DNA from: an uncultured virus (IMG/VR IMGVR_UViG_3300027808_002699)
Taxonomy: Duplodnaviria > Heunggongvirae > Uroviricota > Caudoviricetes
DNA: 64,000 nt
Strand: one strand, 5' to 3'
Virus record (IMG/VR): IMGVR_UViG_3300027808_002699
Below, one piece after another: positions 1 to 64,000 of the stretch. Position numbers and translations under genes: made by a program. Numbering within the stretch: the first letter of the stretch is position 1; each line of letters starts with the position of its first letter. The notes under the pieces are model-generated. The model saw nothing but the letters and a program-made list of their open reading frames with translations. It searched no databases and was not told where the DNA came from.

Positions 1-21
1 GCATAGTTTAACTTTATCTTA

Positions 22-741
22 TTAAAGTCCGTTTGTCTTAAAGGCAACCCAGCCACAGAAGTTATATGACTGCCAAAAGCGCTGAATAGTGAACCCAGCA
101 TCCTTGAGCATTTGCTCATTGGCTAGTTCCGTCTGGGATACCATAACATTCTCCAACGACATACGCTTTTGTTCAATAGCATCTAGTGAATAGCCGTTTT
201 TGTGCTTCATGGCGTGATATGTGGAAACAATCGTCTTCTGAGCGATATCTGAAGGGCAGGTGATTTTTTCTAAAAATACCAGCACTCCATTGGGGCGCAG
301 GGTTTTATGCATTTTCTTAATAATGGATGGTCGATACTCCATTGGAATGAACTGAAGAGTGAAGATGCTTAGAATCACATCAAAGTCATCCGAGAACTTG
401 GGGAATACTGATTCCTGTTTGACATCCCAGTTAATCCAGTAACAAGATTCATCCTGATAGTTGAGTCTTGCCTTCTCCAGCATGGGTTCAGAATTATCAA
501 GACCGATATATGTATTAATATTTAAATTAAAATCAGTTAATGATTTGTAAGCCTGACCATCACTGCAACCTATGTCCAGAATGTCTAAATTCTTTCCTTC
601 AAAGTATGTCTTCAGCAGGAGTGCTACTGATTCACGCATCCATTCATGTCCAGGAATTGAACGGTCAAGCATATTCTCAAACACCTGAGCGACATCATTA
701 TTGAATTCCCATTTTCCTTCTGGAAATGTCTCATCAATCAC
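22..741 (-). CDS. cmoA: CmoA-like carboxy-S-adenosyl-L-methionine synthase (class I SAM fold)
   Basis: Motifs collinear with bacterial CmoA along the whole length: WEF..DVAQVF.NML.RSIPG, DIGCS.G, DNS..M, FTLQF, EK, NGYS...I.QKR..LENVM, AGF....W.Q.YNF. Confidence 0.85.
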   Translation of the reverse strand: MIDETFPEGKWEFNNDVAQVFENMLDRSIPGHEWMRESVALLLKTYFEGKNLDILDIGCSDGQAYKSLTDFNLNINTYIGLDNSEPMLEKARLNYQDESCYWINWDVKQESVFPKFSDDFDVILSIFTLQFIPMEYRPSIIKKMHKTLRPNGVLVFLEKITCPSDIAQKTIVSTYHAMKHKNGYSLDAIEQKRMSLENVMVSQTELANEQMLKDAGFTIQRFWQSYNFCGWVAFKTNGL

Positions 742-2288
742 AGTTCTATTCCCAACCTCTTGCTGAATGCTGCTTTTGCCTCTTCTGCCAGACCAAGGCG
801 CTTATCGTTCGGATGAGGGAGGTCAAACTCAAACTCTAGAGCGGCTCTCAACTTATCGATATCTACTGGATGGGGTCTCTTGGCAACTGCCTGAATTAGA
901 CCATTCTTGGCTGTCTCAAATACATCTACATGCTTGAAGCCTTGAAGCCACAGTTCTTTCCATTCGGTTTCTGAATGATACTTCTGCACTTTTGGCTTCA
1001 GTGAGATATCGGCAACAATAATTCGAGGTTCGTAGTCAAGAGGAAATCCACCACTTGAAGTGTCGTGGCCTTTCTTGACATCACCATGAGCATGATTATG
1101 CCATCTGTCTGAATCTGTGCTAATTACCGATGCATAGACTGCGCTGTTCTCCGAACAAAGAGCAGAGATGATGGCGACAATGTGAAGACGGTCTTGGTAG
1201 AAAGGAACGCTATTGAGAACGCTTGAAATAAAGATTGATGAGAACTTGGTTCCATCTGCTACGCGGCTTAGGAAATGCGAACACAGTTTTCTGGCAGCAT
1301 CGGTATCGATTGTTTCTGCATCGCCAGCAAGAAAGAATGGTTCGAATGGGGTGCAGTCGACACCCACAATATTATTTAGAATGTCGGTCTTGTCGCACAA
1401 TCCAGCACCAAAGTCAATTACATGTTCTCCGTAGTAACGCTTCCACAGTTCAATGTGCTTTGGGTCATCCAGGTGGAAAGCAGCATTTCTATTTCCAGAT
1501 GGAACATGATAGCGAAGCATGTCTTCCAGGAATGTTGGAGTAAGGATTTGTACTCTTTGGTTCTTTCGTCTGAAAGAGTTATACCTGAGCAAGTCTGCAT
1601 ATCTATCTTCAAGATTGAAGTCCATAGAAATTAGATTCATCATCGCCGTTACTTCTTCAGAAACATCAGAAGATACTTTTACGGTATCGATGAAATCGAC
1701 CCCACCCTGAGATACAAAAGTAAGTCTTGCTCTGCCATTAAGAACTTTTAGTTTGTCATCTATGATTACTGGCATCATCGGGAGCCCGCTTGACTTCAAC
1801 TGAGAAGCCATAACAATGCCATGCTGTTCAGTCCATCTGTCATTTAACTTCATTAGCCTGAGAACTGACTCTGGACGAAGTTTAAGTACTGGATACCATT
1901 CTGGTGTATCTACTTGGATACTAGGAAGAAGTTTTACTCTCTCAACTACATCCTGCTTTTCGCGCATAGTCTCAAGAAGGTCGCGAGATGAGGTGTTCTT
2001 TTTAATATCGTTCGTAGCGCGGTTATAAAGAACATTTATTCCCATTCGTCTTTCGATGGGCAAAGGTTTTACATAGATAACTGGAACCTTTGTAGCACCC
2101 AATTCTTTAGCCATTAGATGGCGTTGATGTCCTGAAAGGATTTCACCATTGGAGTCTGCATAGATGGGAAGAAGCCAACCAAACTTCTGAAGAGATAACT
2201 TAACTAGGTCAAGTCTTTCTCTATCCGCTTTTCGTGGGTTATATGTAGATGGTTGAAGTGAATCAATATCTACAAGTATTGGCTTCAT
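738..2288 (-). CDS. ParB/Srx-like N-terminal domain(s) fused to a SAM-dependent methyltransferase-like domain
   Basis: N-terminal YNPR...SL.KFG...PI....ILSGHQR (ParB/Srx); a second degenerate copy (PVIIDD...VLNGRARL); C-terminal DFGAG motif I and ISSVLNSVP motif. Confidence 0.7.
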   Translation of the reverse strand: MKPILVDIDSLQPSTYNPRKADRERLDLVKLSLQKFGWLLPIYADSNGEILSGHQRHLMAKELGATKVPVIYVKPLPIERRMGINVLYNRATNDIKKNTSSRDLLETMREKQDVVERVKLLPSIQVDTPEWYPVLKLRPESVLRLMKLNDRWTEQHGIVMASQLKSSGLPMMPVIIDDKLKVLNGRARLTFVSQGGVDFIDTVKVSSDVSEEVTAMMNLISMDFNLEDRYADLLRYNSFRRKNQRVQILTPTFLEDMLRYHVPSGNRNAAFHLDDPKHIELWKRYYGEHVIDFGAGLCDKTDILNNIVGVDCTPFEPFFLAGDAETIDTDAARKLCSHFLSRVADGTKFSSIFISSVLNSVPFYQDRLHIVAIISALCSENSAVYASVISTDSDRWHNHAHGDVKKGHDTSSGGFPLDYEPRIIVADISLKPKVQKYHSETEWKELWLQGFKHVDVFETAKNGLIQAVAKRPHPVDIDKLRAALEFEFDLPHPNDKRLGLAEEAKAAFSKRLGIEL

Positions 2289-3604
2289 TACTCATCGCCC
2301 TGACGGCGCGCACTCTTCTTTTTTGACTTACGCTGACGAGTACATACCCATGAATCATCTGGCAAGCCGAGCAATTCAATTATTCCACCACATACCTCAT
2401 CGTAAGAGTATCCATAGTTATCGAACATATGCTCTTCCCACTCATCAAAGAACTTGCGTTCAAACTTAATTTCCCACTTGCCGACGATTGCAGTGACATT
2501 TCTGTCTTTGTCAATATCATCCGAGTTATTCGTTGGCTTTTCCTGAAGGCCCCACCCAGCAACTTCTTTAAGAAGGTCATCAACATCGTCTGGTGAATAT
2601 CCAGTTCCTTCAAATGATTTCATGTCTTTTAGAATGTCGACAAGACCAACATGGTCGTATGAGCCAAGGTCAGCAGTGCGATTATCTGCAAGAACAATAC
2701 GAGCAGCCGCTTCATCATCCACTTCAACCCAGGAAACAGCAATCTCGCGCCAGCCAAGCATCTTGGCGGCCTTCCATGTGTGGTTTCCGACAAGGATTGA
2801 ATTGTCTGTTTTGTTTACAACGATTGGTCGAAACTGACCATTCTTTGAAAGCGATTCAGCGATTAGTCCTACATCTCCTTGACGAGCATTCATTGGGTAC
2901 GGGAATACGCTATTAATATCAACAGTATTAACCTCAAGCATTGAGGTCTTACTTTCTTCTTTGATGATTTTCTTTTTAACTGGCCTGCCGCTTCGAGCCT
3001 TTGCAGGAATCGGAGTGGCATCAGTAAGGTTTAGTTTCTTACGAATGTACTCTTCGACTTCTGTGTAGTTCTGCTCTACATCGCTTGCCCATCCAGCATA
3101 AACATCGTCATCGACTAGGCATCGGTATGAACCTACGCAGATACGAACTTCTGTTCCTACGGCTCCAGTACGAGTGCCATTAGGTGCTTCAAATAAGCCA
3201 CCGCCATCAAAAAGGGAATTAAGTTGGTCAATATCTGTATCTGTGAATCCAGTTCCCTTTAGGTCGGGAAGTGATTGGAGAAGTTCAAGTAGTTTTGAGT
3301 CATCGTAGATTGACATATCAGATGTACGGTTGTCAGCAAGCACAATGCGGGCGGCTTCTTGGTCATCTACATCTACCCATGAAACAGCGATAGTTGTCCA
3401 TCCAAGAGACCTAGCGGCTCGCCATGTATGGTTTCCAGCAAGAATCGCATTGTCGCGGCGATTGGCAACAATGGGCTTGTACTGACCATTTACTTCGAGA
3501 GACCTAGCAATCTCATCCACATCACCACGGCGGGGATTCTTGGGATAAGGCTTCAGTTCGCCAATTGCTACTGTCTCTGTACTAACTCTAATATTTGCAT
3601 CCAT
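2288..3604 (-). CDS. Protein with two tandem ParB/Srx-like domains
   Basis: Two close copies of P(K/M)N.R.GDV..IA.SL..NGQ..PIV.N..DN.IL.GNHTW.AA..LGW..IAVSWV.VDD..AARIVLADNRT. Confidence 0.85.
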   Translation of the reverse strand: MDANIRVSTETVAIGELKPYPKNPRRGDVDEIARSLEVNGQYKPIVANRRDNAILAGNHTWRAARSLGWTTIAVSWVDVDDQEAARIVLADNRTSDMSIYDDSKLLELLQSLPDLKGTGFTDTDIDQLNSLFDGGGLFEAPNGTRTGAVGTEVRICVGSYRCLVDDDVYAGWASDVEQNYTEVEEYIRKKLNLTDATPIPAKARSGRPVKKKIIKEESKTSMLEVNTVDINSVFPYPMNARQGDVGLIAESLSKNGQFRPIVVNKTDNSILVGNHTWKAAKMLGWREIAVSWVEVDDEAAARIVLADNRTADLGSYDHVGLVDILKDMKSFEGTGYSPDDVDDLLKEVAGWGLQEKPTNNSDDIDKDRNVTAIVGKWEIKFERKFFDEWEEHMFDNYGYSYDEVCGGIIELLGLPDDSWVCTRQRKSKKKSARRQGDE

Positions 3605-3625
3605 GATGCATTAGTATAGTCGTTA

Positions 3626-3976
3626 TTAATGACTGTTGTTGGTAAACCTAGAGCGTAATTGTTTAATTATCGCTTTAGTATTCGCATATTCTTCTTCGGT
3701 TTGTGTAGGCATTGCCAGTTCACGGCTCTGTGATTCAAGTCTGCGCATCTCTTCAACACGCTCTCTCTTGAACGGCTGAATGGCCTCTTTAAATTCTGCC
3801 CATGCAGGCCAAAACTTACAGGTATCCTCTATGCGCTTAATCGCTCTTCGAGCATCAGAATATTCATAGTCTGCAAGATTCTCTTCCCACCTAATAACTT
3901 CTTCTACAAGTAGATTTTTATTTGGAAAACAGATGTTAAGTTCCGCGATGATGCGGTCTGCCTCGTCAATATTCAC
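3626..3976 (-). CDS. Putative helicase loader/inhibitor-like protein (G39P-like)
   Basis: W...L.DY.Y.D...AI......KFWP..AE pattern; lies downstream of the replication initiator; GTG start overlaps the upstream stop (TAGTG). Confidence 0.5.
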   Translation of the reverse strand: MNIDEADRIIAELNICFPNKNLLVEEVIRWEENLADYEYSDARRAIKRIEDTCKFWPAWAEFKEAIQPFKRERVEEMRRLESQSRELAMPTQTEEEYANTKAIIKQLRSRFTNNSH

Positions 3977-4242
3977 TAGTACTCCAAAGGCATAACAACG
4001 ATTGGAGTCTGTTCTCCAAGCCATGCGCCGAAGATGTTGAACTCAATGTATTCACAAGCCTCTTCAAAATCCATTTTATCCCTATTTGTCAGGACATCAA
4101 TCATGAGTTCCCATGAGTAGACAGCCAGAATAGGCTCATTGAATCTTTGAGAGAAGCCTATAAATGCTTCATCGAATCCATCCATCAAGATAGTGCTCTG
4201 ACCAGTCTCTTCCAGGTATTCTTCTATTTTATTTCTATTCAT
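3976..4242 (-). CDS. Hypothetical phage protein
   Basis: 88 aa from MNRNK; DGFDEAFIG...AVYS...EEA.EY.EFN..GAW.GE.TP is a familiar phage ORF pattern; coupled to both neighbours. Confidence 0.65.
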   Translation of the reverse strand: MNRNKIEEYLEETGQSTILMDGFDEAFIGFSQRFNEPILAVYSWELMIDVLTNRDKMDFEEACEYIEFNIFGAWLGEQTPIVVMPLEY

Positions 4243-4864
4243 TGTTATTCCTTTGCTCACGCGCTTGTTTAATGGCATTCCATCCTTGTGGAACACTCTT
4301 TGTTTTATCTTCAACGACCATAGTGGTCTCATCCAATTCTGACCAATGACCAGCAAGTGCTATGGGTGTCATTGCCACATTTGGGAACTTGACTTTATAG
4401 GACTTAGAGCGCAGAATTATCTGCTCAGGCGTTGCACCTGACTCTTTAAGCGCCTTAACAGCCCTGTTGTGCCTTCCACGCTCTTGAGAGTTTACAGTGG
4501 CTGAATTAACGCCACAGACCAGCATGACGGCATCCCATATCTCATCACGCTTCTTCTCAACAGTTGCTACCTTGTTAGATGGCTTTGCTTTTGGCTTATC
4601 GATATGACAACCCATCACAACTCTATAAAGATTGCTATGTCCAGGCCTATCCATAGTCTGCAACTCACCAATATCGTGAAGGTTCTGAATACAGCGTTGA
4701 ACTGTACGAGAACTTAAACCCGTCTTGCGTGAAATTGTGCCTACAGAAGGCCATGCATTGCTTCCATCATCCCATGCATTATCTGCAATCGCTAATAGAA
4801 CAAACTTATCTGTTCCTGTCGCCTTAGAGTCTTTCCAGACCCACGACATTACCCCAATACTCAT
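4235..4864 (-). CDS. Phage replication initiator-like winged-HTH protein
   Basis: KFVLLAIADNA.DDG..AWPS..TI.RKTGLS.RTVQR.I..L...G.L, typical of HTH_36-type phage replication proteins. Confidence 0.75.
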   Translation of the reverse strand: MSIGVMSWVWKDSKATGTDKFVLLAIADNAWDDGSNAWPSVGTISRKTGLSSRTVQRCIQNLHDIGELQTMDRPGHSNLYRVVMGCHIDKPKAKPSNKVATVEKKRDEIWDAVMLVCGVNSATVNSQERGRHNRAVKALKESGATPEQIILRSKSYKVKFPNVAMTPIALAGHWSELDETTMVVEDKTKSVPQGWNAIKQAREQRNNNE

Positions 4865-4876
4865 TATTACTCCAAA

Positions 4877-5407
4877 CTACTTTCGCAGTATAGACACCTT
4901 TTCTGATTTTTCCACTTCGCAGAAATCATCAGGGTTCATTCCAGGAACAATGTTGCGTAGAGCAGTTACTCGCCAGTCACGGATAGCGGCTGTTGCGGTC
5001 AAGTTTCTAATTACATTATCAATGAGTGGCTTAGCAATTGTAATAATATCAATCAATTCACCAGTCTCAGGATTTACAACTTCTCCATCGGCGTTAGATA
5101 GAGATGTGTTAATTACTGCTTCAATCAGGGTCTTGTGTTCCCAATTTTTACGGCGTGATGAAATCTTGCGCTCTACAACATGTGTGCCAAAGTCATGAAC
5201 CTTTTCACCATTGATTGTCATATTGTGAACCATTGCTTCGTTGATTGAGTTCTCAATAACGCTTAGTTGCTTCTTGTACTCAGACATCAAGAACAGTGCT
5301 TCAAATGCCATATTCATATCCATGTCTTCCACGGATACAAATTCCTTTACAGCATTCTCGCATTGAACAATGGCTGTGCTTAGAGCATCAATATCTTCAT
5401 TCAACAT
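4877..5407 (-). CDS. Hypothetical protein in the recombination/replication module
   Basis: 176 aa ORF coupled to the HIRAN gene; contains a NPETGE motif. Confidence 0.6.
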   Translation of the reverse strand: MLNEDIDALSTAIVQCENAVKEFVSVEDMDMNMAFEALFLMSEYKKQLSVIENSINEAMVHNMTINGEKVHDFGTHVVERKISSRRKNWEHKTLIEAVINTSLSNADGEVVNPETGELIDIITIAKPLIDNVIRNLTATAAIRDWRVTALRNIVPGMNPDDFCEVEKSEKVSILRK

Positions 5408-5729
5408 GTGGACTCCAGATGGTTATCTTGATTCCAGGGTTGTCAGGGTTATCTTGGGAGATAACAATTCCTTCTACCGAGCAGTTGTATTCGATACCGC
5501 AGTCCATTTGGGGAGCAACGAATCCTGCCATCTTCTTTGAGATGTGACCTAGTTTTTTACCATCTTTATAAATGGAGATAGCATTAGGGTCAAATTCATT
5601 ATTTGGCTCTCTAACTAGGTCTAGTGAATCATCACCAAGAGCAAAGCCAGAGGCAATAGCAAACACATTATTAGGGTAATCATCGTTGAATGTCAGTCCT
5701 ACTATTTTGGTTGTAAAAATTAACTGCAC
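5397..5729 (-). CDS. Stand-alone HIRAN domain protein
   Basis: IVGLTF...LVREPNNEFDPNAI.I...G.KLGHI is the HIRAN signature. Confidence 0.85.
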   Translation of the reverse strand: MQLIFTTKIVGLTFNDDYPNNVFAIASGFALGDDSLDLVREPNNEFDPNAISIYKDGKKLGHISKKMAGFVAPQMDCGIEYNCSVEGIVISQDNPDNPGIKITIWSPHVE

Positions 5730-5731
5730 TA

Positions 5732-6631
5732 TTAGTCTTGACTTGCAGTGAACATATCAACCATTTGCGTATATTCACGCTCTGGAATCTTATCTGCCCA
5801 CTTATCAGGCTCTCCAAATGCGGCAATCACTTCAAGACGAATCTCTTCATCGAGCATCTCGAATAGTGCCTTCAGACCGTCTGTATTGAACAAATCTGCT
5901 TCGTCCTCTTCTGCATCGTGAACTTCTTCTTCGAAGCCTTCACGGGCTGCATGCATGCCTTCCAGGAGGATTACAAGTGTATTGAGTTCACCACGGGACA
6001 TAGGCCATTGGCGATTATTCAGTTTGAGGTGTTCTGAACGCAGTTCTTCTTTTTCCTGTTCATTCAAGTCATTTGAACGAATCTTAAAATTGCGATGTGC
6101 TTCATCACGCTCAATGTCTGTAGACCAGTCAGTAGATGGCTTAACAGGGCGTTCCTTGGATTCCATAGCAACTACTGGAGCAGATACTTGATTTCCAGCA
6201 ATGGTCGTCTTGTGGGAAACTTGATTGTTTGCAGTTGTTGAAGTAGTAACTACATTTGCAATAGTGGGCTTCTCATCCTTACCAGCATTGATGTACTTGG
6301 TCATAGTACGCAAGTCATCAATAGTGTCAGGGTAACCAGCCTTCTTGAGAGCGCGACCCATAGCCTTTGAGCAGAGCACATGCCATGCATCGCTGTCCTT
6401 AATTTTGCCAGCATCACTTTGCGACTTATATGCCGTAATCATGATTGGGTCATTAGGGAAACGAGTAATCTCTGCTACGCAAAACTTCTCATCAGCAGTC
6501 TTCGAAAAAGATGATGGGATGTTAAGAACCTGAGCATCGGCTTCATGAAACTTAATTTCACCTTCAGGCCAGTCGGCCTTGAATAAAGCCCAGCGTAGGG
6601 ATGTTGATAGGTAGCCTTCTTGAATTGCCAT
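5732..6631 (-). CDS. Putative single-strand annealing protein (Rad52/Sak-like N-terminus, acidic C-terminus)
   Basis: Y....RW..FK..WP.G.I start and SKAMGRAL..AG motif resemble phage Rad52/Sak-like proteins; strong SD (AAGGAG). Confidence 0.4.
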   Translation of the reverse strand: MAIQEGYLSTSLRWALFKADWPEGEIKFHEADAQVLNIPSSFSKTADEKFCVAEITRFPNDPIMITAYKSQSDAGKIKDSDAWHVLCSKAMGRALKKAGYPDTIDDLRTMTKYINAGKDEKPTIANVVTTSTTANNQVSHKTTIAGNQVSAPVVAMESKERPVKPSTDWSTDIERDEAHRNFKIRSNDLNEQEKEELRSEHLKLNNRQWPMSRGELNTLVILLEGMHAAREGFEEEVHDAEEDEADLFNTDGLKALFEMLDEEIRLEVIAAFGEPDKWADKIPEREYTQMVDMFTASQD

Positions 6632-6639
6632 TTGTTATT

Positions 6640-6664
6640 CTCCTTGTAAGGAATTGTTATTATA
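6640..6664 (-). promoter_or_regulatory. Promoter -10 box TATAAT and SD AAGGAG for the recombination/replication operon
   Basis: Minus strand reads CCCCC-TATAAT-aacaattccttac-AAGGAG-aataacaa-ATG. Confidence 0.6.
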
Positions 6665-6672
6665 GGGGGTGA

Positions 6673-6831
6673 TTATTGATTATCCAACACTGCTGTTGGA
6701 GTTTCTAGTTCAGCATTTTTTGTGCGTAACTGAGAGTTTAGTGCTTGAAGAATAGCAATATCGCGAGACATTGCTGCCACTTGATTACTGAGTGATTCAA
6801 TCACTGCATTTGGGTCTACTTGTTCATTCAT
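6673..6831 (-). CDS. Small coiled-coil protein (52 aa, not in the ORF track)
   Basis: My translation: MNEQVDPNAVIESLSNQVAAMSRDIAILQALNSQLRTKNAELETPTAVLDNQ*; AGGAG SD upstream; fills the gap between two genes. Confidence 0.7.
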   Translation of the reverse strand: MNEQVDPNAVIESLSNQVAAMSRDIAILQALNSQLRTKNAELETPTAVLDNQ

Positions 6832-6843
6832 TATTTTCTCCTA

Positions 6844-7065
6844 TTATTGTTCATCTAATGGTATCGGTGCCATTGGTACAACGGACATAATTTCATCAAT
6901 TGTTTTACCTACTATATCGGCTCCAAGAATTTTTACTCCTTGAGATAATATATTATTGTACATGCCTTCTAATGAATTTAATCCATGATTCAAAACCCAT
7001 TGTTCTTTATCTTCTGGCTTACAAATCTTTGATAAAATATAATCATATTTTGAGTCAATTTCCAT
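6844..7065 (-). CDS. Hypothetical protein downstream of the tail tip gene
   Basis: 73 aa; overlaps the stop of the upstream gene. Confidence 0.55.
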   Translation of the reverse strand: MEIDSKYDYILSKICKPEDKEQWVLNHGLNSLEGMYNNILSQGVKILGADIVGKTIDEIMSVVPMAPIPLDEQ

Positions 7066-10000
7066 TTTTTACCTTCTTTAATTGGTTTATTTCTTCAGAT
7101 AGTTCCTGAATTGATTTTATACAGATAGAGAGTATCGCATTAGTATCAACAGAAAGCAAATCTTCGTTCTTTGAATCTTTTCCAACTTTAATAATATCTG
7201 GAAAATACTCTCTTACCTCTTGAGCAATAAATCCATAGCGTTTAGGCTCGCCTTTAATGTGCTTCATATTATATCTTTTAATAGATATGCTATTTAAAAG
7301 AGGCAGTACTGCGCCTAAGTCATCAAAGTTTTCTTTTAATTTAATATCTGAATACAGGTAAGTTCCAGCATTAATAATCCCACCGTATGTGATAGTCATT
7401 GCATCATATGCTTGACCATATGTGTCCCAGTTTGTCGCATCTCTAAAGTGAAGTGACGCATCTCCCCATCCGCCAGCACCAAGGCTTGCTCCAATTCTAA
7501 AACCGCTATGATGATTGTATGTTCCACCCCAAATGCCAGTGTCAGTGACAATCGAAAGCAGGTTATATCCTTCTCCGCCTTTATATCCGTCATCGCCAAC
7601 TCTTACACTTGCTACGCGGCTTCCAAGTCCAACAAATGTTCCCAGCGAAGTGAAAAAACCACCGCCAGTCAAATAGTATCCTGATGCTGTAACAACTGGT
7701 GAACTAATATTATCAGATGCCGTAATGGTTCCATGAGTTAAATAAATGCTTTTAACAATACTCGCGGAAGAATCTTTCGACATAATCGAAATATTACCCA
7801 CTGACTGTCCAACATATGCTTCACGGCAACTTATGTCAATGCCTCCACCCAGTGAAGATGCTGGGCTTATTGGCCTACTTGATAGTTGAATTGCGTTATT
7901 AAATATGATAACGGTTTCTTGAATATTTGCATTCGATACACTATAGCCTTCAAAATATGCATTGCTTCTTACTTGTGTTGAACCGATATCAAATTGTGTA
8001 TATCGGTTCCAAGGGGCATTATATGATGTTGATGTTAATCCACCCGAAAATAAAGACAAATTATAGTTACTTGCTCCACTTGCTGTATAAATATTTATAG
8101 AACCACCACTATTAAGAGTAAGTGGTCCACCAGTTAATGTATATTCCCCAATTGTCCATCCACCAATTGTTCCACTAGTCGACTTTAATATTCCTTGATT
8201 GGTGACACTAAATTTTCCAGTTAATAGTGTTGCCCCGCCAGACCAAATGTTTCCCGCATTGTCCACCCTAAACCAGTTGGGTGAAGTTCCACTTGAAAAC
8301 TGACCTCTCACTTGAACATCAGAGAATTCGGCAGAACCAGCAGACCTAATAATCCATCCAGTTAAACCAGTAGCAAAGTTTGGAGACTTAATTGCTCCAC
8401 CGACTACTTGAAGTGCATTTGCATCTTGTTCAGTCGTGTTTGCACCGCCGCCTGCAGAAAAGAAAGCAGTTGGAGCGGTGGAGCCACCTGGCTCGCCATT
8501 TGAGTTTAAAGAGATAACTCTTGTAAGGTATGGGCGGTTAGATGTTCCCAATCCTTCTACGGTTGCGCTTGTCTGGTTAGCAGATGCTCTGACTGAATAT
8601 GATTCAGTAACTAGTCTTACCGTAGCCGCGCTTGGCGAAGATGTTTTATCTGGTCCAGGGTTTGAGTATGTAACAGTGGTTGTACTTGGGACAGCAGTAA
8701 CAACGGCATTGAAATAATCAACCGTTGCGTCTCCAGTATTGTCAATAATAATCTTTTGACCAACAAACAATCCGTGCGCCCGAGATGTTGTTAGAACAGT
8801 TGCATTATTGAGTCTTACATAAGATGCAATTTTAATACCAGAATCAAACCTTGAAGCGTCTGTCAATGTACCTGACTGGTTTGTCCCAGCATTTGAATAC
8901 GAGAAGGTTCCATTAAGAACTGCCGTAACTACAGCATTGGTAACATTGAAAGAACCATATGTTGGGTTAGCCATATTTACGGTAACAAGGTCGCCAGCAG
9001 TCATTAAGTGAGCGTCAGCAGATGTGAGAGTTGCAGTTTCAGAAACTCTAGACAATGCAGTAATTCTATTTAATGAACTTGTTCTGTAGACAGACGCTTC
9101 ATATCCAGATGCTCCACTGGAACCGCTGATATTCCATGAAACTGTTACCTTGTTGGAAAGTCCAACAATTGATGCAACTGGAGTGTTCTTGATTGACGGA
9201 GCAGCAACTCTTTCATTTCCAGCAGCAGCGAATGTGCGTAGTCTGGAACCCTGCGATGTGCCGTAGATTGATTGATTCTGAAGTTTTACAAGAGCATCTG
9301 GAATAACTGATTCAAGAGTGAGTTGAACAGATGTCTGCATGTCTGAGCCGATGCTTACAGATATGCCATTAACTACCCTTGCCTCGTATGAGCCAATTTT
9401 GTATTCAATAAGGATTTTATCGCCAACATTAAAGTTTTTGAATGCCTGACGACCGCTTGTCTCTACAAAGTCGATGTCGATTCCAAATGTAAGACCAGCG
9501 GCTTTTGTGAGTCCAGTACTGGCAATATTATCCAATGTGTCAGAGTCGTTGCCGCTGTTGGTGTAATAGCCTTCACGCCTACCATGCGTAGAGATAATTC
9601 CCGTGTCTGTGCTGTTGGCAATCAAATAGTTATTTGATGCAAAAACCACTGAGCGCATATCTCGTGCTGATGTTTTTGTTTCTGAAGAATTAGCAAGTGG
9701 CAAAGAGAGCATTACTGCTGCTGTTCCACTAGTCCTGTCTGTTCCGAATGGAATAGTATAAAGATTATTGGGCTTGCGAGCGATGGAAACTACACCAGTT
9801 GGAGATACATGCCAATGACATTCAGTCTGGTCGCATACTGACTGGATTAACTCAAGGAGTGACTTTCCAAAGTCAATAGTAATGTTTCCACCGTCTTTAG
9901 GTGTAGAACTTTTTGAATCTGTTAATCCTTCGGATGCAGTAAGAACAGAATCAATAGACAGCGCCCATGTAACCTTATTGGCTGCTCCTCCACGACCATA

Positions 10001-10948
10001 CCCATCTCGTACATCACCCCATGTTGGGCCTTGAGACATAGATAGTTCATAGCCAGTTTCTGCTTCTTTGAAAAGAATATAGAATCCAGAAACTGCAGTA
10101 TAAACACTTGTTGCTTGAGCAAATGTAATTGGGCTTACGCCGAATCCAGCATCAGAAGATGGGCAAGCGGTCATTACAAATGCTTTTTGACCGTTTGTTG
10201 TTCCTTCATTTACAAATGTACGAGCCCCTACATATACATAGCGCTCTTCATAAAGACTAAGAGTAGAGATGCGCTTTAGTACCCAAGGTGTAGACACTGA
10301 ACCAAGGTCATCCACCATATAAACGCCGTTATGGGCAGTGTTGCTTTGTTCTTTTACAAGGATAGTGTCATCAAGCCCGACATCGGAAACCCCATCAATT
10401 GCTGGTAATTCTCCATTTACTGATGCTGTTAAATATCCCATCATGTTTGATGTATTTGTTGAGTAAGTAGAAGCAAGGTTTACTGTAGTAGCAAGACGAG
10501 CCAGGAACTCGTATCCTCGTAGTTCGCGTGGCAACAACTGCTGTCCTGCTGTTTCAAGGGTTACCGTATTCATGTGAGATGAATAGTTCTCTGGAAGTAC
10601 GATTGCCCAGTCAAGTTGACCCGCAATACCGCGTCCTGCAATTACTGTCTCTTGTGCGTATCCAGCGCGCTGAACACTTACATCTTCAATAAGGAATGTA
10701 AACGACAATATTCCATCACGCAAAACTTGAATTGCGTGGGAGCCATCAAAAAGTACCCCATCGCCAAATTCTGCATCAAACTGGGATATAAAATTGTCAT
10801 TATAGTCAATGGTAATTTTTCCGCTTCCAACATCACTTAGTTGGTCGGAGAACTCAAGAGATGTCCACCTAGGAATATATGCACGGATTGCAAGGGTGGT
10901 CGCATAAACAATACGAACATCCCATCTAGATAGTGGAGAAGTTGCCAT
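7055..10948 (-). CDS. Minor tail protein / central fibre with C-terminal peptidase S74-type intramolecular chaperone
   Basis: Follows TMP and Dit; Tal-like N-terminus; FN3-like segments; two H.L..G..V beta modules; C-terminal YSDIKLKENF...GFIAQEV...SIQEL. Confidence 0.8.
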   Translation of the reverse strand: MATSPLSRWDVRIVYATTLAIRAYIPRWTSLEFSDQLSDVGSGKITIDYNDNFISQFDAEFGDGVLFDGSHAIQVLRDGILSFTFLIEDVSVQRAGYAQETVIAGRGIAGQLDWAIVLPENYSSHMNTVTLETAGQQLLPRELRGYEFLARLATTVNLASTYSTNTSNMMGYLTASVNGELPAIDGVSDVGLDDTILVKEQSNTAHNGVYMVDDLGSVSTPWVLKRISTLSLYEERYVYVGARTFVNEGTTNGQKAFVMTACPSSDAGFGVSPITFAQATSVYTAVSGFYILFKEAETGYELSMSQGPTWGDVRDGYGRGGAANKVTWALSIDSVLTASEGLTDSKSSTPKDGGNITIDFGKSLLELIQSVCDQTECHWHVSPTGVVSIARKPNNLYTIPFGTDRTSGTAAVMLSLPLANSSETKTSARDMRSVVFASNNYLIANSTDTGIISTHGRREGYYTNSGNDSDTLDNIASTGLTKAAGLTFGIDIDFVETSGRQAFKNFNVGDKILIEYKIGSYEARVVNGISVSIGSDMQTSVQLTLESVIPDALVKLQNQSIYGTSQGSRLRTFAAAGNERVAAPSIKNTPVASIVGLSNKVTVSWNISGSSGASGYEASVYRTSSLNRITALSRVSETATLTSADAHLMTAGDLVTVNMANPTYGSFNVTNAVVTAVLNGTFSYSNAGTNQSGTLTDASRFDSGIKIASYVRLNNATVLTTSRAHGLFVGQKIIIDNTGDATVDYFNAVVTAVPSTTTVTYSNPGPDKTSSPSAATVRLVTESYSVRASANQTSATVEGLGTSNRPYLTRVISLNSNGEPGGSTAPTAFFSAGGGANTTEQDANALQVVGGAIKSPNFATGLTGWIIRSAGSAEFSDVQVRGQFSSGTSPNWFRVDNAGNIWSGGATLLTGKFSVTNQGILKSTSGTIGGWTIGEYTLTGGPLTLNSGGSINIYTASGASNYNLSLFSGGLTSTSYNAPWNRYTQFDIGSTQVRSNAYFEGYSVSNANIQETVIIFNNAIQLSSRPISPASSLGGGIDISCREAYVGQSVGNISIMSKDSSASIVKSIYLTHGTITASDNISSPVVTASGYYLTGGGFFTSLGTFVGLGSRVASVRVGDDGYKGGEGYNLLSIVTDTGIWGGTYNHHSGFRIGASLGAGGWGDASLHFRDATNWDTYGQAYDAMTITYGGIINAGTYLYSDIKLKENFDDLGAVLPLLNSISIKRYNMKHIKGEPKRYGFIAQEVREYFPDIIKVGKDSKNEDLLSVDTNAILSICIKSIQELSEEINQLKKVKNGN

Positions 10949-12355
10949 TTAGAGATATGCCTTTTTGTAAGCAAATGATACGGTGAAATTTCCACTTGTG
11001 CTTTGCACCGTAATTGGATTAGTGACTCCAGCCAAAAACTCAAACCATTCTTGCCTGTACCCACCCCTAAATACTGATGAAATTGCGTTGTTTGAGTTCA
11101 ATGTAACTGTGTAGTTGCTTGTATCTATTACAACACTTTGACCAGAAGGTATTGTTCCAGTGTAGCCAATTTGACTTGGATAGTTACTTAGAACTCCATT
11201 TGTAATGATTGGATTTACTACTGCTCCACCATTTGCAGTGATTGTAATAACCATAGATGTTACTGGTGCATTACCAAATGATACGGACGGAACAGAATAT
11301 GTTAATGGCACTGAAGAGCCAGTTAATGAAAAAGTTGCAGTATCTGGTTCTTGCCATAGTGGATTTGGGTATGTAATTTCTACCGAAAATGTTGCACAGT
11401 TAAATTGCTTTGCATCTTCATATGAGTATGAGCCAGAAACTTCAGCATATGCATTTAAGTATTTATCTTCAGTAAAAGTAAAACTACGAACTGCACGAAC
11501 ATTATAACTAGCATCTTTAAAATATCTAAATTGAGTTCCAACTGTGGCGCTGATATTCAAAGTTTGTGCCCATATTTCATTCGCGTCATATTCTGAAGAA
11601 CTAGCATATGGAGCAAGACTATTAAAATCGCCAAGATTTAGAGGATATATTAAGTTTGTTCTAATTGCGTTTATTTCGTTTTTTGATGGAAGAAACCAAT
11701 CGCTTACTCCGCCATAAGTTAATACATCACAATATTTTGCTGCAGATAATGCTGGGTCATTATTTCCCTGATTTACAATGTCAAGAGTATTTTGATATCC
11801 AGTTCCTAAAATGAGTCCATCAGCACCAGTAATTAGTGCGTTTTGATATGCGGGCTGTGCCCAAATCCTAGAAACTTCCGTGCTGAATGGAGCAACTTCA
11901 AAATATTTGCCTGTTGTATTTCCAACCGTAGTTGGAGTAATGAAAATATATCCTCCACCAGGGCCAATATCTCCAATTTGTGGAGTAAAAATTTGATAGT
12001 GCTTCTCAATCAGAAGTGAACCATTTTCTAGACCTACTGGGGTAAGACTATTAAAAATGCGATTAACATAGTCCATATTTTCATTGAACTGTGCGCGCTT
12101 ATCATTTTCCGCATCTGGGATTACTCCAGTTACTGGGTCAGCATCACATACCCAAATATTCCATGTATCAGTACGCGGTCCAAAACGCTTCTCTCGGAAC
12201 ATACTGCCATGCATGATTGGACTAGTTACATTCTCGCCTTTGCGCTCTGGGAGACCTGTAGTAACAGACTCTACTGACCAGCCATAGGTAGCCATAGATT
12301 CACCATTTACGGTAAACCATTCCGAGAATAGCGGGTGTACATTTGTAACAGGCAT
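10949..12355 (-). CDS. Distal tail protein (Dit) with inserted DUF1566/Lcl-like C-type-lectin-fold domain
   Basis: Directly after the TMP; Dit-like N- and C-termini; insert from GPGGG.IF to DWFLPSK.E...SSSE....W...VRAVRSF. Confidence 0.7.
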   Translation of the reverse strand: MPVTNVHPLFSEWFTVNGESMATYGWSVESVTTGLPERKGENVTSPIMHGSMFREKRFGPRTDTWNIWVCDADPVTGVIPDAENDKRAQFNENMDYVNRIFNSLTPVGLENGSLLIEKHYQIFTPQIGDIGPGGGYIFITPTTVGNTTGKYFEVAPFSTEVSRIWAQPAYQNALITGADGLILGTGYQNTLDIVNQGNNDPALSAAKYCDVLTYGGVSDWFLPSKNEINAIRTNLIYPLNLGDFNSLAPYASSSEYDANEIWAQTLNISATVGTQFRYFKDASYNVRAVRSFTFTEDKYLNAYAEVSGSYSYEDAKQFNCATFSVEITYPNPLWQEPDTATFSLTGSSVPLTYSVPSVSFGNAPVTSMVITITANGGAVVNPIITNGVLSNYPSQIGYTGTIPSGQSVVIDTSNYTVTLNSNNAISSVFRGGYRQEWFEFLAGVTNPITVQSTSGNFTVSFAYKKAYL

Positions 12356-15300
12356 TATGCGAACAATCCTAGTGAAGACATATTTTGCATACGACGGGCA
12401 ATTGAGTCGGATGCTCTTTCTGGAACTGGGTTATTAACAGTGATGTTAATTGGTTTAGAACTTGAGCCACCATAACCATTACCAGCGTCATGTGCAGCAC
12501 TACGAGCATAGCGCTCAAGAACACTGTAAGGGGTGATTTTCGATGCCGAACGAGAAGTAATTAGTTCTGGACCTGACTCACCGACAAGCGTAAGTTGTCC
12601 AGGAGTTAGTGAGCCGCCCTTTGCTTTGGAGGCAATATTATTGTCCACCATATACTTTTTCCAACGAGCCTCACGATTGGCTTCCGATACAGCACCTACT
12701 CCAGCCTTAATATATTCGCTAACATTCTTCCATAATGGTTTTGGTTTAAATTGAGCATTGACAATTGCAAGAAATGCTCTTCGCCCATCATTGAAATCCA
12801 TTTGCGCGGGGGCCGCTTCAGGAGCAGTTACAGGCGCTGTTGGAGCGTTTGTAACGCTTCCAGCCTTTGTCTCTTCGTTTGCTCCAGTAATAAGTGCCTG
12901 TAATCCTGGAGTTACTCCTGCTGGGACGACTGCGGCTAGGCCTCTAAAATAATCCACTGTTGCAGTGGCAAGACCTGGAATTGCTATTTTTGCAAGACCA
13001 GAAAGTGTATCCGCGAGGTCTCCGCCAGCAGTTTGAACTGCCACATAAGCAGCGGTGAGTGCGTCTTGTGCGGTTACAACATTAAGTGCGGTTGCGGCCT
13101 GTCTGTCAGCAGATGATGCTTTTGCAGCATCCGCATCAATTACATCAGTTGTAGCCGTAGCAAGTTCAGAAGATGCTTCTGAAGCCTTTGCCTGAGTTTC
13201 AGATAGGCTAGTTTGAGCATCTTGATATTCGGCAAACGATATTTTGCCTAGACGATAATCTCGTGCTGCTTGTTCTGCTTGTTGTCTAGCGGTCGCAATC
13301 TGTGACTTTTCATACTTGGTTACATCAATGCCTTGATTGCCGCCAAATTTGTTTTCCGCTACGGTCTTTGCCCTGTTTGCAGCATTTACTGAAGCCTGAA
13401 GCATCTCAGTAGTATTCATTACCAAGAACTTTTCAAGGTCTACTTTTGCCTGGTCAAGGTTAATCTTTGCATTTACATACGCAGTAATTGTGCTTAGTTT
13501 AGTTGAAACCTCTGACATTATGGACTTCAGAAGGTCCGTAATGGGGGTCTTAATAAGCGACTTGGCAGCATTTACGCCTTCTGCAAACTTTGTTAAGAAT
13601 TTTCCACCAAGTTGACTTGCGCTCTTGCCAGCAAGTGTTGTACTCATAAGGTCATATACGCCCTTAGAAACCTTCTTTCCTTGAAGTCTTACTGTCTTTG
13701 CTAGTTTTTCAGTATCTTCTGACTTTGATGATGTGCCACTGCCAGTTGCATTGTTGGCAATATCATCCCAGTTTGTTCCTGCTGCCAAGGCTGCTGCTTT
13801 TGCTGCTGCTATTGCTCGTGCCTTTGCTGCTGTCTTTGCTGCGATAGCAGCAAGAGGTGCTCGTTTTTCAATAGTAGAACTTGGAGCACCACTAGCCGTT
13901 ACACTTGCATTTTGTTCTCCGCTATCCATTGCGGCCCAAATGTCTTTTACCAAGGCGGTTGCAGCACCTGTTGCAATTGAAGTACCGTCTTTAATTCCTT
14001 TTGCGATTCCTTGTGGGATTGGCATGCCGATTTCATCACGCATAACTTGCGATGGAGATTTAATCTTTAGTCTTTCCTTATATGCATCAATAATTGCCTG
14101 AGCACTATCTTTGGCTGTTTCTTGAAGCACTTCTTTTCCAGCATCAAGTGAATTTCCAAGACCATCTACAACCGATGTGGCAACATCTGCACCACCAGCA
14201 GCAGCCGTGGTACCAATAGTATCTTGAGATAATGTTCTATCATACCATTCTTGATTAAATCCAACTCTTTCTCCAGTGGCATCAATATTTTTACCTAATG
14301 CTTCAGTAAAGAATCTATCTACTTCTGCAAGAGTAACTCCACCTTTAGAAACAATTGCTGCTTTTGCTGCATCTAATGATTCTCCAAATGCTACTGATGC
14401 AAGTGCTGCTCTTTCATCTGCTGTTGCTGTTACAGGAGCATTTTCATATGCTGCATTACCAACATCAATTACCGCTTTTGCTGTATCAGCAAGGGCTTTT
14501 TTAGATTCTAGGGCTGCTTTTGTCCCAGTATCCCATACTCCTCCAGATGCTTTAAGTTTTGTTATGGTCCCACTAATTGCATCTGAATAACCAATTTCAG
14601 CATCAATACTGTTCATTTGTGAACTATATAGAGCATCCTGCCCACGCTTTACTTCTTTAAGTGCCTCTTGATATGCAGACATAACTGCTGCTATGCCATT
14701 AATTGCTGGATTAAGTCCTCCATTGAATGCCTGTGTAAGAGAAACTGACGCATCTGATACTTCATTTAAACTTAATGCTACGCTATCTGCTGCGGTTCCA
14801 TATTTTTCAAATGTATTTAGAAGTTGAGATGTGCTTACTTCATTTGCTTTTGCACCATTTGTATTTTCTGCTGTTGCAACAATTAGGTCATCAAGTGCAG
14901 TACTGTATTTGCCAGTGTTGTTGGCCATAAGTTCAAGTACTGTTGCCCCTTTTGTGTTCCCTCCAGTTGCCTTAAATCCTGCTCTTGCCATTGCAACAGT
15001 TGCTGCTTCTGCATGAACCATTGAACCAGTAGATGCAAGGGTTTGCTCATACACAGTCTTCATTGACATTGCAAATTGAGTAACTGAACCAGTAGTTGAG
15101 TTAAGAGAATCTTTTACAGGATTAACAAAATCAGGAAATTTTTCAAATGCAGTTTCCATTGCTCTGCCAAAATTGCTTGCCTGCTGATTTGCTGGAGTAA
15201 ACAAATACTTTGCGTAATCTCCAAAACTTTTTACATTTTCTGGAAGGAATTTTTTAAGATGTTCTGTACTTAAAACTTTTGCAAATTTTGCTTCTATTAG

Positions 15301-17562
15301 TTTAGTTCCGCCTTTTTCTGCTTCAGCAAGTCCTGATGCCAACATTCCTGCATCGACACCATAGAGTTGAGCGAAATAATCAATTGCTGGTTTTCTTGTA
15401 GCAGCATTGGCACCGAATTCTGATGCCATAGCAAGAGCACCAGACATTGCATCGTCTTTGCTCATTACAGCGTTTCTAATGTTATCTATTTCTTTTTCAA
15501 TAGACTTGGCTTCTTTTTTTACTTTTCCTTCTTCGTCACGAGGAAGGAGGAAATCTCTAAATTTATCTGTATCTGTTTTTGCGTTTAGTTTGTCGCTGAG
15601 ACCACTGCCAGAATAGTTATATTCAATTCCTACACCAATAACAATTGGAGCAACAACAAAGTTGCTTAATTCATCTTTAAGACCCCTAATTTGTGTAGTT
15701 GCTGAAACTACAGGCTCATTAAGTTTTTTAAACATTGAAATGGCTTTACTGATTGCAAATGTGATAACCATCATGCCAATCATCATTCCGCCCATCATTG
15801 CAATTGCTGGTCCAAGTGTTGCTTTAAATGTCTGAAGTCCAATTTTTGCTGCTGCTATGCTTAATCTAAACCAATTCATTCCTTGTGCTGCCGACATGCT
15901 GGCACCTTTGGTTACAAGCAATCCAATAATATTTTGTTTAAGGGTGTTACCCATTGTAATCAATGGGGGATTTGTGACTGCGGCGGCGGCACCTGTCGTA
16001 CCAATTCCCACCGCCGCGTACTGTGCCGCCAGTCCAGCAGCAGTCATTGTTCCTCCTGCTCCAGCAAATGTTGAAGCAGTTCCTCCTACTGCTGCTCCAG
16101 CACTAGAGGCAGATGCTCCAACCATTCCCATTGTTTGTGAATACTGCTTACCAGTCATGATATTTGTAATCATTCCTGTTGTCTGGTCACGGAATCCATT
16201 TGCCATTGCTTGCAAAGCAACAGTGGTAAAAGCCTTTAATCTAATAAAAGTTGCAAGACTTTTAATAAAGATTGTCATGCCGATTGCTGCTCCAGCAAAT
16301 CCTGCAGCAGTTCTTACAAGCCAATCATTCTGAGAAAAAAAAGTTAAAGCGCCAGCGGCAGATTTTCCTAGGTCAGCAAGCAATTTAATAAGAGGAGAAA
16401 TTGCATCTCCAACCTGGATAAGTGCAACTTTTCCTTGAGCGGAAGCAGCATTCATTTTGTATCCAAGAGTTTCTTGAGCAACCTTAAATGCTTTATCAGC
16501 ATCTCCTGCTGATGCTCCAATTTCTCTAAATATAATTGCGTTCTTAATCATGCTTGGTCCAAGCAATGCATTGATAGCAGTTAACGGACGAACATTTCCA
16601 AATACTTTTGCCATTGCAACAGCATTGTCGCCAAGAGCGCCTTTGAGTTGCTGAAATCCAGCAAACAGACCTTTACTCTGAATTGTCTCTCTCAATATTT
16701 CTGTTGATAGACCGTATTTTGAAAGTTCTTCTCTGGCTTCGGCGGTAGGCTTGAGAAGGCTTGAAAGAATCTGACGCAACTGGATTGCAGCAGTTCCCGC
16801 TGGCGCACCCTGACGAGTAAGTGCGGCTACTGAAGCAGCGGCATCTTGGAACTTAACTCCGAATGCTGCGGCTACTGGAAGCACCTTACCCATCGCTGGA
16901 GCGAATGCTGAGGCTTCTGCCTTACCTTCTCGTACGGCAGCAACCAAAATATCGGTTGCAATTCCAGCACTATACATTCCAGGGGTATAAGCGTTCATGA
17001 CGCTGGTTGTAAGGTCTGCTACTGCCTGTACTGAGCCAAGACCAGCAGCGGCTGCTTTAGCGGAAGCATCAAGGGTATCCAGCGCTTCTGTTGTATCTGT
17101 AATACCAGCAGAAGTAATGAAGTAAAGAGCATCTGCAAGTTCTCCAGGAGCCTTACCTACATTGCCAGCCATCTTGAGAACGGCATCACCCATTGTCTTG
17201 ATGTCTTTTGTACCTACGCCTACAAGTCCCTTAATGAGACTCATTGAGGTTTCAAAGTCTTTAGACGCAGTGATTGCGGCCTTGCCAATTTTCATTAAAG
17301 GCATGGCGACCTGATAGTTCATCAAACTACCAGTCATACGCATTGCGTCACCAGCACCACGCCATGTTGGGATTGTGCTCATCATCGAACGGTTCATACC
17401 GCCGACTTGACCAGTCAATCCACTTACAGCAGAACTTGCTCCACCAGCGCCTTTGATGACATTGCTGAACATCCCTTGTGCAGCATTAGCACCGTTAACT
17501 TGAACAAAAATTTGTTGATTTAACGGGGGTAAGTTAATACCTCCACCACCTGCTGAACTCAT
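12355..17562 (-). CDS. Tail tape measure protein (TP901 family core)
   Basis: 1735 aa, Ala/Gly-rich helical protein; FE..MS....V..., LADALYFI.SAG, L.IKSPS.VM, C-terminal AKGG......LVGE.GPEL. Confidence 0.95.
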   Translation of the reverse strand: MSSAGGGGINLPPLNQQIFVQVNGANAAQGMFSNVIKGAGGASSAVSGLTGQVGGMNRSMMSTIPTWRGAGDAMRMTGSLMNYQVAMPLMKIGKAAITASKDFETSMSLIKGLVGVGTKDIKTMGDAVLKMAGNVGKAPGELADALYFITSAGITDTTEALDTLDASAKAAAAGLGSVQAVADLTTSVMNAYTPGMYSAGIATDILVAAVREGKAEASAFAPAMGKVLPVAAAFGVKFQDAAASVAALTRQGAPAGTAAIQLRQILSSLLKPTAEAREELSKYGLSTEILRETIQSKGLFAGFQQLKGALGDNAVAMAKVFGNVRPLTAINALLGPSMIKNAIIFREIGASAGDADKAFKVAQETLGYKMNAASAQGKVALIQVGDAISPLIKLLADLGKSAAGALTFFSQNDWLVRTAAGFAGAAIGMTIFIKSLATFIRLKAFTTVALQAMANGFRDQTTGMITNIMTGKQYSQTMGMVGASASSAGAAVGGTASTFAGAGGTMTAAGLAAQYAAVGIGTTGAAAAVTNPPLITMGNTLKQNIIGLLVTKGASMSAAQGMNWFRLSIAAAKIGLQTFKATLGPAIAMMGGMMIGMMVITFAISKAISMFKKLNEPVVSATTQIRGLKDELSNFVVAPIVIGVGIEYNYSGSGLSDKLNAKTDTDKFRDFLLPRDEEGKVKKEAKSIEKEIDNIRNAVMSKDDAMSGALAMASEFGANAATRKPAIDYFAQLYGVDAGMLASGLAEAEKGGTKLIEAKFAKVLSTEHLKKFLPENVKSFGDYAKYLFTPANQQASNFGRAMETAFEKFPDFVNPVKDSLNSTTGSVTQFAMSMKTVYEQTLASTGSMVHAEAATVAMARAGFKATGGNTKGATVLELMANNTGKYSTALDDLIVATAENTNGAKANEVSTSQLLNTFEKYGTAADSVALSLNEVSDASVSLTQAFNGGLNPAINGIAAVMSAYQEALKEVKRGQDALYSSQMNSIDAEIGYSDAISGTITKLKASGGVWDTGTKAALESKKALADTAKAVIDVGNAAYENAPVTATADERAALASVAFGESLDAAKAAIVSKGGVTLAEVDRFFTEALGKNIDATGERVGFNQEWYDRTLSQDTIGTTAAAGGADVATSVVDGLGNSLDAGKEVLQETAKDSAQAIIDAYKERLKIKSPSQVMRDEIGMPIPQGIAKGIKDGTSIATGAATALVKDIWAAMDSGEQNASVTASGAPSSTIEKRAPLAAIAAKTAAKARAIAAAKAAALAAGTNWDDIANNATGSGTSSKSEDTEKLAKTVRLQGKKVSKGVYDLMSTTLAGKSASQLGGKFLTKFAEGVNAAKSLIKTPITDLLKSIMSEVSTKLSTITAYVNAKINLDQAKVDLEKFLVMNTTEMLQASVNAANRAKTVAENKFGGNQGIDVTKYEKSQIATARQQAEQAARDYRLGKISFAEYQDAQTSLSETQAKASEASSELATATTDVIDADAAKASSADRQAATALNVVTAQDALTAAYVAVQTAGGDLADTLSGLAKIAIPGLATATVDYFRGLAAVVPAGVTPGLQALITGANEETKAGSVTNAPTAPVTAPEAAPAQMDFNDGRRAFLAIVNAQFKPKPLWKNVSEYIKAGVGAVSEANREARWKKYMVDNNIASKAKGGSLTPGQLTLVGESGPELITSRSASKITPYSVLERYARSAAHDAGNGYGGSSSKPINITVNNPVPERASDSIARRMQNMSSLGLFA

Positions 17563-17625
17563 ATCACAAGTATTTCATTAGTTGCAGGCAAAAGCAAATG
17601 AATCCATCATAAATAGAATCATAAA

Positions 17626-17801
17626 CTATTGCTTTACATCCATGCCCATTGCCTTAGCGAATTGCATGATGTCTGAGCCTTGTGCTTTTTGTTGCATCAT
17701 CCCAGAACTTTCAAAGACAATCGCTGCCTGTGCTGGGCTTGATTCCCAAAATTCAGTTAGGCTTCGTCCAGTTTTGGCCCAAGTGATGAGCCACTCTTTC
17801 C
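17626..17801 (-). CDS. Frameshift extension (gpT-like) of the tail assembly chaperone, -1 frame
   Basis: The -1 frame reads WKEWLITWAKTGRSLTEFWESSPAQAAIVFESSGMMQQKAQGSDIMQFAKAMGMDVKQ*, fills the gap before the TMP, and has an EFW..SP motif. Confidence 0.7.
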
Positions 17802-18272
17802 ACGGGAGGGTTTTGGTTCCTTCGGAAGTTGCTTTTCTAGTTCGGCGTTTATCGCCTGACGCTGTTCTTCTGCGAGTTTTTCCGCCTGGCGTAGGAGACG
17901 ACTCGCTGTGGTAGGGTCCACGCCGTTACAAATTGACCATGCCATAGCAATTGCATTTTGGTAGTCAGTTAGCGCCCCTTCCAACATTGATTCACCGATT
18001 TTTTCTTTGTCTTGTGCAAGACACATTGACAAAGTTTCGCGAACCGTGCTGGTTCCGCGTGTTTCCTGCATTTGCTGCCATTTTTCAAGGTCACCGAAAC
18101 GGTCCTCGATATCGGCAATGGTGTTGTGATTGAAGCGAACATAAGCGGTGTGCTTTTCGTATTCGCCTTCTTCATCAAATTTGCGCTTCCATGCTCCACC
18201 TTCACTGCGCTCAACGACCGCAAGAAGGATTGGAACACCTTTGTTCTTTAATACAATTGGGGTATAGTCCAT
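17757..18272 (-). CDS. Tail assembly chaperone (gpG-like)
   Basis: Lies between major tail and TMP genes; likely start MDYTP with TATAGT 6 nt upstream. Confidence 0.75.
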   Translation of the reverse strand: MDYTPIVLKNKGVPILLAVVERSEGGAWKRKFDEEGEYEKHTAYVRFNHNTIADIEDRFGDLEKWQQMQETRGTSTVRETLSMCLAQDKEKIGESMLEGALTDYQNAIAMAWSICNGVDPTTASRLLRQAEKLAEEQRQAINAELEKQLPKEPKPSRGKSGSSLGPKLDEA

Positions 18273-18300
18273 GCACACACTATACACATAGGGTGGGTAT

Positions 18301-18334
18301 AAAGCAAATGACGGCCCTTTCGAGCCGCCATTTG
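18301..18334 (-). terminator. Intrinsic terminator-like hairpin after the major tail gene
   Basis: RNA CAAAUGGCGGCUC-GAAA-GGGCCGUCAUUUG (13 bp with 2 G-U pairs, GNRA loop) followed by CUUU. Confidence 0.7.
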
Positions 18335-18354
18335 TAATTTTGGACTAATTTGAA

Positions 18355-18915
18355 TTAGGCTGTAAGGCCAGTTGCTGCTTCGCGGAATTCAACAGTACCG
18401 AAGTTCGTGGTGTACGAGGACAGAATTGCTTCTGCGTCGAACTTTGGCTGACCGAAGTTGTCGGTCGAGCCACCCATGATTGAACCACCAGTTACTTGGC
18501 ACTTATCAAGAACCATTGCAATTTCAGCAAGGTCTGATTCGATGTCATTAATCAAGAACTCAACCTTGAAGTAAGGAAGGCTACGACTGTTGAATGAGTA
18601 AGAGGAGATTTCACCATCTGGTGCTACTCCATCGCTTGTAATCCCGCCACCATAAATAACGCTCATAACCAAAAGGCTAAGTTCGCTGTATGTAGCAGAG
18701 AAGTTAAGACGGTCAATCTTACCCTTCTTGGCAAGAACCTTACCGCCGTCACCTTTAAGTTCTGCAGTTACAAAGTTTGCTTCTACTGTTACTTCTTGAA
18801 TACCAGGAACATCAACGGCATCGCCGTATGTTACTCCTGCATCGGTATCGGTAAGCAAAGGATAAACCTTGCAATCCGCAACATCGAATGTGATTGTTGA
18901 CCTGTCTGATGCCAT
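18355..18915 (-). CDS. Major tail (tube) protein
   Basis: 186 aa, acidic; TYG.AV.VPG....V......EL.GD motif of siphovirus tail tube proteins; upstream of chaperone and TMP; TATAAT and AGGAG upstream. Confidence 0.85.
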   Translation of the reverse strand: MASDRSTITFDVADCKVYPLLTDTDAGVTYGDAVDVPGIQEVTVEANFVTAELKGDGGKVLAKKGKIDRLNFSATYSELSLLVMSVIYGGGITSDGVAPDGEISSYSFNSRSLPYFKVEFLINDIESDLAEIAMVLDKCQVTGGSIMGGSTDNFGQPKFDAEAILSSYTTNFGTVEFREAATGLTA

Positions 18916-18990
18916 TTTTTTTAACTCCTAAGTCCTGAGATTATACTCATTTTATACCTCTACTTATGTAGAAGTGTGGAAGGGTAATGA

Positions 18991-19401
18991 TTAAATAAGT
19001 GAAAGAATTTCGTTACCGACAATACCAGTTGGCTCAGAGCCGACTGATGCCTGAAACTTCTTTACAGCCTCATGTGTGTAAGCACAGAAGATTCCAGTAG
19101 ATGGGCAAGCAATGCCTGCTGCTACCAAATATTCCTGAACACTCTTAATATCACGACCTGCGTCGCCTCGCTTGTAAGTCTTAGTTGACGCAGCAGCAAC
19201 CTTAGGTGCCTTGGCCTTCTTGACTACTTTTGCTTCTTCGACGACTTCTACAGCCTCAACCTCTACGGCAGGTGCTTCTTCTACGGCAGGTGCTTCTTCT
19301 ACGGCAGGTGCTTCTTCAGCAACTACTTCCGCTTCGACAATTGCTTCAACCTCAACAGATACTTCTGCTGGTGTTTCTGGGGTGTCATTAAAATCTGTCA
19401 T
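18991..19401 (-). CDS. Peptidoglycan-binding domain protein with acidic low-complexity N-terminus
   Basis: KRGD.G.DIK.VQ..L...G......G.F...T..AVKKFQ...G...TGIVG matches PG_binding_1. Confidence 0.8.
   Translation of the reverse strand: MTDFNDTPETPAEVSVEVEAIVEAEVVAEEAPAVEEAPAVEEAPAVEVEAVEVVEEAKVVKKAKAPKVAAASTKTYKRGDAGRDIKSVQEYLVAAGIACPSTGIFCAYTHEAVKKFQASVGSEPTGIVGNEILSLI
19262..19315. repeat. Perfect 18-bp tandem repeat x3 encoding (EEAPAV)3
   Basis: tctacggcaggtgcttct occurs three times in a row. Confidence 0.95.
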
Positions 19402-19412
19402 GTCTATTACTT

Positions 19413-19607
19413 TCAGGCTGCTGGTTTATCACCAAAGAAAGAGGCAACCGCTGGGTCACCAATCTTCTTTGATACTACTGCAAACGCAGTGGCCAGCATA
19501 GGGATGGCCATTGCCATGAGCGCAGGGTCAACATTGTACTTGCTCATGAAATAGATTGCAATGCCCATGACACCGCCCTTTACGCCTTGGTCGCTTACTT
19601 GTCCCAT
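19413..19607 (-). CDS. Small membrane protein, putative holin
   Basis: 64 aa with two hydrophobic segments; GGAGG SD; next to the PG-binding gene. Confidence 0.45.
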   Translation of the reverse strand: MGQVSDQGVKGGVMGIAIYFMSKYNVDPALMAMAIPMLATAFAVVSKKIGDPAVASFFGDKPAA

Positions 19608-19658
19608 AAATACCTCCAGAAAGATTTAAAAGTATTTTCGCATCTATTATCGTATAGA

Positions 19659-21509
19659 CTAACTACCACTGGAACGCTGAGAGATTCGGCGCATTAAGTC
19701 AGCCAGAACAGAATGAGAAACTTCTGTATTTCCATCTGTCACAGAATTGACGATTCCTCTTTTTTGTTCTATCAATTCATAGATATCTTCGTCGATTGTT
19801 CCTGCACACATAATATAATAAACTTGAACATTATTTGTCTGTCCGTAACGATGGCATCTATCTTCTGCTTGGTCATGAATTGCGGGTGTCCAGTCTTGCT
19901 GAACAAAAAGGACATCTGATGCGGCTGTCAGCGTGATGCCTACAGAACCAGCCTGAAGGTTAAGAACAATTACTCGTGCTTTAGGGTCATTCTGGAATGT
20001 GTCGATTGCATGCTGTCGTTCATCCATCTCGTCTTTTCCGCTAACACGCAGGCCACCATACTTTTTAGCCAAGGTATCCACGATGCTCACATTGTGGGCA
20101 AAGACAACAAGTTTTCTATCTGTGGATTCCAGGAATAAATCAATCCATTCATATGTTGCATCCATCTTGGCTTCTGTAGCGAGTTTCTTTAGAACTCCTG
20201 TTTTCAGCAAGTGCTGTGCCGAGTCTTTTGCCTTATAGCCATTCTCGGCAAGGAATGAAACTAGGTCCTTCTCAGCCCGCATATAAGCAAGCATCTGAGA
20301 TGGGGAACCAGTTACGGTCACGATGTTGCGTGACTTCTCTGGAAGGTCTTTAAGTACATCTTCCTTAATGCGGCGGATATAGCAGATTTGACGCAATCTA
20401 ATGTTCAACTCGTTGGTATTAGACGCTCCAGATGTATCCCAATGGTAACCATCGTAGTAAGCACCCGCATAGCGCTTCAGGAATGCCCACTTGCCACCAA
20501 ACTTGCCAAGTACTCCCAATATATCTAATTGGCTTACAATCTCTTGTGGGGCGTTTGTGATGGGCGTACCGCTAAGAAGAAGTACCATTCCAGACTGAGG
20601 AACATACTTTGCTATCTGCATAACATTCTTTGTTCGTGTAGCAGATGGATTCTTTACATAATGAGACTCATCGCAAATCATTGACTTGAGATTCACAAAC
20701 TTTAGTGCCCCAACAAAGCGAGTTATAATGTCATAGTTTGTTATAATTACATCTGCTTTTGTAACTTCATCTTTGGAATTAAGAATCTTTACCTCGCGAT
20801 GAGGTGCCCACTTATTCCATTCACGAGACCAGTTCTCTTTAAGAGACTTGGGGCATACGACAATTACTGGGTAAGCGTTCTCTTGTTCAATTGCTGCAAT
20901 AGCCTGAATTGTCTTTCCGAGACCCATTTGGTCTGCGATAAAGCACCTTCTGGTCTCAATGGCGTATTTAACTCCAGCCTTTTGATAAGGCATAAGTTCT
21001 CCAGTAAGACCAGATATCTGGATATCGGCATCGGTGGCGGAAGAACTTTCTAGGCGGTCAGCGGCTGAGGTGATGCTGCCTTCCATCTCGTTCTTGATAT
21101 CAGCATCGACATCGAACGAAAACCTAAAAGCAAACTGCATCAACTCTTGAGTTATATTTGCAGTCCAGCGCTTATCTTTGGTATCCCACTTTTTCCCAGG
21201 AAGAGACTTGATTGCCTCAATTACTTCTTCGTTATATTCGAACTCAACTATTGCCTGTTTTTTATATGGATAAATACGCCTGGCAATCTGCTTTGGTTTT
21301 GGCTTATCTTCAACATTAAAAGCGTCTAGTGGAAATCCATATGACTCAGCAAATTCTTGTAAGTCTTTTACATACCTACTGCTTACAGTCCATACGGAAT
21401 GCTTTGGATTCCAAGATGCGGTAGGAAGGTCTGCAATAATATCCACCAATGATTGCTCATATGGGAATACTATTGAGTATAAATTTCCATGCTTTTTAAT
21501 GGACTTCAT
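19659..21509 (-). CDS. SNF2-family helicase/translocase with two N-terminal HARP-like domains (SMARCAL1-like)
   Basis: ADQMGLGKT, DESH, LLSGTP, AGSVGITLTAA, QAEDRCHRYGQ; N-terminal F.Y....V..I..LP...W......W occurs twice. Confidence 0.9.
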   Translation of the reverse strand: MKSIKKHGNLYSIVFPYEQSLVDIIADLPTASWNPKHSVWTVSSRYVKDLQEFAESYGFPLDAFNVEDKPKPKQIARRIYPYKKQAIVEFEYNEEVIEAIKSLPGKKWDTKDKRWTANITQELMQFAFRFSFDVDADIKNEMEGSITSAADRLESSSATDADIQISGLTGELMPYQKAGVKYAIETRRCFIADQMGLGKTIQAIAAIEQENAYPVIVVCPKSLKENWSREWNKWAPHREVKILNSKDEVTKADVIITNYDIITRFVGALKFVNLKSMICDESHYVKNPSATRTKNVMQIAKYVPQSGMVLLLSGTPITNAPQEIVSQLDILGVLGKFGGKWAFLKRYAGAYYDGYHWDTSGASNTNELNIRLRQICYIRRIKEDVLKDLPEKSRNIVTVTGSPSQMLAYMRAEKDLVSFLAENGYKAKDSAQHLLKTGVLKKLATEAKMDATYEWIDLFLESTDRKLVVFAHNVSIVDTLAKKYGGLRVSGKDEMDERQHAIDTFQNDPKARVIVLNLQAGSVGITLTAASDVLFVQQDWTPAIHDQAEDRCHRYGQTNNVQVYYIMCAGTIDEDIYELIEQKRGIVNSVTDGNTEVSHSVLADLMRRISQRSSGS

Positions 21510-21760
21510 TTAGAAATATAAAGGCTTTCGTTGTAGATTGCTCGGCGCTCTTTGGGAGTAGTACCACCCCAAACGCCAAAAAACATCTGGTTCCTAACAG
21601 CATAGTCAAGGCACTCTTTGGCTACTGGACATTCTGCGCAGATTAGTTTTGCATTTCTGTAAAGAGCGTACTCTTTTCCAGCCTGTTCCTCTGATGGAAA
21701 AAACAATTCTGTTTTACTTCTGCAGACTGCTTGTTCAAGCCACGGTTCTTTAAGACTCAT
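21506..21760 (-). CDS. whiB: WhiB-family Fe-S transcriptional regulator
   Basis: W...A.C...ELFFP...C..CPV...CL..A......GVWGG.T..ER with four Cys. Confidence 0.95.
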   Translation of the reverse strand: MSLKEPWLEQAVCRSKTELFFPSEEQAGKEYALYRNAKLICAECPVAKECLDYAVRNQMFFGVWGGTTPKERRAIYNESLYISK

Positions 21761-21780
21761 GTATTCCTTTATATTAATTT

Positions 21781-22224
21781 TTATCTTGCTAAAGCAGACC
21801 AAAGTTCAAGGTCATGTGATTCTGGAGATAACCCAGCAGACTCACTTTGCTGCTTGTGAATCATTATAGCGGCTGCAAGCAATTCCGCACGGGAATTATT
21901 ATCATTTCCGCCAAACATCATTGTTTTAACTTCTGTAATTCTGCGTTGCAATCCAGCCTTGTATCGTAAGGCTTTTCTTTGCCAAGCATCAAACTTGTCT
22001 TTTTCAAACTTATATTCTTCCGTATTTACAATGTTCAACTTGACATCTTCTGTCATCATTGAAACCCTGTCACGGTGATATGTCATTTGCGAATCAAGTT
22101 CGTTTAATGCATTGATTAGCGCATTGAGCCAACTATTGTGTTGCTCTGGATTGTTGAGAAATTCAACTTCCTCTTCGGTTGCTTGTCCCTTGCATTCGCG
22201 CTTGGCAATGTCTTGGATGTCCAT
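21781..22224 (-). CDS. Hypothetical coiled-coil protein
   Basis: 147 aa, helical; ends D..LW.AL. Confidence 0.65.
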   Translation of the reverse strand: MDIQDIAKRECKGQATEEEVEFLNNPEQHNSWLNALINALNELDSQMTYHRDRVSMMTEDVKLNIVNTEEYKFEKDKFDAWQRKALRYKAGLQRRITEVKTMMFGGNDNNSRAELLAAAIMIHKQQSESAGLSPESHDLELWSALAR

Positions 22225-22285
22225 GTATTCCTACTTATTGTATCTTTATAAAAATACGGGCTACATAGGTAGTTTTGTCCGTAAA

Positions 22286-22450
22286 TTAATCTCTATTAAA
22301 AATCGCGCCGAGCAAGTGAACTGCTAGCGATACAAGACTGATTATAATGCCATAGGTGCGCGTTTGACCACTAAGGGTGATAAGTACCAATCCAGTACCA
22401 CCGATTGTCCATGCAAGTTCATTAGCCTGCTCTGCAATTTTCTTAAACAT
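22286..22450 (-). CDS. Small two-TM membrane protein (54 aa, not in the ORF track)
   Basis: My translation: MFKKIAEQANELAWTIGGTGLVLITLSGQTRTYGIIISLVSLAVHLLGAIFNRD*; AGGAG SD upstream. Confidence 0.75.
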   Translation of the reverse strand: MFKKIAEQANELAWTIGGTGLVLITLSGQTRTYGIIISLVSLAVHLLGAIFNRD

Positions 22451-22462
22451 ATGTATCTCCTA

Positions 22463-24295
22463 CTATTTTGTTTTTCTTGAATTCTTTTTGGTTTCCACTG
22501 GAGCGCCACCACCAGAAGGTCCACTTGGATTGCTATTACCACTAGGTGCGGTTGGTGCACTTGTACCAGTAGCACCCATTGCTGTCATTGCCGCACCTGC
22601 TGCTGCGGAGGCAACTATGACTCTTCTTGTTGAAACATCTACAGAAGAACCAAGCGGGACATACACATCAATAACCCCATCAAATACATTGATTTCTGTT
22701 TCAAATGATTCGCGTACTTCTGTGGGTGCTTCCTGTACGGCATCTACAAGTTGCGCTGCTTGTTCTGGAGAAACATCCGATATCTGAACAGCATCAAAAA
22801 TTTCTGCTGCTTGGTCACCATCGACACTTTGAAGCACTTTTGAACTCGTGGCAAGTTCCGTTGCTTGGTCTTCAGTTATTCCATTTTCAACAATCGCATC
22901 GACTGCGCTTGCAACTTGTTCTGGACTAACTGTTTCAGATTCAAGGATTCCCACAACTTCAGCAAACTGCTCTGCGTCCAAAGGCTGGTCTAAGACATTA
23001 GAGATGACTGATGCAAATTTTTCATCCGAAATTGGCTTATCAAAGATTACATCCAGAACGGCAGTCAACTCTTCTTTAGATAATGGTTCGGCAAAAACCT
23101 GGTCGATTACTGCAGAGAACTGCTCGCCAGTAAGGGGCTTATCAAGAATTGTATTAACTGCGGCACCAAGTTCTTCTGGACTTGAGGCGGAAGAAACAAC
23201 ATCCGCTACTGCTGAAGCAAGTGCTGCTACTGATGCCGTAGTGGGGTCAATCAGGGCCGCTTTATCTTCCAGAATCGGTGGAAGGGTCGTTGTGGTGGTT
23301 ACAACTGGAACCAAGGTTGTTGTTGTCGATGTAGTCGATGTGGTCGATGTTTCAACAACTGGCTCAAATATCTTGTTAATTAAGGCAGTTGTGGTTGTAG
23401 TCGGCGCTTCTGAAGTTGTTGTGACGACTGGTTGCTCCGTAGTGGTAGTTACTATTCTTGGAACTTCTGTCGTGGTGGTCGTTGTACTGGTAGTAGTAGT
23501 CGTACTTGTTGTACTTGTTGTAGTAGTCGTACTGCTTGTGGTAGTCGTATTTGTTTCTGTTACGCCAGTTATCTCGTCTGAATAAGCAGAGTAAACTCTT
23601 TCCGTATCGTTGTCTGCACGAACTCTAATCTTGCATGATACATCAGATGACAAATCTTCAATAATGGCATTTGTGGTTTGGGAAATAGCACCTAGATGTG
23701 GTTGCGAACCGTCATTGCAATCAACGAGAACTATGTATCGCTCTACTTCAACATTGGATTGTTCTGGTGCATCCCAACTTATATAAATTTTGCTGTCATT
23801 TACTGATATAACTTGAACATTAGTGGGAGCATTCAGGTATGGAGCCAGAGTCGTAGTCGTTGTGCTGGTTGTAGTCGTTGTTGTGGGGGGAGCGTTTGTT
23901 GCTTCGGAGTTTGTCTCTACTGTATAAAACTCGCCATACCATCCATCTGGATTACCACAGCAGACGCTTGTCCTTAGGCGATAAATACCAGTCTGCTGAA
24001 CATCATAAGAAATGTAAGAATCCAGACCGTAGTAGTCGTCATTGACTGCCAATACGGAATCATCGCTGTCATATAGCCACAACTGGCTATCAATCCCATA
24101 AGACTGGGCAGTTGCTCGTGCCGTAAAGGTGCTTCCAGAGTAAAGATTAAAATAGAAATCTTCAGGACCATGAGTTGTTAAAACACTGCTTTGAGCCACT
24201 ACTGAATCGGCTTTTACCGTATTGGCAGCAAAGTTTCCTGCTACCAATTGAATTAAAGCATAGATTATTAGGGAAACACCTATTTTTTTGGTCAC
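22463..24295 (-). CDS. Exported protein: signal peptide, PPC-like domain, FN3, Thr-rich linkers, acidic helical repeats, C-terminal hydrophobic segment
   Basis: N-terminal basic plus hydrophobic leader; DSQLWLY......NDD..GLDSYI; APTNV......ISWDAP (FN3); poly-Thr tracts. Confidence 0.75.
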   Translation of the reverse strand: MTKKIGVSLIIYALIQLVAGNFAANTVKADSVVAQSSVLTTHGPEDFYFNLYSGSTFTARATAQSYGIDSQLWLYDSDDSVLAVNDDYYGLDSYISYDVQQTGIYRLRTSVCCGNPDGWYGEFYTVETNSEATNAPPTTTTTTSTTTTTLAPYLNAPTNVQVISVNDSKIYISWDAPEQSNVEVERYIVLVDCNDGSQPHLGAISQTTNAIIEDLSSDVSCKIRVRADNDTERVYSAYSDEITGVTETNTTTTSSTTTTTSTTSTTTTTSTTTTTTEVPRIVTTTTEQPVVTTTSEAPTTTTTALINKIFEPVVETSTTSTTSTTTTLVPVVTTTTTLPPILEDKAALIDPTTASVAALASAVADVVSSASSPEELGAAVNTILDKPLTGEQFSAVIDQVFAEPLSKEELTAVLDVIFDKPISDEKFASVISNVLDQPLDAEQFAEVVGILESETVSPEQVASAVDAIVENGITEDQATELATSSKVLQSVDGDQAAEIFDAVQISDVSPEQAAQLVDAVQEAPTEVRESFETEINVFDGVIDVYVPLGSSVDVSTRRVIVASAAAGAAMTAMGATGTSAPTAPSGNSNPSGPSGGGAPVETKKNSRKTK

Positions 24296-24348
24296 ATAGT
24301 AATCATAAAATTATTTTATGAATAGAATATGTACTTCTTTTGAGTGAC

Positions 24349-24876
24349 TTATTCTGGCTTAGGAAGTGCTCGCCAAGCGGCTTCAAACTTCGCAGCATCC
24401 TTAGCCATCTCTGGAGAAAGTTCTACATGCAACCACTTACCGCCAAAAGAACCAGCGTTGTCATCTTTTGTAAAAATCTTTACGCCTTTGGCCCCTTCGC
24501 CACGGCTGCAGCGGAAGCCTCTTCCGAAACCTTGGTTCTTGTCTTTTGTATTGGTATCAAAGGCATAGTCGTGGATTTCTTCAATGCCCAATGCCTCTGT
24601 GTTGGCCAAGAACCAATCCCACATAGCCACACCGACCTTGCGGTCTGTATATCCAAGGTCAATAGCGGCACCAGTAGCATGAACAGACATCCACTTTTCC
24701 ATGCCAGGGTCGCCCATTTTCTTGCCTTCAGTATGAGAATTTCGCATCAATCGGGCGACATAAATCCCCATATTGGTTGCTTTCCAGCGCTTGTTGCAAA
24801 GTTCAGCAAGTTTCTGAGTTCCAGGCTGTGCGCCTTTTCCATCGAATGAAGGGTAATAAGAGTATTTTCTGGCCAT
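24349..24876 (-). CDS. Zinc peptidase of M15/Hedgehog-DD-peptidase fold, probable endolysin catalytic domain
   Basis: R...S.HATG.A.D and W.H.E zinc-ligand motifs; no cell-wall binding domain. Confidence 0.7.
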   Translation of the reverse strand: MARKYSYYPSFDGKGAQPGTQKLAELCNKRWKATNMGIYVARLMRNSHTEGKKMGDPGMEKWMSVHATGAAIDLGYTDRKVGVAMWDWFLANTEALGIEEIHDYAFDTNTKDKNQGFGRGFRCSRGEGAKGVKIFTKDDNAGSFGGKWLHVELSPEMAKDAAKFEAAWRALPKPE

Positions 24877-24908
24877 GTCTAAATTGTATACCAGTATAGT
24901 CTGATTAT

Positions 24909-25973
24909 CTAATTAGACCTTAACTCATACCATCCCTTACCCCATAGGGATAAGAGGCGTGTGAAGTATTGCTCATACATGATTCCGACAGCATCAAGGC
25001 CATAACGGTCTTTTGAGTACTGGCTGATTGCTGCTCGGTCAAGGTGTTTTGCGGCTTCGGCAGCATCGACAAACTCTTGAAGAGTGTGACATCTGAACCC
25101 AGTAACGCCATCAATGACGGTTTCTGTGAAAGCGCCCCAGTCAGTTGATATCACTGGAGACCCACAAGCCATCGCTTCGATAGCAACAGTCCCAAAAGGC
25201 TCTACATAAATAGTGGGTGTAAAGGTGGCGATTGCTCCACCCATTAACTTGGCTCGCTCTTCTGTTCCGACAACGCCGACATACTCGCCGTACTCTGGCG
25301 GTACACCCTGTCCAGCAATCACCAGACGCTTTCCTAGGGCTTTACAGACCTCAACTGCAATCTGATAGCCCTTACGCTCAATTAAGCGTCCTATGTACAG
25401 GTAGTAGTCGTCTGGTTCTTCCTGTAAAGGGAAGTCCTTAACATCAATATAACTTGGAATAACGGTGTCAAAGAACTTGCCGTCAAGGGCATGGGGGTCG
25501 GTAACTTTGGAGCCATAGCAGGAGTGCATCCATGCGTAGGACTCAAATACCTTGTAGTTGGCAAACGACCCACCATAGCCAATCCCAAACTCCACGCTTA
25601 GTTCGTCTGGAAATGCGTCAGCAATTGGCTTAGAGGCATAGCCAGCGATAAGGCAAATAAAGTCCTTATGCTCTAGGCGCTCCTTAATGCCTTCAATTAC
25701 ATTGCCATTGAATGTCTGCCAGTGCGGAAGATTCCAGTCAAAAGAAGCGGCTGAGTAATGCCCGCCACCGACAGCCTCTAAACGCTGTTCTTCGGTAATG
25801 CACATGATGTGCTCGTCACAAGGGGCTTCGTTGAACTCCCCACCATAGAGAAAGACGGTATGACCGAGGTCTTTCATCATTATGCAAAACTTGCGGACTT
25901 TTTCCGTATAGGCACAGGCGGTGAAGTCCTCTGTCGTGTTCGTATGGGGCAAACTAACTATATGAAAGCGCAT
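24909..25973 (-). CDS. Glycosyltransferase, GT-B fold (family 4-like)
   Basis: YIGRL.ERKG, EPFG.V.IEAMACG.PVI.TD.GA..E.V.DG.TGF. Confidence 0.92.
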   Translation of the reverse strand: MRFHIVSLPHTNTTEDFTACAYTEKVRKFCIMMKDLGHTVFLYGGEFNEAPCDEHIMCITEEQRLEAVGGGHYSAASFDWNLPHWQTFNGNVIEGIKERLEHKDFICLIAGYASKPIADAFPDELSVEFGIGYGGSFANYKVFESYAWMHSCYGSKVTDPHALDGKFFDTVIPSYIDVKDFPLQEEPDDYYLYIGRLIERKGYQIAVEVCKALGKRLVIAGQGVPPEYGEYVGVVGTEERAKLMGGAIATFTPTIYVEPFGTVAIEAMACGSPVISTDWGAFTETVIDGVTGFRCHTLQEFVDAAEAAKHLDRAAISQYSKDRYGLDAVGIMYEQYFTRLLSLWGKGWYELRSN

Positions 25974-26046
25974 CCCGAAATACTAGCAATAAACTGGTTT
26001 AATCGCCAACTGGAACAACAATTTTCATTGTGTCCCCTTCAAGGTT

Positions 26047-26574
26047 TTAATAAACTGCGCCGATGTCTTCAATGGTCAAAAAAGCAAAGCGTGTCGATGT
26101 GCGTTGGAGTGTTGGACTTCCTGATGTGGAAAATGTTGATGCTTTTGCTGTGATGACGGTTGCGCCTGCGGTCAATGTTCCGACATAAATACAACTACAC
26201 GATGAATAAGTAGTATTTGACGGAACATGAGGCGACGAGGCTTCCATCAGCAGTTGCGCGCCGTTATATACAAACATCGTTTGACCCGTGCCTGACGATG
26301 TTACACTTCCTCTGATGCGCGGCTCGTAATAAGTAATACGATACAAACGCCCCGCAACCGCTGTAAAACTTGCCGAAGTCAATGTCGTGACAACTGAAGT
26401 AGTCAAAATATAGTCTGTCCCGCTTGTGACCACATTTGTCATTATGCCTCGTGGTGTTGATGGACTCGTAGCACCAGTCGGACCTTGCGCACCAGTCGGA
26501 CCCTGCGGACCCGTAGAGCCAGTAGGACCAATCGGACCCTTGATGCCGTTAGCAATTTGAGGGTCACGAATCAT
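26047..26574 (-). CDS. Short collagen-like fibre protein with C-terminal beta-sandwich domain
   Basis: G-X-Y run; C-terminal domain paralogous to that of 36500..37468 (PRG.M...FTAVA.R.Y.I..YEP...EDIG). Confidence 0.75.
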   Translation of the reverse strand: MIRDPQIANGIKGPIGPTGSTGPQGPTGAQGPTGATSPSTPRGIMTNVVTSGTDYILTTSVVTTLTSASFTAVAGRLYRITYYEPRIRGSVTSSGTGQTMFVYNGAQLLMEASSPHVPSNTTYSSCSCIYVGTLTAGATVITAKASTFSTSGSPTLQRTSTRFAFLTIEDIGAVY

Positions 26575-26936
26575 GGTGTAATCCTATTGACAAAACCATA
26601 AACAGAAATATACCCCGTCCAAACAGGCGATTCACCAGAAATAATTAAACCGCTGCTCCCATCACCAGATACAATTTGCCCTTGCAAAATGCTAGTTATA
26701 GAATTTGGAGGAAGAAGCAATCTGATGATTCCTCCTTCTACTTCGCCTGCATAAACAGAGAAATTTATAACTACAGTTTGCTCTGCAGCATCTGTATTTT
26801 TAGCCCAAAGCCATACTTCGTCAAGAATTGTTGAACTAGAACCTGTTGTATGAATGGTCATTGGAAACGCATTTGTTAGACTTATTAATTGCCCTTGTGA
26901 CGAGCCACTTAGTTTCTTTTTTTCGTATGTAGCCAT
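26571..26936 (-). CDS. Hypothetical structural protein in the fibre module
   Basis: 121 aa; K..LSGS..G..I....IHTTG.S....DEVWL.A.N...GFVNRI. Confidence 0.65.
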   Translation of the reverse strand: MATYEKKKLSGSSQGQLISLTNAFPMTIHTTGSSSTILDEVWLWAKNTDAAEQTVVINFSVYAGEVEGGIIRLLLPPNSITSILQGQIVSGDGSSGLIISGESPVWTGYISVYGFVNRITP

Positions 26937-26945
26937 AATAATTTC

Positions 26946-27974
26946 CTAACTAAAAACTTGAACTTCAAGAATGTTTGCGACAGCAGCCAAGCCTGTTGCT
27001 CCAGTTGCACCAGCGGTTCCACTGGGCCCTGTAGCGCCAACATTACCTTGGATGCCTTGCGGTCCAGTAGCACCCGTCAAACCTGTTGGACCAGTTGGTC
27101 CGACTATGCCAGTAGGACCAGTAACTCCTGTTGCTCCAACTGGACCTGTAGCGCCGACTGGGCCAGTTGCGCCAGTGTCGCCAACATCTCCAGTTCTTGC
27201 AAAAGTAATTTGGATGTCATCAGCATCCACGAAACTTGTTACCGAACCACTCATGAACGAAACAGGAACATGGTAGTGATTGTTGTAGTGGAAATGCGAA
27301 CCAGTTATGGAAAAGAAAGCATAATCATCAGGAGTTGCTGCATCGTAGATTTTAAAGTTACCCTTGATTGCGGATGATGAGTCGTCAATTGTGTCAAGGA
27401 AACCTTGTGTCAAAACTGCGTTAGCGTCGTAGAACGAGATATAAAGAGTCGTTGCGCTGCTTATCGTCGTGTTGTCAAACCCAAGTATTCCACTTGGGAA
27501 GGCATCGTGGATTTCTGTCGGGAATGAAGTCTCATAGGTATATTCAAAGGTCGCTCCACCGAATGTTCCCTGTGGTCCAGTTGCGCCCGTTGCTCCAGTA
27601 GCACCTGCAGCACCAGTTACGCCAGTAGGCCCTGTCGGTCCAGTTACTCCATCAATCCCGTTACTACCGTCCGAACCGTTTGCTCCAGCGGTTCCTGAAG
27701 GACCAGTTGCTCCGACATCGCCTTGGATTCCCTGAACGCCAGTAGGTCCTGTTGGTCCGATATCTCCAGTTGTGCCAGTTAGCCCTGTAGCACCCGTGAG
27801 TCCTGTGGCACCAGTAAGGCCAGTAGGGCCCTGAACTCCTGTTGGTCCTGTCGGACCCTGTACGCCTTCTAGTGATACATTGAGCACCCATTTACCACTG
27901 GAATAGGTCCATGTTTTACCACCGACTGTATAGTTGTCGCCTTCTAGGGGTAAATCTGGAAAATCAATAGCCAT
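26946..27974 (-). CDS. Collagen triple-helix repeat fibre protein
   Basis: MAIDFP N-terminal module; two GPT/GAT/GLT tracts flanking a globular domain. Confidence 0.85.
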
Positions 27975-28013
27975 ATTGACCAAGTTTACACCATGAAGGG
28001 CATAAGGTCTGTG

Positions 28014-28295
28014 TTAGTAAAAATGCTTGAATATGGACAGAATTGCCAATATTACCCATGCCACATTAAACAAAATAATCGTGGGCAATGTTTTTTTCGT
28101 GGATGTCCAAATAAGGCTAACGCTAGATATAACGGCAAAAATGTATAGCCACCAAATCTGGGCATCAAATAGTAGCCCTGGGAAAATGATGGCTATCTTT
28201 GTGGTAAATCCCCACGCTTCAACAATGTTTACTTTTGTCCAGTAATCTCGTGAACTCATGGTCTTCACTGCGACAATAATTTTCTTGAAAAACAT
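28014..28295 (-). CDS. Small multi-pass membrane protein
   Basis: 93 aa with about three hydrophobic segments; divergent from the P450 gene. Confidence 0.7.
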   Translation of the reverse strand: MFFKKIIVAVKTMSSRDYWTKVNIVEAWGFTTKIAIIFPGLLFDAQIWWLYIFAVISSVSLIWTSTKKTLPTIILFNVAWVILAILSIFKHFY

Positions 28296-28317
28296 GGCTA
28301 GAATCTAGCACATGTTT
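28289..28317. promoter_or_regulatory. Near-palindromic bidirectional promoter with overlapping -10 boxes
   Basis: aaacatg-gctaga-a-tctagc-a-catgttt; plus-strand TAGAAT lies 7 nt before ATG 28312; minus-strand TAGATT lies 6 nt before ATG 28295. Confidence 0.6.
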
Positions 28318-29523
28318 ATAAATGTTAACGACCTTGAAATGCCCAAAATGGCATCGCGTTTTGAGTTGAAAGCAGACGGTATAAAGCGTTCCGACTTTGT
28401 ATCAATGGCTCGTTCAGTTGCTGAAAGTACATGGATAGCAAAAAGTGGGCTTGGGTACAACATCCTTTCTTATAACGATGTACAGGCAGTTTTAAAAGAT
28501 AGTCGCTGGCATGCCGCCATCGGTCTTTTGGCAGATTTAAACCCGTACACAACGCCTGAATTTAAGCAACGCAGAAAAACATCAATGCTCGCTATTGATG
28601 GAGAAGCACACCGTCGTCTTAAAAAACTCGTTAGCCCTTATTTTTCTCCTGCCTTGGCGGAACGAATGCGTCCAGAAATGCGTCAAGTAATGTCTGAACT
28701 TATTGAGCCACTTATTGGCAGCCAGTTCGACATTAGTAAAGAGGTCTTTAGCAAATACCCAACTAAGATTATTTGCCGAATACTTGGGGTCCCAGATACG
28801 GAGTTAGAAAACTTCACCAGATGGTCAGAAGACATCCTAAGCAACTGGGGTAACGACTTTAGTAAATCAACTGAAAGAATTCTTGCATCCCAAGAGGAGA
28901 TGGATGAATATATTGGGTTTATTATTGCGCAACGACGCGCAGTACCTAAAACAGATTTAATCTCGATGCTTGTTCTGGCACGGGATGGCGAAGATTCCCT
29001 TAATGATGAAGAGATAACAACGCTCGTTGAAACGCTAGTCATAGCAGGGATGGACACAATCCATCATCAACTTGGAATTATGTTAGTCACTCTGCTAGAC
29101 AATCCTGATATTTGGAACGACTTTGTATCAAATTCTAATAACAGGAATAAAATCATTGAAGAACTTTTACGCATGGACGGAACTGTCTGCAATACGGGAA
29201 GAATTGCCTCCGAAGACATAACCCACAACGGTATTCTGTTTCCTAAAGGAACGATTGTTTTTATCAACCTAGCCGCAGCAAACATGGACACATCAGTATT
29301 TCCAGAACCTGATGTTTTGAACATTGCACATGACGAACAACATTTTGCGTTTGGAGGGGGTCTACACAAGTGCATTGGTGCCGCTTTGGCCCGTGCTGAA
29401 ATCCAGGTAGCCCTAGATGTTATTGCTGAAAAAATGCCAGCAATTAAGAAAACTGGTGAAGTTCTTTACTCTCCAGAAAATTCTGCTGTTTATGGTCCTG
29501 TGTCGCTAACAGTATCTGCTTAA
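28312..29523 (+). CDS. Cytochrome P450 (bacterial type)
   Basis: DG..H.RL, I-helix AGMDTI, K-helix EELLR, heme motif HFAFGGGLHKCIG..LAR.E. Confidence 0.97.
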   Translation: MFINVNDLEMPKMASRFELKADGIKRSDFVSMARSVAESTWIAKSGLGYNILSYNDVQAVLKDSRWHAAIGLLADLNPYTTPEFKQRRKTSMLAIDGEAHRRLKKLVSPYFSPALAERMRPEMRQVMSELIEPLIGSQFDISKEVFSKYPTKIICRILGVPDTELENFTRWSEDILSNWGNDFSKSTERILASQEEMDEYIGFIIAQRRAVPKTDLISMLVLARDGEDSLNDEEITTLVETLVIAGMDTIHHQLGIMLVTLLDNPDIWNDFVSNSNNRNKIIEELLRMDGTVCNTGRIASEDITHNGILFPKGTIVFINLAAANMDTSVFPEPDVLNIAHDEQHFAFGGGLHKCIGAALARAEIQVALDVIAEKMPAIKKTGEVLYSPENSAVYGPVSLTVSA

Positions 29524-29586
29524 CTTCTTCCTCATTCAGCACTATACCAACCTGCAAGCATGCAGATTTAAGCCTGTCCAATTCGC

Positions 29587-30267
29587 TCACAGGTCATCAA
29601 GCATTTCTTCAAAAGATTTCTTTGCATAATCAACAGACAACTGTAAAACCCACGCTTTAAATTTGTCAGACGCTTCTGGGTATGGGTGAGGAATTACCTT
29701 GTAGTCAGTCTGGCCTTTAAGAAATTTTGCTAGATGCATGTCTGGCATAGCGTCAATCTCGTCAAGAATTTCTTGTGGAGGATTTAATGTATCAAAAACA
29801 AGTTTTGAATAGATAGCCATAGGGTAGTCAGAGTTGAATGGCTCTTCTACAAGAAAAGACCACTCACGCATGTTTTTAAATAGTTGAAACATTGATTTTC
29901 CAACCCACATAGTTGATGGCGTTGGGTCTGACTGAATATCAAACCATTCTCTCATTTCAAGGTATGTAATATAAAAATGCGGCGTAACTGCAATCGGATG
30001 TTCAAACTTGGCAACTTGAGGGGTGGCAAGAATTACATCAGAAACAGAAGTTTTTGCATAAAAAGAATGAGCATGCGAGGCATATGGGGTTCCCTCGGTT
30101 GGAACGACTCCACTAAATGAAATATTATCGCAGCGCTCGGTATCTCCTTCTCCAGTAGTTTCCCCCTCAACCAGGAATATGCATTTCTCAAGCATGAACA
30201 CGCCCTTTAATGAGGGGTCAGAATTGCGAAGCAGTGTTTCTGTATCAAGCACTTTCAAGTTCTCCAA
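29587..30267 (-). CDS. Hypothetical protein, last gene of the halogenase operon
   Basis: 226 aa, coupled to the upstream ORF; start uncertain (TTG 30267 or GTG 30252). Confidence 0.65.
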   Translation of the reverse strand: MENLKVLDTETLLRNSDPSLKGVFMLEKCIFLVEGETTGEGDTERCDNISFSGVVPTEGTPYASHAHSFYAKTSVSDVILATPQVAKFEHPIAVTPHFYITYLEMREWFDIQSDPTPSTMWVGKSMFQLFKNMREWSFLVEEPFNSDYPMAIYSKLVFDTLNPPQEILDEIDAMPDMHLAKFLKGQTDYKVIPHPYPEASDKFKAWVLQLSVDYAKKSFEEMLDDL

Positions 30268-30502
30268 GTTTTACCATCAAAGTGGTCAAATTCTTTGAAT
30301 GTCTTTCTAGTTCAATCAATTTAGGATTTATGATTCCAGTTGTGCTGTTTCCGTTTGGATGCACATATGTTGAGTAGTCGAACGATTCTGTATCTATCCC
30401 CAACTCCACGCACAAAGCGTAGATAGCCATAGATAAAGATTTCTTCATTCTCTGAAGTGATGCAATTTTTTCTTCAGTTGTTAAGAGTTCACTTATCCCC
30501 AT
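30245..30502 (-). CDS. Small helical protein, paralog of 33778..34005
   Basis: L...EK...L..........I..L....GID...FD...Y pattern shared with the 75 aa ORF. Confidence 0.65.
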   Translation of the reverse strand: MGISELLTTEEKIASLQRMKKSLSMAIYALCVELGIDTESFDYSTYVHPNGNSTTGIINPKLIELERHSKNLTTLMVKLGELESA

Positions 30503-30504
30503 AA

Positions 30505-31299
30505 TTATCTCCACCGCTTAATTAGACTGTTGATTAAGCCCTGTTTGGTGTTCTCTAGTTTTTTGTCCACCCGTGTTCGTTCCCGCCTGTATGTGGCTCC
30601 TGTTTCCCTAGGGGAAACAAATCCTGAACCGAATCCAGTACTTGCGTAGTACTTGAAGTCTGATTCGTCATTAAACAAAACTTTTGTAAAGTCAGAGTCT
30701 CTCTTGAACGGAATAAGTTGAGCAATCGGAGTGTTGTATTTAAGTGAAAAGGGTCTATCGCCTATTAGGTTTAAAACAACATTCACGGAGTGATAATAGT
30801 CTGTATGAACAATTGCTGGGACAACGGTATAGTCTTCGCTGGGTTCCCAGTAGCAAGGAACTATTAGTGTTGACCATCCTGGAGCGGTCTCTATTCTCCA
30901 AGGGTTAATTAATTTTGGATACTGCCCTGTTTCTATTTTACGCACACTAGTCATTGGACACTCACCAGTGGATTCATGGTTGAAGCCCGATGCTTGTCCA
31001 ATAGATGTTGGTTGCCCTCCAGTCACTGCTGAAGGATAAAAGTCATCTGCGCCAGTTTCCCATGTACCATTATTGTCTGGACGAAAACGATAGTTTGTCC
31101 ACATTGGAAGAGTTACGCCAGCCGCAAGAAGGTCAATAGTGCCAACACATTTCCGCAATCCTGCGCCTTCTTTGCTGATACGCCTAAACCAGTCTGGCAA
31201 ATTTGTTAAATTGTTTGCAAATGGGGCGGACTCCATGAGTCTGTTGTCTGTCGGAGTAAAGCGTATTTCTCCTGGTTTAACTTTGGGTTTTTTTTTCAT
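30505..31299 (-). CDS. Conserved phage protein of a family often found near 2OG oxygenases (DUF6065-like, possibly dUTPase-like fold)
   Basis: KC.G..D....G..LP.W, K..NPW.I.T.PGWS.L, P..V.TD.Y, TPIAQLIPFKR. Confidence 0.55.
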   Translation of the reverse strand: MKKKPKVKPGEIRFTPTDNRLMESAPFANNLTNLPDWFRRISKEGAGLRKCVGTIDLLAAGVTLPMWTNYRFRPDNNGTWETGADDFYPSAVTGGQPTSIGQASGFNHESTGECPMTSVRKIETGQYPKLINPWRIETAPGWSTLIVPCYWEPSEDYTVVPAIVHTDYYHSVNVVLNLIGDRPFSLKYNTPIAQLIPFKRDSDFTKVLFNDESDFKYYASTGFGSGFVSPRETGATYRRERTRVDKKLENTKQGLINSLIKRWR

Positions 31300-31300
31300 T

Positions 31301-32794
31301 TTAACTCCACTCTTCATCAACTAATTTTATTTCTCTCAAGGATTGAGCATGGTCAACCAAAACATGGTCATGTCTATAGTGTTTATAGTCGTTCAATTGT
31401 CTCTCTACTGCCTCGCGTAAATGAAGAGATTCAATCACTCTCGTACATGCATCCATATTGATAATTCCCTGCCCTTGCCCAACATGTGTTAGGTGTGGCG
31501 CAGCAAACATTTCCCCATGATTATTGGAAAAGTCGTATCGTGTTGGCGGACGCTCAGACCACAAGTCAATAATTTCTTGTAATTCTGAGTTTACTGGCAT
31601 GTGTGACATTTCTTGCCAAAACTTTGAATCTTGTCTGTCGCCATAATAATGCAGTCGTATCATTGTCAAGATATTGCGCATCATCTCGTTTGAACTCTTA
31701 TTGTAATGTTTTTGAGAAGCCGTATGGGATGGAAGATATGAAGCAAGATACGGGATAGCCGCTCTTACTTGCTGAATTGTAGAACCAATACTGGTTGCCT
31801 CTAATGGTTCAACAAAAGAAGAAGCCAAACCAACAGCGATACAGTTTTTTTGCCAAGGCTCTTTCAAGTGCCCAGCATCAAATTTAATTATTTTTGGGTC
31901 TTCAGGAAGTTTATATCCAGACATTTGTTCTGCTTCCCGAATGGCCTCTTCTACAGAAATGAACTCATCGGAAAATACATAACCGTTACCTCTGCGTTCT
32001 TGCGTCGGAATTTCCCACATCCAACCAGAACTTGCTGCCCGCGCCCTCGTGTATGGGCGTATTTGTCCATTCGGGTCGCTTTCTGTCGGGAAAGCAATTG
32101 CTGTATTGCAAAGCAAAAATTCACTAAAGGAACTCCACTCTGCATTGCCAACTTCTTTCATCAACACTTTGCTGAACCCAGATGCATCAAACCAAAAATC
32201 AGCCTCTACTGCATCGCCTTGTTCTGTGAGAACAGACTTGATAAGACCGTCTTCGTCTTTTGTAACAGACCCAACTTCTCCATCAATAAATTTAACATTC
32301 CTTCTAAAAGCAAGTTTTGTAAAATACTCGTTTAGTTTTACTGTGTCAAAATGGAACTGATTGGTGTTCTTGTGCAAGCCTTCTCTATTGATTTTGTTGC
32401 GTACCATGCCAACGCTTGATGTTTGGCTTGTAAGTGTTTTACCAGATTCAATAATTCCCATATAGGCCGCAAAAAAGCCGTAACAAAAAATATCGTCAAC
32501 ATGGCCAACGCTGTGAAAGTAATCTTTTGTATGCGTGGTCCAATTTTCGTAGCGTATTCCATACTTGTGGGTAGCCAGCGTCTCTATCAACATCTCCTCA
32601 AGAGGGATATCTACTAGTTCCATAAACTGTTTCCAGTGTTCCGTGGAACCCTCTCCCACTCCAATAATACCAATCTTGGAAGATGACAGTACTGTTATCC
32701 CACAAGTTGGGAAAGCCCTACGCAAAATAAGTGCAGTTATTAGGCCTGCAGTTCCTGAACCCACTATGCCAAAGTTTTGTAAACGGTCTTTCAT
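31301..32794 (-). CDS. Flavin-dependent halogenase, tryptophan halogenase family
   Basis: GSGTAG FAD motif, IGVGEGS, AT.KYGI (catalytic Lys position), DASGF, GWMWEIP (WxWxIP), GNGYVFS, FVEPLEATS. Confidence 0.93.
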   Translation of the reverse strand: MKDRLQNFGIVGSGTAGLITALILRRAFPTCGITVLSSSKIGIIGVGEGSTEHWKQFMELVDIPLEEMLIETLATHKYGIRYENWTTHTKDYFHSVGHVDDIFCYGFFAAYMGIIESGKTLTSQTSSVGMVRNKINREGLHKNTNQFHFDTVKLNEYFTKLAFRRNVKFIDGEVGSVTKDEDGLIKSVLTEQGDAVEADFWFDASGFSKVLMKEVGNAEWSSFSEFLLCNTAIAFPTESDPNGQIRPYTRARAASSGWMWEIPTQERRGNGYVFSDEFISVEEAIREAEQMSGYKLPEDPKIIKFDAGHLKEPWQKNCIAVGLASSFVEPLEATSIGSTIQQVRAAIPYLASYLPSHTASQKHYNKSSNEMMRNILTMIRLHYYGDRQDSKFWQEMSHMPVNSELQEIIDLWSERPPTRYDFSNNHGEMFAAPHLTHVGQGQGIINMDACTRVIESLHLREAVERQLNDYKHYRHDHVLVDHAQSLREIKLVDEEWS

Positions 32795-32801
32795 GATTTT
32801 C

Positions 32802-33386
32802 CTATCCTTGATACCAAGTAACAAGCGAATATTTCACACCTGCTGTTACAGGGTGTGCAATGTGTAGATACGGAAAGTTCGATGGAAACAAAATAACTCT
32901 TCCGCATATTGCTTCAACACTAACATCAAAATGGGGGAACTCTAAATGTCCCCCTTCTTCTGGGGTGGACAGAAATGACACCATGCTGTACACCCTGCGA
33001 TTATCTGGAGCATGGTCATGATGTGGTTTGTATTCAGATTGTTCTAAATACTTCAAAAGAGAATATCCCTCATGCATCGCAGTTGGAATTAAAAATTCAT
33101 GTCTGTAATCTTCCGACGCTTCTTCAATCGGATTTCTAATTTCTTTTGTAAAAAACCGCGATAATTCAGTTTCGGGGTACGGTTTCATTAGTGGGATTAG
33201 AGAACACGACAGGGAAGTTCTATAAGAAGTCGCCTGCCCTGACCCTACAGAAGAACCATCCCATGACAATTCGGACCATTCTGAGCCTGTTTCTTTTTCC
33301 AGACTATTTAAAAACTTGTTTGCTTTGTCCGCAGTGAATACATCCTCATAAAGAGATATGCATGTTCCTAGTTTTGTATGTTTCAT
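32802..33386 (-). CDS. 2OG-Fe(II) oxygenase, prolyl-4-hydroxylase-like
   Basis: LLKY....Y.PHHD (HxD), GG.L.F, FPSNFPY.H.A.PV..G.KYS.VTW. Confidence 0.92.
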   Translation of the reverse strand: MKHTKLGTCISLYEDVFTADKANKFLNSLEKETGSEWSELSWDGSSVGSGQATSYRTSLSCSLIPLMKPYPETELSRFFTKEIRNPIEEASEDYRHEFLIPTAMHEGYSLLKYLEQSEYKPHHDHAPDNRRVYSMVSFLSTPEEGGHLEFPHFDVSVEAICGRVILFPSNFPYLHIAHPVTAGVKYSLVTWYQG

Positions 33387-33781
33387 ATTACGATGAAATC
33401 TCCTTTATAATATGTCTCACCGTTATTATCAACAATATCGAACTGATGTAAACCTAGCGTATAGAAGCGTGAACGGAATCTAAGAGAATGTTTTGTAATA
33501 ACCATCGGCTTTATTGTTTGAGCAATAGAACTCGAGTCCATCACCACCATGTGTGTATTCCTCGGAAAATCAATAAATTCATTTGTAATGTCTAGCATGT
33601 GTATAAAGCCCACTTTTACTTCGTCCATACAGTCGGTAAAATCGTCTTCTGGAAAAGACTTAATACAAATTCTGTCAATATCTTCTTCTATACGAATCGA
33701 TAATTGAGACTCTCTTGACAGTTTTATTGCTTCATCTGGCACGCCACCCATACTGGCTGGCACGCAAACAAATCGCTTCAT
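33383..33781 (-). CDS. Hypothetical protein
   Basis: 132 aa; 4-nt overlaps with both neighbours. Confidence 0.65.
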   Translation of the reverse strand: MKRFVCVPASMGGVPDEAIKLSRESQLSIRIEEDIDRICIKSFPEDDFTDCMDEVKVGFIHMLDITNEFIDFPRNTHMVVMDSSSIAQTIKPMVITKHSLRFRSRFYTLGLHQFDIVDNNGETYYKGDFIVI

Positions 33782-34005
33782 TCAATCTCGGTTAATTTTC
33801 TCTCAATTAGTTCTACGCTATTAAGAAGAGTTTCTAGTCTCTGCTGCTCGCCTATTAAAACTTCCGAGATGGTGTAGTTTGCTGGGTCAAAAACATCGGG
33901 GTCAATGTTTGAACGGAGAAGCAAGTGAAAAATTTCCGACTTAACATTTCCTAAACTGCTTTCCAGTACGGCTTTTTTTTGTTGTGTATTTAGACCGTAG
34001 TCCAT
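33778..34005 (-). CDS. Small helical protein directly after the His-rich fibre gene (possible chaperone)
   Basis: 75 aa; GAGGAG SD; paralog of 30245..30502. Confidence 0.65.
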   Translation of the reverse strand: MDYGLNTQQKKAVLESSLGNVKSEIFHLLLRSNIDPDVFDPANYTISEVLIGEQQRLETLLNSVELIERKLTEIE

Positions 34006-34015
34006 GTTGTCTCCT

Positions 34016-35734
34016 CTATGAGTTTATGAGTAGGTATGCAGAGCCTGAGGTTGCACTTACGCTACCATACGACCCTGCTGCTGTGTCGTATGAGATTGTC
34101 CCAGCGACTGCATCCGATACGACCAATATGGCTCCACCGCCACCTCCGCCGCCAGCATCTCCCGTTGCTCCTGTTGCACCAGGTGTTCCAGAAGTTCCAG
34201 GCGAGCCTGAAGGACCAGTCCTTGCTGGCGCACCAGCACCAGTGCTTGTACCGTCATTTACCCCACCAGCGCCACCCGCATAGTGTGCAGAAGCGTCTGC
34301 GTTGGGGTGCGAAGCCGAGTGTTGAGTGTGGGTGTAGTCGGCACTCGAATGAGGATGGTGTGCGTGCGTATGGCTATGGTGTGGAAGACCAAAATGCGCA
34401 TGCGTATGGCCGTCATGCCCACCGAATGAGCCATGATAGACCTTGGTGTGGTGATGGCCGTTGCCGTCTGGTTGGTAATGTGAATGGTGTCCATTCGGTT
34501 TTTGATGGCTATGTGGCGGAAGGTGCACCCAGTGACCTATGCCGTTGTAATGAGGAACCCATGCATGCCAATAATGACCATCCCAGTGCGTAACACCGCC
34601 ATGCGGACCATCATTGTGGGGGTGATGGTAGTGGCCGCCATGATGCCAGTGACTACCCTCGTAATGACCCAATTTACCGCCGTCAGCATGGGGCTTGACT
34701 ATGTGTCCATGACGGTCGGAATGTATTGTTGTGTGGTTGTGATGATTGTGCGTTCTTGAGTGTGGGGCATGAGTGTGGCCTGGAGCCACATGGTGATGGT
34801 CTGTACGGTTTGGAGCAGCCGTTCCATTTGCTCCATTCGCCCCCTTGGCCTGGTGTTGCCCTGTGCCGCCAGCGCCGCCAGCAGTTCCAGCAGTTCCAGC
34901 GGTTCCAGCAGTACCAGCAGAACCATGACTGCCTACAGACATGATTTTTCCTGCTCCTATAATTGTTTTAGCAACAATAAGTACAACTCCTGCACCGTAG
35001 CCACCTGAGCCTCCTGCGCCTCCTGCGCCTCCTGTGCCGCCAGCGCCCGCAATACCACCAGTTCCGCCCGTAGCGGTAGGGTTTTCTGAGCCATCTGCGC
35101 CAGGGTTTCCTTTTCCGCCTGGAGCATTTACTGTACTCGCGCTAGGTGCGTAGGCACCGTTAGCACCAGTCGCTCCTGCTTTGCCAGTCCATGTAGCGGG
35201 AGTTGTACTTGGTGTTCCTGATGCCCCAGCCGACCCTGGTGTTCCAGCAGGACCTGTTGAACCAGTCGCTCCAGAGTTTCCTTTTGACCCACCACCGACA
35301 GGGACGATTGAACCAGAGGTGTCCACCATGATTCCCGAAAGCATCATATTGATACTCTTGTATAGGTACGAAGGTAGTTGCGGGATGGTAGGTGCCGTTG
35401 CCCCTCCACCCTGACCGCCTGCTCTGTAGGTTATTGCAGCCTGCGAATGACCTTTGATTGTTCCATCCGAAACAACGGAAGATGCAGGACTAACGACCCC
35501 ACCAGAAACAGAACCTATGCCTATGTGTCCATCCAAAGTCAATGTATTTCTTACAAAAACTCTGTATCCGTTAGTAAGCAAAACACCAGATGCAGTTACT
35601 GTCAGGGAGTCATAAAACATGTCTGAAGTTAAAGTGACAACTGAAGAAACAGTGACATTGCCGTCTATTCCTGTTCCGTATACAGAGTCGTTTGCCGCCC
35701 TTGCAACACTTGTTTCTATTCTTGAAATGGGCAT
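34016..35734 (-). CDS. Gly-rich putative virion fibre protein with a large His-rich insert
   Basis: N-terminal YGTG.DG module; polyglycine and G-X-Y tracts; about 175 aa segment with roughly 50 His. Confidence 0.8.
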   Translation of the reverse strand: MPISRIETSVARAANDSVYGTGIDGNVTVSSVVTLTSDMFYDSLTVTASGVLLTNGYRVFVRNTLTLDGHIGIGSVSGGVVSPASSVVSDGTIKGHSQAAITYRAGGQGGGATAPTIPQLPSYLYKSINMMLSGIMVDTSGSIVPVGGGSKGNSGATGSTGPAGTPGSAGASGTPSTTPATWTGKAGATGANGAYAPSASTVNAPGGKGNPGADGSENPTATGGTGGIAGAGGTGGAGGAGGSGGYGAGVVLIVAKTIIGAGKIMSVGSHGSAGTAGTAGTAGTAGGAGGTGQHQAKGANGANGTAAPNRTDHHHVAPGHTHAPHSRTHNHHNHTTIHSDRHGHIVKPHADGGKLGHYEGSHWHHGGHYHHPHNDGPHGGVTHWDGHYWHAWVPHYNGIGHWVHLPPHSHQKPNGHHSHYQPDGNGHHHTKVYHGSFGGHDGHTHAHFGLPHHSHTHAHHPHSSADYTHTQHSASHPNADASAHYAGGAGGVNDGTSTGAGAPARTGPSGSPGTSGTPGATGATGDAGGGGGGGAILVVSDAVAGTISYDTAAGSYGSVSATSGSAYLLINS

Positions 35735-35735
35735 A

Positions 35736-36499
35736 TCAGACCTGTGACATATAGTAGTAGGTTCCTGCGTTTTGTCCAGTTACATCCGTAGAAATGCTAG
35801 AAGGCAATGCTTGTGCAGAAGACACAACAAGAATAACCCCACCACCAGCAGGCGCAGTCGCAGGAGCCTTAATATAGGCAGTTCCAGATGCAGGCCCAGA
35901 AATGTATCTAGCAGCAAGAATGACGATTCCTCCGCCAAGTTGACCTATGCCGCCTGCTCCTCCACGAAGGAATACAGGGCCTCCCGAAGCAGTAATTGAA
36001 TACCCAGTGATTGCCTGACTTGGAACTTTGAAGTAGTTAGCACCACCTAACGCTGCTGTTGGCAATGTCGCTAGGTACCCAGTTGCTGCGCCACCAAGAG
36101 AGTGGGTAACTGCTTCAAGCAGTCCGCCACCTTGTTTGATTGAACCAGCAGTTGCGTATCCAGTTGTGTAGCCAACGGTCGCATTGGTTCCCATGAATTT
36201 AAGTGTCCCCTTGACAAAAATACGCCAGCCGTTTGGTTGAAGGCGGCAACTTGTATTAATAGTTAAATCATTAAAATACATGTCGCGTGTCATTGAATAG
36301 ACGCTTGCAGAAGGAGTCATGCCGAGAATAACTGTAGTTCCATCAAGAACAGCATCGCCATCTGCGCCAGTTCCGTAAACAAAGTCAACGCCTTCGTTGT
36401 AGTACGCAAGCCACGCCGTTCCGTCCCATTGCCAACTCTTAGAGCCGACTGTATAAATCTGGTTTACATATGGAGAAGCAGGAAAAGTAATCGCTGGCA

Positions 36500-36500
<1 letters not shown>
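35736..36500 (-). CDS. Gly-rich putative virion protein, paralog of the 34016..35734 scaffold without the His insert
   Basis: AITFP N-terminal module, then YGTGADG...M.RDMYF..LTI....L..NG.RIFV..TL, and a GGG.ILVVS C-terminal motif. Confidence 0.7.
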
Positions 36501-37468
<968 letters not shown>

Positions 37469-37470
37469 GA

Positions 37471-38325
37471 TTAGTACTTAATGATGTAGTTGAGGACTAG
37501 GAAGGGGTTCATTAAAGGAAGAGCAGTGTTGGCAAAACCACCATTGCCAGTTATGTCGCTACTGGGTCCGTCCGAACCCGCCGAAGGACCACCTGAGCCT
37601 GCAGAAGGACCGCCTGTTGCATCAGACGACGGTGCACCAGAATCCGCTGAAGGACCGCCTGTGCTGAAGTTGTTGACATCAACCGTTACTCCATGAGAAT
37701 GGTTTGCATCCCTAGCAAGAGTAGTTAGGCCAGTGTTGGCAGGGTTGGTAGAAAGAACAAGTCTGTTTGTTCCAGCAGTTGCAATCGTGTCGCGAGGTAA
37801 CTGATGGTCGTGATTAATGCCAGCACCAGCACTTGAACCAGTATGTCCGTGATTAGCGGTATGAGTATGGCTACCAAGAGCATGTGTATGTCCACCAAGC
37901 GTGTGTGTGTGACTACCAAGCGTGTGAGTATGTGAGCCAAGGGTATGCGTATGTGCGCTAAGTGTATGTTGGTGTGTTGGCAGGTTTCCTGAAGCAATAA
38001 TCACGCTTTCAGCACCGCTTTTAGCAGCGAGTGTACGCGCAGTTAATCCAGAACCAGTACCAACACCAATAATTGCTCTTCCCATTGGGTCAGGAAGGCC
38101 AAATGTAGAACCATCTCCAGCGCCGTATGTGGTCCCTAATACAGCAAACAAGTTTGCATATGTTGTTCTACTTGGTGTTTGACCATTGCATAATAGCCAT
38201 CCTTCTGGGGCTGTGGCACCAGCATATGCAATGAGGCTTCCAACTGGAACCAATGGGTAACCACCAGGGCTGTTGTCGTCGGCAATAGAAATTCCTTCTT
38301 TAACCGTGAATTTTGTTCTTGCCAT
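37471..38325 (-). CDS. Tail-collar domain fibre protein with HxH needle repeats
   Basis: PVG....YAG..AP.GWLLCNG...[26 protein letters not shown] (tail collar); nine HxH motifs; ends P..VLNYIIK. Confidence 0.9.
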
Positions 38326-38327
38326 TT

Positions 38328-38678
38328 TTACAGTCCAGCCGTTTCTTCATGCTCGTGAGATGCTACCCAAGGGGTCGCGCCTGCTGTCAAGTCCCAGTTG
38401 TCCCAAGATGTAGGTCGGCCTGCAATTGGAGGAATAGGAAGTTCAATAGTATTTTCAAGAGGCAAAGAGACCATCGAGGTGATGTCTCTCATTTCTTGTC
38501 TCCAGATACGCCAATCATTTTTAATCTCTTCAGAAAGAGGGCAGTCTGGCATTTGTGTCCAATCCGACTCGCCAAGCAGGACTTGGCGCATTTGGCGCAA
38601 AGCCATTACCAGTTCTTCTTGAGTTGTTGCTGGTTCTCCAGTTGTATCAAGAGGATATCCATAAATTTGAATCAACAT
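38328..38678 (-). CDS. Fibre/tail assembly chaperone
   Basis: LR..R..LL..SDWTQ.PD.PL......W..WRQ..RDIT. Confidence 0.85.
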   Translation of the reverse strand: MLIQIYGYPLDTTGEPATTQEELVMALRQMRQVLLGESDWTQMPDCPLSEEIKNDWRIWRQEMRDITSMVSLPLENTIELPIPPIAGRPTSWDNWDLTAGATPWVASHEHEETAGL

Positions 38679-38679
38679 A

Positions 38680-41600
38680 CTATAAACCTATCAAACTAGA
38701 GACAACTTTGACTGAAGCGTTTGTAGTCAAAGCGTCGGTAACTGTTGCCTGAATAAGAACATTGAGTCCACTAATTGAAGTTGAAATTGTTAGCGGGATA
38801 CGGCTTGCTCCAATTTCAATAACACCATATTCAGAAAGTGTTGGGACTGTTCCGTTGTGTATTAGAAGAATCTTAGAAACTGTGTACTTTGTACCTTGAG
38901 TTACTTGGATTAAGAACTCACCACTGCGCATTACTGTCTTGTCAAAACTTGTGATAGTTGTTGCGCTGTTTGTTGTAAGGCTTGTTTCCTGAACAGAACT
39001 AGAACCTCCACCATTTGTTTCAACCCAAAATGAATCGTAATACACAAAAGTTTTACCAGTATCAGACTCAAACCAAATATCACCTATAGAAGGAGATACT
39101 GGTGGAGTATCTGAAACAATGATTACCCCTGCAGGACCCGTGGCTCCATCTATGCCAGTTGCGCCAACTGGACCAGTCGCGCCAGTAGTTCCTGTGGCAC
39201 CCGCTAAACCAGTTGCACCTACAGTTCCCTGAATTCCCGTTGCCCCAGTAATGCCAGTAGGGCCAGTCGGGCCCTCAACGCCTTGCACTCCCTGAATTCC
39301 AGTAGCGCCAGTCGCACCCAGTGGTCCAGTAGCCCCAGTCAACCCAGTCGGTCCAGTCGGCCCAGTAGCGCCAGTCGCTCCTTTTTCTGCAAATGTTGTC
39401 CACCATGTGTTTTCGGCAGGGGCAGTGCCATCAATTGTTTGAATACAAATCCACGAAGAGCCAGCATATGTAACTACATGATTTACATAATATTGTGCTC
39501 CAACATTCCATGCTCCACGGAATGTAAAACCTGCGCCAGTTGCGCCAGTTGGGCCAGTAGGACCAACCTGCGTGTAGGTCACCTGGGTAATCGTTGCGAT
39601 AACCGAAGGGGTCGTAGGAGCCACAGGAGTAGTAGTCGCAGGGGTGTAAATAAGACCTACATCAGTAGAAGTTGCATACCACCACAACTCGATATAATCA
39701 CCGTCGTTCGCTGCGGTACCGACAAGAGACATCGTTGCCAACGATTCAGAAGGAATACCAGCACTTTTTCTTCCCCTAAGGAAAACTTGCGTATTCGAAT
39801 CTGCCCAGTCGGTACCGTTGTAGCGAATCCAAAAATATGCTTCCTGAACATCATTGGACAAGTTTGATACTTGCGCAATAAAGTTGAACATGTAGGTTCC
39901 AGCACTAGCGAAAGTGATTCTTTGACCACTTGTGATGCTCACCCCGAAAGGTGTTGGGTACTCAGAACCAAAAGTAACAGCCTTAGGAGTTAACGCAGTC
40001 TCAAGTGTTTGGTTCTGGTCGCTATAAAACCCACCAAAGTAAGCAATTGTTCCACCAGCACCAGTTGCACCAGTTGGGCCGATTGGACCTGCACCGCCGA
40101 CATTGACGAAAGTCATTCCGTCCGTGCCGATAATGATTGACTCGTCTAGGTTGGTTCCGTACGAGTTCATCATCCACGATGTTCCGCCATTGGCTGTTCC
40201 CTGAGCGACAAACGCATAGTCACCGTTATGGACTTCAATGTCATCGCCTTTGTTGTCAAAATCAAGAGCGCGAGTCAAGCGCCAATAGGTAGCAGGACCA
40301 CCAGCGACAGACAAAACATAGATGCCGTTATGAATCGGGTTCAACTGATTTTTTACAAGAACACGGTCGCCAACAAGGTCAACAAGATGCGAGTCAACAT
40401 ACAAAGCACCATACGATGTTGCTTGAAGGTATGCGCCAAAACCAAGACCATTATTGTCGTCAGCGGTCCCTGCTGTGTACGAAGGAGTGTTGGGAAGAAC
40501 TACAGCGGTAGCAGCGTGGACGGATTCATGAGAGTTAAGGTTTCCAACTGGGCCAGTCGCGCCAGTCGCACCAGTCGCACCAGTAAGACCTGTTGGGCCT
40601 GTTGGGCCTGTTGGACCTGCAACTATTGAATCAGCACCAGTTGGGCCTGTTGGGCCAGTAGGACCTTCCACTCCAGTAGCACCAGTCAGTCCTGTTGGCC
40701 CAAGTGGTCCAGTAGCACCAATCGGACCAGTAGCGCCTGTAGCGCCGTCTAGTCCTTGGAGACCGCTTGCCCCTGTTGCACCTGTTGGGCCTTCTAGCCC
40801 AGTTGGTCCTGTGACTCCCTGGATGCCCGTAGGGCCTGTGTCTCCAGTGGCACCAACTGGGCCCGTAGCGCCAGTAGGACCAGTTGGTCCAAGTGGCTGG
40901 GGGCCTACTTCAACCCATACAAAATCGTAATAAATAAAAGTGATACCAGTATCGGACTCAAACCACAGGTCACCTTCAGCGGGACTTAGCGGCGGTTCAT
41001 CAGAAACAGTCACATAAGCAACTCCAGTGGCTCCAGCAGGTCCTGTGGCTCCAGTGGGGCCAGTAGCACCAGTAGCGCCATCTAATCCGACATATCCGTC
41101 TGCACCGCTTGGGCCAGTAGCCCCAGTTGGTCCAGTTGCTCCGTCTGAACCGACATAACCATCTGCACCGCTTGCGCCAGTCGCTCCCGTTGGGCCTTCT
41201 GGGCCGACAGGACCTGTAGCACCCATTGAACCAGTCGGACCTTCAATGCCAGTAGCGCCAGTTGCGCCATCAGCACCAGTAACCCCAGTTGCTCCAGCGG
41301 GTCCAGTTGGCCCCTCAATACCAGTGGCACCAGTGTCGCCTGTTAATCCAGTTGCTCCCGTTAGTCCTGTAGGGCCCGTCGCTCCAGCATCTCCAGTTAA
41401 ACCAGTCGCACCCGTAGGTCCAGTCAAGCCTGTCGGTCCAATATCTCCAGGAACTCCCTGAATACCATCCACACCTGTCGGGCCAGTTGCACCTGTCGCA
41501 CCGACTGAAACAATCATTGTCCAGTCGGTTGGTGGGGCTACTCCTGCGACTCCAAAATTAGATGTACGAACCCATACTGAGCCTTCGTATGTTACGGAAT

Positions 41601-42636
41601 CACGAAATACATAAGGATAAATAGCGCTATAAACACCTAAGTAGTTTGTTGCTAACGGTCCTGTTGCACCAGTTAGGCCAGTTGGTCCTGTTGGTCCAAC
41701 TACATACCCGACTTCTGTCCATCCATAGCCAGCACCACTTGGACCGTAAGTGTAAAAACTTCCTTCGCTTGTTACAAAACGAATTTCAGCCAATGAGCCA
41801 TATATTGCAGTGAGGTCTTCATAGGTTGCAACTTCTGCCCCAATGCTTACAGAGATTCCACTGGGACCAGTTGCACCCGATGGTCCTTCTGGACCTGTTG
41901 GACCTGTTGGACCTGTTGGACCTGGGTCTCCGTTTGCCCCACTTGCGCCACTTACTCCACGGAGTCCTACAACGCTAAAAAACCAATCCGAATGCTCTGT
42001 GTTATTTCCAACAAAAGACGGATATACGGTTATCGAAACATCCGTTATTACCTCTATTGGTCCCTCAATGAAATCATTGACAGGGTTTGTTTCAGAAGCA
42101 ACTCTTACATATTGACCAGTTTGGTATGCGCCAGTATCTGTTGTTCCAAAAACAAACGGTCCGCTCGGTCCAGGACTTATCGTGCTATCTGAATAAACGA
42201 GATAACTTGGGCCAGTAGCCCCAGTTGGTCCAGTTGCTCCATCTGAACCGACATATCCATCTGCACCGCTTGGACCTGTTGCACCCGCAGGGCCTGTGGG
42301 TCCAGTCGCACCAGTTGGTCCAGCATCACCTGTATACGGAACAAACTTTGTTCCATCAAAACGAAGAATCTGGCCTGGCTCAGCAGTGGTCGTATCAATT
42401 TCAATACCATCAACAAAAATCGCTGATACTTTTACAATTCCGTCGCTCTTTAGAGTTCCAGCCTCATCGCGATAAAGATTGACATCACCTGGAGCGCCAC
42501 CGCCACCCCATACAATTTTTCCACCAGCCTCAATATGTAGACGCGCGTCTGAATCACCGTCAACAACAACATCGATTGCCGTTGAAGCCGCTGAGCCTAG
42601 TTTATCTAGGCGTAAACGCTCTCTAAATTTTGGCAT
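38680..42636 (-). CDS. Large collagen-like fibre protein (1318 aa)
   Basis: Several long GPT/GAT/GLT tracts separated by globular modules (two SD.PP.SP..GD.WFESDTG modules, one RVLVKNQ....NGIY module). Confidence 0.9.
41108..42272. repeat. 67-bp direct repeat pair (41108-41174 and 42206-42272, 2 mismatches) inside the collagen gene
   Basis: cttgggccagtagccccagttggtccagttgctcc[g/a]tctgaaccgacata[a/t]ccatctgcaccgcttg. Confidence 0.85.
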
Positions 42637-42676
42637 GGCCGCGACCAGTCCTTATCTGCGCCCTCAAGCGCTTCTA

Positions 42677-44347
42677 CTATTCTGCTGCGATTACAACAAT
42701 GCGATATTGCTGATTTGTTGGTGCTGTGGAGAATACCAGGTTTACAACATCTGTGCTATAGCGAACCACATCACAGTAAACAGTGCTTCCGCTTGATACT
42801 TCATAAATCTCAACTGTTACATCGGTTGTTCCGAGGCTGTGAGTTACTACTGCAGTAGTTGAACCAGCAGGAACATAAGCCTTGTACTTGGTTGGTACAG
42901 CGAGTGCGCTACGAGCATCTGCTGCCGTAGTTGAGTTAGTACCACCATTGGCGATTGGAAGAACACCAGTAACTGCAGAAGTTGAAGCAAGGTTGATTGC
43001 TCCGAAACTTGGAGTTCCATCAGAACCAGCCTGAAGTACTTGATACTGGGTTCCAGCAGCAGTTACTTGAAGTGGGTCTGTGGTATTTCCATAAATAATA
43101 CCGTTAGTTGTAAAGGTTGCAGCACCTGTACCGCCATAACCCACAACAACCGTATCTGCTGTCCATTCACCAGTTGTGATTGTTCCAAGGGTTGTAATGG
43201 TTGACTGACCAACATATGTAGAAGCAATATCTACTGCGTTGGCTGTTACATCAATACGGTCAGTGGTGCCACGAACATGAAGGGTATTTCCTTCTTTTTC
43301 AAGGCCATCTCCAGCCTCAATTGAACCAGCGCCAGAGAACTGAACCCATGCAATTGGGTCTGTCCCAACAGCGATTGCTCCGTTGCTTGATACAACCCAT
43401 CCGCTATCAGCGTTTACATGACCTTCTTCGACGAAAGTAAATGTTCCACCAGATACTTCACCAGTATCTACAGTTCCATCAGCATCAGTAGCACGAAGTG
43501 CAGCGCCTGAAGCCTGAACAACATAAATGCCGTTTTGAGAAGCAGTCGCTTGGTCCTTTACGAGAACACGGTCACCAGCAACAAGTGTTACATCGGTATC
43601 AAGAACATCGCCAGGCTCAAGTCCAGAAGCGATAAGAACTGGTGCGGTTGTTGCAACTCGAACTGACTGCTTAACATCAAGACCCTGACGAGCAGCGTCT
43701 ACATAGCCCTTATTGGCTGCATCGGTTGCATCTGTTGGGGTAGCGAGGTTAGTAATCTTTTGACTATTGAAGGATACAGAAGATGTCGGAACAGACATTT
43801 GGTCAAGACGATTTGCCTGAACACGAGTATCAAGGTAGTAAAGGTTTACATCACCTTCTTCAATTTCGTCAGTTGTGTGACCAGAGAGAGATGTAACGGT
43901 TCCAGCAGAACCGCTTACATTTCCAGTTACATCACCAGTGAGATTGGCAGAGATTGTACCAGCAGCAAAATTACCATCACCATCACGCTTAACAATCGTG
44001 CTTGCGGTATTAAGATTAGTGGCATTATTGACCAATGTATAATGAGTCGAAGACATGGAACCAGCATTGGAACCATCTGCTGCAGAAATGCTAATTGCTG
44101 GAGTTGAAGTTCCATCACTTACTTGAATTGGTGATGTTCCAGTAACGCTTGTTACTGTTCCAGGCTTTCCTAGGTCTTTCCATGCAGGAGCCGCACCGCC
44201 AACTGTGCAGACAAAGACTGTCTGGCTTACTGAGTTGTAGTAGAACTGTCCTTCTTTTGGAAGGGATGGAGGACCACTCAACACTTGAATTACGGCAGAG
44301 CGCAATTCATTTTGGTTAAGGTCTACATTGTTTACGAATTTTGGCAT
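42677..44347 (-). CDS. Putative virion structural/fibre protein
   Basis: KITNLATPT..TDAANK.YVD, GLDVKQSVRVATT, DRVLVKDQ....QNGIY, and two GGTG-type motifs. Confidence 0.75.
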   Translation of the reverse strand: MPKFVNNVDLNQNELRSAVIQVLSGPPSLPKEGQFYYNSVSQTVFVCTVGGAAPAWKDLGKPGTVTSVTGTSPIQVSDGTSTPAISISAADGSNAGSMSSTHYTLVNNATNLNTASTIVKRDGDGNFAAGTISANLTGDVTGNVSGSAGTVTSLSGHTTDEIEEGDVNLYYLDTRVQANRLDQMSVPTSSVSFNSQKITNLATPTDATDAANKGYVDAARQGLDVKQSVRVATTAPVLIASGLEPGDVLDTDVTLVAGDRVLVKDQATASQNGIYVVQASGAALRATDADGTVDTGEVSGGTFTFVEEGHVNADSGWVVSSNGAIAVGTDPIAWVQFSGAGSIEAGDGLEKEGNTLHVRGTTDRIDVTANAVDIASTYVGQSTITTLGTITTGEWTADTVVVGYGGTGAATFTTNGIIYGNTTDPLQVTAAGTQYQVLQAGSDGTPSFGAINLASTSAVTGVLPIANGGTNSTTAADARSALAVPTKYKAYVPAGSTTAVVTHSLGTTDVTVEIYEVSSGSTVYCDVVRYSTDVVNLVFSTAPTNQQYRIVVIAAE

Positions 44348-44370
44348 TGTTCCTCCAGAACTATTCTATA

Positions 44371-45039
44371 TTAAGAAAGATACGCTTTTCCAGCGAACGA
44401 GTGTGCGAAGGTCACGATTAAGTTGTTTGAATCAATATATTCAACATCTCCGATTACTGAATTATCTCCAGAGTCGACAACCGTCACATTTGGATAAAAC
44501 CTTAAATTATGAGTAATATACCATATTGTTGTAGCAGAATACTGCTCAAAAACAAACTTTGACTTTTCTCTTACTTCTACAATTGCATCCTGAACATTTG
44601 TTGAAAATATTTCGGTTGTTGGGGTAAATTCAATAGACTCAGCACCGAATAGTTCTAATGAATCTACATATTCTTTTGTGGCATAGTTTTGAGTAATAAC
44701 TGTTTGAATATTTGGAACAAGGTCTGCTAGGTCAACTGCACCATCTACGGCACCCTTGTTGATTGCAATGAAGTACTTATTTTCATTGGAATCGTTAATT
44801 CTCTCAGTGACTTCATAGGTAACACCACGAGGGGTTGTGAAATCACCATTTGTGGCAGCGAGATTTACACTTATATATCCAGTTTCATCCAATACGGCAA
44901 CTAGTTCGATTGGTGAAATGCTTTCGTTAGTAACCGTGTCGCGCATTGTCTCTGTTGCAATGAAGGTTACTGAGCCAGTTGCTGGTGAAGAATCAGGCTT
45001 TAAGTATGTTGCTGTGACTTCTATGATAGTGAATGCCAT
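44371..45039 (-). CDS. Putative structural protein
   Basis: Beta-rich N-terminus; YATKEYVD; C-terminal W.I.HNL..YP.VTVVDS......GDV.Y.D.N....F......GKAYL module. Confidence 0.7.
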   Translation of the reverse strand: MAFTIIEVTATYLKPDSSPATGSVTFIATETMRDTVTNESISPIELVAVLDETGYISVNLAATNGDFTTPRGVTYEVTERINDSNENKYFIAINKGAVDGAVDLADLVPNIQTVITQNYATKEYVDSLELFGAESIEFTPTTEIFSTNVQDAIVEVREKSKFVFEQYSATTIWYITHNLRFYPNVTVVDSGDNSVIGDVEYIDSNNLIVTFAHSFAGKAYLS

Positions 45040-45040
45040 A

Positions 45041-45430
45041 TTAAACCTTACGATAAATATTCAGGGTAAGTGCATGATGGATTATTCCATCATCAAATTG
45101 AACGATTCTTTGAGTATCTATTAGTCTACATCTAAATACTTTATTATCTGAACCAGTTAAAGAAGCAGTATCGAGTCCAGTTATTAAAGAACTAATAATC
45201 GAATCGTTTTCTTCTGTTCTTTTTTCCCACAAATCAACTTGAACCATATAATTTCTTGCAAGAATTTTTTTATCTCCAGTTAGCGCAACTCTGTCATTTA
45301 GTCTGTCGGCATATGTGACATAAGGATAAGCGGTTGTTGGTGGAGCGAAATCTTTAAATACTTTAGATTCTATCTCTGCTATGGCAAGTGAAAGTATCTT
45401 GGTTCTTAGTGCTGATGCTATTGAAGACAT
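45041..45430 (-). CDS. Tail terminator / tail completion protein (DUF3168-like)
   Basis: AP....YPYVTY and QVDLW; last gene of the neck module. Confidence 0.75.
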   Translation of the reverse strand: MSSIASALRTKILSLAIAEIESKVFKDFAPPTTAYPYVTYADRLNDRVALTGDKKILARNYMVQVDLWEKRTEENDSIISSLITGLDTASLTGSDNKVFRCRLIDTQRIVQFDDGIIHHALTLNIYRKV

Positions 45431-45873
45431 TACTTATTACCCAAATTCTTAAATCCATTAGCGCTTCTTTGTATTGAATCTCGCCACCTATTGGCAACAG
45501 TATTTGTAATAAATTTATGGAAGTCGGCATCGGCGGCTAGTTTTCGCATAAAAGGATGAGGAGCGGCTTTGTTCTTTCCGCCATGACCAAACTCTACTGA
45601 TGCCGCATATGGCGCTGTGGGTCCATATGCGGCTACTGCTGGGTTTCCAGGCCTTGCAGGAACAGTTATGACAGAATCCCTCAAAAAGCCTGTTTTTAAT
45701 GCTGGCGGCTTTCCTGGAGCAGACTTAGATGTACTGCTTACAATCTGCCTGACTCTCTTATTTCCTTCATTTGCGCAATCGGTTGCAGATTCAGCATTTT
45801 TTTTAATAGCCGCATCTATTGCTCGTTGAATTTCTTTTTCTCTCATCTTCATTTGGTGCTGTAAAGTAGCCAT
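45430..45873 (-). CDS. HK97 gp10-like neck protein
   Basis: SAPG.PPA..TG.LR.S, YA..VEFG, APHPFMR. Confidence 0.85.
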   Translation of the reverse strand: MATLQHQMKMREKEIQRAIDAAIKKNAESATDCANEGNKRVRQIVSSTSKSAPGKPPALKTGFLRDSVITVPARPGNPAVAAYGPTAPYAASVEFGHGGKNKAAPHPFMRKLAADADFHKFITNTVANRWRDSIQRSANGFKNLGNK

Positions 45874-46209
45874 TTAGACCCTGATTATTCTTACTTGAGC
45901 ACGGAGATGGCTAGGAGTATAAATCACGGCATCGACTTCATAGATTCCATCTTCAGTCTGATTTTTACCGCTTATGACAATTTGGTCACCTTGGGAGATA
46001 TTGGTGTTTTTAGGAAGTCTTGCGAAAGCCACAATGCGCTCTCCATATTGACCTCCAATTTCTGGATTTCTGTCATACATAAGAGTGTGATGGAATGAAC
46101 CACGGACAGTCGTGTCTACTTCATCAGCAATCCACAGTCCATCTTCCCGAACAATAACTTCAGGTGCTGTAACTTTTCTGACAATAATTTTGTCTCGAAA
46201 GCCCCTCAT
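45874..46209 (-). CDS. Putative head-closure protein
   Basis: 111 aa, beta-rich, I..GD.I......YEV..V; position between adaptor and gp10-like genes. Confidence 0.65.
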   Translation of the reverse strand: MRGFRDKIIVRKVTAPEVIVREDGLWIADEVDTTVRGSFHHTLMYDRNPEIGGQYGERIVAFARLPKNTNISQGDQIVISGKNQTEDGIYEVDAVIYTPSHLRAQVRIIRV

Positions 46210-46211
46210 AA

Positions 46212-46772
46212 TTAAATGATTACTCTTCGTTTAAATTTGTTTGCCATTTTCAGTTCTGCTTCTGTAAAACCTGAAGCACCCTGTTCGGACATGTAGTACT
46301 GGCTGTTCTCAACATTCATACGCATTAGGCCTTGAGCATCGAGAAGGACTTTATTCATTTCTCGTCCTGCTGCTGCAAGCATAATGAAGGACAGACTTTC
46401 CATATCTTGTGAAACTGGTCCAGCGGTATAACTTACTATCGCACGATAACCATCTCCAGAAATTAAAATGTTATCGATTCCCCAAGGATAGATATCAAAA
46501 TCTACAAGATTCTGTTCTACTTCAGTTCCAGCAAGACCAATATAAAAACTAGTAACTTCAATTACTGGTGCCTTATAGAGAAATATTTGTTTTTGGCTTA
46601 CTTTTAAGCGATGAACTTCGTCAATAACTTGAACGGGAGAAATTGGAATATTTAGATACATTGACAAATAGCGCTCTAGGCTAGAGATGATTGTCGTTGC
46701 GGCAGCCCTTTGTCCAGTATCAAATTCGTGATTCATATACCTTTGAAGGTCTGTATAAGTGATGACTGCCAT
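46212..46772 (-). CDS. Head-tail adaptor/connector
   Basis: ITY.DL..Y, L...PV..VTS, V.YTAG, and E......KRR end; first neck gene. Confidence 0.75.
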   Translation of the reverse strand: MAVITYTDLQRYMNHEFDTGQRAAATTIISSLERYLSMYLNIPISPVQVIDEVHRLKVSQKQIFLYKAPVIEVTSFYIGLAGTEVEQNLVDFDIYPWGIDNILISGDGYRAIVSYTAGPVSQDMESLSFIMLAAAGREMNKVLLDAQGLMRMNVENSQYYMSEQGASGFTEAELKMANKFKRRVII

Positions 46773-46813
46773 AGCGCTATTTTACATCCGATTGTCTGAG
46801 GGTGGTGAGGGGT

Positions 46814-47200
46814 CTAATCTGCTTCCTCTAACCAGAATATTTTTTTATATGGGAAAGCAGTCAGTGAATTAGATTCATCAGATTTTATAATAAATCCAAG
46901 TTCTTCATCATTTATACTGACATCAGTATACAAAACTTTACCAGATAGTGAATATATTACAATATTGTCATCTAGCGGTTCCCACTTGTAGTTGACGCTT
47001 ATTGTTCGATTGGTTTTTAATGCGTTTACCACAAGAACTTTTGTGGTAATTGTATTAAAAACTTCGTCATTTGGATACTCTGGATACAGTTCATCATTAT
47101 GAATAGACTGCATATATAATGCTGCTTTTATGTAATTAAAAGGTTGTCCAGAATCCCATGCTTTTGCATAGTCGTGACTAGCAAAATTATCAGAATCCAT
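46814..47200 (-). CDS. Hypothetical protein
   Basis: 128 aa, AT-rich, between capsid and adaptor genes. Confidence 0.6.
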   Translation of the reverse strand: MDSDNFASHDYAKAWDSGQPFNYIKAALYMQSIHNDELYPEYPNDEVFNTITTKVLVVNALKTNRTISVNYKWEPLDDNIVIYSLSGKVLYTDVSINDEELGFIIKSDESNSLTAFPYKKIFWLEEAD

Positions 47201-47202
47201 TA

Positions 47203-47367
47203 TTACTTTGTTTCTGTTACACCAAATGAAGAACTGCCGATAGGCATTACCTTGTACTTCATCGCTTGCTCAAGAGTCATGCGCTCACCCTTACGGGCTA
47301 CAAGTGTTTGCTTACCATCTATGTCTTCCCAAATATCTTTTGGGGCAACGACTGAAATATCTGCCAT
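47203..47367 (-). CDS. Small protein after the capsid gene (54 aa, not in the ORF track)
   Basis: My translation: MADISVVAPKDIWEDIDGKQTLVARKGERMTLEQAMKYKVMPIGSSSFGVTETK*; TACAAT 6 nt upstream of the ATG. Confidence 0.7.
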   Translation of the reverse strand: MADISVVAPKDIWEDIDGKQTLVARKGERMTLEQAMKYKVMPIGSSSFGVTETK

Positions 47368-47383
47368 GTTGAAATTGTACCAT

Positions 47384-47416
47384 AAAAAGCAAAAGAGCGG
47401 GTATTTCTACCCGCTC
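47384..47416 (-). terminator. Intrinsic terminator after the major capsid gene
   Basis: RNA GAGCGGGUA-GAAA-UACCCGCUC followed by UUUUGCUUUUU. Confidence 0.9.
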
Positions 47417-47441
47417 CAATGCAATTATTTGCTGACTGTTA

Positions 47442-48734
47442 TCAGACAGGTGCGCCGTCGAAGTTGACTTCAACGAACGACTCTGGACGCTTAACAGCAA
47501 GTGCGAGACGCTCTTCAGCGAGTACTGCAATTGCGTTGCGAACAAAGAAGTCGCTGTGCTGCTCGGAAACACGAATGGTTCCTTGCATGCGGTCAAACAA
47601 AGTTGCTCCGATACCGAACGAACCGACAAGAGCGTAGCCCTCTTCGATTGCTGGTGTCTCAACAACTGGCAAACGCCACATACGGGCTTCTGCACCGATT
47701 GCAACAGACATAACCATGAGGTAGTTCTGAATGCCGTCTTTGCTGAGTTCGATTGCCTCGTAGTCATTCGGGTGAATGATTACGCCTGTTGGCTCGTAGT
47801 AAGCAAGCAGTGACTTGGTGATGGCGCGACGAACTGCGTCAATACGGGTATCGTACTGTGCTCCAGCGCTCCAGTCGTAGGTCTGAACACCAGAGGTGTT
47901 ACGGATGCCTGTCAAGTTGGTGCCAGTACCGTCACCGTTAAGGATTTGGTCATCTTCCGTGAGGCGCAAACCGTAAAGAAGTTCGTTGTCGATGATGCCG
48001 CGAAGGGTTGGTTCATCGTCAAGAACATTGCGGTGAGCAACTTCATAATGAGCAATCGTGCGCACTGGAGCCTGAACACCAGTAACTGAAAGCGAGGACT
48101 GTGGCTTGGCTGCGAATGCAGAACCGTCACGCTCGGCAACAGTTGCTGAGTTGTTGGTGAAACCAGTTACACGGAAATACTCAATCATGTTGGTATTTGT
48201 CTGCTGAATGTCGAACAAGTCACGAACACGGCTGGTGCGCTTTGCGCGCTCAACAATGCCCAAACGCTGTGGGGTACCGAAGTCGGTTGGTGTTCCACTT
48301 GGCAAGCCAGTGTAAACATCCTTGACTCCGTAACGCGAACCCAGGTCTCCCGTTACCGAGAAAGGTGTGTTCATCGTGTAGCCAGCCTTGCCGCCCATGA
48401 GCGCCTTGAACTCGCCAGAATCAATGAATTCCTGACCGAGGGACTTGAAGCCTGAAGTCTGAGGAGTAAAGAGGCTTGGTGCCGACTGAGGTGTTTCCAC
48501 ACCCTGTGCCCATGCTTTTACTTCGTCAAAACCTTCAAGGGCTTCAATTTCTGAACGGATTTCGCGAGCCTTTGCGAGGTTAGAGCGGAATGCTTCAACA
48601 TGCTTGACTTGTGCTTGAATCTCAGGGCCACCCTCTTCGCGGTTTGCATCAACATGATTAACGATTGTGTCGTTTTCGTTGAGGACCGTTTTGAGGGCTG
48701 ACTTGAGTTCCTGAATGCGGCTGTTATAAGCCAT
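47442..48734 (-). CDS. Major capsid protein, HK97 family
   Basis: Coiled-coil delta domain; VAE....KPQS.L, VRTIAH, EDDQILNGDGTG.NL.GI, F.RN...VLAEERLALAV.RPESFV. Confidence 0.97.
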   Translation of the reverse strand: MAYNSRIQELKSALKTVLNENDTIVNHVDANREEGGPEIQAQVKHVEAFRSNLAKAREIRSEIEALEGFDEVKAWAQGVETPQSAPSLFTPQTSGFKSLGQEFIDSGEFKALMGGKAGYTMNTPFSVTGDLGSRYGVKDVYTGLPSGTPTDFGTPQRLGIVERAKRTSRVRDLFDIQQTNTNMIEYFRVTGFTNNSATVAERDGSAFAAKPQSSLSVTGVQAPVRTIAHYEVAHRNVLDDEPTLRGIIDNELLYGLRLTEDDQILNGDGTGTNLTGIRNTSGVQTYDWSAGAQYDTRIDAVRRAITKSLLAYYEPTGVIIHPNDYEAIELSKDGIQNYLMVMSVAIGAEARMWRLPVVETPAIEEGYALVGSFGIGATLFDRMQGTIRVSEQHSDFFVRNAIAVLAEERLALAVKRPESFVEVNFDGAPV

Positions 48735-48766
48735 AATTTACTTCTCCTTAGAAGTTGTGGGAACGG

Positions 48767-48824
48767 TTGACAAGGTAAGCACCTCGTTGATGCAATTATG
48801 CACCCGTTGGGCTTACTTTGTCAA
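48767..48824 (-). promoter_or_regulatory. Capsid promoter (TTGACA-18 nt-CATAAT) embedded in a 14-bp inverted repeat
   Basis: Minus-strand TTGACA at 48824-48819 and CATAAT at 48800-48795; arms ttgacaaggtaagc and gcttactttgtcaa. Confidence 0.65.
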
Positions 48825-48844
48825 GTAGGGTATTATTGTAATTC

Positions 48845-49132
48845 TTAATTAATATCATCGTTGTCGTCATCAGTATTGAATTCAAAGTCTAAATCACTAT
48901 AAATCGAATCTGCCTCAATAAGAGTAACGCCATTTAATGTGACCTTTGGCCCAATTTTTAAATCCTCCATAGAATCCAAAATTTGCTCAAAGATTGCACT
49001 TGCTATAAACGGTGGCACTGAGCCCAAATCAACATGAATTGGTTCATTGGGGTCATCGTAAGATAGTGAAATTGTGATAACTGGAAATTTCATATTCATA
49101 TCGTTGGCGAAGATATCTTTATTATCAGGCAC
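48845..49132 (-). CDS. Small acidic hypothetical protein
   Basis: 95 aa, coupled to the metallophosphoesterase gene. Confidence 0.6.
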   Translation of the reverse strand: MPDNKDIFANDMNMKFPVITISLSYDDPNEPIHVDLGSVPPFIASAIFEQILDSMEDLKIGPKVTLNGVTLIEADSIYSDLDFEFNTDDDNDDIN

Positions 49133-50285
49133 TTTCCTTGCTCCAGAATTTTCCTCTGTAAAACATTTTTCCAGAACGAATAGGAATCATCTCAAGGTGA
49201 AACTCTTTGTCTCCATCTTGATATGTGACAACGCATAGGCCTTGCTGCCAGTTCTCGGTAACAGTCATTGGGCGACCATTAAGGTCGATTCCACCTCTTG
49301 TTGATGGTACAGCACCATCACAACGCGCCAGACAGCCAGCAGAAGCCGCCAAAATGGTTTTAGGGCCATCGTAGTCATCGCGAGTAAGTTCTGCCCATTC
49401 ACGCCTATGGATATGACCATACAGAACACTGGTCTTTTCTGTTGCCAGATAAGCATGAGCAGTGGAGCCACCAGACTTAACTTTTGTTCCGTGAATAACT
49501 TTAAGTTTTTCATTGACCCAATAGACTCCAGCAGGGTATCCAGGCACATAGGCAATACCGTATTCTTCGAATCGACAAAGATATGGGACGCTAAGCACTG
49601 GCCAAGACTCAGGAGAATTTCCTTTTTTAAGGCCAAATGCAGCGGCGGCATTATCAATTAAATAATTAACAAGACGCTCTTCGTGGTTACCAGCAAGCCA
49701 AACAATTTCAGAGTTTGGACTTGCGGCACGGAGACGAGCGACCATTGTGGTTGCGTAGTCAATAGATGCCTGAGTTGTTCTCTGGAATGCAGGAGAAAGA
49801 CGATACTTGCCCATCTCTGGAAGGTCCAGGTTGTCTCCATGCATGATTACCCTTTTGGGCTTTACAGAAGCGACAAGACTAATTGCTAGGTCGATAGCAT
49901 CTGGGTCATGACTTGGCTCAAGTTCGTTTTTCTCGTTATGAAAGAAACCAATCTGCATGTCTGGAAGAATTACAGCAGTATCCCACTCTGTTGATTTTTC
50001 AACAACGGTTGCAATTTTAGGCAACTTCACAGATGGTCCCTGTTGGATTACTGGCCATTCTGGTCCAGTATCCCAAGATGGAGAAATGATTACAGATACT
50101 CCACCAAGGTCATGAATTTCTGCAAGACCTTCTTCGTTTTTTGTAATTCCTTGCCATTCAGAAATGCGAATTTTTTCAATCCTGCCTACTTCTGCAACAT
50201 CGATACCAGACTTTTCTAAAAGTGCTGAAATCTTTCCAAGTCGTGTCTTAGATATTTCTTCATTAAGTGCGTCGCTAATAGACAT
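49125..50285 (-). CDS. Calcineurin-like metallophosphoesterase
   Basis: PDMQ, GDNLD, GNHE, IHG and GHIHR motifs. Confidence 0.9.
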   Translation of the reverse strand: MSISDALNEEISKTRLGKISALLEKSGIDVAEVGRIEKIRISEWQGITKNEEGLAEIHDLGGVSVIISPSWDTGPEWPVIQQGPSVKLPKIATVVEKSTEWDTAVILPDMQIGFFHNEKNELEPSHDPDAIDLAISLVASVKPKRVIMHGDNLDLPEMGKYRLSPAFQRTTQASIDYATTMVARLRAASPNSEIVWLAGNHEERLVNYLIDNAAAAFGLKKGNSPESWPVLSVPYLCRFEEYGIAYVPGYPAGVYWVNEKLKVIHGTKVKSGGSTAHAYLATEKTSVLYGHIHRREWAELTRDDYDGPKTILAASAGCLARCDGAVPSTRGGIDLNGRPMTVTENWQQGLCVVTYQDGDKEFHLEMIPIRSGKMFYRGKFWSKESA

Positions 50286-50521
50286 TATGCTTCCTTTTTG
50301 ATATTTACACTGCGCCAAAGAGAAATAGCCTGTTTCCCAACAGGCTGTCCTCGCGTAGTTAATACTTCAGCAATTTTGCTTGCTGAAATTTTTGATTCGT
50401 GTAAAGCAGTAAGAAGAGATTCTCTATCTTGCTTATTCATTCCACTTAGGATTGAATCAACTTTTCCGCCTCTTGGTGTCCCAGCAGTTTTATGCTTCAG
50501 ACATTCTTCAAATATTCCCAT
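50285..50521 (-). CDS. Small HTH-like protein coupled to the metallophosphoesterase
   Basis: SAS.IAEVL...G..V...AI..WR; GGAGG SD; stop overlaps the next start. Confidence 0.6.
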   Translation of the reverse strand: MGIFEECLKHKTAGTPRGGKVDSILSGMNKQDRESLLTALHESKISASKIAEVLTTRGQPVGKQAISLWRSVNIKKEA

Positions 50522-50555
50522 GATTCCTCCGTCGGCGTGTGTGCCGATACGGAGA

Positions 50556-51647
50556 CTATAGCATATCTAGAAGGTCGCTGAACTCTTTCAAATCATTGAG
50601 GGTCAAGAATGCTGCTTTTTCTTCAGGCACTTCACAGCATCCATCGACATGCTCTTCATTAGCGCATGCTGTAGGTGCTTCTTCGGCAACTGCTTCTTCG
50701 GCTGCTGCTTCTTCGACAACCTCGGTTGCTTCTTCGGCTGCGACCACTTCTTCTTCAGCAACTACTTCTTCGGCAACTTCTTCAGATTTAACTTCTGTTT
50801 CAATTGCTGGAGCATCAATCGCTGCTTCATCTGCTTGTTTTTCTTCAATTACTGTGGCATCAATTTTGACACCAATTTCAGCAATTACCAATTTGGCAAT
50901 GCTCTTAACGAGCACTTCAAAATCTTGTTCAGTCATTTCATAATCCTTCGATTTGGTGTTTGTAACATTATCAATACCTTCTGATTTTTCACCAGAGGGT
51001 ACAACTTCTTCACTATATTCTTGCACATTATCTTCTAGACCCATTGTCAGGAAGTTTTCTTGTTTTGCTTCTTCTAGTGGAAAATCATAAACCGCATCGC
51101 TAGGGAGCCATTCTTCATCAGTAAATGTCCACTCGCGGATGGCTGCTTCATCACCATTAATTTCCATAATGGTTCCATAGATAATACCTTCTACATTGTC
51201 AACAGATACAGTCTGTCCTACAGAAAGTTCACTTGACTTTGTTTCCACAAGGCTGTAGATGCTATCAATTTCAGACTTTGCAAGAAGTGGTGGTGCCTGT
51301 CGACCAGCGTCTTCATAATGTGAAGCCAAATGACGGTGAACTGCGTTGCGACCAGAATCATCAAGTACTGTTCCACTGCGAGAGCCATTAAGTGCGGCAA
51401 TTCCAGCAGCGAGAGCGCGGAAGTTTGCTGCTCCAGGAGTTCCGTCAGCAGCCACCATGTGATGGATAAAGCGATAAGAAGACTTAACTGTCTCGTCTGA
51501 GCCATTGTCAAGCCATGCATAGATGCGACGGAAATATGCGCGGGTTGATGGGCTATCTACACGGCGCTCATTTACACCATTGTCCCATGAAGAAGTCATA
51601 TCTACTTCTGTCGAATGGCTTGGTAGACCCACTTTTGCTTCACTCAT
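50556..51647 (-). CDS. Head-module protein, possible scaffold/accessory: N-terminal domain paralogous to the protease C-terminus, long acidic tail
   Basis: YRFIHH.V.ADGTPGAA...L......LNG.RSG....HY.D.GR..P.L; Glu/Ala-rich C-terminus. Confidence 0.65.
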   Translation of the reverse strand: MSEAKVGLPSHSTEVDMTSSWDNGVNERRVDSPSTRAYFRRIYAWLDNGSDETVKSSYRFIHHMVAADGTPGAANFRALAAGIAALNGSRSGTVLDDSGRNAVHRHLASHYEDAGRQAPPLLAKSEIDSIYSLVETKSSELSVGQTVSVDNVEGIIYGTIMEINGDEAAIREWTFTDEEWLPSDAVYDFPLEEAKQENFLTMGLEDNVQEYSEEVVPSGEKSEGIDNVTNTKSKDYEMTEQDFEVLVKSIAKLVIAEIGVKIDATVIEEKQADEAAIDAPAIETEVKSEEVAEEVVAEEEVVAAEEATEVVEEAAAEEAVAEEAPTACANEEHVDGCCEVPEEKAAFLTLNDLKEFSDLLDML

Positions 51648-53541
51648 GTGTTTGTTCCTTGGTTGTTAGCGGCTCATCAATCAAGCCTTTTTCCATCATT
51701 ATTTCATCTACTGCAAAATCGCTTTTAAGTTCTGGCGGTGTTCTGCCAAAATCAATATAGTGACGCTTGTAGTGATTGTACATCTTCTGACGCTCTTCGC
51801 CTCGCAAACGAGTTCCACTACGCCCACCATTAAGCAGTGACATTGTGTTCATTAGCGCAGGCCAAGATGCTGCTCCAGGAGTTCCGTCAGCCCCAACAAA
51901 ATGATGCACATAGGTATAATGCGTTTTCATTGTTCCGTCTGTTCCAGGAGTCTGGTATCCAAAAATCTTATCGTAGTAGGCCTTTGTGGCAGGAGATTTC
52001 ATGCGGCGGAACTGAACAGTGTCTACCCAGTGTGAAGAATCGTCTACTGATGTTTTATGGATTGGAGATACATGACCTTTAAGTTCCAAAGAATGAATTG
52101 ACTTTTCGTCTTCCATCTCATCTTCTTCATCATCCATTTCTTCCATATCAGGCTCTGATTCAGGAGATGTCTCAATAAGTGTCTGGTCAATTACCCACAG
52201 TTTGCAAATTGCATCTGGAGCAATTTTGCCTTCTACAATATGGCAACCTTGTCCACCTTCGTAAAATACACAATTAGAGCACTTTAGGCCTTCTGCGACA
52301 AATGGATTTTCTTCTGCGTAATGAGCGCCATCTGCCATTGAAGACTGGTCAAACTTGCCAAACTCTCCGACAATCTCCACATAGTATTCGACCATTTCCA
52401 CTTGACGCTCATTAAGGCCTTTTTCGGACACTTCATGAGGAGCCATAGGAACATCAGTTTCGTCTTCCATCTCGTCTGGCTCTTCTGGCATTGGCATTGG
52501 AGGGGCCATCTGCTTCATTGCTGGGCGTGGCTTGCGGATTGTACGAGCAGTTCTTGGCTGACGAGGAGTAATCCCAATACTTTGTGGTTCTCCAAAAGCA
52601 CTAGGTGAGCCTTCTGGTGAATCAGTGAAGACATCTTTTTCTTCATCCCTAGCATTCATTGCGGCTACAAGTTTATCTGACCACCTACGACCAGCATCTC
52701 CACCCCATAGTTTCCATGCGATGATTCCATTTCCTGGATATCCTTCTGCGCTTGGGTCACTATTTTTAGGAAGAGACTGTTCGTTTTCATGACGAGGGAA
52801 GTAGCGAGCAATATGTCTTGCTTTTTCTGGAGATACTGTTGAGTTGGAAACGAGGTAACTTGCGGTATTTTTGCCGACAGATGTTCCTCCACGACCATAC
52901 TCTTTTGACCACTTCAGGCCAATTTCTGCTTGACTCTTTACGCCTTCAGGGATTGCAAAACTAATATCTGAATAGCGAGAAACAAGTGCTTTTGATTCTT
53001 CGGTATCAGAAACTTCTTCGATGAAGTCATCAATGGTCTTAACATTGAGTGTGCGAGTATGGGGGGCTGCACCAAAGATAACAGGACTATACTCATACAG
53101 TTCAAGTTCATTAATCTTGCGAATTCCAGTTTTTGAATCTGTTACAGACTTTGATTCTCCGACCGAGTAACCAATAGACCATTCTTGCTCAGGACCAAAG
53201 AATTGAACATCATGGAAAGCGTCACGACCGCGAGTTGTATTCAAGTTGAACTGCATACGCACAAGAAGCGCCCCAGCATTTTTGCCAATCAAGTCCATTG
53301 GGAGACGAGGGTCTCCAGGCATTAGTTCTTCTACGCGGAGAGTTTTTGCGACTGGGATATTTGTGTCATGAGACCAAACACCCTTTGGGTTACGCTTTTT
53401 GAGCGTATTTTTATAGGCTCCTGGAACAATGATGTCGTTAACCGAGTCAACAATATTGGTTACAGAAACGATGGCTTCTGCCACACCCTCAATGGTGTCA
53501 ACATTAATAACATCTGATACTTGTACTTGTTTATGTTCCAA
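51640..53541 (-). CDS. HK97-family prohead protease with several appended domains
   Basis: N.VDS.ND.I.PGA, W.HD, WSIGY, L.EYSPV.FGA...T; probable TTG start after GGAGG. Confidence 0.9.
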   Translation of the reverse strand: MEHKQVQVSDVINVDTIEGVAEAIVSVTNIVDSVNDIIVPGAYKNTLKKRNPKGVWSHDTNIPVAKTLRVEELMPGDPRLPMDLIGKNAGALLVRMQFNLNTTRGRDAFHDVQFFGPEQEWSIGYSVGESKSVTDSKTGIRKINELELYEYSPVIFGAAPHTRTLNVKTIDDFIEEVSDTEESKALVSRYSDISFAIPEGVKSQAEIGLKWSKEYGRGGTSVGKNTASYLVSNSTVSPEKARHIARYFPRHENEQSLPKNSDPSAEGYPGNGIIAWKLWGGDAGRRWSDKLVAAMNARDEEKDVFTDSPEGSPSAFGEPQSIGITPRQPRTARTIRKPRPAMKQMAPPMPMPEEPDEMEDETDVPMAPHEVSEKGLNERQVEMVEYYVEIVGEFGKFDQSSMADGAHYAEENPFVAEGLKCSNCVFYEGGQGCHIVEGKIAPDAICKLWVIDQTLIETSPESEPDMEEMDDEEDEMEDEKSIHSLELKGHVSPIHKTSVDDSSHWVDTVQFRRMKSPATKAYYDKIFGYQTPGTDGTMKTHYTYVHHFVGADGTPGAASWPALMNTMSLLNGGRSGTRLRGEERQKMYNHYKRHYIDFGRTPPELKSDFAVDEIMMEKGLIDEPLTTKEQTHE

Positions 53542-53625
53542 AATGCCCTCCGCATGCAATATAACTTATAAAACAACGCGATTGTTGTAGCGTAATCTTA
53601 GACTATACAAATATGTATAGATGAA

Positions 53626-55809
53626 CTATGAGAAGCGTAATGTGCAGCGACAGTTCACAATTTCATCTGCGACACCATTGATGTCTCCAGGATATGAGAT
53701 TGATTTGCCGTCAATGACGAATGACTCATCAATATCAATAATTGTGTTTTCAATTGATGTGTGATTATGGCGAGAACCATCGTCAGAAAGAGGAACCCAA
53801 GATTTTCTTGTAAATCCAGAATCCTTAGCGGCAATCATCATGCCACTATTGAAAGAACCAGACACTTCTGTTCTTGCAATCATTGCAATTCGTGATGCTG
53901 TTGAGAATGTAAGTCTTTCCTCAAGGTCTGAAATAAATTCGTTATGTGACTTGCTGGAAGATTTCTCTAGAACTGAATCAATGATTGATTTAGTTGTTTC
54001 ATTGACAAGGGCCATTCTCATGCTTCTTTGTTCAATAATATCCAACACTTCTGGGTTATTTTGATTTGCTGGGTTATTGATTGAACTCATACCAGAAATT
54101 TCAATAATTCCATCAATCACAGCAGATGTAATCCATGTATTGGCATCTTCAATAAATTGAGAATCCCATACTTCTTTATCAAATACTTCAGATGAAGAGA
54201 TTTTTGCTTCGCTATCCCATTTATCTTTTACTTTGCGAGAAGAGGCTTTTTCCATGATGACACGGCGCTGGCGCTTGAACATTGCACCCATCTGAAGAGC
54301 GACACTGCGCTCCATGCGCTGAATATGACGGTATCTACGCTCAGCAAGATTGTCTTCTTCTTTTGTCTCTGGGATATCAAACGCTAGTTGAGTTGAAGGA
54401 GATGCCTGCACGGCAATTGGAGCAGGTCCACTTGTCGAGTCTCTAGGGATATTGACATCGCTAGTAACTCCTTCGGAACTGTCACTTGGTTTTTTGGGAG
54501 GTCTGCCTGGCCTTTGGGCTGGATTTAGTCTTTGCCCAGTTCCATTAGCATCTGGACTTGCTTGTGCCGCTTCTGTGCTTGTTGAATCAACTTCAAGAAC
54601 TACTGGAGAAAGGTTGGTTGGCACCAGAAGGTTATTAATTCCAACAGCATTGCGACCAGTAAGAATGCGATACTCATCAATTGAGATTGCACCCTGCTTT
54701 AGTTCCTCAAGGTGATATGCAGACCTCTCACGGTTGTCTCTATCAAGCGTAGCGACTGAAGAAAGGTCATGTGAGTAAAAGGTGCTTGGGTCATCATCTA
54801 GCCTGTCAAAAGCCCTCTCAATGAGTGTGATGTGGGGAAGCATTGTCTCACGCCAGAAAATGTCTACTTCAACATCGGCATTAGCAAATGTTCGTCCAGC
54901 AGCATTGCCCAGAATCGCTTCAGGAACACCAAAGGCGATTAGGATTTCATCCTTGTTAAGTTGACGGGCTTCTGTATATTGAGCATCGCGCTGGCTAGTA
55001 GATGTATCAATCCATGTAGCGGCATCGGCAGACATCACTGTTGTGCGACCAGCGCCACCAATGTTGTTTCCAGTTGTACCCTGAAATCTGCGACTAATTT
55101 CTTCGGCTTCAACATCGCCCATTTCGCCATTAACAACAAGAATTCCGCCTGGACGGTTGTCATTGACCACGAAGTTGCGGTTATAAATCTTTGAATAGTA
55201 ATCGTATTCAAGTGCAAGACCAGCAGACTCAAGTGGAGTTTGTCCCTTATATGGGTCCGTTGGGTGTGGAACTTTAATCCAGATAACTTGTTCGGGGGTA
55301 AGAATACGATTCTTTCCCTGTCCCATTTCGACTACATATCCAGTTACAAAATTAACTGGGTCTGGGATTGGGTATGTAATTGCTGGTGGCAAAAGATTAA
55401 AACTGATTACATCGCCAACTTTGTTCCTTACAACCTCTACAAATGCTCCCTTTTTTGACAACAAGATTTGCTGTGAAAGCATAAATCTAAAGGTGAAAGC
55501 ATCTTGATATTCATTTGCCTTGTGATTAAGCAAATGAATAATTGGAGTATGTGGGAGAATCTCTCCGCTGCGAGGATTTTGCGAGCGAAGATTAATGCTC
55601 AATCTGGCGGCATTGGAGGCAATTGCGTATGCTGCCTTATAAGCCCATGTGACCTTTTCGAGAGCATCTTCAATGCCTCGGTCGACATCCCAGCCGTCCT
55701 TGTATGGCTTTCCTGACTGCGAATATCCATTAGTAGGAATATAGACAGAGCGCTTAGATTCGAGAAAGCCATCAGATGTATGGCCAGAGAAAGAACTTAA
55801 AAATGGCAT
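53626..55809 (-). CDS. Portal protein (HK97 family) fused to a C-terminal MuF/head morphogenesis domain
   Basis: G.TPL..A, PGGIL, I..AFGVP...LG, G.ISIDE.R...G (portal); R...IARTE, K.W......R..H, PGD......NCRC (MuF). Confidence 0.92.
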   Translation of the reverse strand: MPFLSSFSGHTSDGFLESKRSVYIPTNGYSQSGKPYKDGWDVDRGIEDALEKVTWAYKAAYAIASNAARLSINLRSQNPRSGEILPHTPIIHLLNHKANEYQDAFTFRFMLSQQILLSKKGAFVEVVRNKVGDVISFNLLPPAITYPIPDPVNFVTGYVVEMGQGKNRILTPEQVIWIKVPHPTDPYKGQTPLESAGLALEYDYYSKIYNRNFVVNDNRPGGILVVNGEMGDVEAEEISRRFQGTTGNNIGGAGRTTVMSADAATWIDTSTSQRDAQYTEARQLNKDEILIAFGVPEAILGNAAGRTFANADVEVDIFWRETMLPHITLIERAFDRLDDDPSTFYSHDLSSVATLDRDNRERSAYHLEELKQGAISIDEYRILTGRNAVGINNLLVPTNLSPVVLEVDSTSTEAAQASPDANGTGQRLNPAQRPGRPPKKPSDSSEGVTSDVNIPRDSTSGPAPIAVQASPSTQLAFDIPETKEEDNLAERRYRHIQRMERSVALQMGAMFKRQRRVIMEKASSRKVKDKWDSEAKISSSEVFDKEVWDSQFIEDANTWITSAVIDGIIEISGMSSINNPANQNNPEVLDIIEQRSMRMALVNETTKSIIDSVLEKSSSKSHNEFISDLEERLTFSTASRIAMIARTEVSGSFNSGMMIAAKDSGFTRKSWVPLSDDGSRHNHTSIENTIIDIDESFVIDGKSISYPGDINGVADEIVNCRCTLRFS

Positions 55810-55812
55810 TCA

Positions 55813-56055
55813 CTAACCTTTGTTGTCGTAGCCGAATAGTAGCGCAATAATTAACAATACTGCCGAAAGGCACAAAAAGCCGATAGCCTCGTTAATTAAA
55901 AATCCACCCAATGCCAGAAATGAACATCCGCCAAACAGGCAAGAGAGTGCAATATTTGCTCTCCATCTTCCTGTAACTACTTTTGGTGACACTGCACCAA
56001 TAATCATAAATACCAGACATGGTATAATATACAATAAATTAATCTTTGTTTCCAT
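55813..56055 (-). CDS. Small membrane protein upstream of the portal gene
   Basis: About 80 aa with three hydrophobic segments; likely start METK. Confidence 0.65.
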   Translation of the reverse strand: METKINLLYIIPCLVFMIIGAVSPKVVTGRWRANIALSCLFGGCSFLALGGFLINEAIGFLCLSAVLLIIALLFGYDNKG

Positions 56056-56084
56056 ATGTTCTTTCACTTTTATTTCTAGTGAAA

Positions 56085-56123
56085 TGGAAACCAACTAGTA
56101 CGCATTGAACTAGTTGGTTTCCA
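56085..56123 (-). terminator. Perfect 15-bp hairpin, probable terminator downstream of ssb
   Basis: tggaaaccaactagt-acgcattga-actagttggtttcca; followed by UUUC on the minus strand. Confidence 0.75.
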
Positions 56124-56129
56124 CTCACC

Positions 56130-56217
56130 GAGATAGTTCACCTCCTAGCCATTGCTATACCGTTTAACGGGTTAATGCAACAGTAAAAGGCTTTCACTGC
56201 CTAGGAAGAGTAATCTC
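56130..56217 (-). ncRNA. Candidate structured RNA between the ssb stop and the terminator
   Basis: Outer pairings GAGAU/AUCUC and CUUCCUAG/CUAGGAGG enclose two inner hairpins. Confidence 0.4.
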
Positions 56218-56649
56218 CTAGAAAGGCTCTTCTTGGTCGTCCCATACTGGTTGCTTTGGTGCTTCTGAACGAGAATAGTTCCCGTTAGATTCATTCTTAA
56301 CAATTTCAGGGACAGTTGCAAGGCGAAGTGATACTCCGATATCTTCGGCAACAACAACGATTTTATTTCGCTTATCGCCATTCTTGTCTTGCCATGACTC
56401 TTGCTTCAGACGACCAACCACTACTACGCGGTTACCCTTCTTTAGCGACTTGGTTGTATTTTTACCAAGTTCTGACCATGCTGTGACATCAAAGTAGGAA
56501 GTTTCTTCTTCCCACTCATCATTCTTATTTTTCCAACGGCGGGAAGAGGCTACGGAGAAACTTGTGATTGCTCCACCATTTCCTGTTGCCCGCTCTTCTG
56601 GGTCTCTTGTCAAGTTACCTACGATGGTAACGCTTGTTCCGTTGCTCAC
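56218..56649 (-). CDS. ssb: Single-stranded DNA-binding protein
   Basis: VGNLTRDPE, FSVA..RRW, KG.RV.V.GRL....W.D..G..R; acidic tip EEPF. Confidence 0.97.
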   Translation of the reverse strand: MSNGTSVTIVGNLTRDPEERATGNGGAITSFSVASSRRWKNKNDEWEEETSYFDVTAWSELGKNTTKSLKKGNRVVVVGRLKQESWQDKNGDKRNKIVVVAEDIGVSLRLATVPEIVKNESNGNYSRSEAPKQPVWDDQEEPF

Positions 56650-56658
56650 TTTGTTCTC

Positions 56659-57204
56659 CTAGTGGCTAGATGTGCTTGTGCTGTTTTGTTTTAATTGCAG
56701 TAAAAACCAGTCATGTATCCACATGATTGCTATTACTGAGTATCCAACAATATCAAGCCAAGTATCTTTGATTGGTTCAAAGAGGACTGGGCCATCATGA
56801 TGTTGAAGATTTTTAAGGCGCTCGATTTTGTCGTTCAGCCTGATTACGATTCCTGGAAGTGCAAACCTAGCAATATTCTCTTGACCATACATTTTTTGCT
56901 TGGCTACAAGGGTATCGAAGATTTCATTAACAGCAATCCTTGTATTGGTTGCTGCTACTATAGCATAACCATGCATAGCATATGCGGCAATACTGCTAAT
57001 AAGTTCTTCAATGCTTTCTGAATCTTTTTCATTATTGGTGAAAATTTCTTCTACCAATTCATCAAACTGAGAAGAGATAACATCAAAGCAGTGTTCAATA
57101 CCAGAGCAATCAGCGACTGCTGTTGATTTTGCAAGGTCAAAAGTTGAATCGATAACCATCGAAGCCGCTGTTTGCCAATTTCTGGGATTAGGTACTGTAC
57201 TCAT
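56659..57204 (-). CDS. Nucleotide-modification-associated domain 1 (Nmad1/DUF1599-like) protein
   Basis: KQ..YG..NI.......IRL.DK.ERL.NL......E...DT..D..GY..I. Confidence 0.75.
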   Translation of the reverse strand: MSTVPNPRNWQTAASMVIDSTFDLAKSTAVADCSGIEHCFDVISSQFDELVEEIFTNNEKDSESIEELISSIAAYAMHGYAIVAATNTRIAVNEIFDTLVAKQKMYGQENIARFALPGIVIRLNDKIERLKNLQHHDGPVLFEPIKDTWLDIVGYSVIAIMWIHDWFLLQLKQNSTSTSSH

Positions 57205-57974
57205 AGAAGGCTTTTGTTAGCCACGGGAGCAAGTATAGCAGTTTTTGACTTGCGCTGCTCCCATTCAAAGATTCTCCTAAGGGACAAAAATGTATGAAAT
57301 ACATCATCATCAATTTTCAATGGCTGAAAAGCCCACTTGTCTGGACGAAGCCATAGTGCTGCTCCTGCATCAATGCGGGGCATTTCGATTTCTTCATTCT
57401 CATCATTAAACATGACATCTGCGCGAGCATAAGCAGCCAACTGCATTGCTACTTTTGAAGAGATTCCAGAGCGAGTTGTCTTAAAGTCGATAATGTAGTT
57501 CTTATCTTTAATTTTACAAATAGCATCAAAGGAACCTGCATATAGGTGGGTTACCGAAAAGATTGGGCGCTCGATAAATAGCCACTCAGGTTCAAATCTG
57601 TCACAAAACTGATAGAAGCCATCTACATATGGCATTAGGTCTTCTTCTACTTCAAACAATGGGTCGTTGATGAGGTCCTCAAGAACCTTATGGACCCTAT
57701 CTCCCATGTCAGCCGCTTTGCTAAGTTCCCTATCGGGAGCGCCCTTCAGCCACTCAATAGCACGAGTCTTAGACTTTGCCGCTACTTCATTCACATAATC
57801 AAGATTCTCTACTGCTGACATCGCCGTAATTTTGCTATTCCACTTGCGGAGGTAGGGAGCAGGCATCATGTCTAATACAGATGTGACGCTAGGCACTTTA
57901 AGATTCTTTTGTGTCGGGTGCTTGTAGAACCTTCGACCGTCAATGCTGACTGTTTCAATTTTTGGTGTTGTCAT
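57201..57974 (-). CDS. PD-(D/E)XK exonuclease (Cas4/RecB-like)
   Basis: R.Y......PSVTSVL, G..VH, YAG.FD, IDFKT, QLAAY. Confidence 0.88.
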   Translation of the reverse strand: MTTPKIETVSIDGRRFYKHPTQKNLKVPSVTSVLDMMPAPYLRKWNSKITAMSAVENLDYVNEVAAKSKTRAIEWLKGAPDRELSKAADMGDRVHKVLEDLINDPLFEVEEDLMPYVDGFYQFCDRFEPEWLFIERPIFSVTHLYAGSFDAICKIKDKNYIIDFKTTRSGISSKVAMQLAAYARADVMFNDENEEIEMPRIDAGAALWLRPDKWAFQPLKIDDDVFHTFLSLRRIFEWEQRKSKTAILAPVANKSLL

Positions 57975-58189
57975 TGTAATATTCCTTTGTGTTTAACTAT
58001 TGACCAATCAGTGCTATAGACATAATGAGTACTTGATGTACCAATATACAGGCTTCTGCCCATATCTAATACATAATATTCCCATGTTGGGTAAGCAACA
58101 TCCATAGTTTTTTTATCTAATGGACCGCCCGAAAGCGTAATTTCAATACTTGTTATTTTTTTTTCTTTATTAGATTTTGGTCTAACCAT
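57971..58189 (-). CDS. Hypothetical protein
   Basis: 72 aa, L.GGPLD motif, coupled to the downstream gene. Confidence 0.55.
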   Translation of the reverse strand: MVRPKSNKEKKITSIEITLSGGPLDKKTMDVAYPTWEYYVLDMGRSLYIGTSSTHYVYSTDWSIVKHKGILQ

Positions 58190-58191
58190 TA

Positions 58192-58401
58192 TTATTTATG
58201 TAGGTGCCAGTCAATATGACCGTCAAGCCTTTCAGACACAGAGTCTAGGCCTTCAACTACATTATCCAACTTCTTCATTACTTGACCGTGGTCTTCACGG
58301 TTTTCCTTGTGCATTTTCTTAAATGTGGAAATCATTGCGATTCCGATTCCACTAATCCCTGTTATGAGTGAGGCAATTACCACCGACCATGCGTCATTCA
58401 T
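58192..58401 (-). CDS. Small membrane-anchored coiled-coil protein
   Basis: N-terminal TM segment, EN..DH..V, and RLD.HI.WH end, a pattern common in actinophages. Confidence 0.65.
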   Translation of the reverse strand: MNDAWSVVIASLITGISGIGIAMISTFKKMHKENREDHGQVMKKLDNVVEGLDSVSERLDGHIDWHLHK

Positions 58402-58417
58402 ATTACAGCCCTATTCG

Positions 58418-58747
58418 TTAATCAGTTGCTTTGAGTAGATTATCGAACGCTATACGCAGTTCTTCGGTAAGAGCGAGTATCCTTTTAAGGCCTTCAGCAT
58501 GAAGAGTTACTGTTTCTGAATCCGAATCAATTACAAAAAGGGCGATTTCGTCATTAAGTGTCTTTAGTGCAGTTTGAGCACTTTTGGAATTTGTGTTGAT
58601 TTGTTTAACTACTGCATCAAGATTCCTGCGATTAACGGAAGCAAATGGGTTAACAATTGTTTCGGCTGTATCTTTACCAGTCATCATTTTTCCTGGAATA
58701 CTGAAAGGAGTATTCTCGTAATCCATGCCAGATATATTTTTCATCAT
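58418..58747 (-). CDS. Hypothetical protein
   Basis: 109 aa ORF in operon orientation. Confidence 0.55.
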   Translation of the reverse strand: MMKNISGMDYENTPFSIPGKMMTGKDTAETIVNPFASVNRRNLDAVVKQINTNSKSAQTALKTLNDEIALFVIDSDSETVTLHAEGLKRILALTEELRIAFDNLLKATD

Positions 58748-58758
58748 AATATTTAGTC

Positions 58759-59286
58759 CTAACTAAAAGGATTTCCTTCTGCCCATGCTACTAGCGCCCA
58801 TCGTTCACCAGAAGTTACTGGAGAAACCTCATAAAGAGTCCATGATGGCCACACAACAGCAATTCCGCGTTCTGGAGTTATAGCAATACTATCTGCTCCA
58901 GTATGCAAAAACACATCACATCCAGAATAATCATCTTTTTCTGACAACTGAATTGTCATAAAGAGTTTTCTGCGGTTTTTACCTGCTGACCAATCTGTAT
59001 GCGCTTCTTCGTAGTCGCCATCCCTATAACGAATTATTTCAATAAATATATTGGTGTAGTAGAAATGAAGATAGTTTCCAACAACAAACACTTTTCTAAT
59101 ATGCTCATAGAGACCAGAAAACTTATTTTCGTCTATAGCAAATTTACGAGTCAAATTATTTGACTTATATGATTCTTGAGACTGAAGGGCAAGGGATATG
59201 ATTTGTTCACATTCTTCCGATGTGAATACAGATATCTCGCTTGCTATTCCTACTAAATTGGGATTTTTTCTGTGTGTATGATGCAT
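58759..59286 (-). CDS. 2OG-Fe(II) oxygenase-like protein (PKHD-type), distal His replaced by Tyr
   Basis: FT.EEC..II, Y..GD....HTD, RKL...IQLS...Y.G, PSW.LYEV.PVT.G.RW.LV.W. Confidence 0.85.
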   Translation of the reverse strand: MHHTHRKNPNLVGIASEISVFTSEECEQIISLALQSQESYKSNNLTRKFAIDENKFSGLYEHIRKVFVVGNYLHFYYTNIFIEIIRYRDGDYEEAHTDWSAGKNRRKLFMTIQLSEKDDYSGCDVFLHTGADSIAITPERGIAVVWPSWTLYEVSPVTSGERWALVAWAEGNPFS

Positions 59287-59633
59287 ATTGTTGGTATCGG
59301 TTCTGTTGTAAACCAGAGCATTGGAAGTCCTTCAAATGCTGCTAGTTGTGGTGCTTTATTAGAATGCTCGTCTAGTAAATCTAAGTCAATACTGGCAATA
59401 TAAAAGTGGTCGTAATCACCGATTACTGGTATTTTATGAGTTTCTCCATTGAGTTCCATCTCAACAGTTTCATCAAAAATCTTAAATGTTCCTGCTTTTT
59501 TACCAGCATCACACGCATCTTCCTTTTCAACAAAGATTGCTATTCCTGAATCACCATATTTTTTATAGATGCCACTTTCTATAACGGCATCATATTCCCA
59601 TACTGGTACATGAACGAATCCATAGTTTGTCAC
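59253..59633 (-). CDS. Hypothetical protein
   Basis: 126 aa, overlapping both neighbours. Confidence 0.6.
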   Translation of the reverse strand: MTNYGFVHVPVWEYDAVIESGIYKKYGDSGIAIFVEKEDACDAGKKAGTFKIFDETVEMELNGETHKIPVIGDYDHFYIASIDLDLLDEHSNKAPQLAAFEGLPMLWFTTEPIPTICIIHTEKIPI

Positions 59634-60751
59634 TTATTCACCTTAAAACCCCAATTTGCAAGTCCACGGCCTTCATCATATAGAACTGCTGAAATTCTTA
59701 CATTGCATTCAGGTTCTAACAAAGCGCTCATTTTTCCATATGGAGTATTGCATACTTGTGAGGTCAAAGTAGACCAAGTTGAATTAATTTGTAAAAGACC
59801 AGAGTCATATGAGGCAACCGCTTTACACTTCTTATAAATGTTTGCTGGTGCAAGTTTACAGTTCCAGTGTCCACTTCCCTGCTTATAGTTCCATCCAATT
59901 GCTTTTGAAAGGCAACGAGATTCGCGATACATAATGTATGAGTAAAGTTGAACTGGAAGTTCATATTTTTTAAGTAGTGGCTCCCATTCAGGACAACGCA
60001 TTGTCTTGTCTGAAGGAACCCGCTTCATGGCCTGTCGAATTCTATTTCTTTCTTCAGTGCTTCTTTTAACTTGCACAGAGTTTCCAATAGAACTTTTGCT
60101 TACAGAACTTTTTTTAACATTATTATTTTGTTTTGAGTTTTCTGTCGCAGTTGGGCGGGTCTTCAGCCACTCAGTCATTCCTGCTTGGGTGTACCTATCT
60201 CGTGCAGGTTTGCGTGTTTTCCAGTTCACACAATTCTTTCCCCAGTTCTTCATGCTTCTCCAACCAACTGCTGGTCGGAAGTAAGGATTTTTATTTAACT
60301 TGTCATCTAAAGTTCCAAAGGTATTCTTTGTCTGGAATCCAAAGAAAGCAGTACGGTTGGCAACAATAATCTGTTCTTCTTTAGTTGCCTTAGATGGGCG
60401 AGATGCAAACTGCTTGCCTCCGTAGTTCACCCATACTGACTGAGCCATGCCAAGTCCGCCTGAGTAATAGCCACCATCATTCCATTTATGGTTGGTCTCA
60501 CACCAAGAGACTGCTTCCCAAAATTTAATTGAGCCACCCTTTTTCGATTTTAGTTGATGCTGAAGTTCAACGGGCAATTCGACTAGACCCATTTGTTTCA
60601 CTTTCCCAGAAAAGTCATTCTTGACTGAAAGTGTTGAAACCTGTGTTGTTATTGGTGTTGTAATTTTTTGTTCGGGTTTGTCAAATACTCCAGAGAGTAA
60701 AGTCAAAGTAGCGGTTAAAAGGGCAATGATAGTACGGTAACTTAAAACCAT
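59630..60751 (-). CDS. Exported protein with an Rpf-like transglycosylase domain and a second SLT-like lytic transglycosylase domain
   Basis: Signal peptide; WEAV.WCE...W....GYY.GGL.....W..YGG..FA..P..AT.EEQI.VA (Rpf); IM.RESRC...DSGLLQIN..W.......L..PE.N...A..LY...G...W (SLT). Confidence 0.88.
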   Translation of the reverse strand: MVLSYRTIIALLTATLTLLSGVFDKPEQKITTPITTQVSTLSVKNDFSGKVKQMGLVELPVELQHQLKSKKGGSIKFWEAVSWCETNHKWNDGGYYSGGLGMAQSVWVNYGGKQFASRPSKATKEEQIIVANRTAFFGFQTKNTFGTLDDKLNKNPYFRPAVGWRSMKNWGKNCVNWKTRKPARDRYTQAGMTEWLKTRPTATENSKQNNNVKKSSVSKSSIGNSVQVKRSTEERNRIRQAMKRVPSDKTMRCPEWEPLLKKYELPVQLYSYIMYRESRCLSKAIGWNYKQGSGHWNCKLAPANIYKKCKAVASYDSGLLQINSTWSTLTSQVCNTPYGKMSALLEPECNVRISAVLYDEGRGLANWGFKVNK

Positions 60752-60765
60752 ATGTTCTCCTTGTC

Positions 60766-61203
60766 CTACTGCGGCGGCAACCTTTTGGTAAGATTGAGAC
60801 GCTCTGCCTCAGCGGGATTATCGTGTTTCCAGGTGTGATGCGCTCGGCACAACACCTGACAGTTGGATGCGTCTAAATGGGAACCGCCTCTGCCGCGTGG
60901 AATAATCTCATCGACATCTAATGGTCCCCAACATTCTATTAAGTTTACAATATGCTTTGCTTGACATTGCATATGGTCTCTCAATAGAACTTCTATTCTA
61001 ACAACTTCCCTATCTCGCATTTGCGATTTAGTTTTTTTGCTAAACATGTTGACTGGACCCCTTTTCATAGAAGAGGGGCGGTCTTCACATTCATACACTC
61101 TAGCGATTCCATCCGAATAAACACGCAAAGAACCATAAATAGGGCAATTTTCTTTAGAACAGTTCTCTTTTCTGCCTTCACATTCACCTTTTCTTTTATT
61201 CAC
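60766..61203 (-). CDS. HNH endonuclease (terminase-associated)
   Basis: RD...CQ.....C.G.LD..EI.PR..GG......N...LCR.HH..KH; directly downstream of TerL. Confidence 0.8.
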   Translation of the reverse strand: MNKRKGECEGRKENCSKENCPIYGSLRVYSDGIARVYECEDRPSSMKRGPVNMFSKKTKSQMRDREVVRIEVLLRDHMQCQAKHIVNLIECWGPLDVDEIIPRGRGGSHLDASNCQVLCRAHHTWKHDNPAEAERLNLTKRLPPQ

Positions 61204-62528
61204 AATATGATTCTTACCTTTGTTTTGTTGTTTTTACCGACTAATGCCTGTATAGCGCCTGATACAGCATCAACTTGGTCATCGTGCGCACCATATGGGA
61301 ATACTTCGCATTCGTCAATTAAAATGCTGTTCCATCCTGCTCGCATAACAAATACATTTCCAGATTCAGATGCTGAAGAAAATACTGAAGCGCGTTCTTG
61401 TTTAGAACCAGATGCTCTGATTCCGCGAAAGTTATAACCTTGTAAAACAGTTCGTGCGTAGTGGTCAATAACATTCACTCCAGATGAACCTGGTTCTTGC
61501 TCCATGATAATTGCTGTTCCAATTCCGTCACGAGATGCAGTTTGAGTAATCTTTTTTTCTACTTCGTATGGAGTACCACGCATACGCTCAATGTCCAAGA
61601 TGAAGTATCTTCCATCCTTCATTCCAACAAGTGCGCCTACCGTCCAGTCAGGGTCATTGCTTTTTGTTTTTACAGTTGCCGCCAAGTCCCAGTATCTAAC
61701 TGTTTTCATTCCTTCTGGAATATTGCCAGTGATTTGAAACCAGTCACCCTTAAACATTCCGCCTTCTTCGCGGATGTCCCAGTTACCATCAAGCAGTCGT
61801 GAACGCTCTACATAGTCAAGTTCATTAAGACCCTTGATATACGCTTCGGCATCAAGAGATGGGTTATCACTAATTCTTGAAGGCATAAACTTTCGCTCTG
61901 TGCTTTTGTTAAGAATGAAACGCTCGTACACCCAGTTGTTTCCAGGACCACCTGGGTTTGTCGCTCCTCTTGTTCTAAGAGGAATGTCTGCTGCTGTTAA
62001 TCCACAATCAGGACATGCTTTCATGTCTGCTTGGACTGCTGGCTTACGAACACGAGAGAACCCAACATAGCGATAAACGCGGTCAGTCTTCCACTGTGTT
62101 AATTCGTCTACTCCAACAAAGTGATAAGCAAATGACTGGAACTTATAACGGTCCTCATCTCGTTCACAATGGTCAAAAGAAAGCATTGCTCCAGAGGGGA
62201 ATGTCCAACGCTTATTGGTTACGGAATATGTAGCGCCACTTCCAGCAAGCCATTCGTTACAACGGTCGATAAAACCGTCTGGTCCAGAAAGTTGTGGGTA
62301 TGTCTGACGCAAAAGAAGCGCCGAATACCCAGGGATACATACATACTGAAGAGCACTTAGTAGGAGAGTGTCAGACTTTCCACCACCAGCGGCTCCACCA
62401 AATAGTGCTTCTCTAGTCGTTCCCCATGTCAGGAACGCTGTCTGCTTCGGGTGAGGCGTGTGGGGAAGCCTCAGTGCGCACGGCTGTTTCCAGTCCGTTA
62501 GTGTCGATAATTGGTCCCGTGATGTCAT
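61200..62528 (-). CDS. terL: Terminase large subunit
   Basis: GGAAGGGKS Walker A, VDELT Walker B, ATNPGG.G..WV, WDLA, EQEPGSSG, FP.G.HDDQVDA. Confidence 0.97.
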   Translation of the reverse strand: MTSRDQLSTLTDWKQPCALRLPHTPHPKQTAFLTWGTTREALFGGAAGGGKSDTLLLSALQYVCIPGYSALLLRQTYPQLSGPDGFIDRCNEWLAGSGATYSVTNKRWTFPSGAMLSFDHCERDEDRYKFQSFAYHFVGVDELTQWKTDRVYRYVGFSRVRKPAVQADMKACPDCGLTAADIPLRTRGATNPGGPGNNWVYERFILNKSTERKFMPSRISDNPSLDAEAYIKGLNELDYVERSRLLDGNWDIREEGGMFKGDWFQITGNIPEGMKTVRYWDLAATVKTKSNDPDWTVGALVGMKDGRYFILDIERMRGTPYEVEKKITQTASRDGIGTAIIMEQEPGSSGVNVIDHYARTVLQGYNFRGIRASGSKQERASVFSSASESGNVFVMRAGWNSILIDECEVFPYGAHDDQVDAVSGAIQALVGKNNKTKVRIIL

Positions 62529-63102
62529 CTATAACCTCTGCATCAATAGTGCCGTCCCATGCATTAAGAACATTGTTTGGCAGGTCTCCTGCTTCGACAA
62601 GTGCTGCAAGTACGGCGCGTTTTCTATCTTCATCTTCAACAAGAGAATGTCTCATCTCTGTTTGTATTGCTCCACCGCCAAGGCCAGTAAGTTCTACCTT
62701 GAGGGTATTTGAGTCACCCCATTCATCAGGCCAGCGCTTAGCAAGGAATGCTTGAGCGGCTTTCCAGTCGCCTTGACGGGCTTCTCTAAACCAAGAGACC
62801 ACAAGACCTGCTTGTGCTTCTGCTTCGGCCTTCATCATGCTTTGCACGAATTCAAGATATGGGGCTTCTAGTTTGGTTGGTGCTTCACCTTGTTCGATGC
62901 GCCACTGTTCTTCTGAACCGCGCTTAACCCATCCTGATACTGCTGACTTAGAAATACCTGCTGCCTGCGCGGCCATTGAAGGACGCATGCCTGCACGAAT
63001 CAAATCCACAATGGTTGGACCCAAGATTTCACAAGTTGTGACTTGAACTCCACCAATTTTTCGTGGTGCAGCATCACCGACAGCCTTTTTCCGCTCAGCC
63101 AT
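62413..63102 (-). CDS. terS: Putative terminase small subunit
   Basis: HTH (AAQAAGISKS.V..W..RG), AEAE, DWKAA..FL..R.P.EWG; directly upstream of TerL. Confidence 0.7.
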   Translation of the reverse strand: MAERKKAVGDAAPRKIGGVQVTTCEILGPTIVDLIRAGMRPSMAAQAAGISKSAVSGWVKRGSEEQWRIEQGEAPTKLEAPYLEFVQSMMKAEAEAQAGLVVSWFREARQGDWKAAQAFLAKRWPDEWGDSNTLKVELTGLGGGAIQTEMRHSLVEDEDRKRAVLAALVEAGDLPNNVLNAWDGTIDAEVIDDITGPIIDTNGLETAVRTEASPHASPEADSVPDMGND

Positions 63103-63356
63103 TATTTATCCGAAAGTTTCTGAATATACATTAAATTTCGAGGCTTAGGGACATGCGTTCTAACTTTAATATTGTGACGGGCTGCAGCCATGTATACAGC
63201 AGACCTCATCGATTCAATATCTGCATCGAAATCTTCACCTTGTTTGAGAAGCCAGACGCTTCCATCAAACCATTTGCTCCACGGATACTTCTCTTCGTTT
63301 GCTCGTGGTGGGAATCTAAGTTCTCCTAGAATATCGTCACTCATCTTGTTCTCCAT
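63102..63356 (-). CDS. Hypothetical phage protein
   Basis: KYPW..WFDG..W.L..GEDF pattern. Confidence 0.65.
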   Translation of the reverse strand: MENKMSDDILGELRFPPRANEEKYPWSKWFDGSVWLLKQGEDFDADIESMRSAVYMAAARHNIKVRTHVPKPRNLMYIQKLSDK

Positions 63357-63693
63357 ATTGTTTATCTAATTCGCCGTTTATTGGTTTCCCAGGATTTTCT
63401 TTCATCCACTCGGAAACTACCTCTTTAAGTTCTTCTTCATTATTTCTAATGTTGTCTACGATTGTCGCAATCCATCCAGTAGTAAAACCAGTTGCCTGAG
63501 CAATTGCTTCCATAGAGCCACCACCAGTGCGCCATACATTAAAAATGTCCCACCTAAGTTTCTTAGTGGCAATGTCTGCCTGATTCCTAAGAACTTCTAC
63601 TGCTTGCCTGCGCCGTCCTAAGCGTTCTAAGTCTTCTTTACGGACTTGTTTAACTCGCGACACCTTTGGCATCTCGCTAACGCGCTTAGCCAT
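63337..63693 (-). CDS. Hypothetical protein, possible HTH
   Basis: G.SM..IA.ATG.T...I..IV. Confidence 0.55.
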   Translation of the reverse strand: MAKRVSEMPKVSRVKQVRKEDLERLGRRRQAVEVLRNQADIATKKLRWDIFNVWRTGGGSMEAIAQATGFTTGWIATIVDNIRNNEEELKEVVSEWMKENPGKPINGELDKQYGEQDE

Positions 63694-63694
63694 G

Positions 63695-63919
63695 TCAGAG
63701 GCCTTGCGTCAGTTGCTTGTACACATCTGGACGATTTGTGATAATCCAGTCCAATGCATCTCTCGCTACCTTTTGGAATTCGTACTGTGTTTCAGGCGAA
63801 CCTGACCTACGGTACTTCTTCAGGTATTCACTATTGGCCCGCTTGCAGTCTGGACACCTACACAGGTGCTTAATGTATGTAGTTCGATTGCCATGTCGAA
63901 GACTTTTATTAATATACAC
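63695..63919 (-). CDS. Small zinc-binding protein (HG...Y...CRC..C)
   Basis: HGN.TTY....CRC..C..AN..Y motif common in actinophages. Confidence 0.65.
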   Translation of the reverse strand: MYINKSLRHGNRTTYIKHLCRCPDCKRANSEYLKKYRRSGSPETQYEFQKVARDALDWIITNRPDVYKQLTQGL

Positions 63920-64000
63920 AATTACGCTTCTAGATAGTTCTGAAGGTCACCATTGTATTCAGGACACAGATACATAATTGCTCCAGTAATTACTGCTGCG

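Follow-up and report, generated by a model that had tools for sequence, protein, structure and literature searches.

The window, a 64,000-nucleotide freshwater phage contig (IMG/VR record IMGVR_UViG_3300027808_002699), ends in a locus of three overlapping minus-strand genes, 22..3604.

3613..3618, minus strand: -10-like box TATACT (read 3618..3613), 8 nt 5' of the first ATG.
2288..3604, minus strand: tandem ParB-like protein, 438 aa; PF02195 match, duplicated halves.
738..2288, minus strand: transferase, 516 aa, ParB-ParB-SAM-fold; phrog_5475, AlphaFold model, invariant motifs.
22..741, minus strand: CmoA-like protein, 239 aa, GTG start; TIGR00740, PDB 1im8/4gek, phrog_4752.

The genes meet at TAATG (1-nt overlap) and then at GTGA (4-nt overlap), as expected for the three coupled genes that a sequence-only reading of this DNA had described. 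Since the contig ends 21 nt past the cmoA stop, genes downstream are not visible in it. The same reading assigned the locus its own -10 box, and TATACT is indeed conserved: in 12 of 17 close relatives it lies 7-8 nt 5' of the start, with differing spacers, and the remaining five have it 28 nt upstream together with a GAGGA. However, a sigma-70 scan did not call TATACT and gave no -35, its 17 sites being at chance level (15.4 expected). Its placement would give a near-leaderless mRNA. All three genes are under purifying selection, with dN/dS values against the relative L246 of 0.035 (tandem ParB), 0.020 (transferase) and 0.094 (cmoA-like), at a dS near saturation. No indels are listed in the contigs from four runs of four studies, one possibly the source sample, and none of the 20 runs listed is an RNA data set, which says nothing on expression.

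CmoA converts SAM and prephenate to carboxy-SAM (Cx-SAM). TIGR00740 is by far the best NCBIfam model for the 239-aa protein (full length, E 2e-41; 142 bits, below the curated cut-off of 193), and the structures 1im8 and 4gek match it at E 2e-31 and 1.5e-27, which supports the CmoA homology claimed from the sequence. Its homology to proven enzymes suggests that it is likely a carboxy-SAM synthase. Eight of the ten cofactor contacts (Y39, D62, G64, S66, D89, N90, D117, N132, F137 and E164) are kept, with His for Y39 and Ile for N132, and R193 aligns with R199 of E. coli CmoA in 4gek, the salt bridge residue (PMC3663124). The arginine of the QKR motif, to which the earlier reading gave weight, is thus present but says less than that reading suggested. 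An R199 equivalent is found in just 74 of 146 linked CmoA-like rows, and Glu occupies this position in the proven CmoA of Synechococcus phage S-B43, whose CmoA-CmoX-CmoY system produces 5-carboxymethylcytosine and its glycine amide (PMC12783734). This system is the phage CmoA with a C5-type carboxymethyltransferase to which the sequence-only reading had referred. Because the S-B43 enzyme also lacks R199, we dropped its loss in half of the linked proteins as evidence against Cx-SAM. At the locus of Aeromonas phage HJ05, and only there, a gene for DAHP synthase, the entry step toward prephenate, lies three genes after cmoA.

The transferase consists of a ParB domain (residues ~1-110), a degenerate second ParB domain (~130-224) and a class I SAM fold (~225-516), and its AlphaFold model has a pLDDT of 92. 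The fusion and the fold had been read correctly, with one ParB domain where there are two. Both ParB-like domains keep the NG..R and N.L.M motifs, and a PF02195 domain with the GxxR-type box of the ParB-CTPase fold is present; the PF02195 score of 23.4 is under the gathering threshold of 26.3, and 74 of 79 family members match at E<=0.05. In the distant homolog P0364, a further ParB domain, read by motif, is fused to the transferase. The transferase matches phrog_5475, annotated 'unknown function' (E 1e-90). A single-protein query of IMG/VR returned no match, and alignment queries were needed to collect the family.

The C-terminal region has seven Rossmann-like strands, a D-x-G-x-G motif I (DFGAG, 292-296) and an acidic motif II (E316). 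SSVLNSVPF lies at 355-363, and the sequence holds neither a PC nor an ENV motif, both as previously noted; the SPPC, ENV and Arg350 features of C5 enzymes are missing, and a profile of four CmoX-type proteins found no match in the contig. R235, DFGAG, EP316-317, NSxPF 359-363 and DR366-367 are invariant in 164 aligned rows. R240 and R241 are near-invariant in close rows, and R235, R240 and R241 are kept in 105, 94 and 86 of 108 distant representatives, respectively. No carboxylate-binding, donor-selecting arginine could be placed, and these residues could bind SAM or phosphate instead.

Among solved folds, VIA-align ranks METTL6 first (Z 13.9, rmsd 3.2, 196 aligned), followed by small-molecule or peptide N-methyltransferases (Z 11-12.7), all at 10-16% identity. 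METTL6 methylates an RNA ring nitrogen (tRNA m3C32). Neither DNA amino-methyltransferases nor C5 enzymes, CmoA or CmoB feature in the top 50 fold matches, an absence that excludes none of them. Sequence searches of solved structures matched the ParB parts only, as did the N6-adenine/N4-cytosine methyltransferase models, and Foldseek found nothing beyond generic ParB and methyltransferase matches among viral models. Methyltransf_23 matches 27 of 79 family members, and the ESM Atlas neighbours are Methyltransf_23-type clusters without names. No family or structure search matched the transferase to CmoB, and Pfam and PHROG scans of the larger ORFs name none elsewhere in the contig, in agreement with the sequence-only reading. 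A profile comparison with CmoA shares motif I only (probability 17%), and the idea that the transferase is a cmoA duplicate was rejected. DNA amino-methyltransferases acting on N6-adenine or N4-cytosine carry (D/N/S)PP(Y/F/W), for example NPPY or DPPY, directly after strand 4. The invariant N-S-V/I-P-F resembles SPPF but sits a helical turn (a short helix) after the strand at 351-355 in the model. This position and the fold searches do not bear out the proposal that the partner is an amino-type methyltransferase.

The 438-aa protein matches PF02195 over two stretches (E 1.7e-16) and is a whole-unit duplication of a ParB nucleotide-binding domain plus a small C-terminal domain, with halves 42% identical over 206 aa. 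In 175 of 198 transferase loci a separate ParB gene lies nearby. A phage dioxygenase that modifies DNA is activated by ParB, with no need for the ParB nucleotide residues (PMC13229309); this precedent favours the suggested accessory role in DNA modification, and the tandem ParB protein is likely an activator or loader of the transferase.

We compiled 163 transferase loci from three cultured phages, the best 80 of 404 IMG/VR loci and the best 80 of 176 GTDB loci. A cmoA-like gene adjoins the transferase in 139 of the 143 loci with at least 2 kb downstream, so the co-occurrence that had been proposed as a check is evident; these counts are not independent, since the loci are related and partly redundant. 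The four exceptions comprise a genome bin with a strong match elsewhere, a partial match and two loci with none, one of them a 6-kb fragment. In a second, partly overlapping set ranked by likeness to SM1, cmoA is present in 67 of 68. Among 118 loci with at least 4 kb downstream, terminase comes after it in at least 88. The cultured carriers are Gordonia phage Evaa, Aeromonas phage HJ05 and Pseudomonas phage SM1 and kin (14 records), and many further loci lie in bacterial genome bins and look like prophages.

This linkage bears on the idea that the transferase is an ordinary SAM-dependent methyltransferase, its CmoA-like neighbour draining SAM or prephenate or making another SAM derivative. Such an enzyme would fit the missing R199 in half of the linked proteins, the lack of a placed donor-selecting arginine and the fact that 2 of 58 members weakly resemble TIGR04096, a putative methyltransferase yet to be characterised. 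However, a simple methylase has no use for a cofactor gene, and CmoAs of the KE and KA types adjoin CmoX-type genes in Mcat8 and TurkishDelight, as the S-B43 CmoA without R199 adjoins CmoX. We consider this explanation improbable.

A HAD-like gene occurs in 139 of the 163 transferase loci and in none of 29 C5-type loci, and no CmoY-type ligase is found in the 163. Such a gene could edit the nucleotide pool if a free nucleotide were modified while held by the ParB domains, whose nucleotide-binding motifs are retained, and then incorporated. On the other hand, the HAD-like gene is missing from this contig and from most of the closest relatives' loci, and its motifs (DLNYT, AIESN) look degenerate. 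The prophage-like state of many carriers and the dispensable nucleotide residues of the ParB-activated dioxygenase (PMC13229309) also argue against this route, to which we give very little weight.

Transferase and CmoX alternate beside cmoA. Among 556 viral loci centred on cmoA, the best 80 comprise 40 with the transferase, 29 with a C5-type partner (23 strongly CmoX-like, 6 distant), none with both and 11 with neither, several of the last ending at a contig edge. Ordinary C5 genes (YPCQ, GNAV) about 4 kb upstream in 5 of the 163 transferase loci were rejected as CmoX and left uncounted. The CmoA tree (81 rows; a quick LG+G4 search with long branches) shows 14 partner changes, nine forced by well-supported branches, and a single clade of transferase-linked CmoAs is rejected (p-AU 7e-6). 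Evaa/TurkishDelight and L131/Mcat8 are sister pairs with mixed partners, and the window CmoA is nested among CmoX-linked phage CmoAs. A natural swap is seen between two near-identical phages, L213 (HAD-ParB-ParB-transferase-cmoA) and L233 (ParB-CmoX-orf-CmoY-orf-cmoA): cmoA and the 5.1 kb downstream are each 94% identical in DNA, and the upstream cassettes are unalignable. Because the partner slot alternates with CmoX, the transferase likely uses carboxy-SAM, and a second carboxymethyl mark on phage DNA, so far undescribed, is its likely product.

We propose that the CmoA-like protein would make carboxy-SAM from SAM and prephenate, and that the ParB-fused class I transferase would move its carboxymethyl group to a base nitrogen in replicated phage DNA, with the tandem ParB protein as predicted activator or loader. 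DNA as the substrate is suggested by the ParB fusion, the pre-terminase position and the replacement of a DNA enzyme. We hold this reading of the whole cassette to be probable, by a fair margin short of certainty. Weighing against it are fold neighbours that act on RNA or small molecules and are not DNA enzymes, a CmoA score under the curated cut-off with two altered contacts, the four loci that lack an adjacent cmoA and the want of CmoY at transferase loci. The proposal retains the CmoA, the linkage, the lack of CmoB and C5 features and the accessory ParB of the sequence-only reading, whose amino-type enzyme and exocyclic-amine target go beyond what is shown. Without a PC cysteine, C5 chemistry is impossible and direct transfer to a heteroatom is expected. 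Exocyclic amines are stable alkylation sites that preserve base pairing, and the likeliest acceptor may be the one on adenine or cytosine, within a limited motif. Phage Mu accommodates adenines bearing an N6-CH2-CO- adduct in its DNA (PMC7261163).

AGCT, GATC, ACGT and CCGG do not occur in this genome. This complete purge implies that the mark does not shield these sites and counts against a blanket anti-restriction shield. No target motif emerged when word frequencies were compared between 43 transferase and 18 C5-type loci (lowest p among 256 words 0.005, uncorrected). The purge would also suit a transferase that uses carboxy-SAM on another acceptor, whether RNA (a ring nitrogen, in host tRNA or elsewhere), protein (terminase or a factor of host defence) or a small molecule, as would the METTL6-like and small-molecule folds and the lack of a recognisable target-recognition domain. 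Yet flat Z-scores at 10-16% identity mean that the fold match assigns no substrate, and the transferase stands where the DNA enzyme CmoX otherwise does, down to the ParB neighbour and the pre-terminase position. Phage ParB fusions are mostly paired with predicted DNA methyltransferases (PMC12704722). A non-DNA acceptor seems unlikely to us, if less so than the other alternatives.

DNA modification from carboxy-SAM was first demonstrated in 2025, for a single enzyme class (PMC12783734). If our reading is right, the second, unrelated transferase that trades places with CmoX would bring with it a natural DNA base or adduct that is new, and the class I transferases would gain another DNA-modifying branch. 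It would also let the role of orphan phage ParB proteins be tested and might provide a tool for adding a carboxyl handle to DNA. More tentatively, and less likely than not, the enzyme may be a natural N-carboxymethyltransferase for DNA, making N6-carboxymethyladenine or N4-carboxymethylcytosine from carboxy-SAM with a non-canonical class I fold and four ParB domains as DNA loader, in phages of several bacterial phyla and hundreds of lineages. These ideas are testable at once, since cultured phages carry the cassette. We found no literature description of this ParB-fused transferase-cmoA cassette, no publication on modified DNA in the cultured carriers and nothing relevant in the MetaGPA paper; the CmoX paper reports no candidate N6/N4 carboxymethyltransferase alongside phage CmoA (PMC12783734).

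Among known systems, S-B43 CmoA-CmoX-CmoY shares a phage CmoA without CmoB, an adjoining SAM-fold transferase and ParB genes often nearby, and the same CmoA lineages serve both partners. Unlike CmoX, the partner here has no SPPC, ENV or CmoX profile match and is fused to two ParB domains; no CmoY adjoins it, and a HAD-like gene is often present. Bacterial CmoA-CmoB (cmo5U34 in tRNA) has the same CmoA fold with R199, a class I SAM-fold partner and carboxymethyl transfer to a heteroatom, as proposed here, but this partner is not CmoB and differs in its phage context and ParB fusion. METTL6 and the small-molecule class I N-methyltransferases are the closest solved folds, yet lack ParB domains and use methyl donors. 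The ParB-dependent phage T-dioxygenases (PMC13229309) likewise place a ParB-like nucleotide-binding and a small C-terminal domain beside a DNA-modifying enzyme; their catalytic fold is different, whereas ParB is here duplicated and twice fused to the enzyme, and its activation is predicted. Finally, phage Mu Mom makes N6-methylcarbamoyl-adenine, an amide whose acid form, N6-carboxymethyladenine, is among the candidate products here. Mom binds acetyl-CoA and iron in the paper's scheme, is not SAM-fold and implies no homology (PMC7261163), so the acid form of the Mom base would be reached by an unrelated route.

The cassette is real and lies at the start of a viral contig of 74,733 bases. Its three minus-strand genes are present as the sequence-only reading described them, with TAATG and GTGA overlaps at their junctions:

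3618..3613, minus strand, TATACT box upstream of the ParB gene start
2288-3604, minus strand, tandem ParB protein gene (438 aa)
738-2288, minus strand, transferase gene (516 aa)
22-741, minus strand, cmoA-like gene (239 aa)

The TATACT box noticed in that reading is conserved among relatives, although a consensus promoter scan does not single it out. In 12 of 17 close relatives it precedes the start codon by 7-8 nt even though the spacer sequences differ, and in the other five it stands further upstream together with GAGGA, so chance does not account for it. Compared with the relative L246, dN/dS lies at 0.02-0.09 for the three genes. In L246 the transferase is 95% identical and small unannotated genes come after the cassette; the contig here ends 21 nt past the cmoA stop. 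This contig, found in freshwater metagenome runs, belongs to a tailed phage with portal, capsid, tape measure and terminase genes (terminase at 61200-63102). It also carries genes for a cytochrome P450 (28312-29523, plus strand, opposite to the cassette and among tail genes; Pfam E 2e-30), a tryptophan halogenase-like protein with a 2OG-Fe(II) oxygenase neighbor (30505-33781, minus strand), a second 2OG-Fe(II) oxygenase (58759-59286, minus strand) and a glycosyltransferase (24909-25973).

Over its whole length the transferase hits PHROG 5475 (annotated "unknown function"). It belongs to a large family: scoring of 8000 candidates gave 691 clusters at 90% identity, and there are 419 representatives at 50% identity (E <= 1e-10). 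By its structural model (pLDDT 92) and its conservation, the transferase has three domains: two of ParB type, the second of them degenerate, and one with the class I SAM fold. The SAM-fold domain alone aligns best with METTL6 (Z 13.9, rmsd 3.2, 196 residues), followed by many small-molecule N-methyltransferases at Z 11-12.7; for the modeled domain, these matches tell which fold class it belongs to but do not identify its substrate. The PC cysteine is missing, as had been noticed from the sequence, and no carboxylate-binding arginine could be placed. An invariant N-S-V/I-P-F recalls SPPF but is also compatible with the generic helix that follows strand 4 in small-molecule and RNA methyltransferases, so the earlier "amino-type" label is a guess, and on the whole a doubtful one.

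In the 438-aa protein, a unit made of a ParB nucleotide-binding domain and a small C-terminal domain occurs twice. A phage T-dioxygenase depends on a ParB partner when acting on dsDNA, and the nucleotide-binding residues of ParB are apparently dispensable for this (PMC13229309); from this precedent and a homolog with an extra fused ParB, a role for ParB in the cassette is predicted. By eye, three ParB domains are fused to the transferase in that homolog (P0364), and homolog P0369 has an intein-like insert within the conserved N-x-T-N-D motif of its first ParB domain.

Among protein families and solved structures, CmoA is the best match of the 239-aa protein, which keeps R199, the carboxylate-binding residue of E. 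coli CmoA (PMC3663124). The proposed full-length CmoA homolog with its QKR arginine is upheld to this extent, although the score falls below the curated cut-off; the protein differs from E. coli CmoA at Y39 and N132. R199 occurs in only 74 of 146 transferase-linked CmoA-like rows, but since the CmoA of Synechococcus phage S-B43, a proven enzyme, has Glu at this position, the patchiness is no longer a worry.

Linkage was assessed in 163 transferase-centered loci (three from cultured phages, plus the top 80 of 404 IMG/VR matches and the top 80 of 176 GTDB matches). With at least 2 kb downstream, 139 of 143 loci have a cmoA-like gene, in agreement with the operon first proposed (L107 has a truncated cmoA); so do seven of the 20 remaining loci. 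In a second, partly overlapping set of 80 loci, ranked by likeness to the distant protein of Pseudomonas phage SM1, cmoA is found in 17/17 of the SM1 clade and 50/51 elsewhere, and the lone exception carries it elsewhere on the same contig. Carriers include bins labeled Actinomycetota, Cyanobacteria, Proteobacteria, Verrucomicrobiota, Chloroflexi and Bacillota-type genera. Of the 118 loci with 4 kb of sequence beyond the cassette, at least 88 have a terminase gene there; none follows the cassette in this phage's clade. In Aeromonas phage HJ05, a DAHP synthase gene (L002:6257-7420) directly after the terminase that succeeds the cassette could raise prephenate supply; the other fetched loci contain none.

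No paper on the transferase or its cmoA pairing was found in full-text literature, which covers few subscription papers; it may therefore have been mentioned in print before. ParB-Methyltransf_23 fusions are among the phage-enriched ones in PMC12704722, where CmoA is not part of the picture. The phage system with a C5-type enzyme that the note mentions exists and is the sole published one (PMC12783734): there CmoA works with CmoX, a C5 enzyme, and with the ligase CmoY. In a preliminary search, its authors found no carboxymethyltransferase of N6 or N4 type accompanying a phage CmoA.

An alignment of CmoAs linked to the transferase retrieved 556 viral loci. Among the best 80 of these, the transferase is present in 40 and a C5-type gene in 29 (23 of them strongly CmoX-like and 6 distant); no locus has both, and 11 have neither (Fisher p 9e-13, overstated since loci are related). 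The CmoA tree (81 rows, reduced from 215 at 75% identity within each label, omitting rows shorter than 205 aa and those unnamed loci that lack both partners) shows 14 partner changes, nine forced by well-supported branches, and rejects a single clade of transferase-linked CmoAs. Transferase carriers Gordonia phage Evaa and L131 pair with TurkishDelight and Mcat8, respectively, which have a CmoX-type gene. The most informative case is that of loci L213 and L233, which share 94% DNA identity in cmoA and in the 5.1 kb downstream; upstream, L213 has HAD-ParB-ParB-transferase and L233 ParB-CmoX-orf-CmoY-orf. Since these loci share cmoA and the tree pairs cross the partner divide, the same CmoA seems to serve either partner. 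At the sequence level, we regard this as the strongest argument that the transferase consumes Cx-SAM.

Near-identical phages (L213/L187 versus L233/L243) swap the entire modification cassette and the terminase gene around the common cmoA; in the CmoX version, two more unannotated genes (~310 and 293 aa) flank CmoY. A HAD-like protein of 135-165 aa with degenerate motifs (DLNYT, TARP, AIESN) occurs in 139/163 transferase loci and 0/29 C5-type cmoA loci (e.g., L076:2282-2698, L039:8576-9061, L001:2633-3115); the window's contig has none. In L183, L201, L216, L221, L197 and L231, the gene immediately after cmoA is a more distant C5-type one that lacks the usual SPPC/GR pattern, and Alcaligenes phage Afa-NA1 (L165) has neither partner within 5 kb of cmoA and an annotated DNA adenine methylase 2.5 kb off; both are possible further partner types.

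Across the contig (1-74733), AGCT, GATC, ACGT and CCGG each occur zero times (expected 256, 210, 140 and 120), as do GGCGCC, CTTAAG, GACGCC/GGCGTC and ACGCGT. AGCT is missing in 18 of 19 close and mid-distance loci tabulated (L004-L018, L246, L019-L080 clade), and other words vary by lineage; the 4-mer pattern is partly common to the phage's clade and not found in Evaa, SM1 or L117. It likely reflects avoidance of host restriction sites. Since these 4-mers are purged, any mark on the DNA does not shield it across the board; the pattern would be compatible with partial or motif-limited modification.

We consider post-replicative carboxymethylation of phage DNA a reasonably probable function of the cassette. 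From established chemistry, exocyclic amines are the likeliest heteroatom sites in duplex DNA, and such an amine would be the likeliest acceptor. The S-B43 system uses the C5 enzyme CmoX, whereas the transferase here, since it has no PC cysteine, cannot activate cytosine C5 and would move the carboxymethyl group directly onto a heteroatom of a base in phage DNA. S-B43 also has CmoY, whereas no CmoY-type ligase was found in the 163 transferase loci; this counts against the reading, as do the purged 4-mers and the carboxylate-binding arginine that could not be placed. An exocyclic-amine target would find support in phage Mu, where the base made by Mom is N6-carboxymethyladenine in amide form (PMC7261163).
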